In this document: piece by piece, positions 1 to 64,000 of the stretch
Layout: every line of letters starts with the position of its first letter
Position numbering within the stretch: position 1 is the first letter of the stretch
Source of the DNA: Octopus vulgaris
Taxonomy: Eukaryota
Assembly (NCBI GenBank): GCA_951406725.2
Contig: OX597815.1
Span: 70,556,001-70,620,000, forward strand
DNA length: 64,000 nt
Reading direction: 5' to 3'
Position numbers and translations under genes: made by a program
Notes under the pieces: generated by a model
The model's input: only the letters and a program-made list of their open reading frames with translations
Told to the model about the DNA's origin: nothing
The model's database searches: none

Positions 1-394
1 GGCTGTTCGAGTACCGGAGTTGATCTAATCGACGGTCTCTTCGTCTTCATGTGCCGTGCTACAGGCATCGACGAAACTGTTCTAGCCAAATGGATAAAAT
101 GTTCGCTTGGTAATCACGCGTTTCCTGGTTCGATCTTACCACGCGGCATCTTGGGTAAGTGTCTTTACTGAAGCCGCAGATCAACCCAAGTTTTATGTCT
201 AGGATCTTTTACCTTTTACTTGTTTCATCCTTTGGACTGCGGTCATGCTGGAGCATCGCCTTGGAGGATTTAGTGAAACAAATGGAGCGTCTTAACAACA
301 ATATCTTTCGACAATTTGTTTCCTCTCCTTTCTTTTCTTGCCATTTATTATTTTCTTTAGATGCATTCAGTGACTATTTATTATTTAATACCAA

Positions 395-625
395 TGGCAG
401 CAAACTGGTAAAATCGTTAGCACGCTAGATAAAATGCTTAAGCAGCATTTCGTCTGTCTTTACGTTCTGAGTTCGAATTCTGTCGAGGTCGACTTTGCTT
501 TTCATCCTGTCGGGATCGAAGAAATAGGTACCAGCTGAGCACTGGAGTCGGTGTAATTGACTAGCCACCTCTCCACCCCAAATTCCAGGCTTTGTGCCTA
601 TAATAGAAAGGATTATTATTATTAT
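395..625 (+). mobile_element. tRNA-derived SINE, family with central GCCTTTCATCCTTTCGGGGTCGATAAA domain (MetaSINE-like)
   Basis: B-box-like GTTCTGAGTTCGAATTC, central domain GAGGTCGACTTTGCTTTTCATCCTGTCGGGATCG and an (ATT)n tail. The same family recurs at 14372-14603, 15336-15470, 21350-21430, 22440-22523 and 45455-45590. Confidence 0.8.
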
Positions 626-959
626 GCGTACACACACACACGCACTTGTGTGTGTATGTGGGTGGAAGAAGAAGAAGAAGAAGAATGAATGAATGAATGA
701 ATGAATTTAGCATTACTTTGATTAAGTGTTAAATTCATTCTTCATTCTCTTTATCGTATATGTTACCCTTCGAAATACCCACTCGCCGGTTTTACAAGCA
801 GGGTACCTGGAGTTCTTGACACCAGCGGATTTGCAATTTTTCTCAAATTTCAAAGTTCCGGAATGAGAATGTAGACATCCAGAAGTTGCATTAGGGATAC
901 TCCGAATTTCTACTTTCGGACATTAACAATTCTGCTATTCCACTGACCATAGAAGGCCT

Positions 960-1187
960 TGTAGGGCACTGCCCAAGGATTTATGACGGACGAACTGTAG
1001 ACAAGAACTTCGCTGTGGGCTATCTAAGGAGCTGTCTGCAGCGAAGTTGACTTCCGGTTAAGCGGACTTCTACGAAACAGGAGTTGACTGGCGGCTGTTG
1101 CCCTCATGTGTTTAATTAAATAGATCTTTCACTGACACATTCTGGGTCTCCGGTAATTATTTTGTGCATAGCTTAACTAAAACTATA
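960..1187 (+). repeat. 5' LTR of gypsy element
   Basis: Starts TGTAGGGCACTGCCCAAGGATTTATGACGGACGAACTGTAG and aligns along its length to 7497-7714 with many substitutions. Confidence 0.93.
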
Positions 1188-1371
1188 ACTGGTGATCCCA
1201 CAGAAGAACAACAGCTTTTGCTTCGCACATCGAAGTAAACAAGAAATCAAGGAAACATGGCAAGCGACTACACAACAGCACTGAAGCTACCACAATTCTG
1301 GCCGAAGGGGGTTAAGCTATGATTCGTGCAGGCGGAGGCACAATTCAACATACGCAAAATAACTTCAAACC

Positions 1372-3895
1372 TGTAACGACAGTGTAAATCTTCTCGGGAT
1401 CTTTTGGGGGTGCGAGAAGCAATCACTTTCCGTTGCTTTAATAATCCAGATTCTCTACCAGTCAGAAACAACAAGACGCAAACGTAAATAATATATATCT
1501 ACTTTATTCTCTTATGTGGTAACAGATAATTGGTGTATCTGGCATCCCTTTGGTATAGATATGTCTCAGCTGAACCTTATCGCTGTAAAATAAGAAAGTG
1601 TTCAAATGCAAAACGACACTTGTCAAAGATGGCGTCCGGAGAAAGGAAGATGATGTAGTCTGCAACAATTTGGTTAAAAGCTTTCGGTAAAAGCTGCTGC
1701 TAGAATCAAATTCGGACAGAGAGAATATACGTGTTGTACCTTCGATAGCCATGTCTCAAGTCGCTGCTGACTGCTGCTAGTGGTCAAACGTTCTACGATC
1801 CCCTTGCCTCGGCTAACTGCCACGTAGGCAAAAGGGTTCTTCTTCCGGTGCTTCGCGCATGCGCCGCTGTATAGCGTCACTACAGAGCTCCACCCCAGTG
1901 CGAAGCACGACACAAAATTCCTTGTAGTGACTATAAAACTCAAGGTGGATACCAGATAACCAAATAGCACACAATATAATAAAAATGGCAAAATTTACAA
2001 CATACACAAGAAATTTACCAAAAGGAAAAAAAATACTCAAAATGAGCAAAAATCAAAAGTGCATGCGTGAAGGTGGATACGTCACAAAGTATAGAGCCTT
2101 CCGCTGAAGGAAAGCAAACTCACAGTTAATGAACCTAGGCGAAATTAAATCCAACTTCTCTAAAGGTGGTTGATCCTGCGAAATAGCAGTTAAATCAATT
2201 GCTGCAGGAGAGGAAATGGAATCGACAGATAGATCGCTAGTAACACAAAAGGCGACAGTGCAAGCATGCTGGTGGGATGCGCGACACAGATAAGTCTCTC
2301 TGTTAATTACGTGACCAACAGGGGTCTAGCAGGGAAAAAAATTACGCCTATACATAGGCGCAGCGCATGTGAACATCCGACATTCTATGAGTCGGGAAAA
2401 GAATTAAGCTAACGCAAACGTGTTGCAAAAACAAGGCAATACACGTGCGAAGCAAAGGCGCATGAAATGCAATAGGGCTTGCCAGACCGAAAAACAGCAA
2501 TGAATATGCCAGTGGTTGAGCGATTATATGCCTCGTTCGTACAGGAACAAAGGTATGACATGCTGGCGCGTTATAATGGACAAACAACCCTCTCTATGTA
2601 TACGTGACCCCTAGGGTCTATAGAAATGAGGTGTGTCCACAAAAGGCAAATTTAGCATGGAAAAAACAAGCGAGAAAAGCATGTGTGACGTATGTATGTG
2701 AGAGAGATAGCATTTATGTGTGTGTACGTGTGTGCGACAAAAATACAACAAGGTGAATGCGAGCAAAAATAAAAATACAGCGCATAGAAAAAATGTCTCT
2801 CAGGGCTATCTCAGACAATGGGGTTAATTTACCAGTCTGTAATAGCCTGATGCACAATAGCAGTTCGTTCTGTAACAGAATGTTGAGATCACAAATGCAG
2901 ATGCCGGTTGAACACAATGTGTAGCGGTTGTAGCTTCGATGCTGTGACAGGTTAAATCGTTACAGAAGAATCTTGCAGATAGACTGGTGCTATTAATCCT
3001 TGGCGCGCTATGCACGAACAGCGTGAAAGCTAAAGTTCCGCGAGTTGCTATGTACATCTCGGTCGACGGTGTTGAAAGGCGACGGTGGTGGTGGAAGGCG
3101 ACTGTAGTGGACTTGAGACAACATCGTTCTTAGTGTTGATGGCGACGAAGATAACGACGACGTGAAGTTCTAAGACGACGATGACGACGGTAGAGAAAAG
3201 GCATCGATGATATGATGGCGTCCGTCATCATTGTTGAAGAATAAGAAAAGGGCTCCTTCTATAACGGTCCGAGAGGACGGAAACAAATCGTCGAAAGATG
3301 AATGCGTAGAGTTAATCGTGTTCCGACTTCGCAGAAAAACTGGATTTCTTTGTTGTTAAGTGATCTCTGGTTTTAGACCAGAATCACGTCGGGGGTCACC
3401 ACTGTAACGACTTGTGTGAATATCTTCTCTGGACCTTTTGGGGGGGCGAGAAGCAATCACTTTCTCTACCAGTCAGAAACAACAAGACGCAAACGTAAAT
3501 AATATATATCTACTTTATTCTCTTATGTGGTAACATATAATTGGTGTATCTGGCATCCCTTTGGTATAGATATGTCTCAGCTGAACCTTATCGCTGTAAA
3601 ATAAGAAAGTGTTCAAATGCAAAACGACACTTGTCAAAGATGGCGTCCGGAGAAAGGAAGATGATGTAGTCTGCAACAATTTGGTTAAAAGCTTTCGGTA
3701 AAAGCTGCTGCTAGAATCAAATTCGGACAGAGAGAATATACGTGTTGTACCTTCGATAGCCATGTCTCAAGTCGCTGCTGACTGCTGCTAGTGGTCAAAC
3801 GTTCTACGATCCCCTTGCCTCGGCTAACTGCCACGTAGGCAAAAGGGTTCTTCTTCCGGTGCTTCGCGCATGCGCCGCTGTATAGCGTCGCTACA
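1372..3895 (-). mobile_element. Non-autonomous (non-coding) LTR retroelement nested in gag
   Basis: Near-identical ~500-bp LTRs at 1372-1884 and 3403-3895 with TGTAACGAC...GTC(A/G)CTACA ends. Minus-strand PBS TGGTGACCCCCGACGTGAT at 3383-3401, PPT CTGGGGTGGAG next to 1885, 4-bp flanks AACC/GACC. No gag/pol similarity seen in the 1.5-kb interior. Confidence 0.93.
3383..3401 (-). promoter_or_regulatory. Primer binding site complementary to tRNA-Trp 3' end
   Basis: Reads TGGTGACCCCCGACGTGAT, the canonical tRNA-Trp PBS (TGGTGACCCCGACGTGAT) plus one extra C, 1 nt inside the LTR. Confidence 0.9.
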
Positions 3896-4442
3896 GACCT
3901 AACGAAATATTCTTACGTAGTATCGGCACTAGATGGGGACACGGCAACGAGGGTGCTGGACATTTTAACCCAACCCCCAGTAACGCACAAATACACCACG
4001 TTAAAAACAGGCTGCTGAATACATTACGGCGGAGCTACCGGGAAGCGGTAGCCAAGATATTAGAGGAAGAATCAGATGATTCCAAGCCTTCGGAGTTGAT
4101 GGACAAGATGTTGGTATTAGTTCCCTCGGTGAGTTACCTTCCTTTTTGTTTAGGGAAATATTCATCCACAAATTACCACCCCAGGTCCAGGCCCTCATTA
4201 CTCAGACCGAGATAGGATATGCGGCAGTTAGCGAAAGTAGCCGACAAACATTTTTTTATCTAGTGGTGTTACTGTCAACGCCATAGGGTCGGCCCCCAAG
4301 ACATGGTAGAGTTAAGCAAGACGACCTGTGCTACTACCACACAAAGTTTGGGAAAAGGCTACAAAGTGCAAACAACCATGCAGCTTCAGGATCCCTTGGT
4401 CATCCCCAGGAAACCCCAGGGCCGGCCTTCATTGAATACCTA

Positions 4443-7400
4443 GTGGCCGGCAAACACGATCAACTACTCCTCTATGTCCACGATTGGAGATCCGGACGTA
4501 GGTTCCTAATTGAAACAGGAGTAGAAGTTAGCGTGATCCCAGCGCCGGCAAGAGACCTCCGTTACGGAGAGTGGGGCCAACCTTTAACGGTCGCTAACGG
4601 CTCCAAACTCGAGGCGTACGTTCGCCGCATCCTTTCTTTCAACATCGGCTCACAGAAATACACATGGGCATTCACCATTGCCGATATCCATCAGCCCATT
4701 ATGGGGGAAAACTTTCTTTGAGCACACTTGCTACAGCAATACATACGCTTTTATGTCTCTAGAAACATCTGCACATACCACCTACCGCATAGCAACCATC
4801 TGTCAGATGGAGAACGAATTCTCGAATTTCCTTGCGAGTCGCCCCAATCTCATTATCCCCGACATTCTCCAAACCTATAGTCTGCCACGGAGTGATACAC
4901 TACATCCCCACCACCGAGCCTCTAGTGAACAGCCGCGCACATTGTCTATCATCAGACAAACCTGCTATCGCAAAGGCCGAGTTTGATGATATGGAGGTGT
5001 TGGATATTGCTCGCCGATCAAGAGGTCTCTGTTCGTCACCCCTGGCATGTGGCATCGAAAGCCAGCGGAGGTTTTCAACCTTGCGGAGATAACTGCTGGC
5101 TCAACGCAGACACAACACCCTACCGCTACCCCATTTCAGACATACAGGATTTCTCAGCCCAGCTATCCGTGTGCTCGGTTTTCTCGAGGATCAACCTCAT
5201 CCTAGGTTACCACCAAATGCCAGTACAAGACGACAATGTACCTAAGACCGCTGTGATCACTCTTTCGGGCTGTATGAATTCCTATGTACATCCTTTGGCC
5301 TGAAAAACGCAGTACAATCCTCCCAACGCTTGATGGACACTATGTGCAGGGGTCTTGATTTAGTCTATGCATATCCTTATCACTAACCAAAATGCGAAGC
5401 TAAACAAGAAGCACCTAGTGACTCTTTTTGAAATACTGGAACAGTATCGTCTAGTAATCAACCCCGACATGTGCGTTTTTAGTGTTACAGAAATCGATTT
5501 CCTGGGATCATCGAATGACAGGTGCTGGTGCTACACCCATGCCAGAAAAAGTGAAAGCTATCTTATCCTTACCACTACACTAGGCTCTACACTAATTTCT
5601 GGGCATGGCAAACTTTTACCATCGCTTCATCCCTTCTGCAGCAAGAATAATGTGACGCCTATATAAGGCACTGTCAAAAGATGGTTCAAAAAGACAGGTG
5701 GAGTGAGATGGTGCAATGACCTCAACCTTCAAATCCATAAAACAAGTACTGGCTAAAGCAACCATACTGCCCCGTCCTCATATGTCAGCTTGGACTGCAC
5801 TCAAAGTCGATGCCTCCGACACAGCCATTGGGGACGTTTTGGAACAACGCATCAATGGTAAGTGGCGACCACTTGCCTTTTTCAGTCGACAACTACGACC
5901 TCCTGAACAGAAATACAGTGCTTTTGACAGGGAACTGCTGGCTATCAATCTAGGTGTCTACCACTTTCGCTATTTCCTTGAAGGCCGCACGTTTACAGTG
6001 TTCACAGACCACAAACCACTCACCTTTGCTATGAGCAAGCTCTCAGAGCCTTGGTCTGCACGTCAGCAACGACAGTTGTCGGCCATTTCTGAGTACACCA
6101 CGGATATCCAACACATAGCTGGAAAAGGCAAACCGGTCGCTGATGCACTCTCTCATGTCCCTACCTGCTCTTACACCTACCTAGCCCCAATAACGGAACG
6201 TCTGGATTGCAAGGCTATGGCTGCAGCCCAAAAGACAGATGACGAGATCAGGGCCTATCGCACTACCATCACATCACTTTCCTGCAGGATGTGAATTTTG
6301 GCTCCAATAGCACAACCCTGCTGTATGATGTATCCACTGAAAGCAACGACCGATCGTCCAATTAACCTAGCGCAGGAAGGTTTCCGACTGTCCCACCCGG
6401 GTACTTGAGCCATACGGCGCCTGCTGTCAAGTAAATTAATCTGGCACAGTATAGCCAAGCAAATTGAGGAGTGGACCAAAACCTGCATCCCCTATCAACA
6501 AGCCAAGGTCCATCAGCACACCATAGCACCCGTCGGCAACTATGAACCACTACAGGCCCGTTTCAGTCACATTAACATTGATCTTTTCGGGTTCCTACCA
6601 CCTTTACAGGGCTGCTCGTACCTATTGACCGCTACTCTCGTTGGCCTGAGGCGATCCCTCTTCGCAGCACGAAAACAGAAGAAGTCCGCTGAGCCTTCAT
6701 CATAAACTGAGTTGCCCGTTTCGGTGTCCCAAACAGTATCTCATCCGATCGGGGCCCAAATTCACCTCAAAGCTGTGGAATGACATGTGTTACCTTTTTG
6801 GAATCACAATGAAGCGCACAGCAACCTACCATCCACAGACCAAGGGGTTAGTGGAGAGATTTCACCGCTGCCTGAAGGAATTCTCGACAACTTGACATAA
6901 CGGGCCCAATTGGATTGATCAACTTCGATGGGTGATGCTGGGAATCTGCACCAGCCCAAAAGAAAATTTCAACACTTCTTCCGCAGAAATGGTGTATGGT
7001 GCCCCTCTTACAGTGCCAGGAGAGTTCTTTCCGAACAGAAATTCAGTCCCAGATGTCAAAAATTATTTCGCGCACTGAGAGATAGTGTAGGCCAGTTGCA
7101 GCCTATTCTCATGTCAGCACACAGTACACCTAAATCATCCATACCAAATGACCTCCGCACGGCTAAGTTCGTGTTCGTTCGACGTGACAAACGACGAAAA
7201 CCCTCCAGTCACCCTACGATGGCCCATATGAAGTTATATGTCCGGGAGTCAAATCTCCTAACAGGCGAACGACAAAACACAGTTTCCATCGATAGGGTGA
7301 AACCGGCCTATCTCGATATTGACAGCACCGTCCAAGTGCCTCAACCACAAAATAGAGGCCACCTCAGGCAAATCACACCAACTCTTGGCAAGGAACAGTC

Positions 7401-7464
7401 ACCAAAGAGCCGAGCAACCACACGCACGGGCAAGGTGGTTAAAACGTCTTCCCGATTCCAATGA
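4443..7464 (+). pseudogene. pol: pol (protease, RT, RNase H, integrase) of gypsy element, frameshifted
   Basis: Protease FLIETGVEVSVIP. RT YRYPISDIQDF...LGYHQMPV...KTAVIT. RNase H VDASDTAIG...YSAFDRELLAI...FTDHKPL...ADALS. Integrase remnants WPEAIPL, SDRG, YHPQTKGLVERFHR and C-terminal VSIDRVKPAY. Confidence 0.95.
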
Positions 7465-7496
7465 CAGTCAACATTTCTGGGGTGGAGGGAGCTATA

Positions 7497-7714
7497 TGCA
7501 GGGCACTGCCCAAGGATTTATGACGGACGAACTGTAGTCAGGAACTTCACTGCGGGTTAGCTAGGGAGCTGATCTGCAATGAAGTTGATTTCCAGTTAAT
7601 CGAACTTCTACGATTTGGTGGTTGTCGTCCTCATGTGTTTAATTAAATAAATCTTTCATTAACACATTCTGGGGCTCCGTTAATATTTTTGTGTCTAGGT
7701 TAACTCAAGCTATA
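7497..7714 (+). repeat. 3' LTR of gypsy element
   Basis: Starts TGCAGGGCACTGCCCAAGG directly after the polypurine tract; homologous to 960-1187. Confidence 0.93.
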
Positions 7715-8036
7715 GCCCAACCATTGACACAATGCCACACATTTTGTAATATATCTTATCGACCCATGAAAAGATTAAAAGTAAAGTTCATCTCGGTGGG
7801 ATTTGAACTCAGAACAATAATCACAAAGATATCGTATTTGCATTTGTGTCTGTTCTTAGATCTATCCTTTGTTTACCAGATTTCTTTATTTGTCAATATT
7901 GTCTGCCAGTCTGATTCGCTTTGTTACTTTGTCTTTCAATTGGTGTGTCTGCTCGTTCATTAACGTTGGTTTTGTTCATTTTATTTTATTTTATTTTTTA
8001 TCACAGCTTCCCGAAACAGCGAAGAGGTGCATAGGC

Positions 8037-8107
<71 letters not shown>

Positions 8108-8110
8108 TAC

Positions 8111-8146
<36 letters not shown>
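8037..8146. repeat. (GATA)n and (GA)n microsatellites
   Basis: Direct inspection. Confidence 0.98.
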
Positions 8147-8149
<3 letters not shown>

Positions 8150-8468
8150 GAGAGAGTGGTGAGAGTGAGCGAGGTGCTACATTAAAGTTGTCACGTCATG
8201 CTCCAAGCAAATTCACACATCCACCATCTTTCAGCCAACCATATTCATTATCATCCGTTGTCTTCAACTCCATAAGATGTGTATGTGTGCATGTGCGTGT
8301 TGTGTATGTGTCTGTGTGCGAGTGTGTCTGCCTGTACGCATACATACACACACATATAAATTCGGACGCAGACACACGTATGTATTGTATAAATGTTTTG
8401 GTATACACACATGCATATGCTTGTAAACACACATATATACACATATATGTGCATGTTTATGCATGTAT

Positions 8469-8768
<300 letters not shown>

Positions 8769-9272
8769 ATAATGTACATACATACATATGTGTGTGTGTG
8801 TGCATGTAATAAATGTTGTAAAGCGACACACGAATCTAACAAGGCGCATCGTCTAATCTTACACCTCTATTGACTCGGAGTGGTTTACAACTAATTAACC
8901 TTTAACCGCGTTGCTCATTATTACAACGACACATTCAACGACAATAATTTCCATGATGAAACAAATCTAATATGAAACAACGCTAATACGCAAAAGTACG
9001 AAAATAGTGAACGAAATGTTATATTGTGTATATATTTTCTCATATATATTAAATGTTCGCTCAAATGTTACCAGGGTCTGTCAAGATTTAAGAAAGAAGC
9101 AGACATGTTTGTGTGGTTAAGAAGCTGGTTTCGCAACCATATAGTTTTGGTTTTAGTCTGACCGCATGGCAATGTGGACAAGTGTCTTTTAATATAGCCC
9201 TCAACCGACGAATGTTTTACAAACGAATTTGGTAGACAGAAACTGTGTGGTTGCCTGTCACTCACTCACTCA

Positions 9273-9331
<59 letters not shown>

Positions 9332-9462
9332 CGTTTTTTGTATCTATATGGCAAGATTCCTTATGTAAATTCGTGTTGAAGCAAATTCTGTTGTGTCTGG
9401 GGAGAGTCATACTGTCTTAATGTCTTATTATCTCACACACTCACCGGTTCGATTTCCACCCA

Positions 9463-9805
9463 TTTATTATTACCTCCGCCTTCGCTAAGGCGGAGGTATT
9501 ATTATTATTTTTTTTCAGTCGTGTTTGGATGTCCGTGGAAAAGACAGCAAGAAGCGCAGGATGAATTCGGATGAAACTTTCAGGGATGTTTGGCCTTGTG
9601 ACTGGAACGAAGTGATTAGATTTTGGGATCGATCCGGTACTGGACAAGGATTCTGGATTATTTTTCCTGTTTTGCTTTTACTTAAGTTTTGAGAGCGGTT
9701 GGGTTCATTTTTAGTATACAGATATTCTCATTTAAAAAATCATCTCTGGCTAATCATTGAGAGGACGTTGGTGTTGTCTTGGCGCTCTCTGAGTGCTCTT
9801 GTTTA
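9463..9805 (+). mobile_element. Non-autonomous Helentron-associated element (HINE/DINE-1-like)
   Basis: 5' TTATTACCTCCGCCTT-cgct-AAGGCGGAGGTA perfect hairpin, internal GGATGAAACTTTCAGG and GATTAGATTTTGG motifs, and a 3' hairpin GCGCTCTCTGAGTGC followed by TTGTTT. Confidence 0.75.
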
Positions 9806-10053
9806 TATTTGTTTTCTTCTGAAATTTTTGTTGCTTTTGCAAATTTCTCAATGCATGCTGATTCTGTCCGTTATCAGCCCCGCATTCCTTTTGTCTGTGC
9901 GCATATCTATGCGCCAGTGTGTTGTGTATGTATGTATGTATGTATGTATGTATGTATGTATGTATGTATGTATGTATGTATGTATGTATGTATGTATGTA
10001 TGTATGTACATACATGTATGCATGTATGTATGTATGTATGCATACATACATAC

Positions 10054-10275
10054 CGTAAGGTGGGCTGCGATTGGTCGAGGAAGGTCACATCAAGTGGACT
10101 ATTGTGGACAGAGCGCCACCATATTCACCCGGCGCCCCCAATTACCAGCTTTGTCTCCGCGAAAAACTGCATATCCTCCAACAACCCGCAGTATCCATTA
10201 ACAAGAAATACGGTTTATCGTATTGCTGTCCTAGAGATATGCCCTTCTGGCAAATTTCAGGCCTCTGACTGCTGA
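10054..10275 (+). mobile_element. Penelope-like element fragment (C-terminus of GIY-YIG endonuclease)
   Basis: IKWTIVDRAPPYSPGAPNYQLCLREKLHIL...INKK aligns with IQWKILARCKPYTNGSGRCGLCDMERWLI...LNTR of the PLE at 31.2 kb. Confidence 0.75.
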
Positions 10276-10370
10276 CAACTCGGATATACCACCTTAGTAC
10301 AAGCTGCTACTCTGCACCGCCTGCACCAAGGTCACCGCTACCAACGAATCCCATGAGCAAGACCGCCATT

Positions 10371-10455
10371 TACCAATACCCAACGTTCACCAACACCCAA
10401 CGCATACCAATCCCCAACGCTTATCAATTCCCAACGCTTACCAATCCCCAACGCT
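10371..10455 (+). repeat. 17-bp minisatellite x5 (TACCAATCCCCAACGCT)
   Basis: Five head-to-tail copies with 0-4 mismatches and no spacers. Confidence 0.9.
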
Positions 10456-10756
10456 TGTTTTTCGCGTGTATACTCGCGCGTACGATTGCACATATGCACG
10501 CGCATGCGAGTGTGTATGCGTGAATCTGTGTACATGTGTGCGTATGCGTGTGTATGTGTATACGTGTGCGCGTACGCGTGTTCGTCCAAGTGTGTGTGTG
10601 CAGACGTGCACGTGTGTACCTATGTACAGATGTGCAGACTCGCATCAATATACACATGCATGCAGATCTATATGAGCACGTCTACGCACTCACATATGAA
10701 TGCATGTACGATGCATATACGTACGTATGTGTGATGAATGTATGTATGTGTACGTA

Positions 10757-11127
10757 TTCTTTTATTCTTTTACTTGTTTCAATCATTTTGACTGCGGCTA
10801 TGCTGGAACACCACCTTTAGTCGAACTAATCGACCTCAGAACTTATTCTTTGTAAAGCCTAGTCCTTATTCTATCGGTATATTTTGCCGAACCGCTAAGT
10901 TACGGGGACGTAAACACACCAACATCGGTTGTCAAGCGATGGTGTGGAAACAAACACACACACATATACACGATGGGCTTCTTTCCGTCTACTAAATTCA
11001 CTCACAAGGTTTTGGTCGGCCCGAGGCTACAGTAGAAGACACTTGCTCAAGGTGCCATGCAGTGGGACTGAACCCGGAACCATGTGGTTGGGAGGTAAGC
11101 TTCTTACCACACAGGCATTTCTGCGCC
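10757..11127 (-). mobile_element. tRNA-derived SINE, CORE-like family with internal (TA)/(TG) microsatellite
   Basis: Reverse complement of 22706-23150; CORE-like CACCTTGAGCAAGTG and a CAAGTAAAAGA tail. Confidence 0.88.
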
Positions 11128-11143
11128 TATAAGATGTAGTGAA

Positions 11144-11478
11144 GGCGCATGGTTCAGTGGTTAGAGCGTCGGGCTCTCAATCATGAAGTAGTGAGTTCGA
11201 TTCCCAGACCGAGCTATGCGTTGTATTCTTGAGCAAGACACTTTATTTCACATTGATGCAGTTTACTCAGCTATAGAAATGAGTTGCGACGTCACTGGTA
11301 CCAAGCTGTATCAGCCTTTGCCTTTCCCTTGGATAACATCGGTGGCGTGGAGTGGGGAGGCTGGTATGCATGGGCGACTGCATACCATAAAACAACCTTG
11401 CCCGACTTGTGCCTCGGAGGGGAACTTTCTAGGTGTAATGCCACGGTCATTCATGACGGAAGTGGGGTTTTACCTTTT
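11144..11478 (+). mobile_element. tRNA-derived SINE (second family)
   Basis: A box TGGTTCAGTGG, B box GAGTTCGATTCC, then TCTTGAGCAAGACACTTTATTTCAC; ends in TTACCTTTT. Confidence 0.8.
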
Positions 11479-11499
11479 TATAAACAAGATGTTTAAAAT

Positions 11500-12711
11500 A
11501 TACACCATAACTCTGTACAAGAACAAGGGTGAAAAGTCTGACTGCTCCAACTACCGGTGAATCACCCTACTCTCCATCGTTGGCAAAGTACTTGCCAGGA
11601 TCCTGCTCAACAGGCTCGTACCAACCATCGCTGAAGAAAACCTCCCCGAGAGCCAGTGTGGCTTCAGAGTCAACAGAGGCACGACGGATATGGTGTTCGT
11701 CCTCCGCCAACTTCAGGAGAAGTGCCGAGAACAAAACAGGGGACTCTATGCTAATTTTGTCGACCTTACAAAAGCATTTGACACAGTGAGTAGGACAGGA
11801 CTATGGCACCGACTCTCTTCAGCATCTTCTTCAGCATGATGATCAAGCATGCAACTGAAGATATGGAGGAATACCACCCACCCCACATCACTATCTGCGA
11901 TACCGAACTGAAATCAACACAGCAGTTCACATACCTGGGCTGCATCATCTCATCCGATACAAGGATCGACAAAGAAATTGAAATTAGACTCTCTAAGGCA
12001 AAAAAGGTCCTTTTGCAGATTGTACAAACGTGCTTGGCACAATAATGACCTGAAGAACAAAACAAAGATCAGTGTCTACAGGGCCGTGGTTCTCAACACT
12101 CAGCAACCTGGATCACCTACCGCAGTTACAACCGTCTCCTCGAGCGCGTCCACCAGCGATGTCTCCGCACCATCCTCAACATGCACGGGTGTGACTTTGT
12201 CACAAACATTGAAGTTTTGGAACGGGCCGAGATCCCCAGCATTGAAGCCATGTTACTGAGGTCCCACCTCCGATGGGCAGGGCATGTCTCCAGAATGGGG
12301 AACCATCGCCTTCCTAAGATTGCTCTGTTTGACGAGCTCTCCACCGGCCACCGAGTGAGAGGAGCCCCGAGGAAGCGCTACAAAGACTGCCTCAAGAAGT
12401 CTTTCACAGCATGTCATATTGACCACCATTGCTGGTCAGACCTGGCTGCGGACCGTGATGTCTGGCGCCACACGATCTTCAAATTGGTCAATGAGTTTGA
12501 GGAACAAAGAAGAGACGCGTTTAAAGACAAGAGGCGCAGGAGGAAGGCGCGAGCCGCCTCTGACACTACACCAGATGTCACCTTCGTCTGTGGACACTGC
12601 TCACGGACCTGCCTTTCCCATATCGGACTTGTCAGACATGAGCGTGCATGCACACGACGTGGACAGCCTTCTTGATCTTCGTTCGCGAAGCCGAGTCATG
12701 ATGATGATGAT
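11500..12711 (+). mobile_element. RTE-clade LINE, 5'-truncated with internal deletions
   Basis: KNKGEKSDCSNYR, LPESQCGFR, FVDLTKAFD, FTYLGCII, LRWAGHVSRM...RGAPRKRYKD, terminal zinc finger CGHCSRTCLSHIGLVRHER and an (ATG)n tail. Confidence 0.93.
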
Positions 12712-12791
12712 ACTAGATGTATGTATGCTGTGTATGTCTGTCTCTCTGTATGTATGCGTGCATGTATATATGCACGATATATATACATATA

Positions 12792-12973
12792 TTTATATAA
12801 GCTTAAAAAGCTTATGGCGATCACCGTGCAATGACTTAGGACGACTAAGTGTGTTACCTTTACACACGGATAGGAAAGCCTTTTTTTTCTGTTGAGGGCT
12901 TATGTGCCCCTTTATTAGACTATTTTCCTTAGTCATTGCACGTTGATCGCCAAAAGCTTTAAGCTTATATAAA
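12792..12973. mobile_element. MITE-like fold-back element with ~50-bp TIRs
   Basis: TTTATATAAGCTTAAAAAGCTTATGGCGATCACCGTGCAATGACTTAGGA ... TCCTTAGTCATTGCACGTTGATCGCCAAAAGCTTTAAGCTTATATAAA. Confidence 0.75.
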
Positions 12974-13419
12974 AATACCGTTATTATTATTTACAAGATT
13001 GTAAAAACGGCGCCGTATAAAAAAAAACATTCGTGTTTCGTTTCTTTTGTTCTACAAGTAAATTTATATATATATATACACATACATATATATGCATGTA
13101 TGCGTGGGTATGTATTATGCTTGCATATACGTAGGTGTATTGGTAGGTATGCATGATATTTGGATGTGTGCATATATATATGTGCATGCAGTTATGTATG
13201 TATGCTCGCATGTATGTGTGTATGTATGTATGTATGTATGTACCACACCTTGCTGGTACTAAACTCTGTTGCCAATGCAGACAAGCTAAACTGTCGCTAT
13301 ACATTTCTCCTTTCTCTCACATTGGCATCGATGATATCAGTTTTTCTTTTTTTCTTTTTTAATTGTGGGTGGGAAGAACGTCGGGAAACAAATACTCTCC
13401 ACCCACCCCTCCCATCACA

Positions 13420-13760
13420 CGCACACGAATTACTGCCGCCGCTGTCACCACTGCTTCTTTAGCTTCCCCTTACTCCCACTCCAACAATAACCGCCGCCCC
13501 AGCCGCTTTCACTGTCATCGCGGCGTCGCCACCATTGCTACATTGTCGCCACCATTGCTGCGTTACCACCACCAATGTTGAGCACTGCCGCCATTGCTGC
13601 GTCACTACCATATTTGCGCCTCTGTCACACCGGCGCTACCTCTGCCATCGCCTCCATCGCGCCTCCACCTCTATCGCCATCACTGTTATCACCAGCATCA
13701 CCATCGCCACTCTCACCGCCGAGTTGTTGCCGAATCTTCCTCGTCAGCCACCACCGATTT
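13420..13760. repeat. Degenerate (CCA/CCG/TCA)n low-complexity tract
   Basis: Cryptic trinucleotide simplicity. Confidence 0.8.
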
Positions 13761-14371
13761 GCAAAAAAACTTATACATAGTCTACGAATTTATTCTCAGG
13801 ATCCTATTTATTCAATTTTGTAAAAACCCCAGGAGGGGGCTGATATAATCAAAATCATCCGCGGTAGAATTTGAACGAAAAACAGAAAACTGCTCATCCA
13901 TCGCTGCCTTACACATTCACCCAGATACAGCGCGGGAGCCTCTACACTGACGTTTGACCTGTTAGAAACAGCAGTCAAATGTCTCTGTCTTTCTCTTTCT
14001 GTCTCCTTCTCCTCTCTCCTCAACTCTCTCTATCTTTCCGTCCCTCCCTTCACTCTCTTCCTGTCCCCATTCCACCCTTTCTCTTTCCCCTTCTCTCTCT
14101 ACCTCTTTCCCTTTCTCTCCCTTCCTCTTTCCCCTTCTCTCCCTGCCTCTCCATCTTTATATATCTGCTGTCTATCTGTCGCACACGCACCCACACACAC
14201 TTTCCCCTCTCTGTGTGTCTCTCTCTCCTTTTTCTCTCTCAAATCACACTATACCGACTTAATCCAGGAAGGTCTTCACATTGGCGGTTCTGGACTCGCC
14301 ATTTCCTCTTAAAGAAAATGTAGAAAGTTTAAGATCTTGTATTAAGGTTTGAATGACTTTGATCATATACC

Positions 14372-14603
14372 CATTTCTTTACTATCCACAAGGGGCTAAA
14401 CACAGAGAAGACGAACAAGGACAGACAAACGGATTAAGTCGATTATATCGACCCCAGTGCGTAACTGTACTTATTTAATCGACCCCGAAAGGATGAAAGG
14501 CAAAGTCGACCTCGGCGGAATTTGAACTCAGAACGTAACGGCAGACGAAATACCGCTAAGCATTTCGCCCGGCGTGCTAACGTTTCTGCCAGCTCGCCGC
14601 CTC
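14372..14603 (-). mobile_element. Full-length young SINE (MetaSINE-like family) with 12-bp TSD
   Basis: TSD TGATCATATACC at 14360-14371 and 14604-14615; tRNA-like head GGCGGCGAGCTGGCAGAAACGTTAGC...GTTCTGAGTTCAAATTCC on the minus strand. Confidence 0.92.
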
Positions 14604-15335
14604 TGATCATATACCTACTTACTCAAAGCCGACTTGGGGCTAAACGACAGCAAGGACAACAACAATGACAATACTCGTAGGAAGAGAATAACCGATTGAG
14701 TGAACGTCAGATGTCTGTGGCGGCGTATGTTTGGAACACGAATGTAAAAGGGAGATAGACGAAAACTTGAAATGCTGTCGTGATGCATTCAATCTTGGAG
14801 CTTAACGCTCCACGGTCCCATTACTGCTGCTTTTGTTGCTGCTACTACTACTACTACTACTACGTGCTGCTGCTGCCGCTGATGTTGAGGACAAATAGAC
14901 TTGCTGAACAAAGGCAACTCAAAATAACTTTACAATACAAAAAGAGAAAATATTCGCAGATATGACGTGGCAGATACAGATACAGCAAAGCACACATACA
15001 TACGCTCACAAACATACTGAATAAAATATCTTTAAAGAGTTGAGTTAACCAGTATAATCATAATTTTTAAAAAATATATCTTTATATTTCCCTTTAGGAC
15101 ACGAAAGATGAATTTTACACACACATACACACGCGCGCGCACACATACACATACAAACACACAAATGATCTGACATTGGTTCTCTCTCACTTTCTCCTCT
15201 CCCTTTGCCCCTCCTCGTTTTGTTTTTCGGGATCATTCTTGATTCTCATATAGCTTTGATTCTTATATGCATTGCCCATCTAGTTTTACAAGATGAACAA
15301 CGCATTTGTTTTGGCTGAGTCCAAGTTTTGTACAA

Positions 15336-15471
15336 GAGGTCGACTTTGCCTTTCATCCTTTCGGGGTCGATAAATAAAGTACCAGTTACGCACTGGGATC
15401 GATGTAATCGACTTAAATCCCTTTGTTTGTCCCCTCTATATTTAGCCTCTTGTGGGCAGTAAAGAAATATA
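15336..15471 (+). mobile_element. 5'-truncated SINE (MetaSINE-like family) with 13-bp TSD
   Basis: Flanked by TGAGTCCAAGTTT on both sides. Confidence 0.85.
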
Positions 15472-15794
15472 TGAGTCCAAGTTTCTGGCAATAATTAACC
15501 GTCGACTCTTCAGATATTGTGAGGGAACGTCTATATAGGTTTATGCCATGCTTTCCCTTGTCTCCGCGATGTTGCCGAAGCAGTAGACGTAGAAGGTTTG
15601 CTCATAATCCGACATATTGGAGCGAACTGAGAACGTACATATTGGTGGCATGCGTGTTCATATTTTATGAGAGAAGTAGTCTGCTGCCATCTACAGCCTG
15701 TGCTGTGCATAACAGTATTCTAACGTATTTCAATCATTAATAACGCGATTTTGTGGTGAGTGGGGTGGTACAAACGGAAGTCTTTCCGCTTTAT

Positions 15795-16385
15795 CTCTTT
15801 ATCTTTTAACTTACTTTTTTTCAGTGATTCCACTACGGCTATGCTGGCACCACCCTGAAGGGTATTAGTCAAACAAATCGACCCCAGTGTTTATTTATTG
15901 CTGAACCGCTAAGTTACGAGGAATGTAAACAAAACATCAACGGTTGTCAAGCGGTTGGGGGGGATAGGAAAAACACAAACATACACGTATGTATTAGTGT
16001 GTCTTTGCATACACATATGTATATATGCATATATATATATATGCGATGGGCTTCCACGCAGTTTCCTTCTATCAAATTTACTCAAGCATTGGTCGGTTCC
16101 TGGCTAAAACAGAAGACACTTGCCCAAAGCATGACGCAGTGGAACTGACCCGAAACTAAGTGGTTCCAAAACAAGTTTAGTAATGGAAACGAGAGCCATT
16201 TTTAGTCGACCAAACCCATTCCAGTGTTTAATTATTGCTGAACTGCTAAGTTACGGGGACGTAAACAAACTAACACCGGTTGTCACAAAAGTCGAGGTGG
16301 GACAAGCACAAAGACACACACACACGTGTCTATGTATGTGTATATATGCATATATGTGTGATGGGCTTCCACGCAGTTTCCATGC
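15795..16385 (-). mobile_element. Two older CORE-like SINE copies
   Basis: GCTGAACCGCTAAGTTAC, GGTTGTCAAGCG and GATGGGCTTCCACGCAGTTTCC blocks each occur twice. Confidence 0.75.
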
Positions 16386-16391
16386 TTTACC

Positions 16392-16620
16392 CATGGATCC
16401 CTTTGATTCTTATTTTGCTTGGGTGGACCCTCATAGTAATTTCAATATTTGAAAAATCATATATTTCTATAATTAGATATTATTAGGAATAGCATTTAAC
16501 AAAATTCTTAAAACATTTTGTGTAATGTAAAAGTATAACAACATTATTGCAGATAAATTTTAACAACAAACGCTTATGTGGACCTCCAAGTGTCATATGG
16601 ACACCGGTTGAGAACTACTG
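16392..16620. mobile_element. hAT/Charlie-like non-autonomous fragment
   Basis: Right end GGACACCGGTTGAGAACTACTG resembles the CAGTGGTTCTCAACC-type TIR; GTGGACCC subterminal motifs. Confidence 0.55.
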
Positions 16621-18343
16621 TTTTTAGCAAAGAATATTATATAGGACAATTATTGTCCATAATAGTTGTGACGGAAATATCGCATCATGACCTTATATGT
16701 TAACATTTGTCAACAAAAAACAAAATTATTTATATTCTTTAAAAAAATGGGGGAAAATTCACCAGAAAGTATGTTGTTGTTAGACCTAAGAATCGATGAT
16801 CAAAATCTGAAACTTTCAGAATTAGATACTTTTATTTTATGTATTGGAAGATGATGATGTTTCTAGGATAGAAGGGCAACAAATAGGCGGGGCTACGTGG
16901 GTATATTATTTAACGTGTTGGTGGATATTCACTGATCCGACATCAGGGTTTTTATTTCCTTTTTTAAGATAATAATGGATTCTGGTTGCGGTTTCTTGCA
17001 GGGCGAAGAACCACGTAGAAATTCACTGGTTAGCTCGGTCTAAATTTTTAGAGATCTTTCAAGTAACATTCTGTTCTTCTTCCGATTTCTCTTCGAATCT
17101 ATTTTTATTGTTATCCTTGGGGAAAGTCATTTTTTTTTTAATTGGCAAAAGATGACCATCCCCAAGAACTGATCAGGTTGTTGTAGCCACGATCGTAAAA
17201 TCGTGGCAGATCGTGGGTTCGATTCCTGAACAACTGGATGGTGTGTTCAGTGCTTGAGCAAAACACTTCATTTCACGTAACTCCAGTTCACTCACCTGTA
17301 AATAAGTTCCAGTAATAGCTAGGAAAGTAACCCTGTGATGGACCTGCATTCCATTCAAGGGGAAGTGTTGTAATCTCAATTATAGAACATGAAAATTGGG
17401 TAGGCCCCGGTTTTATGAGACCTATAGCTAATAACAGACTAATAAACATTTGAATACTGAAAAAACATGTGAGTGAGTGAGTGAGTAAGCAAGCGAGTGA
17501 GTGAGTGAGTGAGAAATGTGTTTTAAATGGCAGCTGATGCAAAATTTTGTAAATCAGGTCAGTTTGTTCCTGCAGCGTCCATTTGCAGAAGAAACAGTGA
17601 TTTCTGGTGAATTCAACCTATTTGCTTTCACCTACGAAGCCTAAATTTTGAACTTACGCAATTTCGCTTTAGATGATTTAAAAAATTGTTTTTGGTTAAA
17701 TGAAAAAAATCTCAATAAAATAATGAAGGGACCTCTTCTTTAACGCCCTGGAGTGATTTCTAAAAAATTATTTTTCATTAAATGTTATTTAAATTAACAA
17801 TTGAGGAAATATTGATTACTTAAATTAGCACAAATTTCTCAGAAAGGAAAACAATCGAACGAATTGATCGCCCGGGATTTATCGACTCGAGAACAATGAA
17901 ACCAAAATCGAAAGAAGGAACTGAATTTAGAATGTACAAACACAAAAGCATTTTATTCTTTTATTCTCGTTATTCTGTGATTCCGTTATTCTTTAACTTG
18001 TTTCAGTCAGTGGACTGAGGCCATGCTAGAGCACCGCTTTGGAGGGTTTGATTGATAAAAGTGATACCAGTTCTTATTTACAGACTGGAACTTATTCTGC
18101 TGGTCGTTTTTTTATCAAGACGACCCGGTAAGGTACGAGAACGTAAAGAAACTAACACCGATTGTCCCGCTATGAATGACAAACAAATACAAAGAAACAT
18201 ATACACATCATACATACATACATACATACATACATACATACATACATACATACATACACACACACACAAAACACACACATATATATAATTGGAATATATA
18301 ATTCGAAAAATATAACACGCACACACACACACACACACTTGTG

Positions 18344-19634
18344 CACGAAGGTCTGCTGCAAAAGTTCATAGGCTGACCTAGATACTCTCATTGAATGTGA
18401 CCAAATGAGGTTTATTTTTCAACATAGTACCCTTTGCGGTCCACATACTTCTTCCATCGGTGTTGCAGTTCTTGAATTCCGTTGATGAAGAAGCTTTCAT
18501 CCTGTTGGTCAAAAACGTTATTAACAGCAGATGTAGCGTCACCATCACTGCGACACTGGTTTCCAGTCAACTGCTTTTTCATGTTGGAGAACACAGATAG
18601 TCAGATGAGGCCAAATCAGAAGAATAAAGATGGCAATTAACCACTTGAAAGCCACAGTCACATAAAACGGTAATTGAAACCTAGGACTTATGTGCTGGAA
18701 CATTGTCCTGATGAAACAAGACCTTTTTCGTCAGCTTTCCAGGGCGTTAAGACTTGATAGCCTTCCATAACTGCGCCAGCAAGTTAGCATAGTACATTCC
18801 ACTGATGGTGTACTCTTTTTGAAGATAGTAAACAGAATGCCGTTTGCATCTCAAAAAACTGAGTCCATGACTTTCCTTGTAGATGAAACGACCTTGGCCT
18901 TCTTTGAAGCAGGTGAGAATGGGTGTTTCTACAGCATGGATTGTCTCTTTGTCTCTATATCAAAGTGGTGAAACCAATACTCATCCTGGGTTACGAAACG
19001 TTCAAAGAAATCAAATGGACCTGCTTCAAACAATGTCGGATTTCCCTGTGATATGATCAGCCTGGTGCACTTTTGATCAGGTGTCAGAAGACGTGGCAAC
19101 CACGGAGCAGAAACCTTCGTCATACCATGTTTATTGTGCCTAATATTCCCAACTCTCTCACGGGATATGCTAACAGCATTGGCTATTACATTTATAGTCA
19201 ATCGCCTGTCATCCAATAGCATGTAGTGAACACAATCAATGTTTTCCTCGGTGGTGGTAGTTATAGGACGTCCAAACCTTGGGCCGTCTTCAAGACTCTT
19301 CGTTTCCCTCTTAAATTCAGTTGCCCACTTTTGCACTGTTGATAAAACTGAAACATTATCTATTAATATAGCAACCACATCAGCATGAATATCGTTGAAG
19401 GCTAAATCCTTTTTTCTGCAAGTACTTGATAACACTACAATGTCAAATTTTGTCAATTTCCAAGAGAAGCAGCTATTTGTTACATTCGATGTCTTCTTTG
19501 AACAGTCAGACGTAAGATTATCTGGGAAGATGCTATGCAGTTATTAACAAGAAGAAACTTGTGCATGCAAGATTTCACAGCTCTAACACCACTCCTTCAT
19601 GGACAGCCTATGAACTTTTCAGCCAACCATTGTA
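18344..19634 (-). mobile_element. Full-length decayed mariner (DD34D-type) transposon
   Basis: TIRs CACGAAGGTCTGCTGCAAAAGTTCATAGGCTG / CAGCCTATGAACTTTTCAGCCAACCATTGTA. Transposase motifs WLPRLL, TQDEYWFHH, YSSDLASSD (YSPDLAPSD) and GIQELQHRWKKYV. Confidence 0.93.
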
Positions 19635-19858
19635 TATATAAATATATATGTATTTTGACATTGTAGTGTTATCAAGTACTTGCAGAAAAAAGGATTTAGC
19701 CTTCAACGATATTCATGATGATGTGGTTGCTATATTAATAGATAATGTTTCAGTTTTATCAACAGTGCAAAAGTGGGCAACTGAATATTATATAATATTT
19801 TACTATAAAATTGGATTCAGTCCTAAATCTGATTTTTCCCTGTAGAATATACATATCA

Positions 19859-20044
19859 CCAAGTTACTCTGGTGATATGTATGTATGTATGTATATAGGA
19901 ATACAAAAAATGGGACAAGAACGCAAAACATCCAGACAAATGATACAGCCTTATATATAAGGCTGTATCATTTGTCTGGATGTTTTGCGTTCTTGTCCCA
20001 TTTTTTGTATTCCTATATACATACATATCACCAGAGTAACTTGG
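19859..20044. repeat. Near-perfect palindrome centred on CCTTATATATAAGG
   Basis: The ~90-bp arms match except for (TATG)n copy number. Confidence 0.95.
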
Positions 20045-21218
20045 AACTTATGAAAGAAAAGCTTTATATTATAAAGAACGTATGAAACAAAAGCTAACTT
20101 TTAGTCTGAAAACAAGCATAGGGGTTTAGAATAAACTTTTGAAAAGGCTTTGCCCGGGCAAGTGGTTAATGAATTGACTTAACAGAATTTGCCCTTACTT
20201 TGCCATGGCCGCTGGACAAGCTTAAAATATTTTAAACCGTTTTAATTTTATTAGATATGATAATCTGTGCCTCTTTTCGATTCTTATTTGGTATGTATTT
20301 AAACATTCGCGTAGCCTGACAAGGTAGTCCACCATGGGCTATATTTTTCCTATTTTAAGTGCGGAGCAGGTGGCACACATCAGTGTATCGTGTAGTTTTC
20401 GTGAATGAGCTTTTGTGAAGTGGTCTATTTCATAAGCAGCCGTCACGAAATATCATCGCAATACAATTACATGGGAATGGAGGGTGATCACACATGCGCG
20501 CTCGCGCTTTGTATTGACTGTCGGAAGAAAGAGTACTCAGTAGTAGAGTAGTGATTAATAATAGATTCTGATGTGTACGTGTGTAGGGAAAATCAAAATA
20601 GAACACGGAAACGATTAACGGAAAAGGATAAAGGACAAATACACATATAAATCCGCTCATCAGCTATGGAAGCCAGAGTACAAACGCAGTTTCGGGGCGT
20701 TTATAGTTCGAAAACTTTAAATTCTACATTAGTTCTCGTCTGGTTTCGCCAGCGGTATAGAGAATATCAGTAAAGTGACAGGCAAACAAGGACAGCAATA
20801 TACAAGTGAGACCGAAAATCACGGATAGAAACAAAGGGAAAATGTCATTATCTAAAGATGCGAGAATAGTCAACGCCCTACAAATGGTACTTCATGATGG
20901 GTGATCTCAGCAGCTGGCAGGGAAACAGACCGTCCATTTTGGAATTGTTGCGCCGCGCAGACAACGAGAGTACTGCAGCTGGGTTGTTTAATGAATGCAT
21001 AGGAGAGGTATATGAAAGCTATGGTGAAGAGATGACAGGTGTGAGGAAAGGGGAGACGAGACGTTCAAATGATCCCGACTAAACTCGGTAGTTAATCGGT
21101 TTATAGTTACGCTTAAAGGGACTTTTGAATCAGCTTGTATCTACTGTTAGATTATGTAGTTATCATGATTTCTTTCTCTCTTCATATGTGAATGTGTATT
21201 TGTGTGCGTAGGGGATTC

Positions 21219-21252
<34 letters not shown>

Positions 21253-21993
21253 TTCCTATGTGTGTGCGCACGTGTATGCGTATTCAAGGCCTGCAATACT
21301 GAGAGGAGTAGGTTTATTAATACATCTAGCCCCAATACTTGTTTCACAGATAATTTTATTAACCCTGAAAAGATGAAAGGTAAAGTTGACCTCAGTGGAA
21401 CCTGAATTCTGAACATAAAGATCCAGAGCAAATACTTGCCTTAACAATCATACCTGCTGTTTTGATAAGAGGGAGTAGAGTTAGTCAATCAAATTAACCC
21501 CAGTATTTCACTGGTATTTTATTTTATTCCTCCTCCTCTGAAAGGAGGAAAAGTAAAGTGTGCTCTGGTTAGATTTGTGTGTGTGTGTGTGTGTGTGTAA
21601 CATGTGTGCGTCGGTTCGTGTTTGTGTAGGGAGGTTCAGTTGTGTGAGCGTACGTGTATGAGGGAGTTCCTCCGTATGTACGTGTGTATGCCATCGCGCG
21701 TGTATCTGTGTAAGCAAACGCGTGTAATATGTGTGTAGGGCGGTTCATGCGCAAGCGCGCGTGTGTAATACTTGGTTATACGTGTGTGTGTGTGTGTGTG
21801 TGTGTGTGTATCGGTTCGTATGTGTAGCGTTTGTGTACGTATGTCGGGGGCTTTGGGGCTGACTGTATTTTGCAGCATACTTCGATATTTAACTTAAACT
21901 GACACAAATCAATAGCTAGAACGCTGACACATGTTTTACGTTTATGCATCAGTTTAATTATCCCAACACATCTGCATCAGAGGACCTTCCCCA

Positions 21994-22049
<56 letters not shown>

Positions 22050-22055
22050 CATGAT

Positions 22056-22705
22056 AATTTCTTTCGATACCGGTCCGTTTGAGACTGCCCCTTAGTTCTA
22101 TTATAAAACTTCTTGTTTTAAAACTGATCCCAATTAAAACCCGCAATCAAATTTCCAAGTTAAAATATGTTCCAGATTTCAGCTTAATAGCGACAAAGTT
22201 CTTTTACTAAATTCTTTATTATTTTCTAAATTAATTGAAACAAAAGCACTGTATTTCAACAGAGATACGGTAACAAAAGGGTTAAAGTTTTCTAAATTAA
22301 AATCTTCCACCAAAATTTCATGTTAATTTATTTTCCGCACACGAACTTACTCGTGACTAAATTATTTTACTAAATGCTTTGTTATTTCCAATTATTTCAA
22401 ATTTTTGCTACAAGGGCAGCTCGAGGGAGGTGGTGATGAGACACTTACATCGACCCCAGTGTTCAACTGGTACTTATTTTATCGAGCCCGAAAGGATGAA
22501 AGGCAAAGTCGACCTCGGCGGAGGTTATTTTCAAATTTAATCGAATCAAAGCTAGTATGTTTCAATAGAAATATGGTAATAAAAGGGTTTAAGTGATCTA
22601 AATTAAAACCTTCCATCAAAATTTGATGTTAATGGTCTAATCACCAGTTTAATAATGAATGTTATTTTACTAAGTTCTTCATTATTTTTAAAATTGATTA
22701 AAACA
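22056..22705 (+). mobile_element. piggyBac-like MITE followed by two tandem copies of its right part
   Basis: Three TTTTACTAAA-containing units, two ending in the AAAGGGTT(T)AA terminus; homologous to the TTAA-flanked element at 44894-45104. Confidence 0.7.
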
Positions 22706-22868
22706 GGCGTAGGAGTGGCTGTGTGGTAAGTAGCTTGCTTACAAACCACATGGTTCCGGGTTCAGTCCCACTGCGTGGCACCTTGGGCAAGTGTCTTCTA
22801 CTATAGACTCGGGCTGACCAAAGCCGTGTGAGTGGATTTGGTAGACGGAAACTGAAAGAAGTCCGTCG

Positions 22869-22929
<61 letters not shown>

Positions 22930-23150
22930 GCGTGTGTGTGTGTGTTTGTGTGTCTGTGTTTGTCCTCCCAACATCGTTTGACAACCGATGCTGGTGTGTT
23001 TACGACCCCGTAACTTAGCGTTTCGGCAAAAAAAACCGATAGAATAAGTACTAGGCTTACAAAGAATAAGACCCGGGGTCGATTTGATCGACTAAAGGCG
23101 GTGCTCCAGCATGGCCACCGTCAAATGACTGAAACAAGTAAAAGAGTAAA
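22706..23150 (+). mobile_element. Full-length CORE-like tRNA SINE
   Basis: GGCGTAGGAGTGGCTGTGTGGTAAG (A box), GGTTCAGTCCC (B box), CACCTTGGGCAAGTG, internal (TA)n(TG)n, tail GAAACAAGTAAAAGAG. Confidence 0.92.
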
Positions 23151-23232
23151 ACAAAATAAGATAATTTCAACAGAAAGGGTAAATGTGGTTATTGCCTTCT
23201 CACCTGTTTTCTATACATTCTTCAGAATCAAC

Positions 23233-23420
23233 CACAGCAGCAGCAGCAGCAAAAACAACTACTATAACGATGAAGACAACGGCAACGACGACGACGACGA
23301 CAACAACAACATCAACAACGTCAGCTATAATAATGACGATAACAACAACGTCGACAACAACAGCAGCAGCAGCAACACAGTAATAGCAACAAGAAAGGCC
23401 AACAACAAGAACAACAAATA
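23233..23420. repeat. Compound (CAG)/(CAA)/(GAC) trinucleotide tract
   Basis: Direct inspection. Confidence 0.9.
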
Positions 23421-23852
23421 TGGCTGACACACTATCACGAAATTCAACGTTCCATTATAGTCCTGTATGATGATTTCGTCACTTAAAAAAATCTTATTAT
23501 CCAATCTGACCTTATTTTGAGATATGTCTTATGACTAATGGCATAAATATTTAGAGGGATATCAATGTTGGATTGGGGCAACTCATGGCCATAATGAGTC
23601 AGGAGCTCAGCTATGTTTGACTCATCGATGTCTTCAATAACACGGCTCATAGTATATAATGGTACAATGCAGTGAAAGGGGGACACTTTCATTTTTCAAG
23701 CACCATTTGAGATACCTCCTTTCCTTCCTATGCTCAACCACAACCGCTTGACATGTTTGCATATTTTTAGTGTATGTATAAATGTATGTATGTATGTATG
23801 TATGTATGTATGTATGTATGTATGTATGTATGTATGTATATATATATGTATA

Positions 23853-23928
<76 letters not shown>

Positions 23929-23933
23929 TGTGC

Positions 23934-23965
<32 letters not shown>

Positions 23966-23967
<2 letters not shown>

Positions 23968-24271
23968 AGGCGCAATGGCCCAGTGGTTGGGACAGCGGAT
24001 TCACGGTCGTAGGACCGCGGTTTCGATTCCCAGACCGGGCGTTGTGAGTGTTTATTGAGCGAAAACACCTAAAGCTCCACGAGGCTCCGGCAGGGGATGG
24101 TGGTGATCCCTGCTGTACTCTTTCGCCACAACTTTCTCTCACTCTTTCTTCTGTTGGCCTGCTCGCTTAGCCAGCGGGGTGGCATCATTTGAAGGCTAAA
24201 ACAATGCGAAGCGCATTGTGTCCAGCGATGTGTAGCAACATCTGATAGCCTGGTCGGTCACGGTGATCACG

Positions 24272-24276
<5 letters not shown>
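23966..24276 (+). mobile_element. tRNA-derived SINE (third family) inserted in a (TG)/(TA) microsatellite
   Basis: A box TGGCCCAGTGG, B box GGTTTCGATTCC, tail CACGGTGAT-CACGGTGAT. Confidence 0.85.
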
Positions 24277-24335
<59 letters not shown>

Positions 24336-24387
24336 ATATCTTTACCTATCTATCTTTACACACGCACACGCACACGCGCGCACGCAT

Positions 24388-25598
24388 AAGGTGTCCCCAC
24401 AAAACTGAATGAATATAAAGTCAGAGTTTATTAAAATCGATTTCATTTTCGAAATTTAATAGAATCTACAGAGAGAATTTGACTTTTTGTGAATGCTTGT
24501 TTTCAAACTGATGACCGTTCTGGTCCAAGCAGTACTGATAACGCGAAGTAATGGAATCGCAAACATCAAAAAACATTTTCGGTCGGTTTTTTGCTCATTT
24601 TCGTTCAATGGCTGCCTTCAGTTCGATGACTGTAGCTGGTTTTGTGCAAAATTTTATCTTGTAAGTATCCCCAAAAAAGTAAGTCTAGTGGTATGAAATC
24701 CAGTGATCGCAGATGATGTTCTACAGAGCCTCTTCTTTCAATCCACCCGTTTGGTAAAATCTCGTCAAAGTAGATTCTTACATTAGTGTAGTAGTGTGTA
24801 TGTGTAGAGGGGGGGGGACTACCTTGATGGCGATAAAAATCTACATCTTCAAAGTTCTCATGAATACTTGGCATGACAAATTGTCGCCGCAAGTTCAAAT
24901 AAATAGGACCTAAAAAAAGAGTGATCTAATTAACATTTTTGTGATAAACCACACCACGCTATAACTCCTAGTAAATTAATACGATGTTCTTCCATAATTC
25001 GCCGATTCTCAGGTTTCCAGTAAGTGCAATTGTGGCGGTTAATTAAGCCACGTAATTTAATTGGAGCCTCATAATGCCAAACAATATTTGCTGGAAACGG
25101 TGCCTTTTCTGTACCTCTTGTCAAGTACCACACTCAAAACTCTACTCTTCGACCTGGATCATCTTCACTGACAGCATAGACTATTCTTGGAATGTAACTT
25201 TTCCAAAGAACAACACTTCAAAATGCGGTGGACGCTTGATTTTGAAATCCCTAGCTTGCTCCACGAGTTTTCCTGAACTCTGGCAATACATTTTACTACC
25301 CTTTCGTGTTTCGTGGGACTCGTCGTTTCTTATGGACTACTCTGAAGTTTTATCTGCTTCAAACTTATGTCTAATTCGAGTGATGGAGTAGCGTTGGTGA
25401 ATCTTTTTGAAATCCACTTTTAAACTGCCTTTGCACTTCGAATGTGTTTTCAAACTTCTAGTACCACGTTAGCATTTTTTTTTTGTTCAAAGCTTAGTCT
25501 GGTTCCCTTCATTATCTAAAATGGGTTGAATTTAAAAAAAAAAATGAAATTTGAGTTCTCAGTTTTTAAAATGTGTATATATTTTTGGGAGACACCTG
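24388..25598 (-). mobile_element. Decayed Tc1/IS630-like DNA transposon
   Basis: Imperfect TIRs AAGGTGTCCCCACAAAA / TTTTTGGGAGACACCTG-TA. Transposase remnants GLINRHNCTYWKPEN, GVIAWCGLS and WIERRG...RSLDFIPLDLLFWGYL. Confidence 0.85.
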
Positions 25599-27600
25599 TA
25601 TTTATTGCAAATGCACAAATGAGAAATATATTTAGTTTTAATTAATTTTAAGGTAATAAAATATTTATCTTCTCAAAATTAGAATTCAATTCATCATTTT
25701 TGTATAAGCACAAAGAAATTTGATAAGAAAAGAAGTTATAATTATTTAGGAGATGTCAGATTTACAAATTATTACCACGGTGGCAAAAGTATACTTCCAA
25801 AGTTACACGTCATATGCCGGGTAACACTCTAATGTTAAATATTACTGAAAAAGAAAATATAGATGCCGATCTGATGACTAATCGACAGTTACTCCTACAA
25901 TTTTAAATTTATACCAATAATTATTGGAGCATTTGAATACGTGACTAACAGGCTTTGCACCTGTCTTGAGAAGCTGCTACTTACAAAAGAACACGGCACG
26001 CCTAATGAAAACATTGCCGCTACAAGTTGTCACAGGCATTGTCAAAATATGTAAAACATTCATGAAGTTCAGTATGATTGTGATAGATCCACATACACAT
26101 TGAAGCACATGCCTGCACTAACAGATGCATTTGCATACATGTGTAGATGCATACCAGTGAGCATACATAGATACACAAATATGTACACGCAAATAAATAC
26201 ATACGTGCGTACATTTATACGTACACACACACATACATACATACACAGACACGCATATGACTGAACGTGAATATATGTAACACTTGTAGAATTTTCCCTC
26301 TCCCCTATCTTAATGCTTCTTATTTTCCCTTTTTCTTTTTCTCTTTTTTCCCCCTCTATCTTCTTTCTCCTAATTATTTTCCTACTCATCAATAAGCGCT
26401 CTCAACAGCATAAGGTTTCTTTTCCCAAGGACTCTCTCTCTTTGTCTCTCTCTCTCTCTCTCTCTCTCTCTCCCCGAGATACTCTAAAAGTAGGGGGTTT
26501 TTTTGTCTTGTTATACGTGATACCGGAAGTATTTATTGCTGTGACGTTTTTTGATTCGTTCCTTTTGGGGGAAGTCATCTACACCACCATCACCACCACC
26601 GCCGCCGCCGCCGCCACCACCACCACCAACAAGAACAACAACACTAACACCAATGACACCACCACCACCACATTAACTTCGTTCACCAAACTACTTAATT
26701 CACTGTCACAAACACTTGAGCAGTACTTCCTTTTTTTCTATCACTTAGGCATTTATTTCATCCTTCCTACCATTCGTACAATTTAGCAGACATGCATGCA
26801 TACATATATACATACGAACACTTATATTTGTATATATACGTGTATCATTGTGCATGTATATATATATGTATGTGTATATATCAGTGTATTTACTTGTTGC
26901 ATTCTATTTGTGCATTCATTTTTATGGCTCTCCGTATATCTACATTTATCATTCTTTTATACATACATGGCATTTCTATTCACACGCGCTCAGGCACGCA
27001 TGTGTGTGTATTTGTATGTGTGTGTGTATGTGTATGTGCGTGCGCCCGCGTGTGTAATCACTGTTAAAAGTGTTAAGATTAAATTAAGCATGAATGCCCA
27101 TGCAAAATAGCAATTCCTCTGCAAAATTTCAGGTCCAATAAAGCTAGCACGATACCTCATAGACACTCTGTTGGCATGATGAAAACAATATTAGCATCGT
27201 CACCTATATATATATATATATACAAAAGTCCAATTAAAGGTTAAAAACCTCATTAAGGGATAATAAAATCCATTGAATATACTGGTTTATTACCTATTAC
27301 AAAAAATATTGAATATTACAGTTAATATTCAGCTATAAGATAATTGGATAAACTGGGTTTATATATATATTTTTATCTATATTATCTCTACTTAATATAC
27401 GTACATATTCGTAATATAAGAGGGTGTTAAACCCTAAAAATCTATACTGAATTGATCAAATGAAAAATGAAAATAAACAAAATCCAATGGTTAAAATTTT
27501 CAAACAGCGTTCTATGAAGTAAAACATTTATCAGTTAGTGGATTTGCTCCCTACACACAACACACAATAATATGAAAATGTAAGGGTTATTCTTTTTCCA

Positions 27601-27681
27601 CCTCTGGTGGGATTCAACTTTAAAATGCTTTTAATTATACTAATTAATTTCAAATGTCTTGAATCGAAACAGCTGTCAGAG
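27601..27681 (+). ncRNA. Degenerate PLE-type hammerhead ribozyme motif
   Basis: CT-CTGGTGG (CUGAUGA with two A>G changes)-GATTCAA...TTGAATC (7-bp stem II)-GAAA-CAGCTG-TC-AG; palindromic stem III ACAGCTGT and a GUC site. Confidence 0.55.
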
Positions 27682-27731
27682 ATGATACCTAATTTTGTAA
27701 TTATTTATATTTAATTTAATTATCTCTATTT

Positions 27732-27820
<89 letters not shown>

Positions 27821-27904
27821 CTGTATCTATAAGGTACAGATTTTAGATATAAGTAAACATATACATACATAGAACAATATAAGCACAAATATACATGCAT
27901 ATTT

Positions 27905-27937
<33 letters not shown>

Positions 27938-28080
27938 TATATCTATATATATATATGGCGGTGCCCCAGCATGGCCACAGCTCATGAGCTGAAACTAGAA
28001 TCAATCAATCATATATTATCTATTACTTGTTTGTCATTAGACTGCGGTGTTGCTGGGGCACCGCCTTGAGGTGCAGATAT

Positions 28081-28915
28081 ATGATGATTATGATGATGAT
28101 TGCTTCATCTTGAGAGATAACCGTCCCATCAACACACACACACCACCCCATCACACAACACAATTGTTCCGTTGATAAGCCCTTAGATGACTTTTAATAC
28201 TATCTGCAGACTGACAAGTGATAGATATTATTCAAATTTCTTCTATATACATGCCCTTTGGAATCTGATTCTGAAGTATGTTTTTTGTGAACTTGCATAT
28301 GTCTCTAAAGTCCAAATATTGTCTTACAAGTTTTTTCACATAAGACACAAGTCGTAAGAGGCGGTTGGTGTACAAGATCATTACATATCTGGGCATTATG
28401 ATTTTCATATGGTTCACGTATCCTGCTTTTGATAACAGGACACGGCCACATATAATACATATCCAATGTTCACTGTTGATTACAGTTCTAATTGTTCCTT
28501 TGTGACAAGCCCTTTTAAGTTCAGAATGCTGAATCATCTTTTCCTCCCAGGCATTGTAACCAGTCCTAACAGCACCTCTCCACTTGTTCCGATCTAGAAC
28601 ATCATTTTCCCAATCACTTTTGTTCATATCTATTTTCTTCAGGTTTTCCTTCACATAGTCTTTATATCTTTTCCTCGGCTTATGTTGTGGCAGCTAACGA
28701 GAATTGAGCTCACCATAAAAAAAAAATGCTTTGGCAAACGCTTGTTTATCACTCTAATAACATGTCCAGTCCATCTCATTTGAGCCAAGATAACATGTTG
28801 TCCAATTGAGCTACAACGTGGCATTCCCACTTGACTCCTAAGATACGTCTGAGGCACTTTTGATGAAATCTCTCCAGCATTTTTATATGACGCTTGTAAG
28901 TGGTCCATGTCTCAC
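28081..28915 (-). mobile_element. RTE-like LINE 3' fragment with C-terminal C2H2-type fingers
   Basis: QMRWTGHVIRV..RLPK, WENDVLDRNKWR, CIICGRVLLSKAGYVNHMK, further Cys/His finger remnants and an (ATC)n tail. Confidence 0.82.
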
Positions 28916-28960
28916 TTAAATAAAGAATATGACTGAAACAAGTAAAAGAATAAAAGAATA

Positions 28961-29370
28961 TTTACTCTCTCTTTACTCTTTTACTTGTTTCAGTCATTTG
29001 ACTGCGGCCATGCTGGAGCACCGCCTTTAGTCGAGCAAATCGACCCCGGGACTTGTTCTTTGTAAACCCAGTACTTGTTCTATCGGTCTCTTTTGCCGAA
29101 CCGCTAAGTGACGGGGACGTAAACACACCAGCATCGGTCGTCAAGCAATGCTAGGGGGACAAACACAGACACACAAACATATACATATATATATATATAT
29201 ATATATACGACAGGCTTCTTTCAGTTTCCGTCTACCAAATCCACTCACAAGGTATTGGTCGGCCCGGGGCAATAGCAGAAGACACTTGCCCAAGATGCCA
29301 TGCAGTGGGACTGAACCCGGAACCATGTGGCTGGTTAGCAAGCTACTTACCACTCAGCCACTCCTGCGCC
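28961..29370 (-). mobile_element. Full-length CORE-like tRNA SINE
   Basis: Reverse complement of 22706-23150. Confidence 0.92.
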
Positions 29371-29520
29371 TGGAGAATATATATATTCTTTTATATAATC
29401 GACCCCAGGACATATTCTTTGTAAGCCTAGTACTTATTCTATCGGCGTCTTTAACCTAACTGCTAAGTTACGGGGATATAAACACACCAACATCGGTTGT
29501 CAAGCGATGGTGGTGGTGGT

Positions 29521-29854
29521 GGTGATCCTAACAGGACACCTTACATGCTAAAACGAACAGTCAAAGTCCAAACCACGGTTAAGAGGAATTTCAAAGGGGA
29601 TGAAAAATAAAAACATTTTCAATGTGGTGGATTTGAAACATTATAATGTATAAAGGTGAGACATGTGCTCTCTATTTGTCCCATAATTATACATTAATTA
29701 TTAGTGCATTTGCTGATGAAGAACACGGATAACAAATTATCTTATTTGTTCCTTTGCGACATGTTCCTTGCAAAACACCTTCGAAATTATTCTTGACCGT
29801 GGTTTTGAATTTGACTGTTCCTTTTAGCATGTAAGGTGTCCTGTTAGGGTCACC
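29521..29854. repeat. Inverted-repeat module with ~75-bp arms
   Basis: GGTGATCCTAACAGGACACCTTACATGCTAAAA... versus ...TTTTAGCATGTAAGGTGTCCTGTTAGGGTCACC. Confidence 0.9.
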
Positions 29855-29910
29855 TCTTTTGTGTATGAATGTGCACTAATTTTATATGAAAAATGTTGTC
29901 TCTAATTTCT

Positions 29911-29980
<70 letters not shown>

Positions 29981-29996
29981 ATGTTACATTACTCGG

Positions 29997-30070
29997 TAGT
30001 CAAGATAAAACTCTGAGTTTCAGATGCCGAAGTGGAAATCCACAACACCATCTCTTCGGTTATCTGGCTA
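29997..30070 (-). ncRNA. Type I hammerhead ribozyme, mirror copy
   Basis: Exact reverse complement of 31616-31689. Confidence 0.7.
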
Positions 30071-30691
30071 TTTGAAAACGTTATGAAAAAATACCGTTAA
30101 AAATGAAGGGAAATTACTCTGTTATAACTCTGCTTTGCCTGCGTACTTATACATCGCTCGCATTTTTCGTCATAAAAATTATATAAAAATACATAAAAAT
30201 ATATAAAAATATATAAAAATATATAAAATCTTCTTGGGACATAACACAGAAAGCATGTTCTATCCGTTTTCTTTAGGGGACCAAAAACGTAACAGAAATT
30301 TAGTCACATGTGGGCATGATCCGAAAAGCTCTGTCCTTGTATTTAGACATGTGGTAGGGTCTAAGCTGCTTTTCCAGATAAGCCATCTCTCCATGTCGCA
30401 TAAACCGCACCTTCCGCTGCCGTTAGTATAGGGCTTACATCTGGCCAAAATCTTCCATTGTATGTTATAATCGACACCTTTATCTCTTAAAGACCAAATA
30501 TGATTGGATAATTGTGTCGCTTTTCTTTTGTTCCAGTGCCTAAAGCTCAAAGTGTGGTTATTGAACCTGGCCTTGAAATTACCCTCTGTCAGGCCCACGT
30601 ATTTCTTCGTCGAAACGGTGTCTTTAGTGGTTATAGAGTTTACGGTAGCTTCATATATGATGGTCTTGGACATGCAAGACCATCATTTTTT

Positions 30692-31426
30692 AGCGAAAAA
30701 ATAAAATATACACCTATCACCAGCCCAACAATAAGGAAAAGGAATAATAGAAATAGGAAGGTCATCTGGTTTACGCCCCCTTACTCACCCGAGGTGGCCT
30801 TCAATATAGGTAAATATTTCCTAGCACTGATAGATAGACATTTTCCAGTTAACCATGCTTATAGGAAACTCTTCAATAGACACAATTTAAAAATTAGTTT
30901 TAGTTCAACTACCAATTTTAAAAACATAATCAATCATAACATACAAAAAACACAAGAAGAAAACAGCTGTTCATGCAGGAATAAAGAATTGTGCCCGCTA
31001 AATGGAGCTTGCATGTCCAAGACCATCATATATGAAGCTACCGTAAACTCTATAACCACTAAAGACACCGTTTCGACGAAGAAATACGTGGGCCTGACAG
31101 AGGGTAATTTCAAGGCCAGGTTCAATAACCACACTTTGAGCTTTAGGCACTGGAACAAAAGAAAAGCGACACAATTATCCAATCATATTTGGTCTTTAAG
31201 AGATAAAGGTGTCGATTATAACATACAATGGAAGATTTTGGCCAGATGTAAGCCCTATACTAACGGCAGCGGAAGGTGCGGTTTATGCGACATGGAGAGA
31301 TGGCTTATCTGGAAAAGCAGCTTAGACCCTACCACATGTCTAAATACAAGGACAGAGCTTTTCGGATCATGCCCACATGTGACTAAATTTCTGTTACGTT
31401 TTTGGTCCCCTAAAGAAAACGGATAG
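30692..31426 (+). CDS. PLE linker plus GIY-YIG endonuclease (partial, uninterrupted frame)
   Basis: RKVIWFTPPYS...LIDRHFP...KLFNRHNLKISFS, CSCRNKELCPLNGAC, IIYEA...YVGLTEGNFKARFNNH, CGLC, LNTRTEL..CPH. The ORF-track part upstream of ~30690 is only the antisense arm. Confidence 0.88.
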   Translation, partial: SEKIKYTPITSPTIRKRNNRNRKVIWFTPPYSPEVAFNIGKYFLALIDRHFPVNHAYRKLFNRHNLKISFSSTTNFKNIINHNIQKTQEENSCSCRNKELCPLNGACMSKTIIYEATVNSITTKDTVSTKKYVGLTEGNFKARFNNHTLSFRHWNKRKATQLSNHIWSLRDKGVDYNIQWKILARCKPYTNGSGRCGLCDMERWLIWKSSLDPTTCLNTRTELFGSCPHVTKFLLRFWSPKENG

Positions 31427-31615
31427 AACATGCTTTCTGTGTTATGTCCCAAGAAGATTTTATATATTTTTATATATTTTTATATATTTTTATGTATTTT
31501 TATATAATTTTTATGACGAAAAATGCGAGCGATGTATAAGTACGCAGGCAAAGCAGAGTTATAACAGAGTAATTTCCCTTCATTTTTAACGGTATTTTTT
31601 CATAACGTTTTCAAA

Positions 31616-31689
31616 TAGCCAGATAACCGAAGAGATGGTGTTGTGGATTTCCACTTCGGCATCTGAAACTCAGAGTTTTATCTTGACTA
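31616..31689 (+). ncRNA. Type I hammerhead ribozyme (variant core CCGAAGA) in PLE 3' region
   Basis: Stem I AGATAA/TTATCT, core CCGAAGA, stem II GGTGTTG/CGGCATC with inner GTGGA-TT-TCCAC, GAAA, stem III ACTC-A-GAGT, cleavage triplet GUU. Confidence 0.72.
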
Positions 31690-31779
31690 CCGAGTAATGT
31701 AACATATTGTATAGATAAATTTCCTCTATTTACATAATATTGAGGTCTCTTTCTTTCTTTTGTTATCTTACCGTTTTAT

Positions 31780-31816
<37 letters not shown>

Positions 31817-31858
31817 TAAGAAAGTTGGTATGTGAAAGCATGTGGTTGAATATATAGA

Positions 31859-32171
31859 AAATAGTAGAAAGTGAAAAAACTACAGAAGGCTTGTTTTAAA
31901 AGGTTAAAAAATATATATTTGAGTCAATATGTCTGAAGGAGGTTATAAATTTTTTTCATACAATGACATAGTATAGAAGAAATACAGGTTTCGCGTTCAG
32001 CTTTTCAAATTTCTCAAGAAATTTGAAAAGCTGAACGCGAAACCTGTATTTCTTCTATACTATGTCATTGTATGAAAAAATTTATAACCTCCTTCAGACA
32101 TATTGACTCAAATATATATTTTTTAACCTTTTAAAACAAGCCTTCTGTAGTTTTTTCACTTTTTACTATTT
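31859..32171. repeat. Near-perfect 313-bp palindrome between TA runs
   Basis: Arms of ~155 bp around a 2-nt centre (32015-32016). Confidence 0.96.
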
Positions 32172-32212
32172 GATATATATATATATATATATATATAAAG
32201 AAAGAAAATAAG

Positions 32213-32341
32213 TAACAAGGAAGTTCACGTATCAGTGCATTACACCGTTTCAAGCAGCTCCACTTAATCGATCAATGAAAATGGATTAAATGGAGCCGCT
32301 TGAAACGGCCGTAATACACTGATACCTGGACATCCTTGTTA
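32213..32341. repeat. Older imperfect inverted repeat with GAAACGGCCGTA hammerhead-like 3' half
   Basis: TAACAAGG...GTATCAGTG...CCGTTTCAAGCAGCTCCA versus TGGAGCCGCTTGAAACGG...CACTGATAC...CCTTGTTA. Confidence 0.8.
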
Positions 32342-32599
32342 TTTACTTGCTTTTTATTCACCTAACTTCGAGCTGCTTGGAATATACCGAACTGGCTTGG
32401 TACCTCAATTTAAGTGCCTAATTCAACTGAATCTTATATATCATTTATGTAAAATTTATATAAAATATAAATGAGTAATTACCATGAGTAATTACATGAG
32501 TAATTACAATAAACTGATACTCATACATCTTTGTTACTCATTTATATTTTACTCACCTACCCTGGAATCTGCACTTCGGAAGTATTTCGAAAGTATCTT

Positions 32600-34170
32600 T
32601 ATGTAAAGTACATGTCTTTGCGTAGGATGTGTGCTGTGCCCAGTAGTGCAATTTTCTGTATGTTATATATATTTGTAAGTCCTGGTAATTTTGTTATGTA
32701 TTTGTCTGAATATTTTTTTATCATACCTAATGCGCCTACTATGATAGGAATTGTTTCTGTTTTTAGATTCCACATTTGATTTACCTTTATTTCCAGGTCT
32801 TTGTATTTTGAAAGTTTCTCCATTTCTTTTAGAGAAACGTTGTCATCTGCTGGTATTGATACATCAATTAGAAAGCATTTTTTTCTTCATGATCTCTGAC
32901 AATTATATCTGGCCTATTGGCCTCAATTTCTCTATCTGTGTGTATTGGCATATTCCAGTGTATGGTTGCTTTCACATTTTCTGTGACCTTTTCTGGCGTG
33001 AGCCATACCATCTTTTTTCTGTTGTTATTCCATAGTGTTGGCATAGCTTCCAGTGTATGTAGGTCCCAACTCTGTCGTGTCTCTAAATATATTCCTTTTT
33101 AACCAGGACTGGGTAGCCAGAGATAATATGGTTTATTGTTTCTTGTCCATCTCCACATATTCTGCAGTTACTTGCTATGTTTCTTTTCATTATATATTTT
33201 TGGTAATTTCTGGTGGGGAGGCTTTGGTTTTGTGCTGCTATTAAAAATCCCTCCGGCTCGGCTTTGAGTCCTGTGCTTCTCAACCACTGCTGGGATTTTT
33301 CTCTGTCTATTTCTTTTGCATTTAGTTTAGTCCAGTATTTGCCATGAAGGGGCTTTTCTTGCCATCGTTTTATCATGGTCTGTTGCTGTTCTAGTTTTAG
33401 TTTGGATTTCATTTGTTTTATAGCTTTTGTTTCTTCTTCTTCTTCTTCTTCTTCTTCTTCTTCTTCTCCTTCTTCTTTTTCTTTTTCTTCTTCTTCTTCT
33501 TCTTCTTCTTCTTCTTCTTCTTCTTCTTCTTCTTCTTCTTCTTCATATTTGTTAGGTAGTATGATTTCTTGTTTGTATTTGTCAGCTTCCTTAAATGCTG
33601 AAAACAGTTGTTTTTTGCTCGTGTTTTGTGGCTATTTGTATCAGTTTACCTTGTTCTTCTGAAGTAGGTATTTTTGCAGTCCTATGGTGGTTATTTTATA
33701 ATAGTTTTCCAGCTGTATAATGCCTCTACCACCTTCTATACGTTGTATATCTAGCCTTTCTATGTCAGATTTTGGGTGGTGCATCCTAGATCCTGTCATT
33801 ATTTTTCTTGTTTTCCTGTCTATTTTGTTTAGTTCATTTAGTGTCCAGTTAAGGATATTGTAGCTGTAACTTATAACTGGGACGGATAAAGTGTTAATAC
33901 CTATTATCTTGTTTTTAGCATTGAGCTCTGTTTTTAGTATTGATCTAACTCGTCTATAGTATTCTTTCTTTATTTTCTCTTTCATTTGTGTGTGTTGTAT
34001 CATATCTAGTTCATGGATTCCTAAATATTTATATGTCTGGCTTTGGTCTAATTCTCTTATTACATTGGCTTTATCTAGTGTGATGTTACTACTCTTAACT
34101 AGTTTTCCTCTTCTCAGGGTTGCTTTGGCGCATTTTTCTAATCCAAATTTCATATATATTTCTTTGGTAA
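32600..34170 (-). mobile_element. R4/Dong-clade non-LTR retrotransposon (REL endonuclease), 5'-truncated
   Basis: MKFGLEKCA, YKYLGI, IDRKTRKIMT...HHPKSD..GGRG, KPLHGKY, FLIAAQNQSL, CRICGDGQETINHIISG, KLSKYKDL..W...PIIVGALG. Abuts (TAA)n at 34172-34226, the known Dong target. Confidence 0.92.
33431..33544. repeat. (TTC)n microsatellite inside the Dong ORF (poly-Glu on the coding strand)
   Basis: Direct inspection. Confidence 0.95.
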
Positions 34171-34227
<57 letters not shown>

Positions 34228-35579
34228 TACCTGTTTATTTTGATGACTTACATTAATAGAGAACAGTTCTTTTGATAGTAAGGAACGAAATTAATTTCTT
34301 TTGAGGATCCCTGGTCCCAGAAATTTATTAGAAATCCTTTTAGGCAAAATAGGCTTTTAAGAGTACACAAGTCGAAATATTTTATCGCCACAATGTACTG
34401 TTTTCGTGATATTCCGTGAGCATATAGTGAATTTTATTTTTATAAAGATTAGGCATTTTCTAAAACAGCATAAAAGAATATGTTCTATGAAAACAAACCA
34501 TTTTAGACATTGTTTTGACATATATTTCATATCAGCATCATCACCGGAAAAGTGAGTACAGTATACTGTTTCTCAATCAGTCTGTCTATTTATCTCTCTC
34601 TCTCTCTCTCGCCGTCTCTCTCTCTCTTTTCCTTTCTCCAACGAAAAGAAAAAGAGAAAAACAAAAAGAAAAGCTGAGTGAGTCAAGGAATTTTTTAAAA
34701 GCCACGTTATTTTAAAGTGAATGACATAAAGTAGAATTAATACGCTGTAGTTTGTATTTTACATATGATTCTGAAGTTGCTAACATGAAAACACACAAAA
34801 AGCTTGAATATAACGGAATGATTTATATATTACACATCATTTTGATGTTGCCAACATGAAAGTTTGAATATAATACAATTATATAATTCTGAAGCCGGGT
34901 TGGTGGCGCAAATGTCGATGTGTTCGCTGAAACCGGCCAGTACGCTGGCTGAGTATACATAACCAGCATGTTTATGAGCTAGTTCCTCAGAATGTTTGAC
35001 AATCCTTTGGCGCTCAAACTATTCTGTGCACAATACCAGCAATTTGAAGGAGACGAATACTTGAGTATATCGACTCTAAATAGATTAAAAGCAAGTTGAC
35101 TTTGGCAGCGCGATGGGCTAACGAATCTACCATCCTAGAAAAATAAATAACGGTTTCTTATTTTGAACACAAGACCTATAATTTTGAGGGAAGAGGAACA
35201 GTCAATGCCATCGAACCCAGAACTTGACTGGGCTGGATGGTGTTCACTCCGGGAGAGTGAAAGGAAACTGACTCTGGCGAAGAGCCGTAAGAAATACCGC
35301 AAGGCATTTTCCCGACGCTCTGACTATTCTGCCAATTCTCGCCTTCAGTAGTTTCTGATATAAGTACAAGGCGGCTTATTTTAACGGGCCCGACAGGATG
35401 AAAAGCAAGTTAGCCTCACAATAATATATCATTTGCTACAAAGGCAACGAAAGAAGAAGAAATGTTGCATAAGTAATTTTTAAAATGAAAATAATGTAGC
35501 AAATATGTTGAGTATACAAAAATCTCTTTTTAATAATTCATGGGGTGCATGCGGATCAGTGAGAATACAGACTATAACG

Positions 35580-35741
35580 CATCTATTCATTCTTACGTTG
35601 TGGCAGATTCGAAAGTGAATGTCTCATCGCTGTTCTTTTTCGACACCGGACAACGCGTCGACGCATTGTCTGGTGTCGGAAAAGAACAGCGATCAGACAT
35701 TTACGTTCGAATCTTCCACAGCGTTGTAAGAATGATAGATG
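35580..35741. repeat. Loopless imperfect palindrome centred on GTCGAC
   Basis: Arms of ~80 bp; the outer end is repeated again at 35823-35844. Confidence 0.9.
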
Positions 35742-36406
35742 ATGTGTTCATAATACGCGACTCAGCGAGGTGTCCTCTATTTTGAAGAAAAACTAGTGAT
35801 CAAACATCCTGTCACAAAGTATTAAGAATGAATAGATGCGTTATTAATGTCTATTTAATAATAGCCGATATAAATGTTTGTTGGTTGTTTCGGTGATTGG
35901 TAGATTCCTCCATTCACCGTATAGAGAGAGGGGTAGAGAAAGCAAAAGAGATACAGAGGGGTTTAACATATGAGATGCAGAATGGGCGTCTTGTAACTTT
36001 CTCAAAATAAAACATTTTTTAAAAGAAAATTTTGCAACGATAGGTTTTTGATGGAATAGATTGCGTTCATGTTGGCACAATTTAGAAAAATAACATATTT
36101 ATTGCAAATGTACAAATGAAAATTTTGTTTTTATTTTATTTTACTAATAATATTTTTCGTTTTAAAATTAGTATTCATTTCATCATTTTGTATAAGCACA
36201 AAACAAAATTGATAAAAGTTAGATTATAATTATTGTACGTATGCCATATTTCCTATTATTACTTACTGTGCAAAAGAATACTTCCAAACTTACTTGTGTT
36301 ATGACGGTTTTTCATATAACTATATTTGTCTATGTTGTTAAAAAAAATGTCACAGGCCCCTCTGAGTTCTTTATCTTATTTCATTTGTTTAAATTATCCA
36401 ACTTAC

Positions 36407-36576
36407 CTGGGCCACAGAAGCGTTCTACACCTTTTCTATAAGTCCCTTCCTTGTCTACTGGAGATAAAGTTGGACAATTGTTATGCTAATTAGGCTTATT
36501 GAAAGGCAGAAACACGGATCTGATACTGTTATCTTATCTGCCCATCTCACAATACGCTGGACTTATGACACATCCT
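36407..36576 (-). other. Candidate 170-nt non-coding exon
   Basis: Acceptor TTCTTCTCCATTTCCAG|A and donor CAG|GTAAGT on the minus strand; stops in all three frames. Confidence 0.4.
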
Positions 36577-36640
36577 CTGGAAATGGAGAAGAATTTTAAA
36601 AATCAAGAATTTATATTGTACGGTATTTGGTATACCCGTA

Positions 36641-36689
<49 letters not shown>

Positions 36690-37846
36690 TTATATACATA
36701 TGTGTGTATATTTATATGTATATATATATGAGTGTATGTATATATAAACATATGTATGTGCGTATATATATGTGTATATATAGACATATATTACACACAC
36801 ACACATGCACGCACACACAGACACGCACACAGACACACACACACATATATAGATGCATAGGTTTAAATATATACGTCTGCAGTCAAAATACACTAAATCA
36901 AAAATATAACATATGTTCTTTGTTGAAATATTGTTCAAACAGTTGGTGTCGGAGTTTTGTTGTATGTGTAATTGTATACGCGCGCATAAATGCGCGCGCG
37001 TTATCACATAAAGGCGAGTGCGTGCATGCTCATACATATGTACGTTATACACACACACACACACACAAACACAATTTTAGGTGATGTTAAACTGTAGGTA
37101 GCAACAAAACATTCATTCATGATGGTAGTCTATATATATAATGCGTGGAGTCAAATTTATTAATCATGTTTGAATTGACCGGGACTTTAAGCCTTAATCG
37201 CTCATTCAATCAGTCAACTATTGGTTGCATTGGACAGAGGAGGCATACAGTTGAACAATTTAGCGCCCAAAAAGTAACGGTAATATCCCGTCATCCACAA
37301 AAGTTGGCTGATAACGTATGCGAGAGATGAGGAGAAATTAGAGGCGGAGGAGCGGTAATGCTGACGGGGACTAAGGAACAGAATTGATGCGATATCCCAA
37401 ACCAGAAAGTACCTTATAGTTCTAGCACGTTAAAGCAAAATTCCTTTCAATATGTCAATGTAGTTAGGTATAATCAGTAAATTCAGTAAATAAAAGAGTT
37501 GACAGGGAAGGATATTTCAGTATATCTTATAGTTCGCTTACGATGTTTCTCCAGACGATCTTGATGAATTTGAGGTACACTCAAAGCAAGAGATGCGTAG
37601 CTTATACATACATATGCGTGTGTGTACTGTTTGTTTCAATCTTTTGACTGCGGCCATGCTGGAGCACTGCCTTTAGTCGAACAAATCGACCCCAGGACTT
37701 ATTGTTTGTAAGCCTAGTATGTATATTATGTACATATATATAGGTATGTATATATATATATATATATATATAGGTATGTATACATGTTTATATATATATA
37801 TATGTATGCATATTTTATATATGTGTGTATACACACATACATGCAT

Positions 37847-37934
<88 letters not shown>

Positions 37935-39589
37935 ATGTATGTAAATTATCTTGCTTGGCGCAAATATTTCGGTAATGTATGTATTCAAATAGGTTGTATT
38001 GGCCTCATGAAGGGATGGTATCTTATTCGTTTGCATTCACCCCCTCCCCAACACACACACATGTATATATAAAATATACTTACACATACATACATGTATA
38101 AAATATACATATTTGTGTGTGTGTGTGTATGTATATATAATCTACGTTTTCATATATATATATATATAATAGCAAAAATAGGTGAGATAAAACTATTTTA
38201 CAATTATGATCGAGTTGGCGCTTAATAAATTTGAGGTCAGTTGTAAGTTCGAATCTCGGGTGTTTTTATTTCGATCCGTGTCCTTTATGTTGCAATTGAA
38301 TAATTAAAAAAGGCATGAACATCAGTTTTACATTCCCACATCATCTATAAATCTTAATTGATGAAATGTGTCGATGTAATTAATCCACAAACGAAGAAAT
38401 AGAATAATTACCAAGAGGAGATAACTCTCGATGATTTCTATACAGCTGTGCGTGTTTGTTTTTATATTTCCAAAACAAATATGTTTAAGTGACTCGAGGA
38501 GTAAATTTGCTGCATATTGCAGTATTTTGTGCTATGATTGCAATTTGATGTAAGAATGCGGAGTAACAGAAAAGTAATGTTTCGGGATGGAATAATATTT
38601 TAAAGAAAATTTATAAATCGGAGATAAAAATATTGATCAGCTAGTAATTATTGCTAGCTTTAAATGAATAAGTTTATAGTTTAAGTATTGTGGAGGCAAA
38701 ATCTTAAATTTTAGAAGGGAAATATGTGATTACATCGTAGCCTGTAGTCGTCAAGTTCTGTACTGCTTGTTCAATAACGGTCATACTGTAAATATCAATT
38801 TTTGTTTTAGACTTGGTTAGCAGTCCCGATATTTTAATAATGCAATAAAATAAGAAGTTGTGGTGTACATAGTTTCTCAAAAGCATTCTGTTATGGATGT
38901 GTCTTACCAAGAATTTTCTTCTCGCTCTGATATATAAAGATGTGCCCAAGATCATTGATAGAAGGATAATTGTGAGGAAAGGGTGGGTTAATTTGGGACA
39001 CATTTCACCAAACTGCTTATTTATATTAGGTTATATAGGTATAACTACAGTTTGGTGTCCCTCACCCTGAAATCGTTTTTTCTAACTTTCTTAATAATGG
39101 TTATGTCTTTTGATGAAATTTTGCAGATATACGTTTTTGGCAGTGTAGATAACGATTTTATTAATGACTGGAACGAGTACAAGAACGGTAAAAAAAAAAG
39201 AAAAAAGCGGAAGAATGTAATCGTTATCTACATGTCCGAAAACGCATCTCTACAAAATTTCATTGATAAATATGTATTATAAGAAAGTTATGAGGAAACA
39301 AGGTCGAGGTGAGGTCGACATCTCAATAAATCTACTACTTCATCCTTTTTAACTCTATGTATGTGTACAATAAAATCAGCAAAACACTTAGCCACGGTTT
39401 TGAGAAATTCTGAAAAAACAATTTTATGGCTTAAATCTAAGCGTTCCAACTCGCCTCACAATTGTGTAAGTTGTAACAAGCTAGGGGGAAGTACCTAGAA
39501 TGAGGCGCTTTTATGGGGGAAGCACTTTTAGGTCTGCTGCATAAGCCTGCACTGGCTCAGCACATACTTTAGTTATGCCACTGCTATGG

Positions 39590-41060
39590 GGCATGATAGA
39601 AAACAGCAGTAATTATAAGACAATTTAAGAATCATATTGGTGTCATTTCAGTTTTCAATTCCAATGATACATTCTTTCAGATAACTTCAATTAGGCATGA
39701 TGGTCACTTTGGTTTGTCACCTCTCAATAAATTTTATTAGTCCACAATATACCCTTGTATTTAATCTGTGCTATCAGCCAACAGATCAACAAGAAACACA
39801 AATTTCTACTAACAACACGTCTTTCTGTTGTTGCACGGAGCAGGTAGAATGAATATGATATCCTCAAGTTTATATGTGCATATTTCAGCATCGTCTAGCA
39901 TTGTGAATATTGGATATACAAAGTCTTTGCTTGGAATTTGTTTCATAATTTTATTGGTAGTATCATTACCTTCATTTATTTCATTAACTAGTCTAATACA
40001 ATAGAGCACCTTTTTATTTATTACAAAATGCATAAGAAATATAGTGTCCACATACCTGTTTGTTTGTGGCTTGCTCGCTAATTGATGGTTCCTCATCAGA
40101 GGATGTTCCAAGGAAACTTCTAATGTTCTTTCTATCAAGTCACCTGTGTAAGAGACCTTCAACCAATTGCCTTGTAATTTTTTTTTTGTGGGGGTAGTTG
40201 AATCACCTTCGATGATTTGTTCTTCCTCATGTTGACCTGTTGTATAATTTTTAATTACCCAGAAATGTCAGTGAGGACTCTTGCTCTCTCGGGTTTTCTT
40301 TTAACTTTTCTTTTCCTTAGGCATTAAGGGACCTGAACCAAATAGCCCTTGTTGACTTCAAGCTGCAGCATTTGGGGCCAATGAAACAAGAGCTGCAGAA
40401 TAGGTTGCTGTACATTCAATTGCAGTGGAATCTTTGTTGATGTTTAAAGAATGATCTGTCACATCAGAAGGAAGGAATTCATGATTGGTAAAGTTGTTCT
40501 TCCCTAAAGGATAAATACTTGTTACCTTGAAATCTGACTGGTAGATGTTAGTAGTAGTGATGGTTTGATAAAATGCCTTCCCTACTAACCCAAGAATGTC
40601 ATATATTGTCATAATTTCCCCCTTTTTTCTTTCATCCATTAGTCAGTAACAGAGTGATACTGCTTTCTGAAAGGCTCCAAAATAGTCTCCTGAATGAGCT
40701 GTATCTTGTATGAACAATGTAAGGGGAAGCTACAGCAATGCTACTCTATTTCCTTGAGCGTGATCAATCATCTCTATTCTGATGCGACTCCTATCCTTTT
40801 TGAGTATTGATAATTTTTTTCAGGTACACAACATGTGCCACAGAATACTTTATTACTGAGAAATTTTTATTCTGTCATCTATCCTGAGGGATGTAACAAC
40901 CAACAGAACCTGATGGTGCACCATGAAGAAAGTGGTCCTTAAAGTCAGCTCGAGGGAATACAAACAGTTGAAACAGTATTCCATTTAATAGTGATTTCAC
41001 AATAAATAGTCTCTTAATGTTTTCACTCTGCTCATATTAGGGCTCACGCTATGGTGGTGA
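39590..41060 (-). mobile_element. Highly decayed pogo/Tigger-like (DDE_1) transposon
   Basis: Minus-strand remnants VFPRADFKDHFLHGAPSGSVG and IYDILGLVGKAF...FKVTSIYPL...FTNHEFLPSDVTD. Confidence 0.75.
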
Positions 41061-42024
41061 GCTGTTCTGGTTACTTTCTAATAAACCATTAACAGATAAA
41101 GGTATTGAAATGAAACTACCATGTTTACTAAGCAAACTGAATATTTGTAACAAGTGAAAATTTTATTTTCAGATGTGAAAAATACAGGAACCTTCTGTAC
41201 ACTTGAAAACCTGTATTGACTTGGTATTAATATGGTTGAAAAGCAGTATCAGAGACTCTCACAAAACAGCAGCACAATTCTCACAAGTTTCTTTTGTTTC
41301 TGCTACAAAAGGAGTATTTCAACTTCCTTCATCTTCCTACTAATCTCATTCTTTCCTAATCTGTGAATGTTTTCTTAAGAATAACATCATAAATTGAAAC
41401 ATCTAGGACTGGTAATTAAACAGAGATCGACTACTAACAACTGATTTAATATTTCCATTACTTCCTTATAAGTACAAGGTCACACATTTTGGAGGACATA
41501 TAGTTGACTTAATCAATTTTACTTATTGGTGCTTCATTTTACCAACTTCAGAAGGAAGAAAATGCAAAGTCACATCTAAGTCAGATGTGAGCTCAAAACA
41601 ATGAGAGCTGACATCAAATAATGTTAGGTATTTAGTCTGATACTGTTATATTCTCAGTTCCATCAACATGTGAGGCTTCTATTTACTTGTGAGAAATAGT
41701 AACCAAATCACTTGTAAATGTCACTGTACTGCCTTAAAAATGGAGATATTGGGTAATGTGGTTTTATTTACACTTTGTTTAGATAATAAAATGGTATGGT
41801 CATGGCTAGAATACTTATAGTTGTGACCTTGATCTGGGCTGAGTTAGGATTAATCAGGACAAATAGGGGTGAGAAAGTTAGTAGCAGCAGTTGTAGATGT
41901 GGTGGTAATGGCAGAGGTGGATGTGGTTGTGATGGTTTCGGTGGGGTGCAACTGTGGTGGTAGTGATGGTTGATGGTAATTTTAGTAGTTTCTTTATTTG
42001 ACATAATGACAATAACAGTAACTT

Positions 42025-42136
42025 TATTTTCTTTCATTATTTATTATGCCTCAAAGCAGGAACAACTACTCCCATGACTCTATTTTCTTTCATTATTTAT
42101 TATGCCTCAAAGCAGGAACAACTACTCCCATGACTC
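42025..42136 (+). repeat. Perfect 56-bp tandem duplication
   Basis: TATTTTCTTTCATTATTTATTATGCCTCAAAGCAGGAACAACTACTCCCATGACTC twice. Confidence 0.97.
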
Positions 42137-42319
42137 TCGTTCGGGTCTCTGAGAAAGATAGAAGAAAATTATCCTCAGATTAAAGACCTGGCCAGAATGC
42201 TTGCAACTGAGTGAACTTCACTAAGGGCAGCCAAGGGCAAGATGTGATGGTGATATGCACAACCATACCTGTTTCCCTCAAGACAATAAGGTATAAAGAT
42301 AGATATTGATAATTGAGAG

Positions 42320-42494
42320 CAGGCCCGTTGCCGGGCTTAAGTACCTGGGGGTGCTTCAAAATATTCTGGGTGGGCAGTAATTAATAATAATGCCAAAGTG
42401 GAGTTTTTGAAATAAGTGTCTGTAAATCTGAAGGTGCACTATTGAATAGTGAAGGAGCATTGCTGTCCAATTCCCCCATTTAGTGATGGGCATA
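42320..42494. mobile_element. hAT-like MITE with 8-bp TSD
   Basis: TSD ATTGAGAG at 42312-42319 and 42495-42502; decayed TIRs CAGGCCCGTTGC / GTGATGGGCATA. Confidence 0.75.
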
Positions 42495-44515
42495 ATTGAG
42501 AGTAAGAGAGTAACAAAGCAACAGAAAATGAAAGAATGATAATAAAAGAGGGAAAAGAAAGAGTAGAAGTAAAACTAATGGCCATTAGTTCCAGGAAAGA
42601 TTAGATCTGACAGACCTTTGTCCGTCAATGTTGATTATGTATCTACCTGAGCTAAATATTTTTGAAGAAAACTAGCAGTTATCCATGTATGGAAGTTTCC
42701 ATTTTCCATGTCACTGATGTTTATCCAATGGGGAAAGGTTATCAACTTTGATTGATAAGTCTGGTATCTGTGTTGTCACAGTTGTTGCCATCAGAATGCA
42801 GAGAGTGGAAACAAATAATATAAGGTAACATGCATGACCCGTCTAACAATTGCAGCTATCCTTTACCCTGGATTGTTATGTCTTTTTTTCTTTAAATAAA
42901 TGACTTCAGTTAGATTTGACTTGACAATGCAAAGAGTCACAACAAATACAGCAAAGCATCTTGCCCGACCCCTCTAGCACTTCCTGCCATCCAGTGCTCT
43001 GGACTGGTACTATCATCATCATCATTTAACATCTATATTCCATGCTGGCATGGGTTGGACAATTTGACAGGATCTGGTGAGCCAAAGGACTGTGTTGAGC
43101 TCCAGTAACTACCTGCTTTAAATTAGTTTCTACAGATAAATGCTCTTCCTAATACCAACCACTTTACAGACTGTACTGGGTGCACTATCATAACACCAGG
43201 GATGGTGGGGTCACCAAGTAACTTGCAAGACAAAACCCCTTGACAGAGTGGTGGTGGGGTGTTGAGGAAGGTGACTTTGAACCAGTGTTGAGAGTCTAAA
43301 GTGTGGTAGAGGCACAGAACAGGTAGTATCAGAGACTCTCACAAGACAGCAGCACAATCCTTACAAGTTTCTTTTGTTTCTGCTACAAAAGAAATATTTC
43401 AATTGGTTGACAAGATGCATGGTTACCCCAGCAGGAAAGAGAGAAAGGATAGATAAAACTGACCTCAGTGAGATATGAACTCAGAACACACCGAGTCAGA
43501 CCAAATACCATAACTGTTCTGTTCATAGCTTTAATGATTCTGCCAGTTAGTGTGCCAAGAGGTTAGATAATATTAATCCCACAGACTGCAGTTTGCCCAT
43601 GACTAATGACTTCTCAGTCATTCTAACATCTAGAGTTATCACCAAACATCAAATTCACTCCCCACTGTATTTCAACATAATTTAAAATCAATATTCATTT
43701 CAGTGTTACTTTCCTTTTCCTTTATAACAAAAATTGTCATTAACACTAATGATTTTTCATTTTGTTATAAGTGAATTGACAACTGATGATTTCTTAAGAA
43801 CTGCACAAACCCAAATATTTATTGGGGAGAAATACAACTGAATAAATCAATCCAGAATAATGCAGGTATTTGAAACATGAAGAATCAAAGACAGAGGTGA
43901 CTATGACAGAATACTGCAATATATTCAGTTTGGTAATTTATCAGAACACTGCATCCTTCTTCCAGAATTTAAATACTTATAATTATTTGATGATTTTGGC
44001 AAATACATATGTACATGAGGGAGCTTCAACATGATTGCTTGACCTCCAGCAAATAGCAGTCACATCTCTCTCTAATCACACCATACTGTTCTAAAAAAGA
44101 AAAGACACATTAGATACTTTGTTTCTGAGTTCTCCGTATATAAGAAAAAGAAGGGATTGTCATAGTTGGAATACTTCTGAACATAGAGTTACTCAATTTG
44201 AGACTGAGTAAGATTCAGAATCTCTCTCACCTGACATAGTGTTCCTGTCTCTTTCTCAATGTTTGTTCCTAGTTATGCACACTTCTGGTAGGAACAATTC
44301 AATGACTTTCTTATGTACACAGAATAACACTGTTGTTATGTATATCACAACATAATTTATAGATTATATGTGTTGCAACATACATTATGTATAAGCAATA
44401 TTACATATTAACAAAATGTTTATCTTAACATTAATATATATATTAACATAATATTAATATCTCAACATACTCATGAAGTAACTGCTATCATTTCAATACA
44501 ACTGCCACTACACAA

Positions 44516-45365
44516 TGATCATCGTCATCATTTGGTATCTGCTTTCCATGCTAGCATGGGTTAGATAGATTGACTGAATCTGGTAAGCTGGAAAGCTGCA
44601 CCTAGTTTCAGTCTGATTTGGCATGGTTTCTACAGCTGATGCCCTTCTTATTCCAAGAGTGTAATGGGTGCTTTTTACATGCCACTGGCATGGGTATCAG
44701 TTATGTGACACTGGCATCGGCCATGACTATGATCTCACTTGGCTTAACAAGTCTTCTCTTGCACAGCATATCATCAAAGGTCTCAGTCACTTGTCATCAC
44801 TTCCATGAGGCCTAACATTCAAAGATCATGCTTCACAACCTTGTCCCATATCTTCCTGGGTTTACCTCTTCCACAGGTTCCCTCCACAGTTAACCCTTTT
44901 GTTACCAACCCGGCTCTAGCTCTGTAGTACAAATGTCTTATTTTCATAAGTTTTGAATTAAAATCTTCCACCAAAGCTTAGTCATGATTAATGTTCCTAA
45001 CACTAGCTTAATGATAACTGAGTTATTTTACTAAATTCTTTGTTATATTTAAAATAATTGAGAGAAACACAGAGCATCTCAAAATAAATACAGTACTGAA
45101 AGGGTTAAAGACTGGCACGTCTTTACACAGCTGTTCTCGTCCATATGCAACACGACCATACCAGTGCAGTCATCTCTCTTGTACACTATATTTGATGCCT
45201 CTTATGCCCAACTTTTCTCTGTCATACATGCACGCTGACATTGCACATCCAGTGAAACATACTAGCTTCATTTCTTTCAAGCCTATACATGTCCTCAGTG
45301 GTTACAGCCCATGTTTCACTGCTGTATAGCATGGCTGTTTGCACTCAGGCATCATATGATCTATA
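44516..45365 (-). mobile_element. Old RTE/RTE-X-like LINE 3' fragment
   Basis: Minus-strand LHWYGRV...SCVKTCQSLTVEGTCGRGKPRKIW; 3' end CCCATGCTAGCATGGAAAG followed by (ATG)n. Confidence 0.75.
44894..45104. mobile_element. piggyBac-type MITE
   Basis: TTAA|CCCTTT...AAAGGG|TTAA; removing it restores the host LINE frame. Confidence 0.88.
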
Positions 45366-47820
45366 TAAACACCAATCTGATTTTTAAAAAATGGTCCACA
45401 TATGGGTTGGAATTATATATTTATTGCCTTACAAATGATAAATGTGTAGTTTAAATTCTGAGTTCAGATCCCACTAAGGTAAACTTTACCTTTCATCCCT
45501 TCAGGGTTGATAGAATAAAATACCAGCTAAGTACCAATGCTGATGTAATCAACTTTTCTCATCCCCTCAAGATTGCTGACCTTATACTTTGCAACATACA
45601 TAGGCATCCCATTTATGGGGAAGGTTGTGATCTCAGACACTTACACACCATAGAAACCATGCAACCAGTCTCATGAGTCCTACAGCTCAAGGAGAAAAAA
45701 TCATTTGTAAATAATACTTTGCTTACAAATATTAACTTTAGAAATACATTGATAATTACAATACTTCTGCTATTGCATTTCTTATTTTAGAAAATGGCAT
45801 TTATTCTATTGGAGTATCTTAAGGAGCTTGATGGATGAGCCTTATGATCTAGCACAGAAATTTCTCAAACTGGTACAACACCAAAATTTTGTTAGAGAGT
45901 TGTTGTAGAGATTGATTTAATTCCAGCATTTTAATAGTTTTCATTTCATTAATCCTGAAGAGTTGGAAGTTAGTCTTAGAAGGATATGAATTATGAATGG
46001 AAGCTGTAACTAAACACTATAAATTACTGAAGAAAGTTTAATAGATATTTCCTGTATTATTAGTTGTGTGTGATGCATTCTTCTGTATAAGGCACTAGAA
46101 AGGTGAAACAGGTTAATGAGGTACAGAGCCAGTTGTTCACTCTGTTTTCACGGTATCATAATCATCATTTAATGTCTACTTTTCCATGTTTGCATTGGTC
46201 AGATGCAATTTGTTGCCGACTTCCAACCGGTCCCCAAGTAAGGTAATATTTCCCCATGGCCAGGCATGTCTGGGAAGAGTGGAAATAAAGAACACCAGTT
46301 GCATGACAGAGGTACTTGCTTACAACTATGACATGATGCCAAAGACAGGAGACAGTAATACATACATAGCTCCATGTTAAACTGTCCAACCTATGCCAGC
46401 ATGGAGACTGGACATTAAACGATGGTGATGATGATGATGATAGAAACAAACACACACACACACACACATATATATACACACATACATGTGGGAACATTTG
46501 AAAATTTGACTGGGGACTGTTGCTACTGCCATCTACAGTTGCTTTTGGAGTAAGAGAGGGAGAGACATAAGTAAATATATATATGTATGTGTGTGTATAC
46601 ACACACACACGCACACACAATGTGCTTCTTTCAGTTTATGCTTACCAAATCCATTCATAAGGCTTTGGTCAGCTTGAGGCTACAGAAGACTGTGTGGCCC
46701 AAGGTGCCACCCAGTGGGACTGAACCTGGAACTATGTAGTTGGGAAGTAAACTTCTTACTGCACAACCACAGTTGGAGGAGATAAAACATAAATCACTCC
46801 TGGGATGCAAAGGGTACAAGTCTGTTGCCAGTAACACCTCAAGGCAATCATATATCTTGAATGTGAACTGAACTGACTCAATATGGAGTAAAGTGACGTA
46901 ATCAGAAGTTCAATGAAATGCCTGAAAGTAGATCTGAATTAGTGATCTGTGAGTAGATATGATAGTACCTTATCCACTTATGTAATTTGATAAATAAACC
47001 TAATAAGAACTTATTTAAATTCTTAAAATCAACATTTAGCTTTAGTCCCTTTTATTCACTATTTTCTGTCACTAAAGATGGAATGCCCAACACATCCTTT
47101 CCTGACTTCTAGTCATCACACCCTTTTCCCATAGGTACTTGTTATTAATATCCATCACTTACTCTTGCCATTATCCTCATATCTTATCATCCTCTCTCAA
47201 TCTAATCACTTCATTTCTATTGCTTCTAACTACATGGTTTTAGTCACTGCATGACACCTTGTGAAAGGGTCTTCTGCTAAAGGCTTGAGCAGACCAAAGC
47301 CTTGTGAGCAGATTTGGTAGATGGAAACTGAAAGAAGCTCATTATATATAGATATATGTATGTGTATGTGTGAGTATCTCTCGTCCTAACATTGCATGAG
47401 GGCTATAATGAATGTCACCATCATACAAGCAAGTGTTATTTATTTACAGTCTTGTAGGAAAAACATGTCTGGTCAAAGAGTTGGTAACAGAAAGTGCACC
47501 AAGACATAGAAAATCAATCTTAATGAATTCCATAAGACCCATATAAGCAAGGAAAAATGGATGCTAAAACAGTGATGATGATGATGATGATGACAACACT
47601 GGTAATGATAATGATGAAGTTGATGATGACATAATGAAGATATCCTTGCAATGTACACCCAGCCATTCCGGTTCATCTTCCATCATTCTCTATCTCTCTC
47701 TCTTCTATCCACCTTCTCAGTCACATTACCTTGAGTAAACAAACATGCTGCAGTCATGTGTGGACTCTTTAGTATAACTGTATACAAAGCAACCTCACTA
47801 GTGTTGGTGCTACAATAATA

Positions 47821-48300
47821 CAGGGTGTTCCAAAAGTCATTGATGGGTTTCAGTTTTTAATAACTTCTTTAACCTTACAAATAAATGCACGAAATTTTGA
47901 TACAATCTAAATGACATAATGGAAATTAATATGCACAAGTCAAATTTTGCAACACTACTACATCACATATGAAAAATTACATTGCTTAACTGGCCACCAT
48001 TTTCAGTTTCACATGCCCGTGCTCTTTCCAAAACTTACACTGTAACACCCTCAAGAGTTTCAGACCCCACTTCTCTGATTTCTCTATTGATGTTCTCCTT
48101 CAGTTGCATCAGGGTCTCCAGTTTGTTGATGTAAACCCTCTCTTTTAGGTATCTCCTCAAGAAAAAATCTGGGCCAGTCAAGTCTGGGGAATGTGAAGGC
48201 CAATTGACATTGCCATAATGGGAGATTATTCTCTCTCCAAAGCATTGCTGTAACTGCATTGTTCCTCTTGTGGTAAAAGGGTATGAGTAGTTGCCCCATC
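47821..48300 (-). mobile_element. Tc1/IS630-like transposon 3' fragment
   Basis: TA|CAGGGTGTTCCAAAAGT TIR start; FGERIISHYGNVNWPSHSPDLTGPDFFL.RYLKERVY. Confidence 0.85.
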
Positions 48301-50786
48301 TTACTGGAACTATGTGTGGTATTAGTGAGTTATTTAGGATTCCCACGGGTTCAGCAATACTGAACTTGCAACGTTTCATCCCGTTGATGTATGGGCCTGG
48401 GTTTTTGATGATTTTCCATGAGATCGGGTATGGTGTCCCTTCGTCTCTTAGTTGCCAGACGTGATTGGCCAGTGATGTTACGCATCTCCTTTCTGGAACT
48501 CTGAGGGAGGACAAATGTTTGGAAAGACGTTGCTTGAGAGAATTTTCAGTACATCCCACATATTTCGTGGGCACATGCTGTTGCTGCAGTTGTTGTTGCT
48601 GCTACTGGTGGTGTTGGTGTTTGCGTCGCTGGGGGTGGGGGTGGTGATGGTCTCGGTAATATTTTCGCCCCTGCACGTATTGCTGGTGCTGTACCTGTTG
48701 TTGCTGTTGCTGCAATTGCTGCTGTTGCTGGTGTTGTTGGAACCGGGGTTGCTGATGCTAGCGATGGTGGTGGCGTCGATAGTGCTATCGGCACTGCCGG
48801 CTATGGAGAAGGCGCTTTGCTATTAATAATGTTGCTGCTGCTGTTGTCGCTATAGCCGGTGATGGTACTGGACCTGTTGCTGCTGCTGCTGTAGTGGCTA
48901 CCAGGTCTGTCACTGTGGACGTTGTCAGGTCTGGCACCGTGGACGTCAGGGAAACAATTGGTAAGGCTAGTGTTGATGGCGATGCTGCTGCTGTTAGCGA
49001 TGCCGCTGTTGTTGTTAGTGATGCTGCCGTCCACTGTGGAGGTGGTAGCGGTGCTGTTGGCTCTGTTCCCATGTCAACGGCTGCTATCGCCTCTGCCAGT
49101 GGTAATGGTATGACTTGCAAGAACCTCGGCTTGATAGACAACCCCTTTGGTTTCGCAGCGGTCTCCTACCGGGCAACTGCTGCGGTTCCTGCATGAACAA
49201 CCTGCCTCTTCCTGTGCTTTAGGGGCGCTAACTAGGATGCTCTTAATGTAGGAGGCGCAGCTAAGCAAGACCATAACGTTCTACCTGTTGAAAACGGGCC
49301 CGTACCTATGGGAGCTAGTGAAATGCTTGTCTATTAAGTTAAGGAATAGTCTACGGGTGTTATTGTGCTATGGGAGTGATGGGGGGGGGGGTGAGTTAAC
49401 CAAATTGTATTTCTGCGGCTGTTGGGTTCTGGCATGTTGTAGACGCAGTCCGTAAACCCGCTGGCAGTCAGGGCCTCGTTATAAGTACGGGGCTGCTGCG
49501 TCGAATGCCTTTTAGTTAGAGGAAGGCTCGAAATCCTCTTACTAACACTCTTTATCAGGTTCTTGAATACAATGGATGGGTGAAAGGAGGCTGTGTTGTT
49601 GTACGATAGTCTCGTTTGGTTTGCGGTAGGACCTATAAGTACCGGAGCCCAGGTCGAGCGTGATGTCTAAGAAGTTCGCTGTTGTGGGGTTGGTCTCTAT
49701 GATGATCTTCAAACCCAAGGACGCAAGCGTGCTGATTAACTCTTTCCTAAGCCTGTCTTGTGTATGGCCGCTTGAACCACTAGAGATGACCAGGGCGTCA
49801 TCTCTCTAGAGGCCAAAGAGGAACTTTTTTTTTAGGGTATCTAGGATATATAACCCGATGATGTCGCATATGTTAGCGCTGTCGTAGGCTCCCATTACTA
49901 CGTCAAAGGAGCCCACGAGGTCGGATTGCTTGACCCCAGCCGAACGTTTGTTGAACAACACTGTCTCCCTAGCATGCATGGTAATCTCCACATCTCTGTC
50001 GCTAATGCTAGTGAAGCTCCTAGCCTTGGTCTGTAGCCCTTTTGATATAGACGGGTAAAAATCGACTTTATTAAATTGGGTGAACCTTGCCTTGCTTCTT
50101 CCCTTGTTGGTGTGAAACCATGCTGTCACTTCGATGGTGCTGCGCCACGGGGAAAGGTTGGTGGCTCTCTGTACGCTGTTATTGATATCTCTCAATATGT
50201 GTTTGCTCGCCAGACCGATCTCGGATTTGGCCGGATTGATTAGGCGGTATTTAGGGTTTGAGGCAAAGTTCGGTTTATGATCATTTAATGTGATGAAAGC
50301 GTTTCTTTTAGCCAGAATCTCTATTCTATCTGCTATCTCTAGTTTGTTAGCTAATTTTTTGGCTTTACTGTTGATGTCGTAATATGTGTGTGGGGGAGCG
50401 CGCCTATATTTTTGTGGGACGTTATTTTCTAGCGGTCTATCGTATTTCGGAGTGTCTAATCTGGATAAATTTTTCGTCTTATCGGAGACGATTAGGGACC
50501 TATCTGAGTTTTTTTTAACAATCTAATATCGGCTCGGAGCTTACGTTGAAAGGAGGAAGAGGATTTACGGAACTACGGTTTTGGGATGATACCCAGTAGG
50601 TCCACCTTGAATGGTTCGAGGTCCTTGATTCTGGGCGGGTGTTTTCTCAATCTAATGCCGTAGTTGTTACCCTCCGGGGATGGTGTAGTTAGGTCGCAGT
50701 GGAAAGCCTTCCATCGCATGTGCCTAATCACATCCATTATCTTTTCCAGCAGCATGTAGGTGTATAGCTCGTTGGATGGTGTGGGG

Positions 50787-50790
<4 letters not shown>
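48300..50790 (-). mobile_element. Near full-length decayed Penelope-like element (RT plus GIY-YIG)
   Basis: N-terminal IPTPS...LLEKIMDVIRHMRWKAF. RT motifs RLINPAKSEIG, VDFYPSIS, FDVVMGAYDSANICDIIGLYIL, RDDAL, NFLDITLDL. CSCRNRSSCPVGDRC-GVVY...YVGCTENSLKQRLSKH. 5' end abuts (TA)n. Confidence 0.92.
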
Positions 50791-50821
<31 letters not shown>

Positions 50822-50830
<9 letters not shown>

Positions 50831-51461
50831 GGGAGAGGCCGGTTTATGGTGTTACCCTAGGTTTCTCGTCCGCAAGGAGTTTGGCCTTACGGCGTATCGT
50901 TAGATCCCAAACCTCTTGGCCTAGGATCTCTTTGGACCCCGACTAAGATTTCCCGAAATTGGTTCACCATCTCTTCTGAAACTGTTGGTCGTCTAGATCC
51001 TTTTTTTCCGACACAAACAGCCTTCCTCTTGAAACTTCTTATGCTACGTCTAAATCTGAAAATTTCCATATTTATAGGAGACCCGTGATTTCCGTAAAAT
51101 ATGTAGAAGCGCGGCGCTGGTCAGCTATCTATTAGAAACTACGTGTTAAATGTGAAAAATTCTGGCCAAGGAGCGAAAAAGATCGTTTGTATAAAAAGAT
51201 AAATCAGGAGAAGCACACACTCAGATGTAGAGCAGTTAATATTACAATGGGCAAGGCCAGCTTATGGGGTTACCCTGGGTTTCTCGTCCATAAGGGGTTA
51301 GCCAATGTCAAAGGAAGATAATTAGCTTCCTAGCAAGGCATTTCTCCCTCCGTATTTTGAAGAGATCTTAGGCCAAGAGGTTTGGGGTCTAACGATACGC
51401 CGTAAGGCCAAACTCCTTGTGGACGAGAAACCTAGGGTAACACCATAAACCGGCCTCGCCC

Positions 51462-51470
<9 letters not shown>
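50822..51470. mobile_element. (TA)n-flanked pseudo-LTR-like module with ~110-bp inverted arms
   Basis: 50822-50932 is the reverse complement of 51360-51470; a third, older partial copy lies at ~51240-51305. Confidence 0.8.
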
Positions 51471-51501
<31 letters not shown>

Positions 51502-52129
51502 AGAGTGTCCCAAAATATTCGACATCATTTCATCATCTAATAACGCAAACAATTTTCATCGAAATTGTCTCAAATTTTAGCAGTATGTCTCGAATTCAAT
51601 ACATTTAAAAAATATAATCTTTAGTATGTTTTTCTTTTCAGGATTAGTCATGCCGTTTACTGCAACAGGAAATGTGTTTTGTGTATTGAAGTATGTCAAA
51701 ACTCAGTCAAATGTGAATGTGCAACATGTATTTGTTAGAAGATTTCATAAACAAGCGCCAACAGGGAAGCAGATTTAGACGTAGCATAAGAAGTTTCAAG
51801 AGGAAGGCTGTTTGCGTCGGAAAAAAAGGATCTAGACGACCAACAGTTTCAGAAGAGATAGTGAACCAATTTCGGGAAATCTTAGTCGGGGTCCAAAGAA
51901 ATCTGTGCGAAGAGCAAGCCTGGAAACTCGGATCTCCAAGTCAACTGTTTGGCGTGTCATAAGAATACGCTTGCGGCTGACCCCCTACAAGCTTCAGCTT
52001 GTGCAGACTTTAAAGTCTTTTGACAAGCAAGAGCATAAAACGTTCTGTGAAGATATGCAAGAGAAACTTGAAGGTGACGACTTTGAAAACCGTCTTATTT
52101 TCAGCGACGAGGCCACATTCCATACGAAT

Positions 52130-54798
52130 TATTTTTAATTAACCAAAAAGGTCAAACATAGATGGGACAGACAAGAGGTCGAGGGATCGAATGAGACACA
52201 ATGAATTTTAAAATTATATGATAAAAGTATATGAAAAACGAATGAGACACCAATGAAGGAGTGAGGGACGGGTGTGACCCCCAGAAACCACGTTCCAAGA
52301 CTGATTTCTTTACGTGACCTTTATGTTCTCACTCAAGTTCACTCTCAACATATTTGCAACTTTCTTCCATCTTTTCTCATATTTATTGGATGGCAGGTCT
52401 CTCCTCTCCAGCCTTATTTTCCTCCTGAGATGGAAACAAAAGAAGTCCACCAATCTAAAGCCGGAGATGAAGGTGCTTGTCATGATTCCTTTCACTTGCG
52501 TCTTCCATACTTCCTCTTTCGCCATAGCCACTACGCAGAGGAAACACGCCTGCCCTTCCTTATTCAGAGAGGGCGGTGGAACAATCTTTATTATCGACTT
52601 GGTTGACAGTTGTACTCTTCCTAGACGTGATAACAGTTGTTCGACATAAATCCACATTTCCCAAAGTCTCGGACACTGCACAATTGCGCGCAGAACAGTT
52701 TCACTGCTCGCATCTTGGGCATGTGGGCGAAATTGAAGTGCCATGCTTGGCGAGTTTATCCCGAACTGGTAAGGCTCCTCGGTAATATTGCCATGCCAGG
52801 GACTTTTGAAAATTGTCCATAGGCCCTGGCTCGAATGTTCTCCGGAACATGCCGGCAAGTTGACTGCCAGCGAAATCCAAGGTTTCCCCTAGGGCGTCAT
52901 CACACTTGGCCTCTACCAACCTTGTATAGAACCCCCGTCTGGTAGGGAAGCACGAGTGCCTGACGATACTCGGTTTGCCACGCTCCCAACTTTGGTCTGC
53001 ACTTAATCCAAGGCTCCAGGTCACTGAAAGAAGTGAACTGAGGAAGCATCAGTTTGACGAACGGAGATCACACCCGCTCACCGTCCAGGTAGAGTTAAAT
53101 ATGCCTCAGCCTCAGCGCATTTTTAGCCACGGCATCCCCAGCTCACCCTTTAGCGGTTGTTGGCAGCAAATAGAGCGCCTTACAAGAGGTCCTCTGCCCT
53201 TCCACAGAAAGCGGAAGAGCAATCGTTCCAACTTTTTTAGCCACGAATCTGGGCAAGGCGCGATGGTTAGACAGTAAGTGATTATCGATGCGATAAACAC
53301 ATTTGCAACCTCCGCCTTCCCTTTCAGGATAGCCTTCGCTCAGACCAGGTCTGGGTTAGGAGATCCACCCTGCTTGTTACCTCGCTCTAGTTCTTCTCTA
53401 TCTGGAAGTCTAGACCAAACCAATTCCCTAGCATTTTCACCGGTCTGTCCGTCCAATGTCCGACGACGCTGTTGGGCGGCATCGACTTGCCTCTCCAGGT
53501 GCCGAGCTACAAGCCGACTGACTTATCCCAGTTAATTTTTGCCCCTACCACCGCTTCGTGATCCTTAATACCCACTGTAGGTGCTTACCTCGGATACGAT
53601 GACGGTGATGTACACATACGCCGTAACCGATCTTCCACACCTTAGATCTCGCGGGACTCCTCTCACAGCCTCCAATTTCCGTAGTAGAGGCTCGAGAGCC
53701 AATACAGACAACAGTGGGGAGGGATCTTTTCGGTTCGAACGGCAGTTTTTAACATAATTTCTTGGTAACTAAAAAATTTTAAACTTCGTATACTGGTAGA
53801 ATGTGTTTATAAAACATCTTTTTCTCTTGGCTTTATTGAGAAAATTCTATAGTTTGTAAGATATTTGTTGCTTTTTTTCAATTTCTGCAATTTCAACCAA
53901 TCACTGACGTCTATTGAGGTGAAAACATTCTGTGCCGTATGAATATGTCCCTCGTTTAAGAAACAGATTGGGTTTATTTACATTTTTGAAGAAAAAAGAT
54001 ACCCTTCCCCCCACCCCTAACCCTAACCCTAAAACAGATTGAAATGCAAAAGATCGATAGATACTAGGGTCATAATTATGGGTGACAATTTCATATGACA
54101 CCGCTAGAAAAAACTGCTGTTCAAACCGAAAAGATCCGGGGGAGAGAGGACATTTTTGATGGTCCGAACGCTCAATGCAGAACGGTTCCGAGAAGAAACT
54201 GTTCACTCGAACAATCGATTTGATGTTGCTGTGTAGAGCGGTGATCCACTCACAGAAGGTCGGACCAAACACGGCCACTGCGAGGACTGCCGCCAGATAC
54301 CGATGGTCAACCCTATCAAATGCTTTAGATTGGTCTAGTTGGATCAATGTTCCACCCTTGCCAGTAATTCTACTAACCCTCTCTAAGGTATAGCGTATAA
54401 GGGTTATACCTTATAGTGTATAAGGTGGAGAGCTGCCGGAAATGGCGCATATTTGTGCCTCCTCAATAAGTCTACCCACGACCCGCGCCAAGCTTTTTGC
54501 TAACACCTTGGCCAAAATCTTAAACCCTGCGTTAAGTAGAGTGATGCGCCAGCAATTATCGATTACATTCTCCTTGTTTGAGTCCTTTCTTAGCAGCACC
54601 ACAACCCCACTGCTAACAGATCAAGGTATAAACCCATTCTGCTGCCAGTTGGTGTAGTCGCATGCTAGCAGGTGCTCGAACAAGTATGTAATACTATAAT
54701 AAAGCTCGTAGAGCAGACCATCCAGTCACGGCGACTTGTCCTCGCCGCAGGCCGATAAGGCCTCCTCCACCTCCGCACTTGTGATCGGCCCTTCACAG
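52130..54798 (-). mobile_element. Tx1-clade LINE, 5'-truncated, with 14-bp TSD
   Basis: TSD CATTCCATACGAAT at 52116-52129 and 54799-54812. RT WRITLLNAGFKILAKVLA, LDQSKAFDRVDH, CPLSP, LFRFLWKG...GELGMP, YRGALPVRDKL..CPRC; A-rich 3' end. Confidence 0.93.
53722..54137. mobile_element. Non-autonomous TIR element with GGATC termini and internal (CCCTAA)n
   Basis: TIRs GGATCTTTTCGGTTCGAACGGCAGTTTT / AAAACTGCTGTTCAAACCGAAAAGATCC and 7-bp flanks TGGGGAG/GGGGGAG; splits the Tx1 CPLSP-LL motif. Confidence 0.9.
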
Positions 54799-55096
54799 CA
54801 TTCCATACGAATAGCTTGGTGAACAAACAAAATGTTCACATTTGGGGCGATGAAAATCCACATTATACAATTGAACACGAAAGGGACTCGCCAAAATTGA
54901 ATGTGTTCTGTGCCATCTCAAAGAACCGTGATAACTTTGGAACATTATAAAATTATCATCTCACAGAATTTTTTTGTTGGAAATCTGTAGAATAAAACTT
55001 ATGTTAAAAATTAAACCTATTAAGCTTCGTTTCTTTTGAGAATGTAGTCACTCAGATATGGACATCTCAAATGATGTCAAATTTTGGGGGACACAC

Positions 55097-55164
<68 letters not shown>

Positions 55165-55187
55165 ATATATGTATGTATATATATGTA

Positions 55188-55225
<38 letters not shown>

Positions 55226-55267
55226 CACACGAGTGTGTATATATAGCTGTACACACACACATATATG

Positions 55268-55314
<47 letters not shown>

Positions 55315-55483
55315 GTACATATATATGTATATTTATATGCATATATTTATTTGTATGTATGCATATCTGTCTGTCTATCTATCTATATTTGTATGTATAT
55401 ATAAGGATAAGCTCGATATTTAAATACCGATCTTATCAGGTGGCCAGCATGGGAATAAAAACCTTCAAAGGTAATAATTATTT

Positions 55484-55549
55484 AAAATTATAATTTTGGG
55501 TATCTAAGAGATACCACCACGCTGGTGGTATCTCTTAGATACCCTAAAT

Positions 55550-55558
<9 letters not shown>
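55484..55558. repeat. 75-bp hairpin next to (TA)n
   Basis: AAAATTATAATTTTGGGTATCTAAGAGATACCACCA-cgc-TGGTGGTATCTCTTAGATACCCTAAATTATAATTTT. Confidence 0.93.
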
Positions 55559-55618
<60 letters not shown>

Positions 55619-56575
55619 ATATATATATATGTGTGTGTGTGTGTTTATATGTGTGTGTGTGTTTGTGTGTGTGTGTGTATGCATGTATGTATATATATAT
55701 ATATAGCGTATCTGTCTATGTATTGTATACTTTTATCATAATTAACATCCCGTATTTCTTCCATTTACAGTCGCATAAAAAGGAAATTCCGTTTTTTCGC
55801 TCCAATATGAGTTTACTTTTGTTCTCTCAGAAAGTTTTATGTACAGGTATAAAGAAATATCATTGGATCCAGAGATGGAAATTTAACCAAAACATAGTGT
55901 AGTAGATATCTTTGTAAAAATGATATAAAGAACGCTTGGAGAACTCAATTTCTTTGGTTAGTTAATTAAGTCTTGTAAATAATAATTTAAACGCTGACTT
56001 GGGTTCTATTACAATCTATTATTACATTGGGGAATAATATATGTGAAAATAGTTTGTTGATAATGTATTTCATTCGGAAAATCATTTGAAAAATAAAGTG
56101 GTTTTAATAATAGAAGACTCTGAAGATACCATGATGAAAACGGAGTTTCGTCTCTCTTCAGTCGCAAAAATACCAAATAAATGATGAAAACATTGCTTTC
56201 ATTGTAAATCTAAAAAGAAATATGTCATGAAATGACATATTAAAGCAAAGACGAAGGCACACAACGATAAAAAATTTCTTTCTATAATGATTATATATTT
56301 TGAAACAGTTTATTAAATTATAACAGAAAAATATTGTGGCATATTTGAACCTAACTGCTAACATCTATGTTCTGTGTTGTGAGTAGTGCATGTGAGGTAC
56401 AGGCCAGATTTCTGGTCATTAAAACTGACTAAAGGTACACAATAATAACTTTATTTAACCATTTACATAAGAAAAATCATCAAAAATACAATTGTGTCAT
56501 TATTTAAGGCCAAAAATGATGTTTTTAGCAAAATATTAAGACAATATTTTTATCGACTCAAAACTGTTAGAAGAG

Positions 56576-57040
56576 AAAATGGCGGATCGGTATCTAAAAA
56601 TTGTGTTTGTTGGGGCAATCAGACCCCTTGTATCTGACTTGCATTGTCCTTTAAGAGAATAATTTTATAAAAAAATATACTAGATATTACTATTCTTTAA
56701 AATTACAACTTAAAAAATTTAGAACAAACAAATATAATGCTTAAAATTTAGTCTTGATTGTAGCCTACCCTGATTTTTCGGAGTAGACAACACAACATAT
56801 TTATGGTAATATTACATGCCAGAAGTGTCTCAGAAACAGAATTTCTACGGTAAAATGTAGCCACATGTCTTTTCTTTAGGTAATCAGTGAATTGGTTAGG
56901 TTTTGTTAAGAAGTTCCAGTAGTTTACACCAGAAACATATAGACAAAAAACACAGTTGTGATATTTCGGCTGCCATATTTGTAGTTGGTGGTCGCACTGT
57001 TGATGTGATTACTACTACGTCCGCGCACTTTGTATAAATA
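56576..57040 (+). promoter_or_regulatory. Histone H1 promoter
   Basis: YY1-like AAAATGGCGG 56576-56585, TG-box TGTGTTT 56602-56608, H1 (AC) box AAACACA 56948-56954, TATA box TATAAATA 57033-57040. Confidence 0.75.
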
Positions 57041-57184
57041 TGCGTTTAACGCGAGAACTGCCAAACTTGTGTTGATCACTTGACGTCTGTTCTTGCATTG
57101 CAAACTTGCTATCCGTCTTCGTAACCCGAATTCTGGTCCTCACCGAAGCATTTTCATTTTTTTACATCAATTAACTGATCAATC

Positions 57185-57760
57185 ATGTCTGACGCCGCTG
57201 CACCCGCCGCACCCGCTCCCGCTGCTCCCAAAGCTAAGAAAGCAAAGAAGGTGAAGAAAGCTTCGAGCCATCCTCCCTACATTGATATGATTAAGGAAGC
57301 CATTGTGAAGAGCGGAGAAAGAAAGGGTATCTCTCGTCAAGCGATCGTCAAATACATTGGAGCCAACTACAGTGTATCTATCCAAGATAATGTTATCCTG
57401 AAACAAATTAAATTGGCGATTAAGAGAGGTGTCACCAACAATGTTCTGAGACAGCTGAAAGGAACTGGAGCTTCTGGTTCTTTTAAAGTTGCTCCTGGTA
57501 AAAAAGAAGAAGCTAAGAAGAAAAAGAAGAAGCCGGCGGCCGCTAAACCAAAAGCGAAGAAACCTAAGACAGCCGCTAAGAAAAGTGGCGCCAAGAAAGC
57601 CGCTAAGAAACCAGCTAAGAAGGCAGCTAAGAAATCAGCCACGAAAGCTAAAAGTCCAAAGAAAGTTAAGAAGCCTAGTGTCAAGAAACCCGCTGTTAAG
57701 AAAACCGCCAAACCTGCCAAGAAGAAGCCTGTAAAGAAGGCCGCAGCCAAGAAGAAGTAA
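57185..57760 (+). CDS. H1: Linker histone H1 (H1.0/H5/H1-delta-like), 191 aa
   Basis: Intact single-exon ORF with an Ala/Pro/Lys N-tail, globular domain SHPPYIDMIKEAI...ERKGISRQAIVKYIGANY...KGTGASGSFKV and a Lys/Ala/Pro-rich C-tail containing SPKK. Confidence 0.98.
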   Translation: MSDAAAPAAPAPAAPKAKKAKKVKKASSHPPYIDMIKEAIVKSGERKGISRQAIVKYIGANYSVSIQDNVILKQIKLAIKRGVTNNVLRQLKGTGASGSFKVAPGKKEEAKKKKKKPAAAKPKAKKPKTAAKKSGAKKAAKKPAKKAAKKSATKAKSPKKVKKPSVKKPAVKKTAKPAKKKPVKKAAAKKK

Positions 57761-58479
57761 ATGAACTTTACAAAGAATATAAAAAAAAACTATTTATTAC
57801 AAGACTTGTAAATATCCAATTGTATAAAATGATTCTTGTCATTTAATACTTTAACACATTCATCATGCACCATTTCACTGTCGCCTCTGGCTTTTCTACC
57901 CCATCATGAACTTTTAAACATTTTCATCTGTATATATTCATTTGTCATTAATCAAATGTGTTTGAATAATTCTTAGTTCAGCCTCTGAACTTTTCAAATC
58001 ACTCGAATATTCATTTTAAAAGATATAAAAAATTCATTTAAATTAATAACTTTTTCTGTCTTTTTTTAAACTTTTGCATGCTATTCAAAGCTTGTTATTG
58101 CATTGTGGTTTTAGTTTTCAGAATTTCCAATTTATTTTATTTTTTTTGCAGACCAATTTTTATTTTCAGGGCATTTTATCGATGTTTTAGTTTAACAGCT
58201 ATATATCTATTTTTACATATTGTCGTTTGCGAAACCGCCAACCCTAATGGTGTAAGGGAGCCAACTGCATGAGTTGTCTGCACTGGGAAAATTACACGTT
58301 TTTGATTTCTAAAGTCCAGTTTTTTTTTGCATTTGTATGCTATTTGTTCGAAAAGTCAGGACTAGAATATAAAACAGCGGAACCGAAGTAATTCCCAAAT
58401 CTCCGTTCGTTGCGACTCACCAGCTGCTCCAATATGGCATGTCAAGGATCCGAGTTAGCCTGTAACGGACGTTGCGCGC

Positions 58480-59060
58480 TACTTGGGCAAGCGACTTAGC
58501 TAGCGGTAAAAAGCGTGTGGTGGTGAGGTAATTAGTATGTATACTCGTGGTTCACTAGCTTTGCTGATCATACATCCATGCACCTCCTTCATTCTGCGAA
58601 CAAGTACCTTTCACCAAGAAAATAGGACGGAGTTAGCTCTCATTCCGATTGTTTGATCTCGCTATTATCGACGAAAACACATCTTCACATTGCACTGGCG
58701 CCACATCCCAGTGGCAAGCGTTTTCTTTGTCCCCAGCAATTACTGATACCGAAAAGGCTCAGATCGAGCATATCTCTCAAATAGAACATGTAAAAAGGGG
58801 ACACTCAATCGTTGAAACGTCAGCCTCTGCCCCATAGGCTTGCTGCCTCCTCCCTGCTTCATCTGCCTCAGCTATAGTAGCCGCCGCTGCACCTCCGTTC
58901 CCGAACCACTTGTCTACTCTTTTCACTCTTGTATCGAAGTTCTTCAAACCTCTTATCACGTCTCATCCTTTTCTAGAACATCGTTCCTTTGGAATTTTCT
59001 GTTTATATTTTCCCTGCAGGTGTTGGCTGTCTTGAACGTGTAATGGCCAGTGTGCAAGTT
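58480..59060 (+). mobile_element. Very old Jockey/CR1-like LINE 3' fragment
   Basis: Remnants QPLPH.. and SSFSRTSFLWN..FP, similar to the SFFPRT..LWNSLP terminal motif. Confidence 0.5.
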
Positions 59061-60312
59061 TAGTCATAAAAAGCATTCCTCCAGAGTGTATATAAATGTA
59101 TTTATATATACATTTCCTTATCGAAGTTCAAAGCCTCAGTTTGACACTTAGCTTTGAATATTTGCGAGCTACCCAGTGTATTTGGTTATATTCCAGATAA
59201 TGTTTTAGACTATGAAATGTATCTAGTTTACTACCGTTAACGATATACGCAGTCATCGTAGCATTACATGTCTATATGCCGTAGTGAGTTAAGCAATAAA
59301 AATGAAAGGGAGATAATTCTCTATGCCCTGTACAGGTATTTCATTTCTTATTTATAATGTAAACTCGTACAAAGAGATTTAATTTTCATGCGACACATGA
59401 GAAAATGGATGGAAATATTGCGATCCTTGAGTCGAGTGAGTTAGAGGTAAGGCATTCGAAGGACGCAACACTGACAAATACTGGAGTACGTCCTCAAATG
59501 AAACATCCCAGTGCTAAGAAGATATATGCAGAAGGTAGTGATACCCCAGTACCCACAGTTTATGCATACGAAGGTAGACATGAAGTTGGCGCACACATGT
59601 GTATACACCAACGTCTTTAATGATGGGGCTGAGATTCGGAGATGCTAGCGGCAACACCATTTTTTTAATGTAGATACACATCGTGTATCATCTGACTCTT
59701 GCTTTATGTCGGCATGGGTTTGCAGGATCGTTACGGTCCGAGTCATTTCTTGGGTGCTACTGTTCATACTTGTGATATTGGCACGGTTTCTTCAGTCAAA
59801 TGACTAAGGTATCTTCGGCCTGAGTGTCAAGCAATCAGTCTGTCCATCCATCCACAACTTATACATCACACGCCCGAGTAAAAGTCAAAACCAAAGTAGA
59901 ACGAGTATCTCAAGTCATTTAGTATAGTTTAATTAGTTAAAATCCCAGGCACTTTGGCATCTTCTGAATGATGTATTCATATCGTAAAGGTTATGTATAC
60001 AGAGCGAGAAAGTATGATGGACATATTGGATTTTGTGAGTATGAGAGGAGATTAGAATAGGATAGTGGTAAAATGGGTAAGATGAGAATAAAACAAAAAT
60101 AAACTTGATATTCGTTTTGCCTTGGTTTGGATTTTCCCTCTATATATACATGCTATAACAGAACCCTAACACGTATCCCTAAGATCTAGCCTTAGCTGTG
60201 ATCTACGGAGCCTAATGGGCGACTATTCCACTTAGCGTACCTATTCGTTTAGATCACAAGCGATATAATGTATATATGTAATATATATATATACACAATA
60301 TATGTATATATA

Positions 60313-60357
<45 letters not shown>

Positions 60358-60399
60358 TGTGTACTATCGGGAAAACCGTATAATTTGATGATTTAATTA

Positions 60400-60935
60400 A
60401 CGGGTGTTATCCTGCAGTTTTCCCTCAAATTTCAAGAATCTTGGGATTTTTGGCAGAAAACAGGATGGCAATTTTGGCACATATCAATAATATGTATCTC
60501 AACTTCCAATATCTTTCAGCTTCTTAGGTAGCAGTTAGCGTCTTGTACCAAATCCACCAATTACTACAGTAACAATTTTCATGTTCCATCTCTTAATTCC
60601 TCTGGCACATGTTCATATACCTTTTCCTTCATTTCAAATCCACAAACTTCGTTAACATTCCAGTGCACTCTTTTACCAACAGTTAAGTCTTAATGCATAT
60701 ATTCGTTTTTGTGCTAGCTTACTATATTCACTAAAGAGGTGGTTAATATTTGCATCCCGTTTTCATACATTCAGCATTTGCCCTATGATTGGGAGTTACC
60801 AGTCGGTTATCAATGTTCCTGAGCTGCTATAATCAGCAATTCAGTTTTTCATTTTAGGTTTCCATAACCATTCAGTATCCTCAGTTTGAATTAGCCACCA
60901 CATAATTCCTCTTTCCAGCTATTTTCATTGTCTAG
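60400..60935 (-). mobile_element. Old R4/Dong LINE fragment
   Basis: Minus-strand EWL..NLK.KTELLIIAAQEH resembles QWL..GLKAEPEGFLIAAQNQ of the 33-kb copy. Confidence 0.6.
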
Positions 60936-61341
60936 AGGAGCAGGTCACTTGACACCAGCTTCAATAAATTACATATATAGGTGCAGACGTGGCTGTGTGG
61001 CACCTTGAGCAAGTGTCTTCTATAGCCACGGGCTGACCAAAACGTTATGAATGGATCTGGTAGACTGAAACTGAAAGAAGCCCCGTTGCATATATGTGTG
61101 TGCTTTTGTGTTTGGCAACCGGTGGTGTTGGAGTGTTTGCGCCCCCGTAACGTTTGACAAAAGGTGACCGTCTTATAAAGAACATTACTTGGGTCCATTC
61201 ATCTGACAAAATTTCTCACATGGCCAGTCAAATGACAAACATAAAAGATGTCTGTGCATCTATCTGTCTACCTATATCTATGTATGTATGTATATAACCA
61301 TATACATCTATCATATATATATATATCTTTTATCATATAGA

Positions 61342-61504
61342 GGCGCAGGAGTGGTTGTATGGTAAGTGGTTTGCTTACCAACCACATGGTTCTGGGTTCA
61401 GTCGCCCTGCGTGGTACCTTGGGCAAGTGTCTTCTACTATAGCCTCAAGCCGACTAAAGCCTTGTGAGTGGGTTTGGTTGACGGAAACTGAAAGAAGCCC
61501 GTCG

Positions 61505-61537
<33 letters not shown>

Positions 61538-61712
61538 TTGTCCCCCCAACATCGCTTGACAACCGATGCTGGTGTGTTTACGTGCTCGTAACATAGTGGT
61601 TCGGCAAAAGAGACCGATAGACTTACAAGGAATAAGTCCTGGGGTCGATTTGCTTGACTAAAGGCGGTGCTCCAGAATCGCCGCATCCATACGACTGAAA
61701 CAAATAAAAGAA
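61342..61712 (+). mobile_element. Full-length CORE-like tRNA SINE
   Basis: Colinear with 22706-23150. Further decayed copies at ~60980-61250, 62020-62370, 63905-64000, 46600-46770, 47240-47580 and 9105-9260. Confidence 0.9.
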
Positions 61713-62907
61713 ATATACTCACGCACAAAGAAAGAAAGTAGGATACAAAATTTCACAGCAATGCATTTTCAAAGGTATAAATGATGATCCTGTTGATAAA
61801 AGTTTTTTTAAGTTATTTTATTTTTTCACTGAAAAACAAAAAAAAATTCATAACCTAGAACATTCAATAATTCGTTTGTGACTATATATATGAAAAGAAA
61901 ATATTGTTCATAATCAATATAAATTTGGAAGGCATCATAAAATAAGATACCAGAGTAAGAAATCGAAAATGTTCCGTAATTTGTTAATTTGGATTTGTTT
62001 ATTGGGGCTTCCGATACTCAAGTTTCAAGTTCAATCCACTGCACAGCACCTTGGGTAAGCATCTACTATAGCCCAAGGCTGACCAAGAGCTGATATGGTT
62101 AACAAAAAATGTAAACAATCTCGTTGTATATGTGTGTGCATGCGCGCGCGCGTGTCCTTGTCCTGACATCGTGATAGTTGTAAATGAATGCCTCTGTCAT
62201 ACAAGCAGTGACGTTCATTTCCAATATTCCCCTGGTTAAGGGGAAATATTACTTTGCTTAGAAACAGGTCAGGGTTGGCGATAGTAAGGGTATTCGGCCG
62301 TAGAAAATTTGCCTGAATAAACTCCGTCTGATTCATTTCATGCTAGCATGGAGAAATGGACGCTATAGTGATTATAGTAATGATGCAGTGTAATGATCAC
62401 AAACAAGTTATAGAATGGTTAAAATAGATGTGGACAGCGTTTCTCTGAGTAAAAATAATTATTATCACCTTCGGAATCGTATCGCTGTAAAATCTCATTA
62501 TTAAAGTGGTGAGCTGGTAGAATTGTTTGAGCTTCAGAGAGAATATCCTGTCTTGTAATATTTCTTCTTGTTCTTTACGTTCCAAGTTGAAATCTCACCT
62601 TTCCTTACTCCAGGATCAAATAAAGAACTCATCGAGTAATGAGATGGATGCAGTCGACTAAACACCACCGTTCAAAAATTTCTGGCCTTGTGCCTGAATC
62701 AGAAGCTGCTATTAATGTTATGAGGTAACAAAATCATAGTGTGGCACTAAACTGTAGTTATACTATCATTCGAAAAAAACCCCCAAAACTATGGAGTTAT
62801 ATAAAATGAATCGTTATATACTTCAAACACTTTGCTTTCGCAAAACTTTTTAGCAAATCTGTTATGAAGTGAAAAGAAAGTATTTTGATATTCAGTAGTG
62901 AAATAAA

Positions 62908-63600
62908 AATATCTTTTGAAACAATTTATTAAATAACTGAGAAAAATATTGACATATTTGACATAACTAGTAACGTCTGTCCTATGTTGTTAGCTGTGCA
63001 TATTCAAACAGCAGAAATATACAATAACTTTATTCAATCATTTACATAAGACATCGCATTATCAAAAATATAATTGTTTTATTATTTAAGGCCGAAAATG
63101 ATGTTTTAGCAAAATATTAAGACGATATTTTTATCGACTCAAAACTGTTACAAGAGAAAATGGCGGATCGGTACCTAAAAATTGTGTTTGTTGGGGCAAT
63201 CAGACCCCTCGTATCTGACTTGCATTGCCATCTAGAAGATTGAATTTACATAAAAATATACCAGATATTACTATTCTTTAAAATATTGACAGAAAAAATC
63301 GTGAATGGAGAAATGAAAGGCTTAAAATTTAGTGTTGATCATAGCCTACACTGATTGTTCGGAGTAGACAACACGACATTTCTATGGTAATATTATATGC
63401 TAGAAGTGTCTCTGAAACAGAATTTCTTTGGTAAAATGTAACCAAATGTCTTTTCTTGGGTTTTCAGAAAATTGGTTAGGTTTTGTTAAGAAACTCCAGC
63501 AATTTACACAAGAAACATATAGACAAATAACACAGTTGTTGTTTGGCTGCCATGCGTGTAGTTGGTCGCACTGTTGATTTGTTTTCTACTACGTCCGCGC
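62908..63600 (+). other. Paralogous copy of the H1 upstream region lacking TATA box and CDS
   Basis: Colinear with 56293-57026; homology stops at CTACTACGTCCGCGC. Confidence 0.93.
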
Positions 63601-64000
63601 CTAATGCATACCTAGCTGTTTATATCAGAAGTTGTCAAATTCGTCTACATCACCAGCTTTTAACTCGAATATTCTTATTTGTCCTTAGTAAAGAATCATT
63701 TTGATAGATATAAAAATATATGTATATCTAATTCTATCGTTTACTGTTTTGTTGTGTATACATTTTGATTTCTATTATTTTGTGAATTTTAGAAAAATAT
63801 CCTCATCAAAAGACGAAAGAAAATACTCTCATCCTAAAAATGGCACAATGTATCGAATTAATCGTATAAGTCCAAAGGATGTAGAAACAAGAGATGAATT
63901 GAAACTCTCCTAGTGGTTAAAACACTAGCTTCGCAACCGAGTGGTTTCTAGTCCGGTTCCACTGTACAGGATCTTGGGTACGTATCTTCTCGTATAGACC

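What the first reader, a model, noticed from the sequence alone, without database searches (positions are those of the whole stretch)
50822..51899. 130-bp inverted copy of neighbouring Tc1 DNA captured between inverted pseudo-LTR arms (case 2)
Seen: 50929-51058 is the reverse complement of 51770-51899 of the adjacent Tc1-like fossil (two mismatches seen). It joins the left arm through a TCTT microhomology and lies inside a TA-flanked inverted module next to a PLE. The length (~130 bp), orientation and distance class (a few hundred bp) match case 1. Inference: a recurrent mechanism in which PLE integration at (TA)n switches template onto flanking genomic DNA, creating local inverted duplications and potentially transducing host sequence. 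I am not aware of this being described as a systematic process.
Basis: partly seen in the sequence, partly recalled or inferred. Interest (0 to 1): 0.75.

Follow-up and report, generated by a model that had tools for sequence, protein, structure and literature searches.

The report
Repair scar inside old Penelope element
A 270-base patch sitting in the start of a dead Penelope jumping gene is a back-to-front copy of two nearby stretches of DNA, likely left by DNA-break repair long after the gene inserted rather than captured while it was inserting.

Summary
The 130-bp inverted copy is real (128/130; TCTT overlap; contigs of two other runs span its right junction). But the 'inverted module' is not one unit. 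51064-51471 is the ordinary 5' end of the neighbouring Penelope element (leader, direct pLTR with tail, inverted pLTR); in 16 of 17 other copies the leader runs straight into the ORF with no TA tract. The left arm, its (TA)16 and the Tc1 copy (50791-51063) are one two-segment inverted insertion replacing about 25 bp of the ORF start. Both segments carry their local sources' private mutations (7 and 8, including Tc1 stop codons) and differ at only 6 of 241 sites, against 71-90% identity for ordinary pLTR pairs of this old family: it formed long after both elements landed. Best reading: fold-back, microhomology-guided break repair (MMBIR/TMEJ type). Similar scars are known for L1, and the scan noted them at Penelope insertions in other genomes.

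The parts
48317..50790 (-). Old Penelope-like element body (RT then C-terminal GIY-YIG), with stops and frameshifts; 3' end cut off by a Tc1-like fragment; ORF now begins at codon ~12 (..IPTPS)
   Evidence: tblastn against the young element in L170: 34-70% in pieces, 3 stops and at least 2 frame changes; Pfam GIY-YIG E=0.004, below cut-off; best other copies 79% over 1.4 kb
50787..50790 (+). Left junction microhomology ATGT/ACAT, shared by the ORF and the source at 51496-51499
   Evidence: junction print
50791..50932 (-). Inserted segment 2: inverted copy of 51360-51499 (pLTR 'left arm' 50821-50932 plus (TA)16 and one base)
   Evidence: 107/111 to the right arm, best other genome copy 90%; shares 7 departures from the family majority with it; intact copies have no TA or pLTR here
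50929..51058 (-). Inserted segment 1: inverted 130-bp copy of the Tc1-like transposase 51770-51899; TCTT/AAGA overlap with segment 2
   Evidence: 128/130; shares 8 departures from the Tc1 family majority including two W-to-stop changes
51059..51063 (+). Right junction filler AAAAT (1-5 untemplated or unassigned bases); about 23-28 bp of the ORF start are missing
   Evidence: alignment to intact copies; no local template found
51064..51181 (-). The element's own 5' leader ending in the start ATGGAA
   Evidence: 21 other genome matches at 73-84%, several directly before the ORF start
51182..51299 (-). Direct 5' pLTR (truncated) with the 57-bp tail
   Evidence: 53/61 to the inverted pLTR
51300..51471 (+). 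Inverted 5' pLTR ('right arm'), the original; source of segment 2
   Evidence: canonical PLE layout (PMC3846280, PMC8557442 passages)
51469..51500 (+). (TA)12 + CACACAT flank between the pLTR and the Tc1 terminal repeat
51501..52130 (+). 5' part of a decayed Tc1/mariner-like DNA transposon (probable partner end at 55069-55097)
   Evidence: contiguous 85-89% copies elsewhere; weak Tc3 HTH hit E=0.004; ends read
51770..51899 (+). Source of segment 1, internal to the Tc1-like element
   Evidence: other Tc1 copies run through it without a break

Best explanation
The left arm, its TA tract and the 130-bp Tc1 copy form one 270-bp inverted insertion copied from two nearby templates into the start of an older Penelope ORF, likely during repair of a DNA break long after both transposons had inserted. 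Shown: the insertion replaces about 25 bp of the ORF start; both templates lie on the same (right) side, 300-840 bp from the break, and both are copied inverted; two of three junctions have 4-bp microhomology; the copies carry the templates' private mutations. Inferred: after resection, the 3' end of the right-hand fragment folded back on its own strand, copied 130 nt of Tc1, slipped via AAGA to the inverted pLTR, copied 140 nt through the TA tract, and was sealed to the left fragment via ACAT (polymerase-theta-like end joining or MMBIR-type template switching). The polymerase and the cause of the break are not identified; the neighbouring pLTR hairpin and TA tract are plausible fork-stalling sites.
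For: Leader and ORF are collinear across the insertion; 16 of 17 distinct intact loci have a contiguous ~28-nt stretch and no TA there, the 17th has a deletion. Left and right arm share 7 departures from the majority of 28 copies (6 rare); all 4 differences are on the left arm; in the 61-bp overlap the direct pLTR has the family base at the 3 clearly private sites. Copy and Tc1 source share 8 departures among 13 copies, including two stops. 6/241 differences against 8/61 between the element's own direct and inverted pLTR (Fisher p=0.002); 21 of 22 other within-locus pLTR pairs of the family are 71-90% alike, median 82%. Crude date: the most recent 17% (7-33%) of the elements' age. No young source element: best other copies 90% (pLTR, 40 of 692 candidates scored), 84% (leader, 22 of 22), 89% (ORF start, 40 of 47). 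A 4-bp microhomology arises at 1.7% of random local joins. Multi-template, inverted, microhomology-bounded insertions are a described germline class (PMC8421209); fold-back of a resected 3' end is the model for inverted duplications at L1 breaks (10.1101/2024.12.14.628481).
Against: Elsewhere in this genome inverted flank copies do sit exactly at young hammerhead/PLE-type insertions (case 1, L128, possibly L183 and the old L004), so a PLE link is not far-fetched. Templates are farther away and longer than most described templated insertions (within 100 bp in the MMBSearch definition). The right junction has no microhomology and an unexplained filler. That the TA tract was copied rather than newly made rests on one base plus ACAT, a common TA flank. 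No empty allele was seen in five contig runs, and three raw-read runs laid no reads.
Confidence: 0.68

Rival explanations
1. Same post-insertion fold-back repair, but the break was made by an active Penelope endonuclease acting in trans on the AT-rich leader/ORF junction of the old copy, with no cDNA left behind.
For: A purified Poseidon protein nicks AT-rich DNA on both strands, in its own pLTR region or elsewhere (PMC11167929). The break is 4-6 nt behind an AT-rich start (ATAAATATGGAA). Young families are active in this genome (97-100% copies), and some flank copies carry only very short stubs (58 nt in case 1, at most 16 nt in L183).
Against: No young retroelement base is present at any junction; the site is not a (TA)n tract, where the young families end; the family itself is dead. 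Three of five local inverted copies in the random megabase had no stub.
Confidence: 0.14
2. One reading: all parts were written in one Penelope integration; the reverse transcriptase left the RNA at the ORF start, copied target-flank DNA and the pLTR, jumped to the Tc1 flank and returned to the RNA.
For: The order of pieces can be drawn as one strand with three jumps; 4-bp microhomologies; co-integration flank capture is seen at other loci here (case 1, L128, L285) and for L1 (22 templated insertions among about 3,600).
Against: It needs the element to be as young as the copies (about 1% per lineage), but its direct and inverted pLTR differ by 13%, its ORF is decayed and no close source exists. 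In case 1 and L128 the copy sits at the 5'/inversion junction of a young element; here it sits in the ORF start of an old one.
Confidence: 0.08
3. Old co-integration capture whose two inverted pairs were later homogenised by gene conversion, making them look young.
For: Inverted repeats can convert each other (own knowledge; raised for another locus in e1-8666025). One of the two Tc1 differences (51860) is polymorphic: run X19 has the copy's base at the source.
Against: Two separate, interleaved pairs would both need near-complete conversion, while the directly adjacent, hairpin-forming direct/inverted pLTR pair stayed 87% and 21 of 22 other family pairs stayed at 71-90%.
Confidence: 0.07
4. 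Assembly artefact (chimeric or fold-back long read).
For: The stretch is rich in inverted repeats; raw-read runs gave no test.
Against: Six mismatches between copies and sources; contigs from runs of different studies span the right junction and carry their own single-base variants.
Confidence: 0.02

Closest known systems
Complex germline templated insertions (MMB-TI) of MMBIR/TMEJ type (PMC8421209; passages and section 10 part 1 read)
   Same: Insertion near and inverted to its template, replacing a few bases, microhomology at most junctions, several templates in one event, present as an inherited variant.
   Different: Segments are 130-140 bp and templates lie 300-840 bp away, beyond the 100-bp search radius of that study; non-mammalian genome; polymerase unknown.
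L1-associated templated insertions and inverted duplications (10.1101/2024.08.27.596794, passages; 10.1101/2024.12.14.628481, passages)
   Same: Local genomic DNA under 250 bp copied at a retrotransposon; fold-back of a resected 3' end gives an inverted duplication.
   Different: There the copy forms during integration and lies at the new element's junction (templates typically within 15 bp). Here no new cDNA is present and the event postdates the element. Case 1 and L128 are the closer analogues of the L1 class.
Canonical endonuclease-bearing Penelope insertion unit (PMC3846280, PMC8557442 passages; PMC11167929 parts 1-2 of 4)
   Same: 51064-51471 is exactly the described 5' layout: direct pLTR with optional tail and an adjacent inverted 5'-truncated pLTR; RT followed by GIY-YIG; AT-rich/TA target.
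   Different: The extra pLTR, TA tract and Tc1 piece inside the ORF start are not part of that layout; the 3' pLTR is lost.

Membership tests
Endonuclease-bearing Penelope-like element (host element 48317-51471) | Single ORF with RT followed by C-terminal GIY-YIG | tested here: met
   Collinear tblastn match to the RT and GIY-YIG parts of the young element in L170; Pfam GIY-YIG weak, RT not detected by Pfam in the fragments; the RT label of the L170 protein rests on motifs recognised from memory
Endonuclease-bearing Penelope-like element (host element 48317-51471) | pLTR = 3' end repeated at the 5' side, adjacent inverted truncated copy, one-sided tail | tested here: met
Endonuclease-bearing Penelope-like element (host element 48317-51471) | Hammerhead motif in the pLTR | tested here: inconclusive
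   No Rfam hammerhead hit; only a loose TGAAGAG...GAAAC pattern by eye
   6/241 versus 8/61 differences; shared private mutations; no young source
   It lies in the ORF start; intact copies have no TA tract there
Complex templated insertion (MMBIR/TMEJ type) | Insertion copied from nearby template(s), inverted | tested here: met
Complex templated insertion (MMBIR/TMEJ type) | Junction microhomology, often with a small deletion | tested here: met
   4 bp at 2 of 3 junctions (1.7% each by chance); 23-28 bp lost; third junction has a filler
Complex templated insertion (MMBIR/TMEJ type) | Ancestral empty allele | tested here: inconclusive
   Inferred from paralogous copies; not seen in five contig runs; raw-read runs gave no test
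Complex templated insertion (MMBIR/TMEJ type) | Dependence on polymerase theta or translesion polymerases | not testable with these tools
   needs genetics

The most novel reading that the evidence does not exclude
Case 2 is the cDNA-less end of a continuum: Penelope endonucleases cut AT-rich DNA, including the ORF starts of dead relatives, and the loose end copies flanking DNA by fold-back before sealing, leaving a full element (L128), a short stub (case 1, L183) or nothing (case 2). Penelope-type elements would then be a standing genome-wide source of short local inverted duplications in this genome.
Probability: 0.15. Interest if true: 0.6.

Novelty: new member of a known kind. Interest (0 to 1): 0.27.

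Why it matters
For this locus little: one clean fossil of a two-template repair insertion in dead transposon DNA, useful as a warning that a pLTR-shaped arm can be a later DNA copy and that arm age must be checked before an integration mechanism is inferred. The by-product matters more: young hammerhead/Penelope-type insertions in this genome carry flank copies at a few per cent, which, counted genome-wide, would bear on the open question of how Penelope insertions are sealed at their 5' and inversion junctions.

Tried and rejected
Rfam scan of 47500-52500: nothing meaningful. Search with the young PLE end at window 31520-31712 returned nothing because its words are too common, so young autonomous PLE insertions were not sampled; the 73 young insertions are non-coding tandem/hammerhead-type repeats whose PLE mobilisation is inferred from layout. 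Raw-read runs X22-X24 laid 0 reads: no test. No cover of 51079-51165 in X2 and X4 contigs is not evidence of absence. No local template for the AAAAT filler within 47-55 kb. The 18 nt beside the L186 copy is not a repeat end: 2 genome matches only. A formal enrichment test at PLE junctions against bare (TA)n was not achieved: the random megabase gave only 5 candidate local copies and a larger sample was not available. A regex count of the empty-site gap worked for 1 of 16 loci; the count rests on the alignment. Rejected: arms as TIRs of a MITE (they are PLE 3' ends); spacer as captured host DNA (it is PLE leader). Literature searches showed no paper describing flank-templated inverted copies at PLE insertions as a systematic process; the library lacks most subscription papers, and no supplements were read.

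Full report
Observation. 50929-51058 is the reverse complement of 51770-51899 with two mismatches, overlaps the left arm by TCTT, and lies between arms 50821-50932 and 51360-51471 that differ at four sites and end in (TA)16 and (TA)12. Contigs of other sequencing runs cross the right junction (X1 50917-51291, X19 51003-51187; X18 with 30 letters on one side) and, with 26 letters on one side, the middle junction (X4 50834-50958); the left junction lies in a repeat the tool skips; three raw-read runs laid nothing. The feature is real.

What the parts are. The arms are the 3' UTR/pLTR of a Penelope family: in other loci the sequence follows the GIY-YIG end and runs into TA tracts, with or without a 57-bp tail. 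The element at 48317-50790 (minus strand) matches the RT and GIY-YIG parts of a young element in L170 and is decayed. The supposedly foreign spacer is not foreign: 51064-51181 is this family's 5' leader and 51182-51299 its direct pLTR with tail. With the inverted pLTR 51300-51471 this is the layout described for endonuclease-bearing PLEs (PMC3846280 and PMC8557442, passages). In 17 distinct other loci that hold both leader and ORF start (21 rows, 4 duplicates), 16 show the leader running through about 28 nt into the ORF (ATGGAA...KNIPTPS) with no TA tract, and one has a deletion. In the window those 23-28 bp are replaced by about 270 bp. So the unit to explain is not an inverted module beside a PLE but an insertion into the PLE, made of the Tc1 copy followed by a copy of the right arm with its TA tract.

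Age. Against the majority of 28 other pLTR copies, left and right arm share 7 departures (6 rare), and all four differences between them are on the left arm; against 13 other Tc1 copies, copy and source share 8 departures, two of them W-to-stop changes. The copies differ from their sources at 6 of 241 sites, the element's own direct and inverted pLTR at 8 of 61 (p=0.002). Of 22 within-locus pLTR pairs in 66 loci of the family, 21 are 71-90% alike (median 82%); the one at 98% lies in a local direct duplication. No young source was found: best other copies are 90% (pLTR; 40 of 692 candidates scored), 84% (leader; 22 of 22) and 89% over 92 bp or 86% over 230 bp (ORF start; 40 of 47). A crude estimate puts the event in the last 17% (7-33%) of the elements' residence. 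One of the two Tc1 differences is polymorphic in run X19.

Mechanism. Shown: both templates lie to the right of the break, 300-840 bp away, both copied inverted; junction overlaps are ACAT and AAGA (4 bp; 1.7% each at random); the third junction has up to 5 unassigned bases. Inferred: the resected right-hand end folded back on its own strand, copied Tc1, slipped to the pLTR, copied through the TA tract and was joined to the left end. This is the geometry proposed for inverted duplications at L1-made breaks (10.1101/2024.12.14.628481, passages) and the signature of complex germline templated insertions (PMC8421209, passages and section 10 part 1). A replication-fork template switch in the other direction gives the same product and is not excluded. 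The cause of the break is unknown; the pLTR palindrome can fold as DNA, and PLE proteins nick AT-rich DNA including their own pLTR region (PMC11167929, parts 1-2 of 4), which keeps an abortive cut in trans alive as a rival.

Case 1 differs from case 2: its 133-bp, 99% inverted copy of a neighbouring mariner-like element is joined through AAT to a 58-bp stub that is identical in 31 of the 39 other listed matches and belongs to a family with a CTGATGA...CGAAAC motif ending in TA tracts. In 100 fixed-step 10-kb stretches there were 21 separated inverted pairs of 90% or more in 14 stretches; by inspection most are arms of tandem/inverted repeat insertions or transposon ends, and 5 are candidate local copies. 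One (L128) is a 263-bp, 99.6% inverted flank copy between head-to-head arms of a 98%-identical family, one (L183, 236 bp, 100%) has a 16-nt low-complexity stretch like a TA-abutting repeat end, three show no stub. Among 73 unselected young insertions of three such families (34, 28 and 11; the seed loci left out; at least 6 cut by the locus edge; flanks mostly 1.5 kb), none had an inverted flank copy; one had an internal direct copy (L285) and two a long direct duplication of the flank (L282 208 bp, L303 974 bp); L296, L308 and L321 lie in tandem arrays and were not counted. In 66 loci of the old family one candidate old capture was found (L004, 385 bp, 83%). So flank copying at PLE-type insertions recurs at a few per cent at most. 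For L1, 22 templated insertions were reported among about 3,600 (10.1101/2024.08.27.596794, passages).

Novelty. The locus is a new member of a known kind (complex templated repair insertion) inside a canonical PLE 5' end. Six searches showed no paper treating flank capture at PLE insertions as systematic, but it is described for L1, and earlier notes of this scan record it at Penelope insertions in other genomes. Supplements of the papers were not read. That the genome is an octopus comes from earlier scan notes and was not checked. Verdict: observation confirmed, interpretation wrong for this case and partly right in general; interest 0.27.

Noticed in passing
window 19654-19844: Case 1: 133-bp 99% inverted copy of a mariner-like neighbour joined by AAT to a 58-bp stub of a very young hammerhead-carrying repeat; a better example of co-integration flank capture than case 2.
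   Followed up: partly
L128 4127-5234 (G000:C2:31.238 Mb): 263-bp 99.6% inverted copy of left-flank DNA exactly between head-to-head arms of a young 360-bp tandem repeat family, inserted in (TA)n.
   Followed up: partly
L285 1066-1221; L282 2308-2515; L303 3860-4833: Young tandem/hammerhead-type insertions with direct flank copies: one internal (112 bp or more, from 380 bp outside) and two very long target-duplication-like copies (208 and 974 bp).
   Followed up: partly
L183 4820-5070: (TA)n + 16 nt resembling a repeat end + 236-bp 100% inverted copy of DNA 733 bp away.
   Followed up: partly
L004 2357-2945: Old (83%) 385-bp inverted copy of unique DNA abutting a short inverted pLTR pair of the same Penelope family as the window's.
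   Followed up: partly
window 48600-49100: About 170 codons of low-complexity Thr/Ala/Ser/Asn-rich sequence inside the GIY-YIG domain; shared by other copies (L013, L024), recalling the N-rich inserts of Adineta Penelope elements (PMC3846280).
   Followed up: no
window 29966-31720: Very young Penelope 3' fragment with a 713-bp 99.7% inverted copy; same family as the near-intact element in L170.
   Followed up: no
window 47822-48370: A Tc1/mariner-like 3' fragment replaces the Penelope 3' end and 3' pLTR.
   Followed up: no
L296 1184-1272: 89-bp fold-back centred on a (TA)n tract inside a tandem repeat, without any retroelement stub.
   Followed up: no
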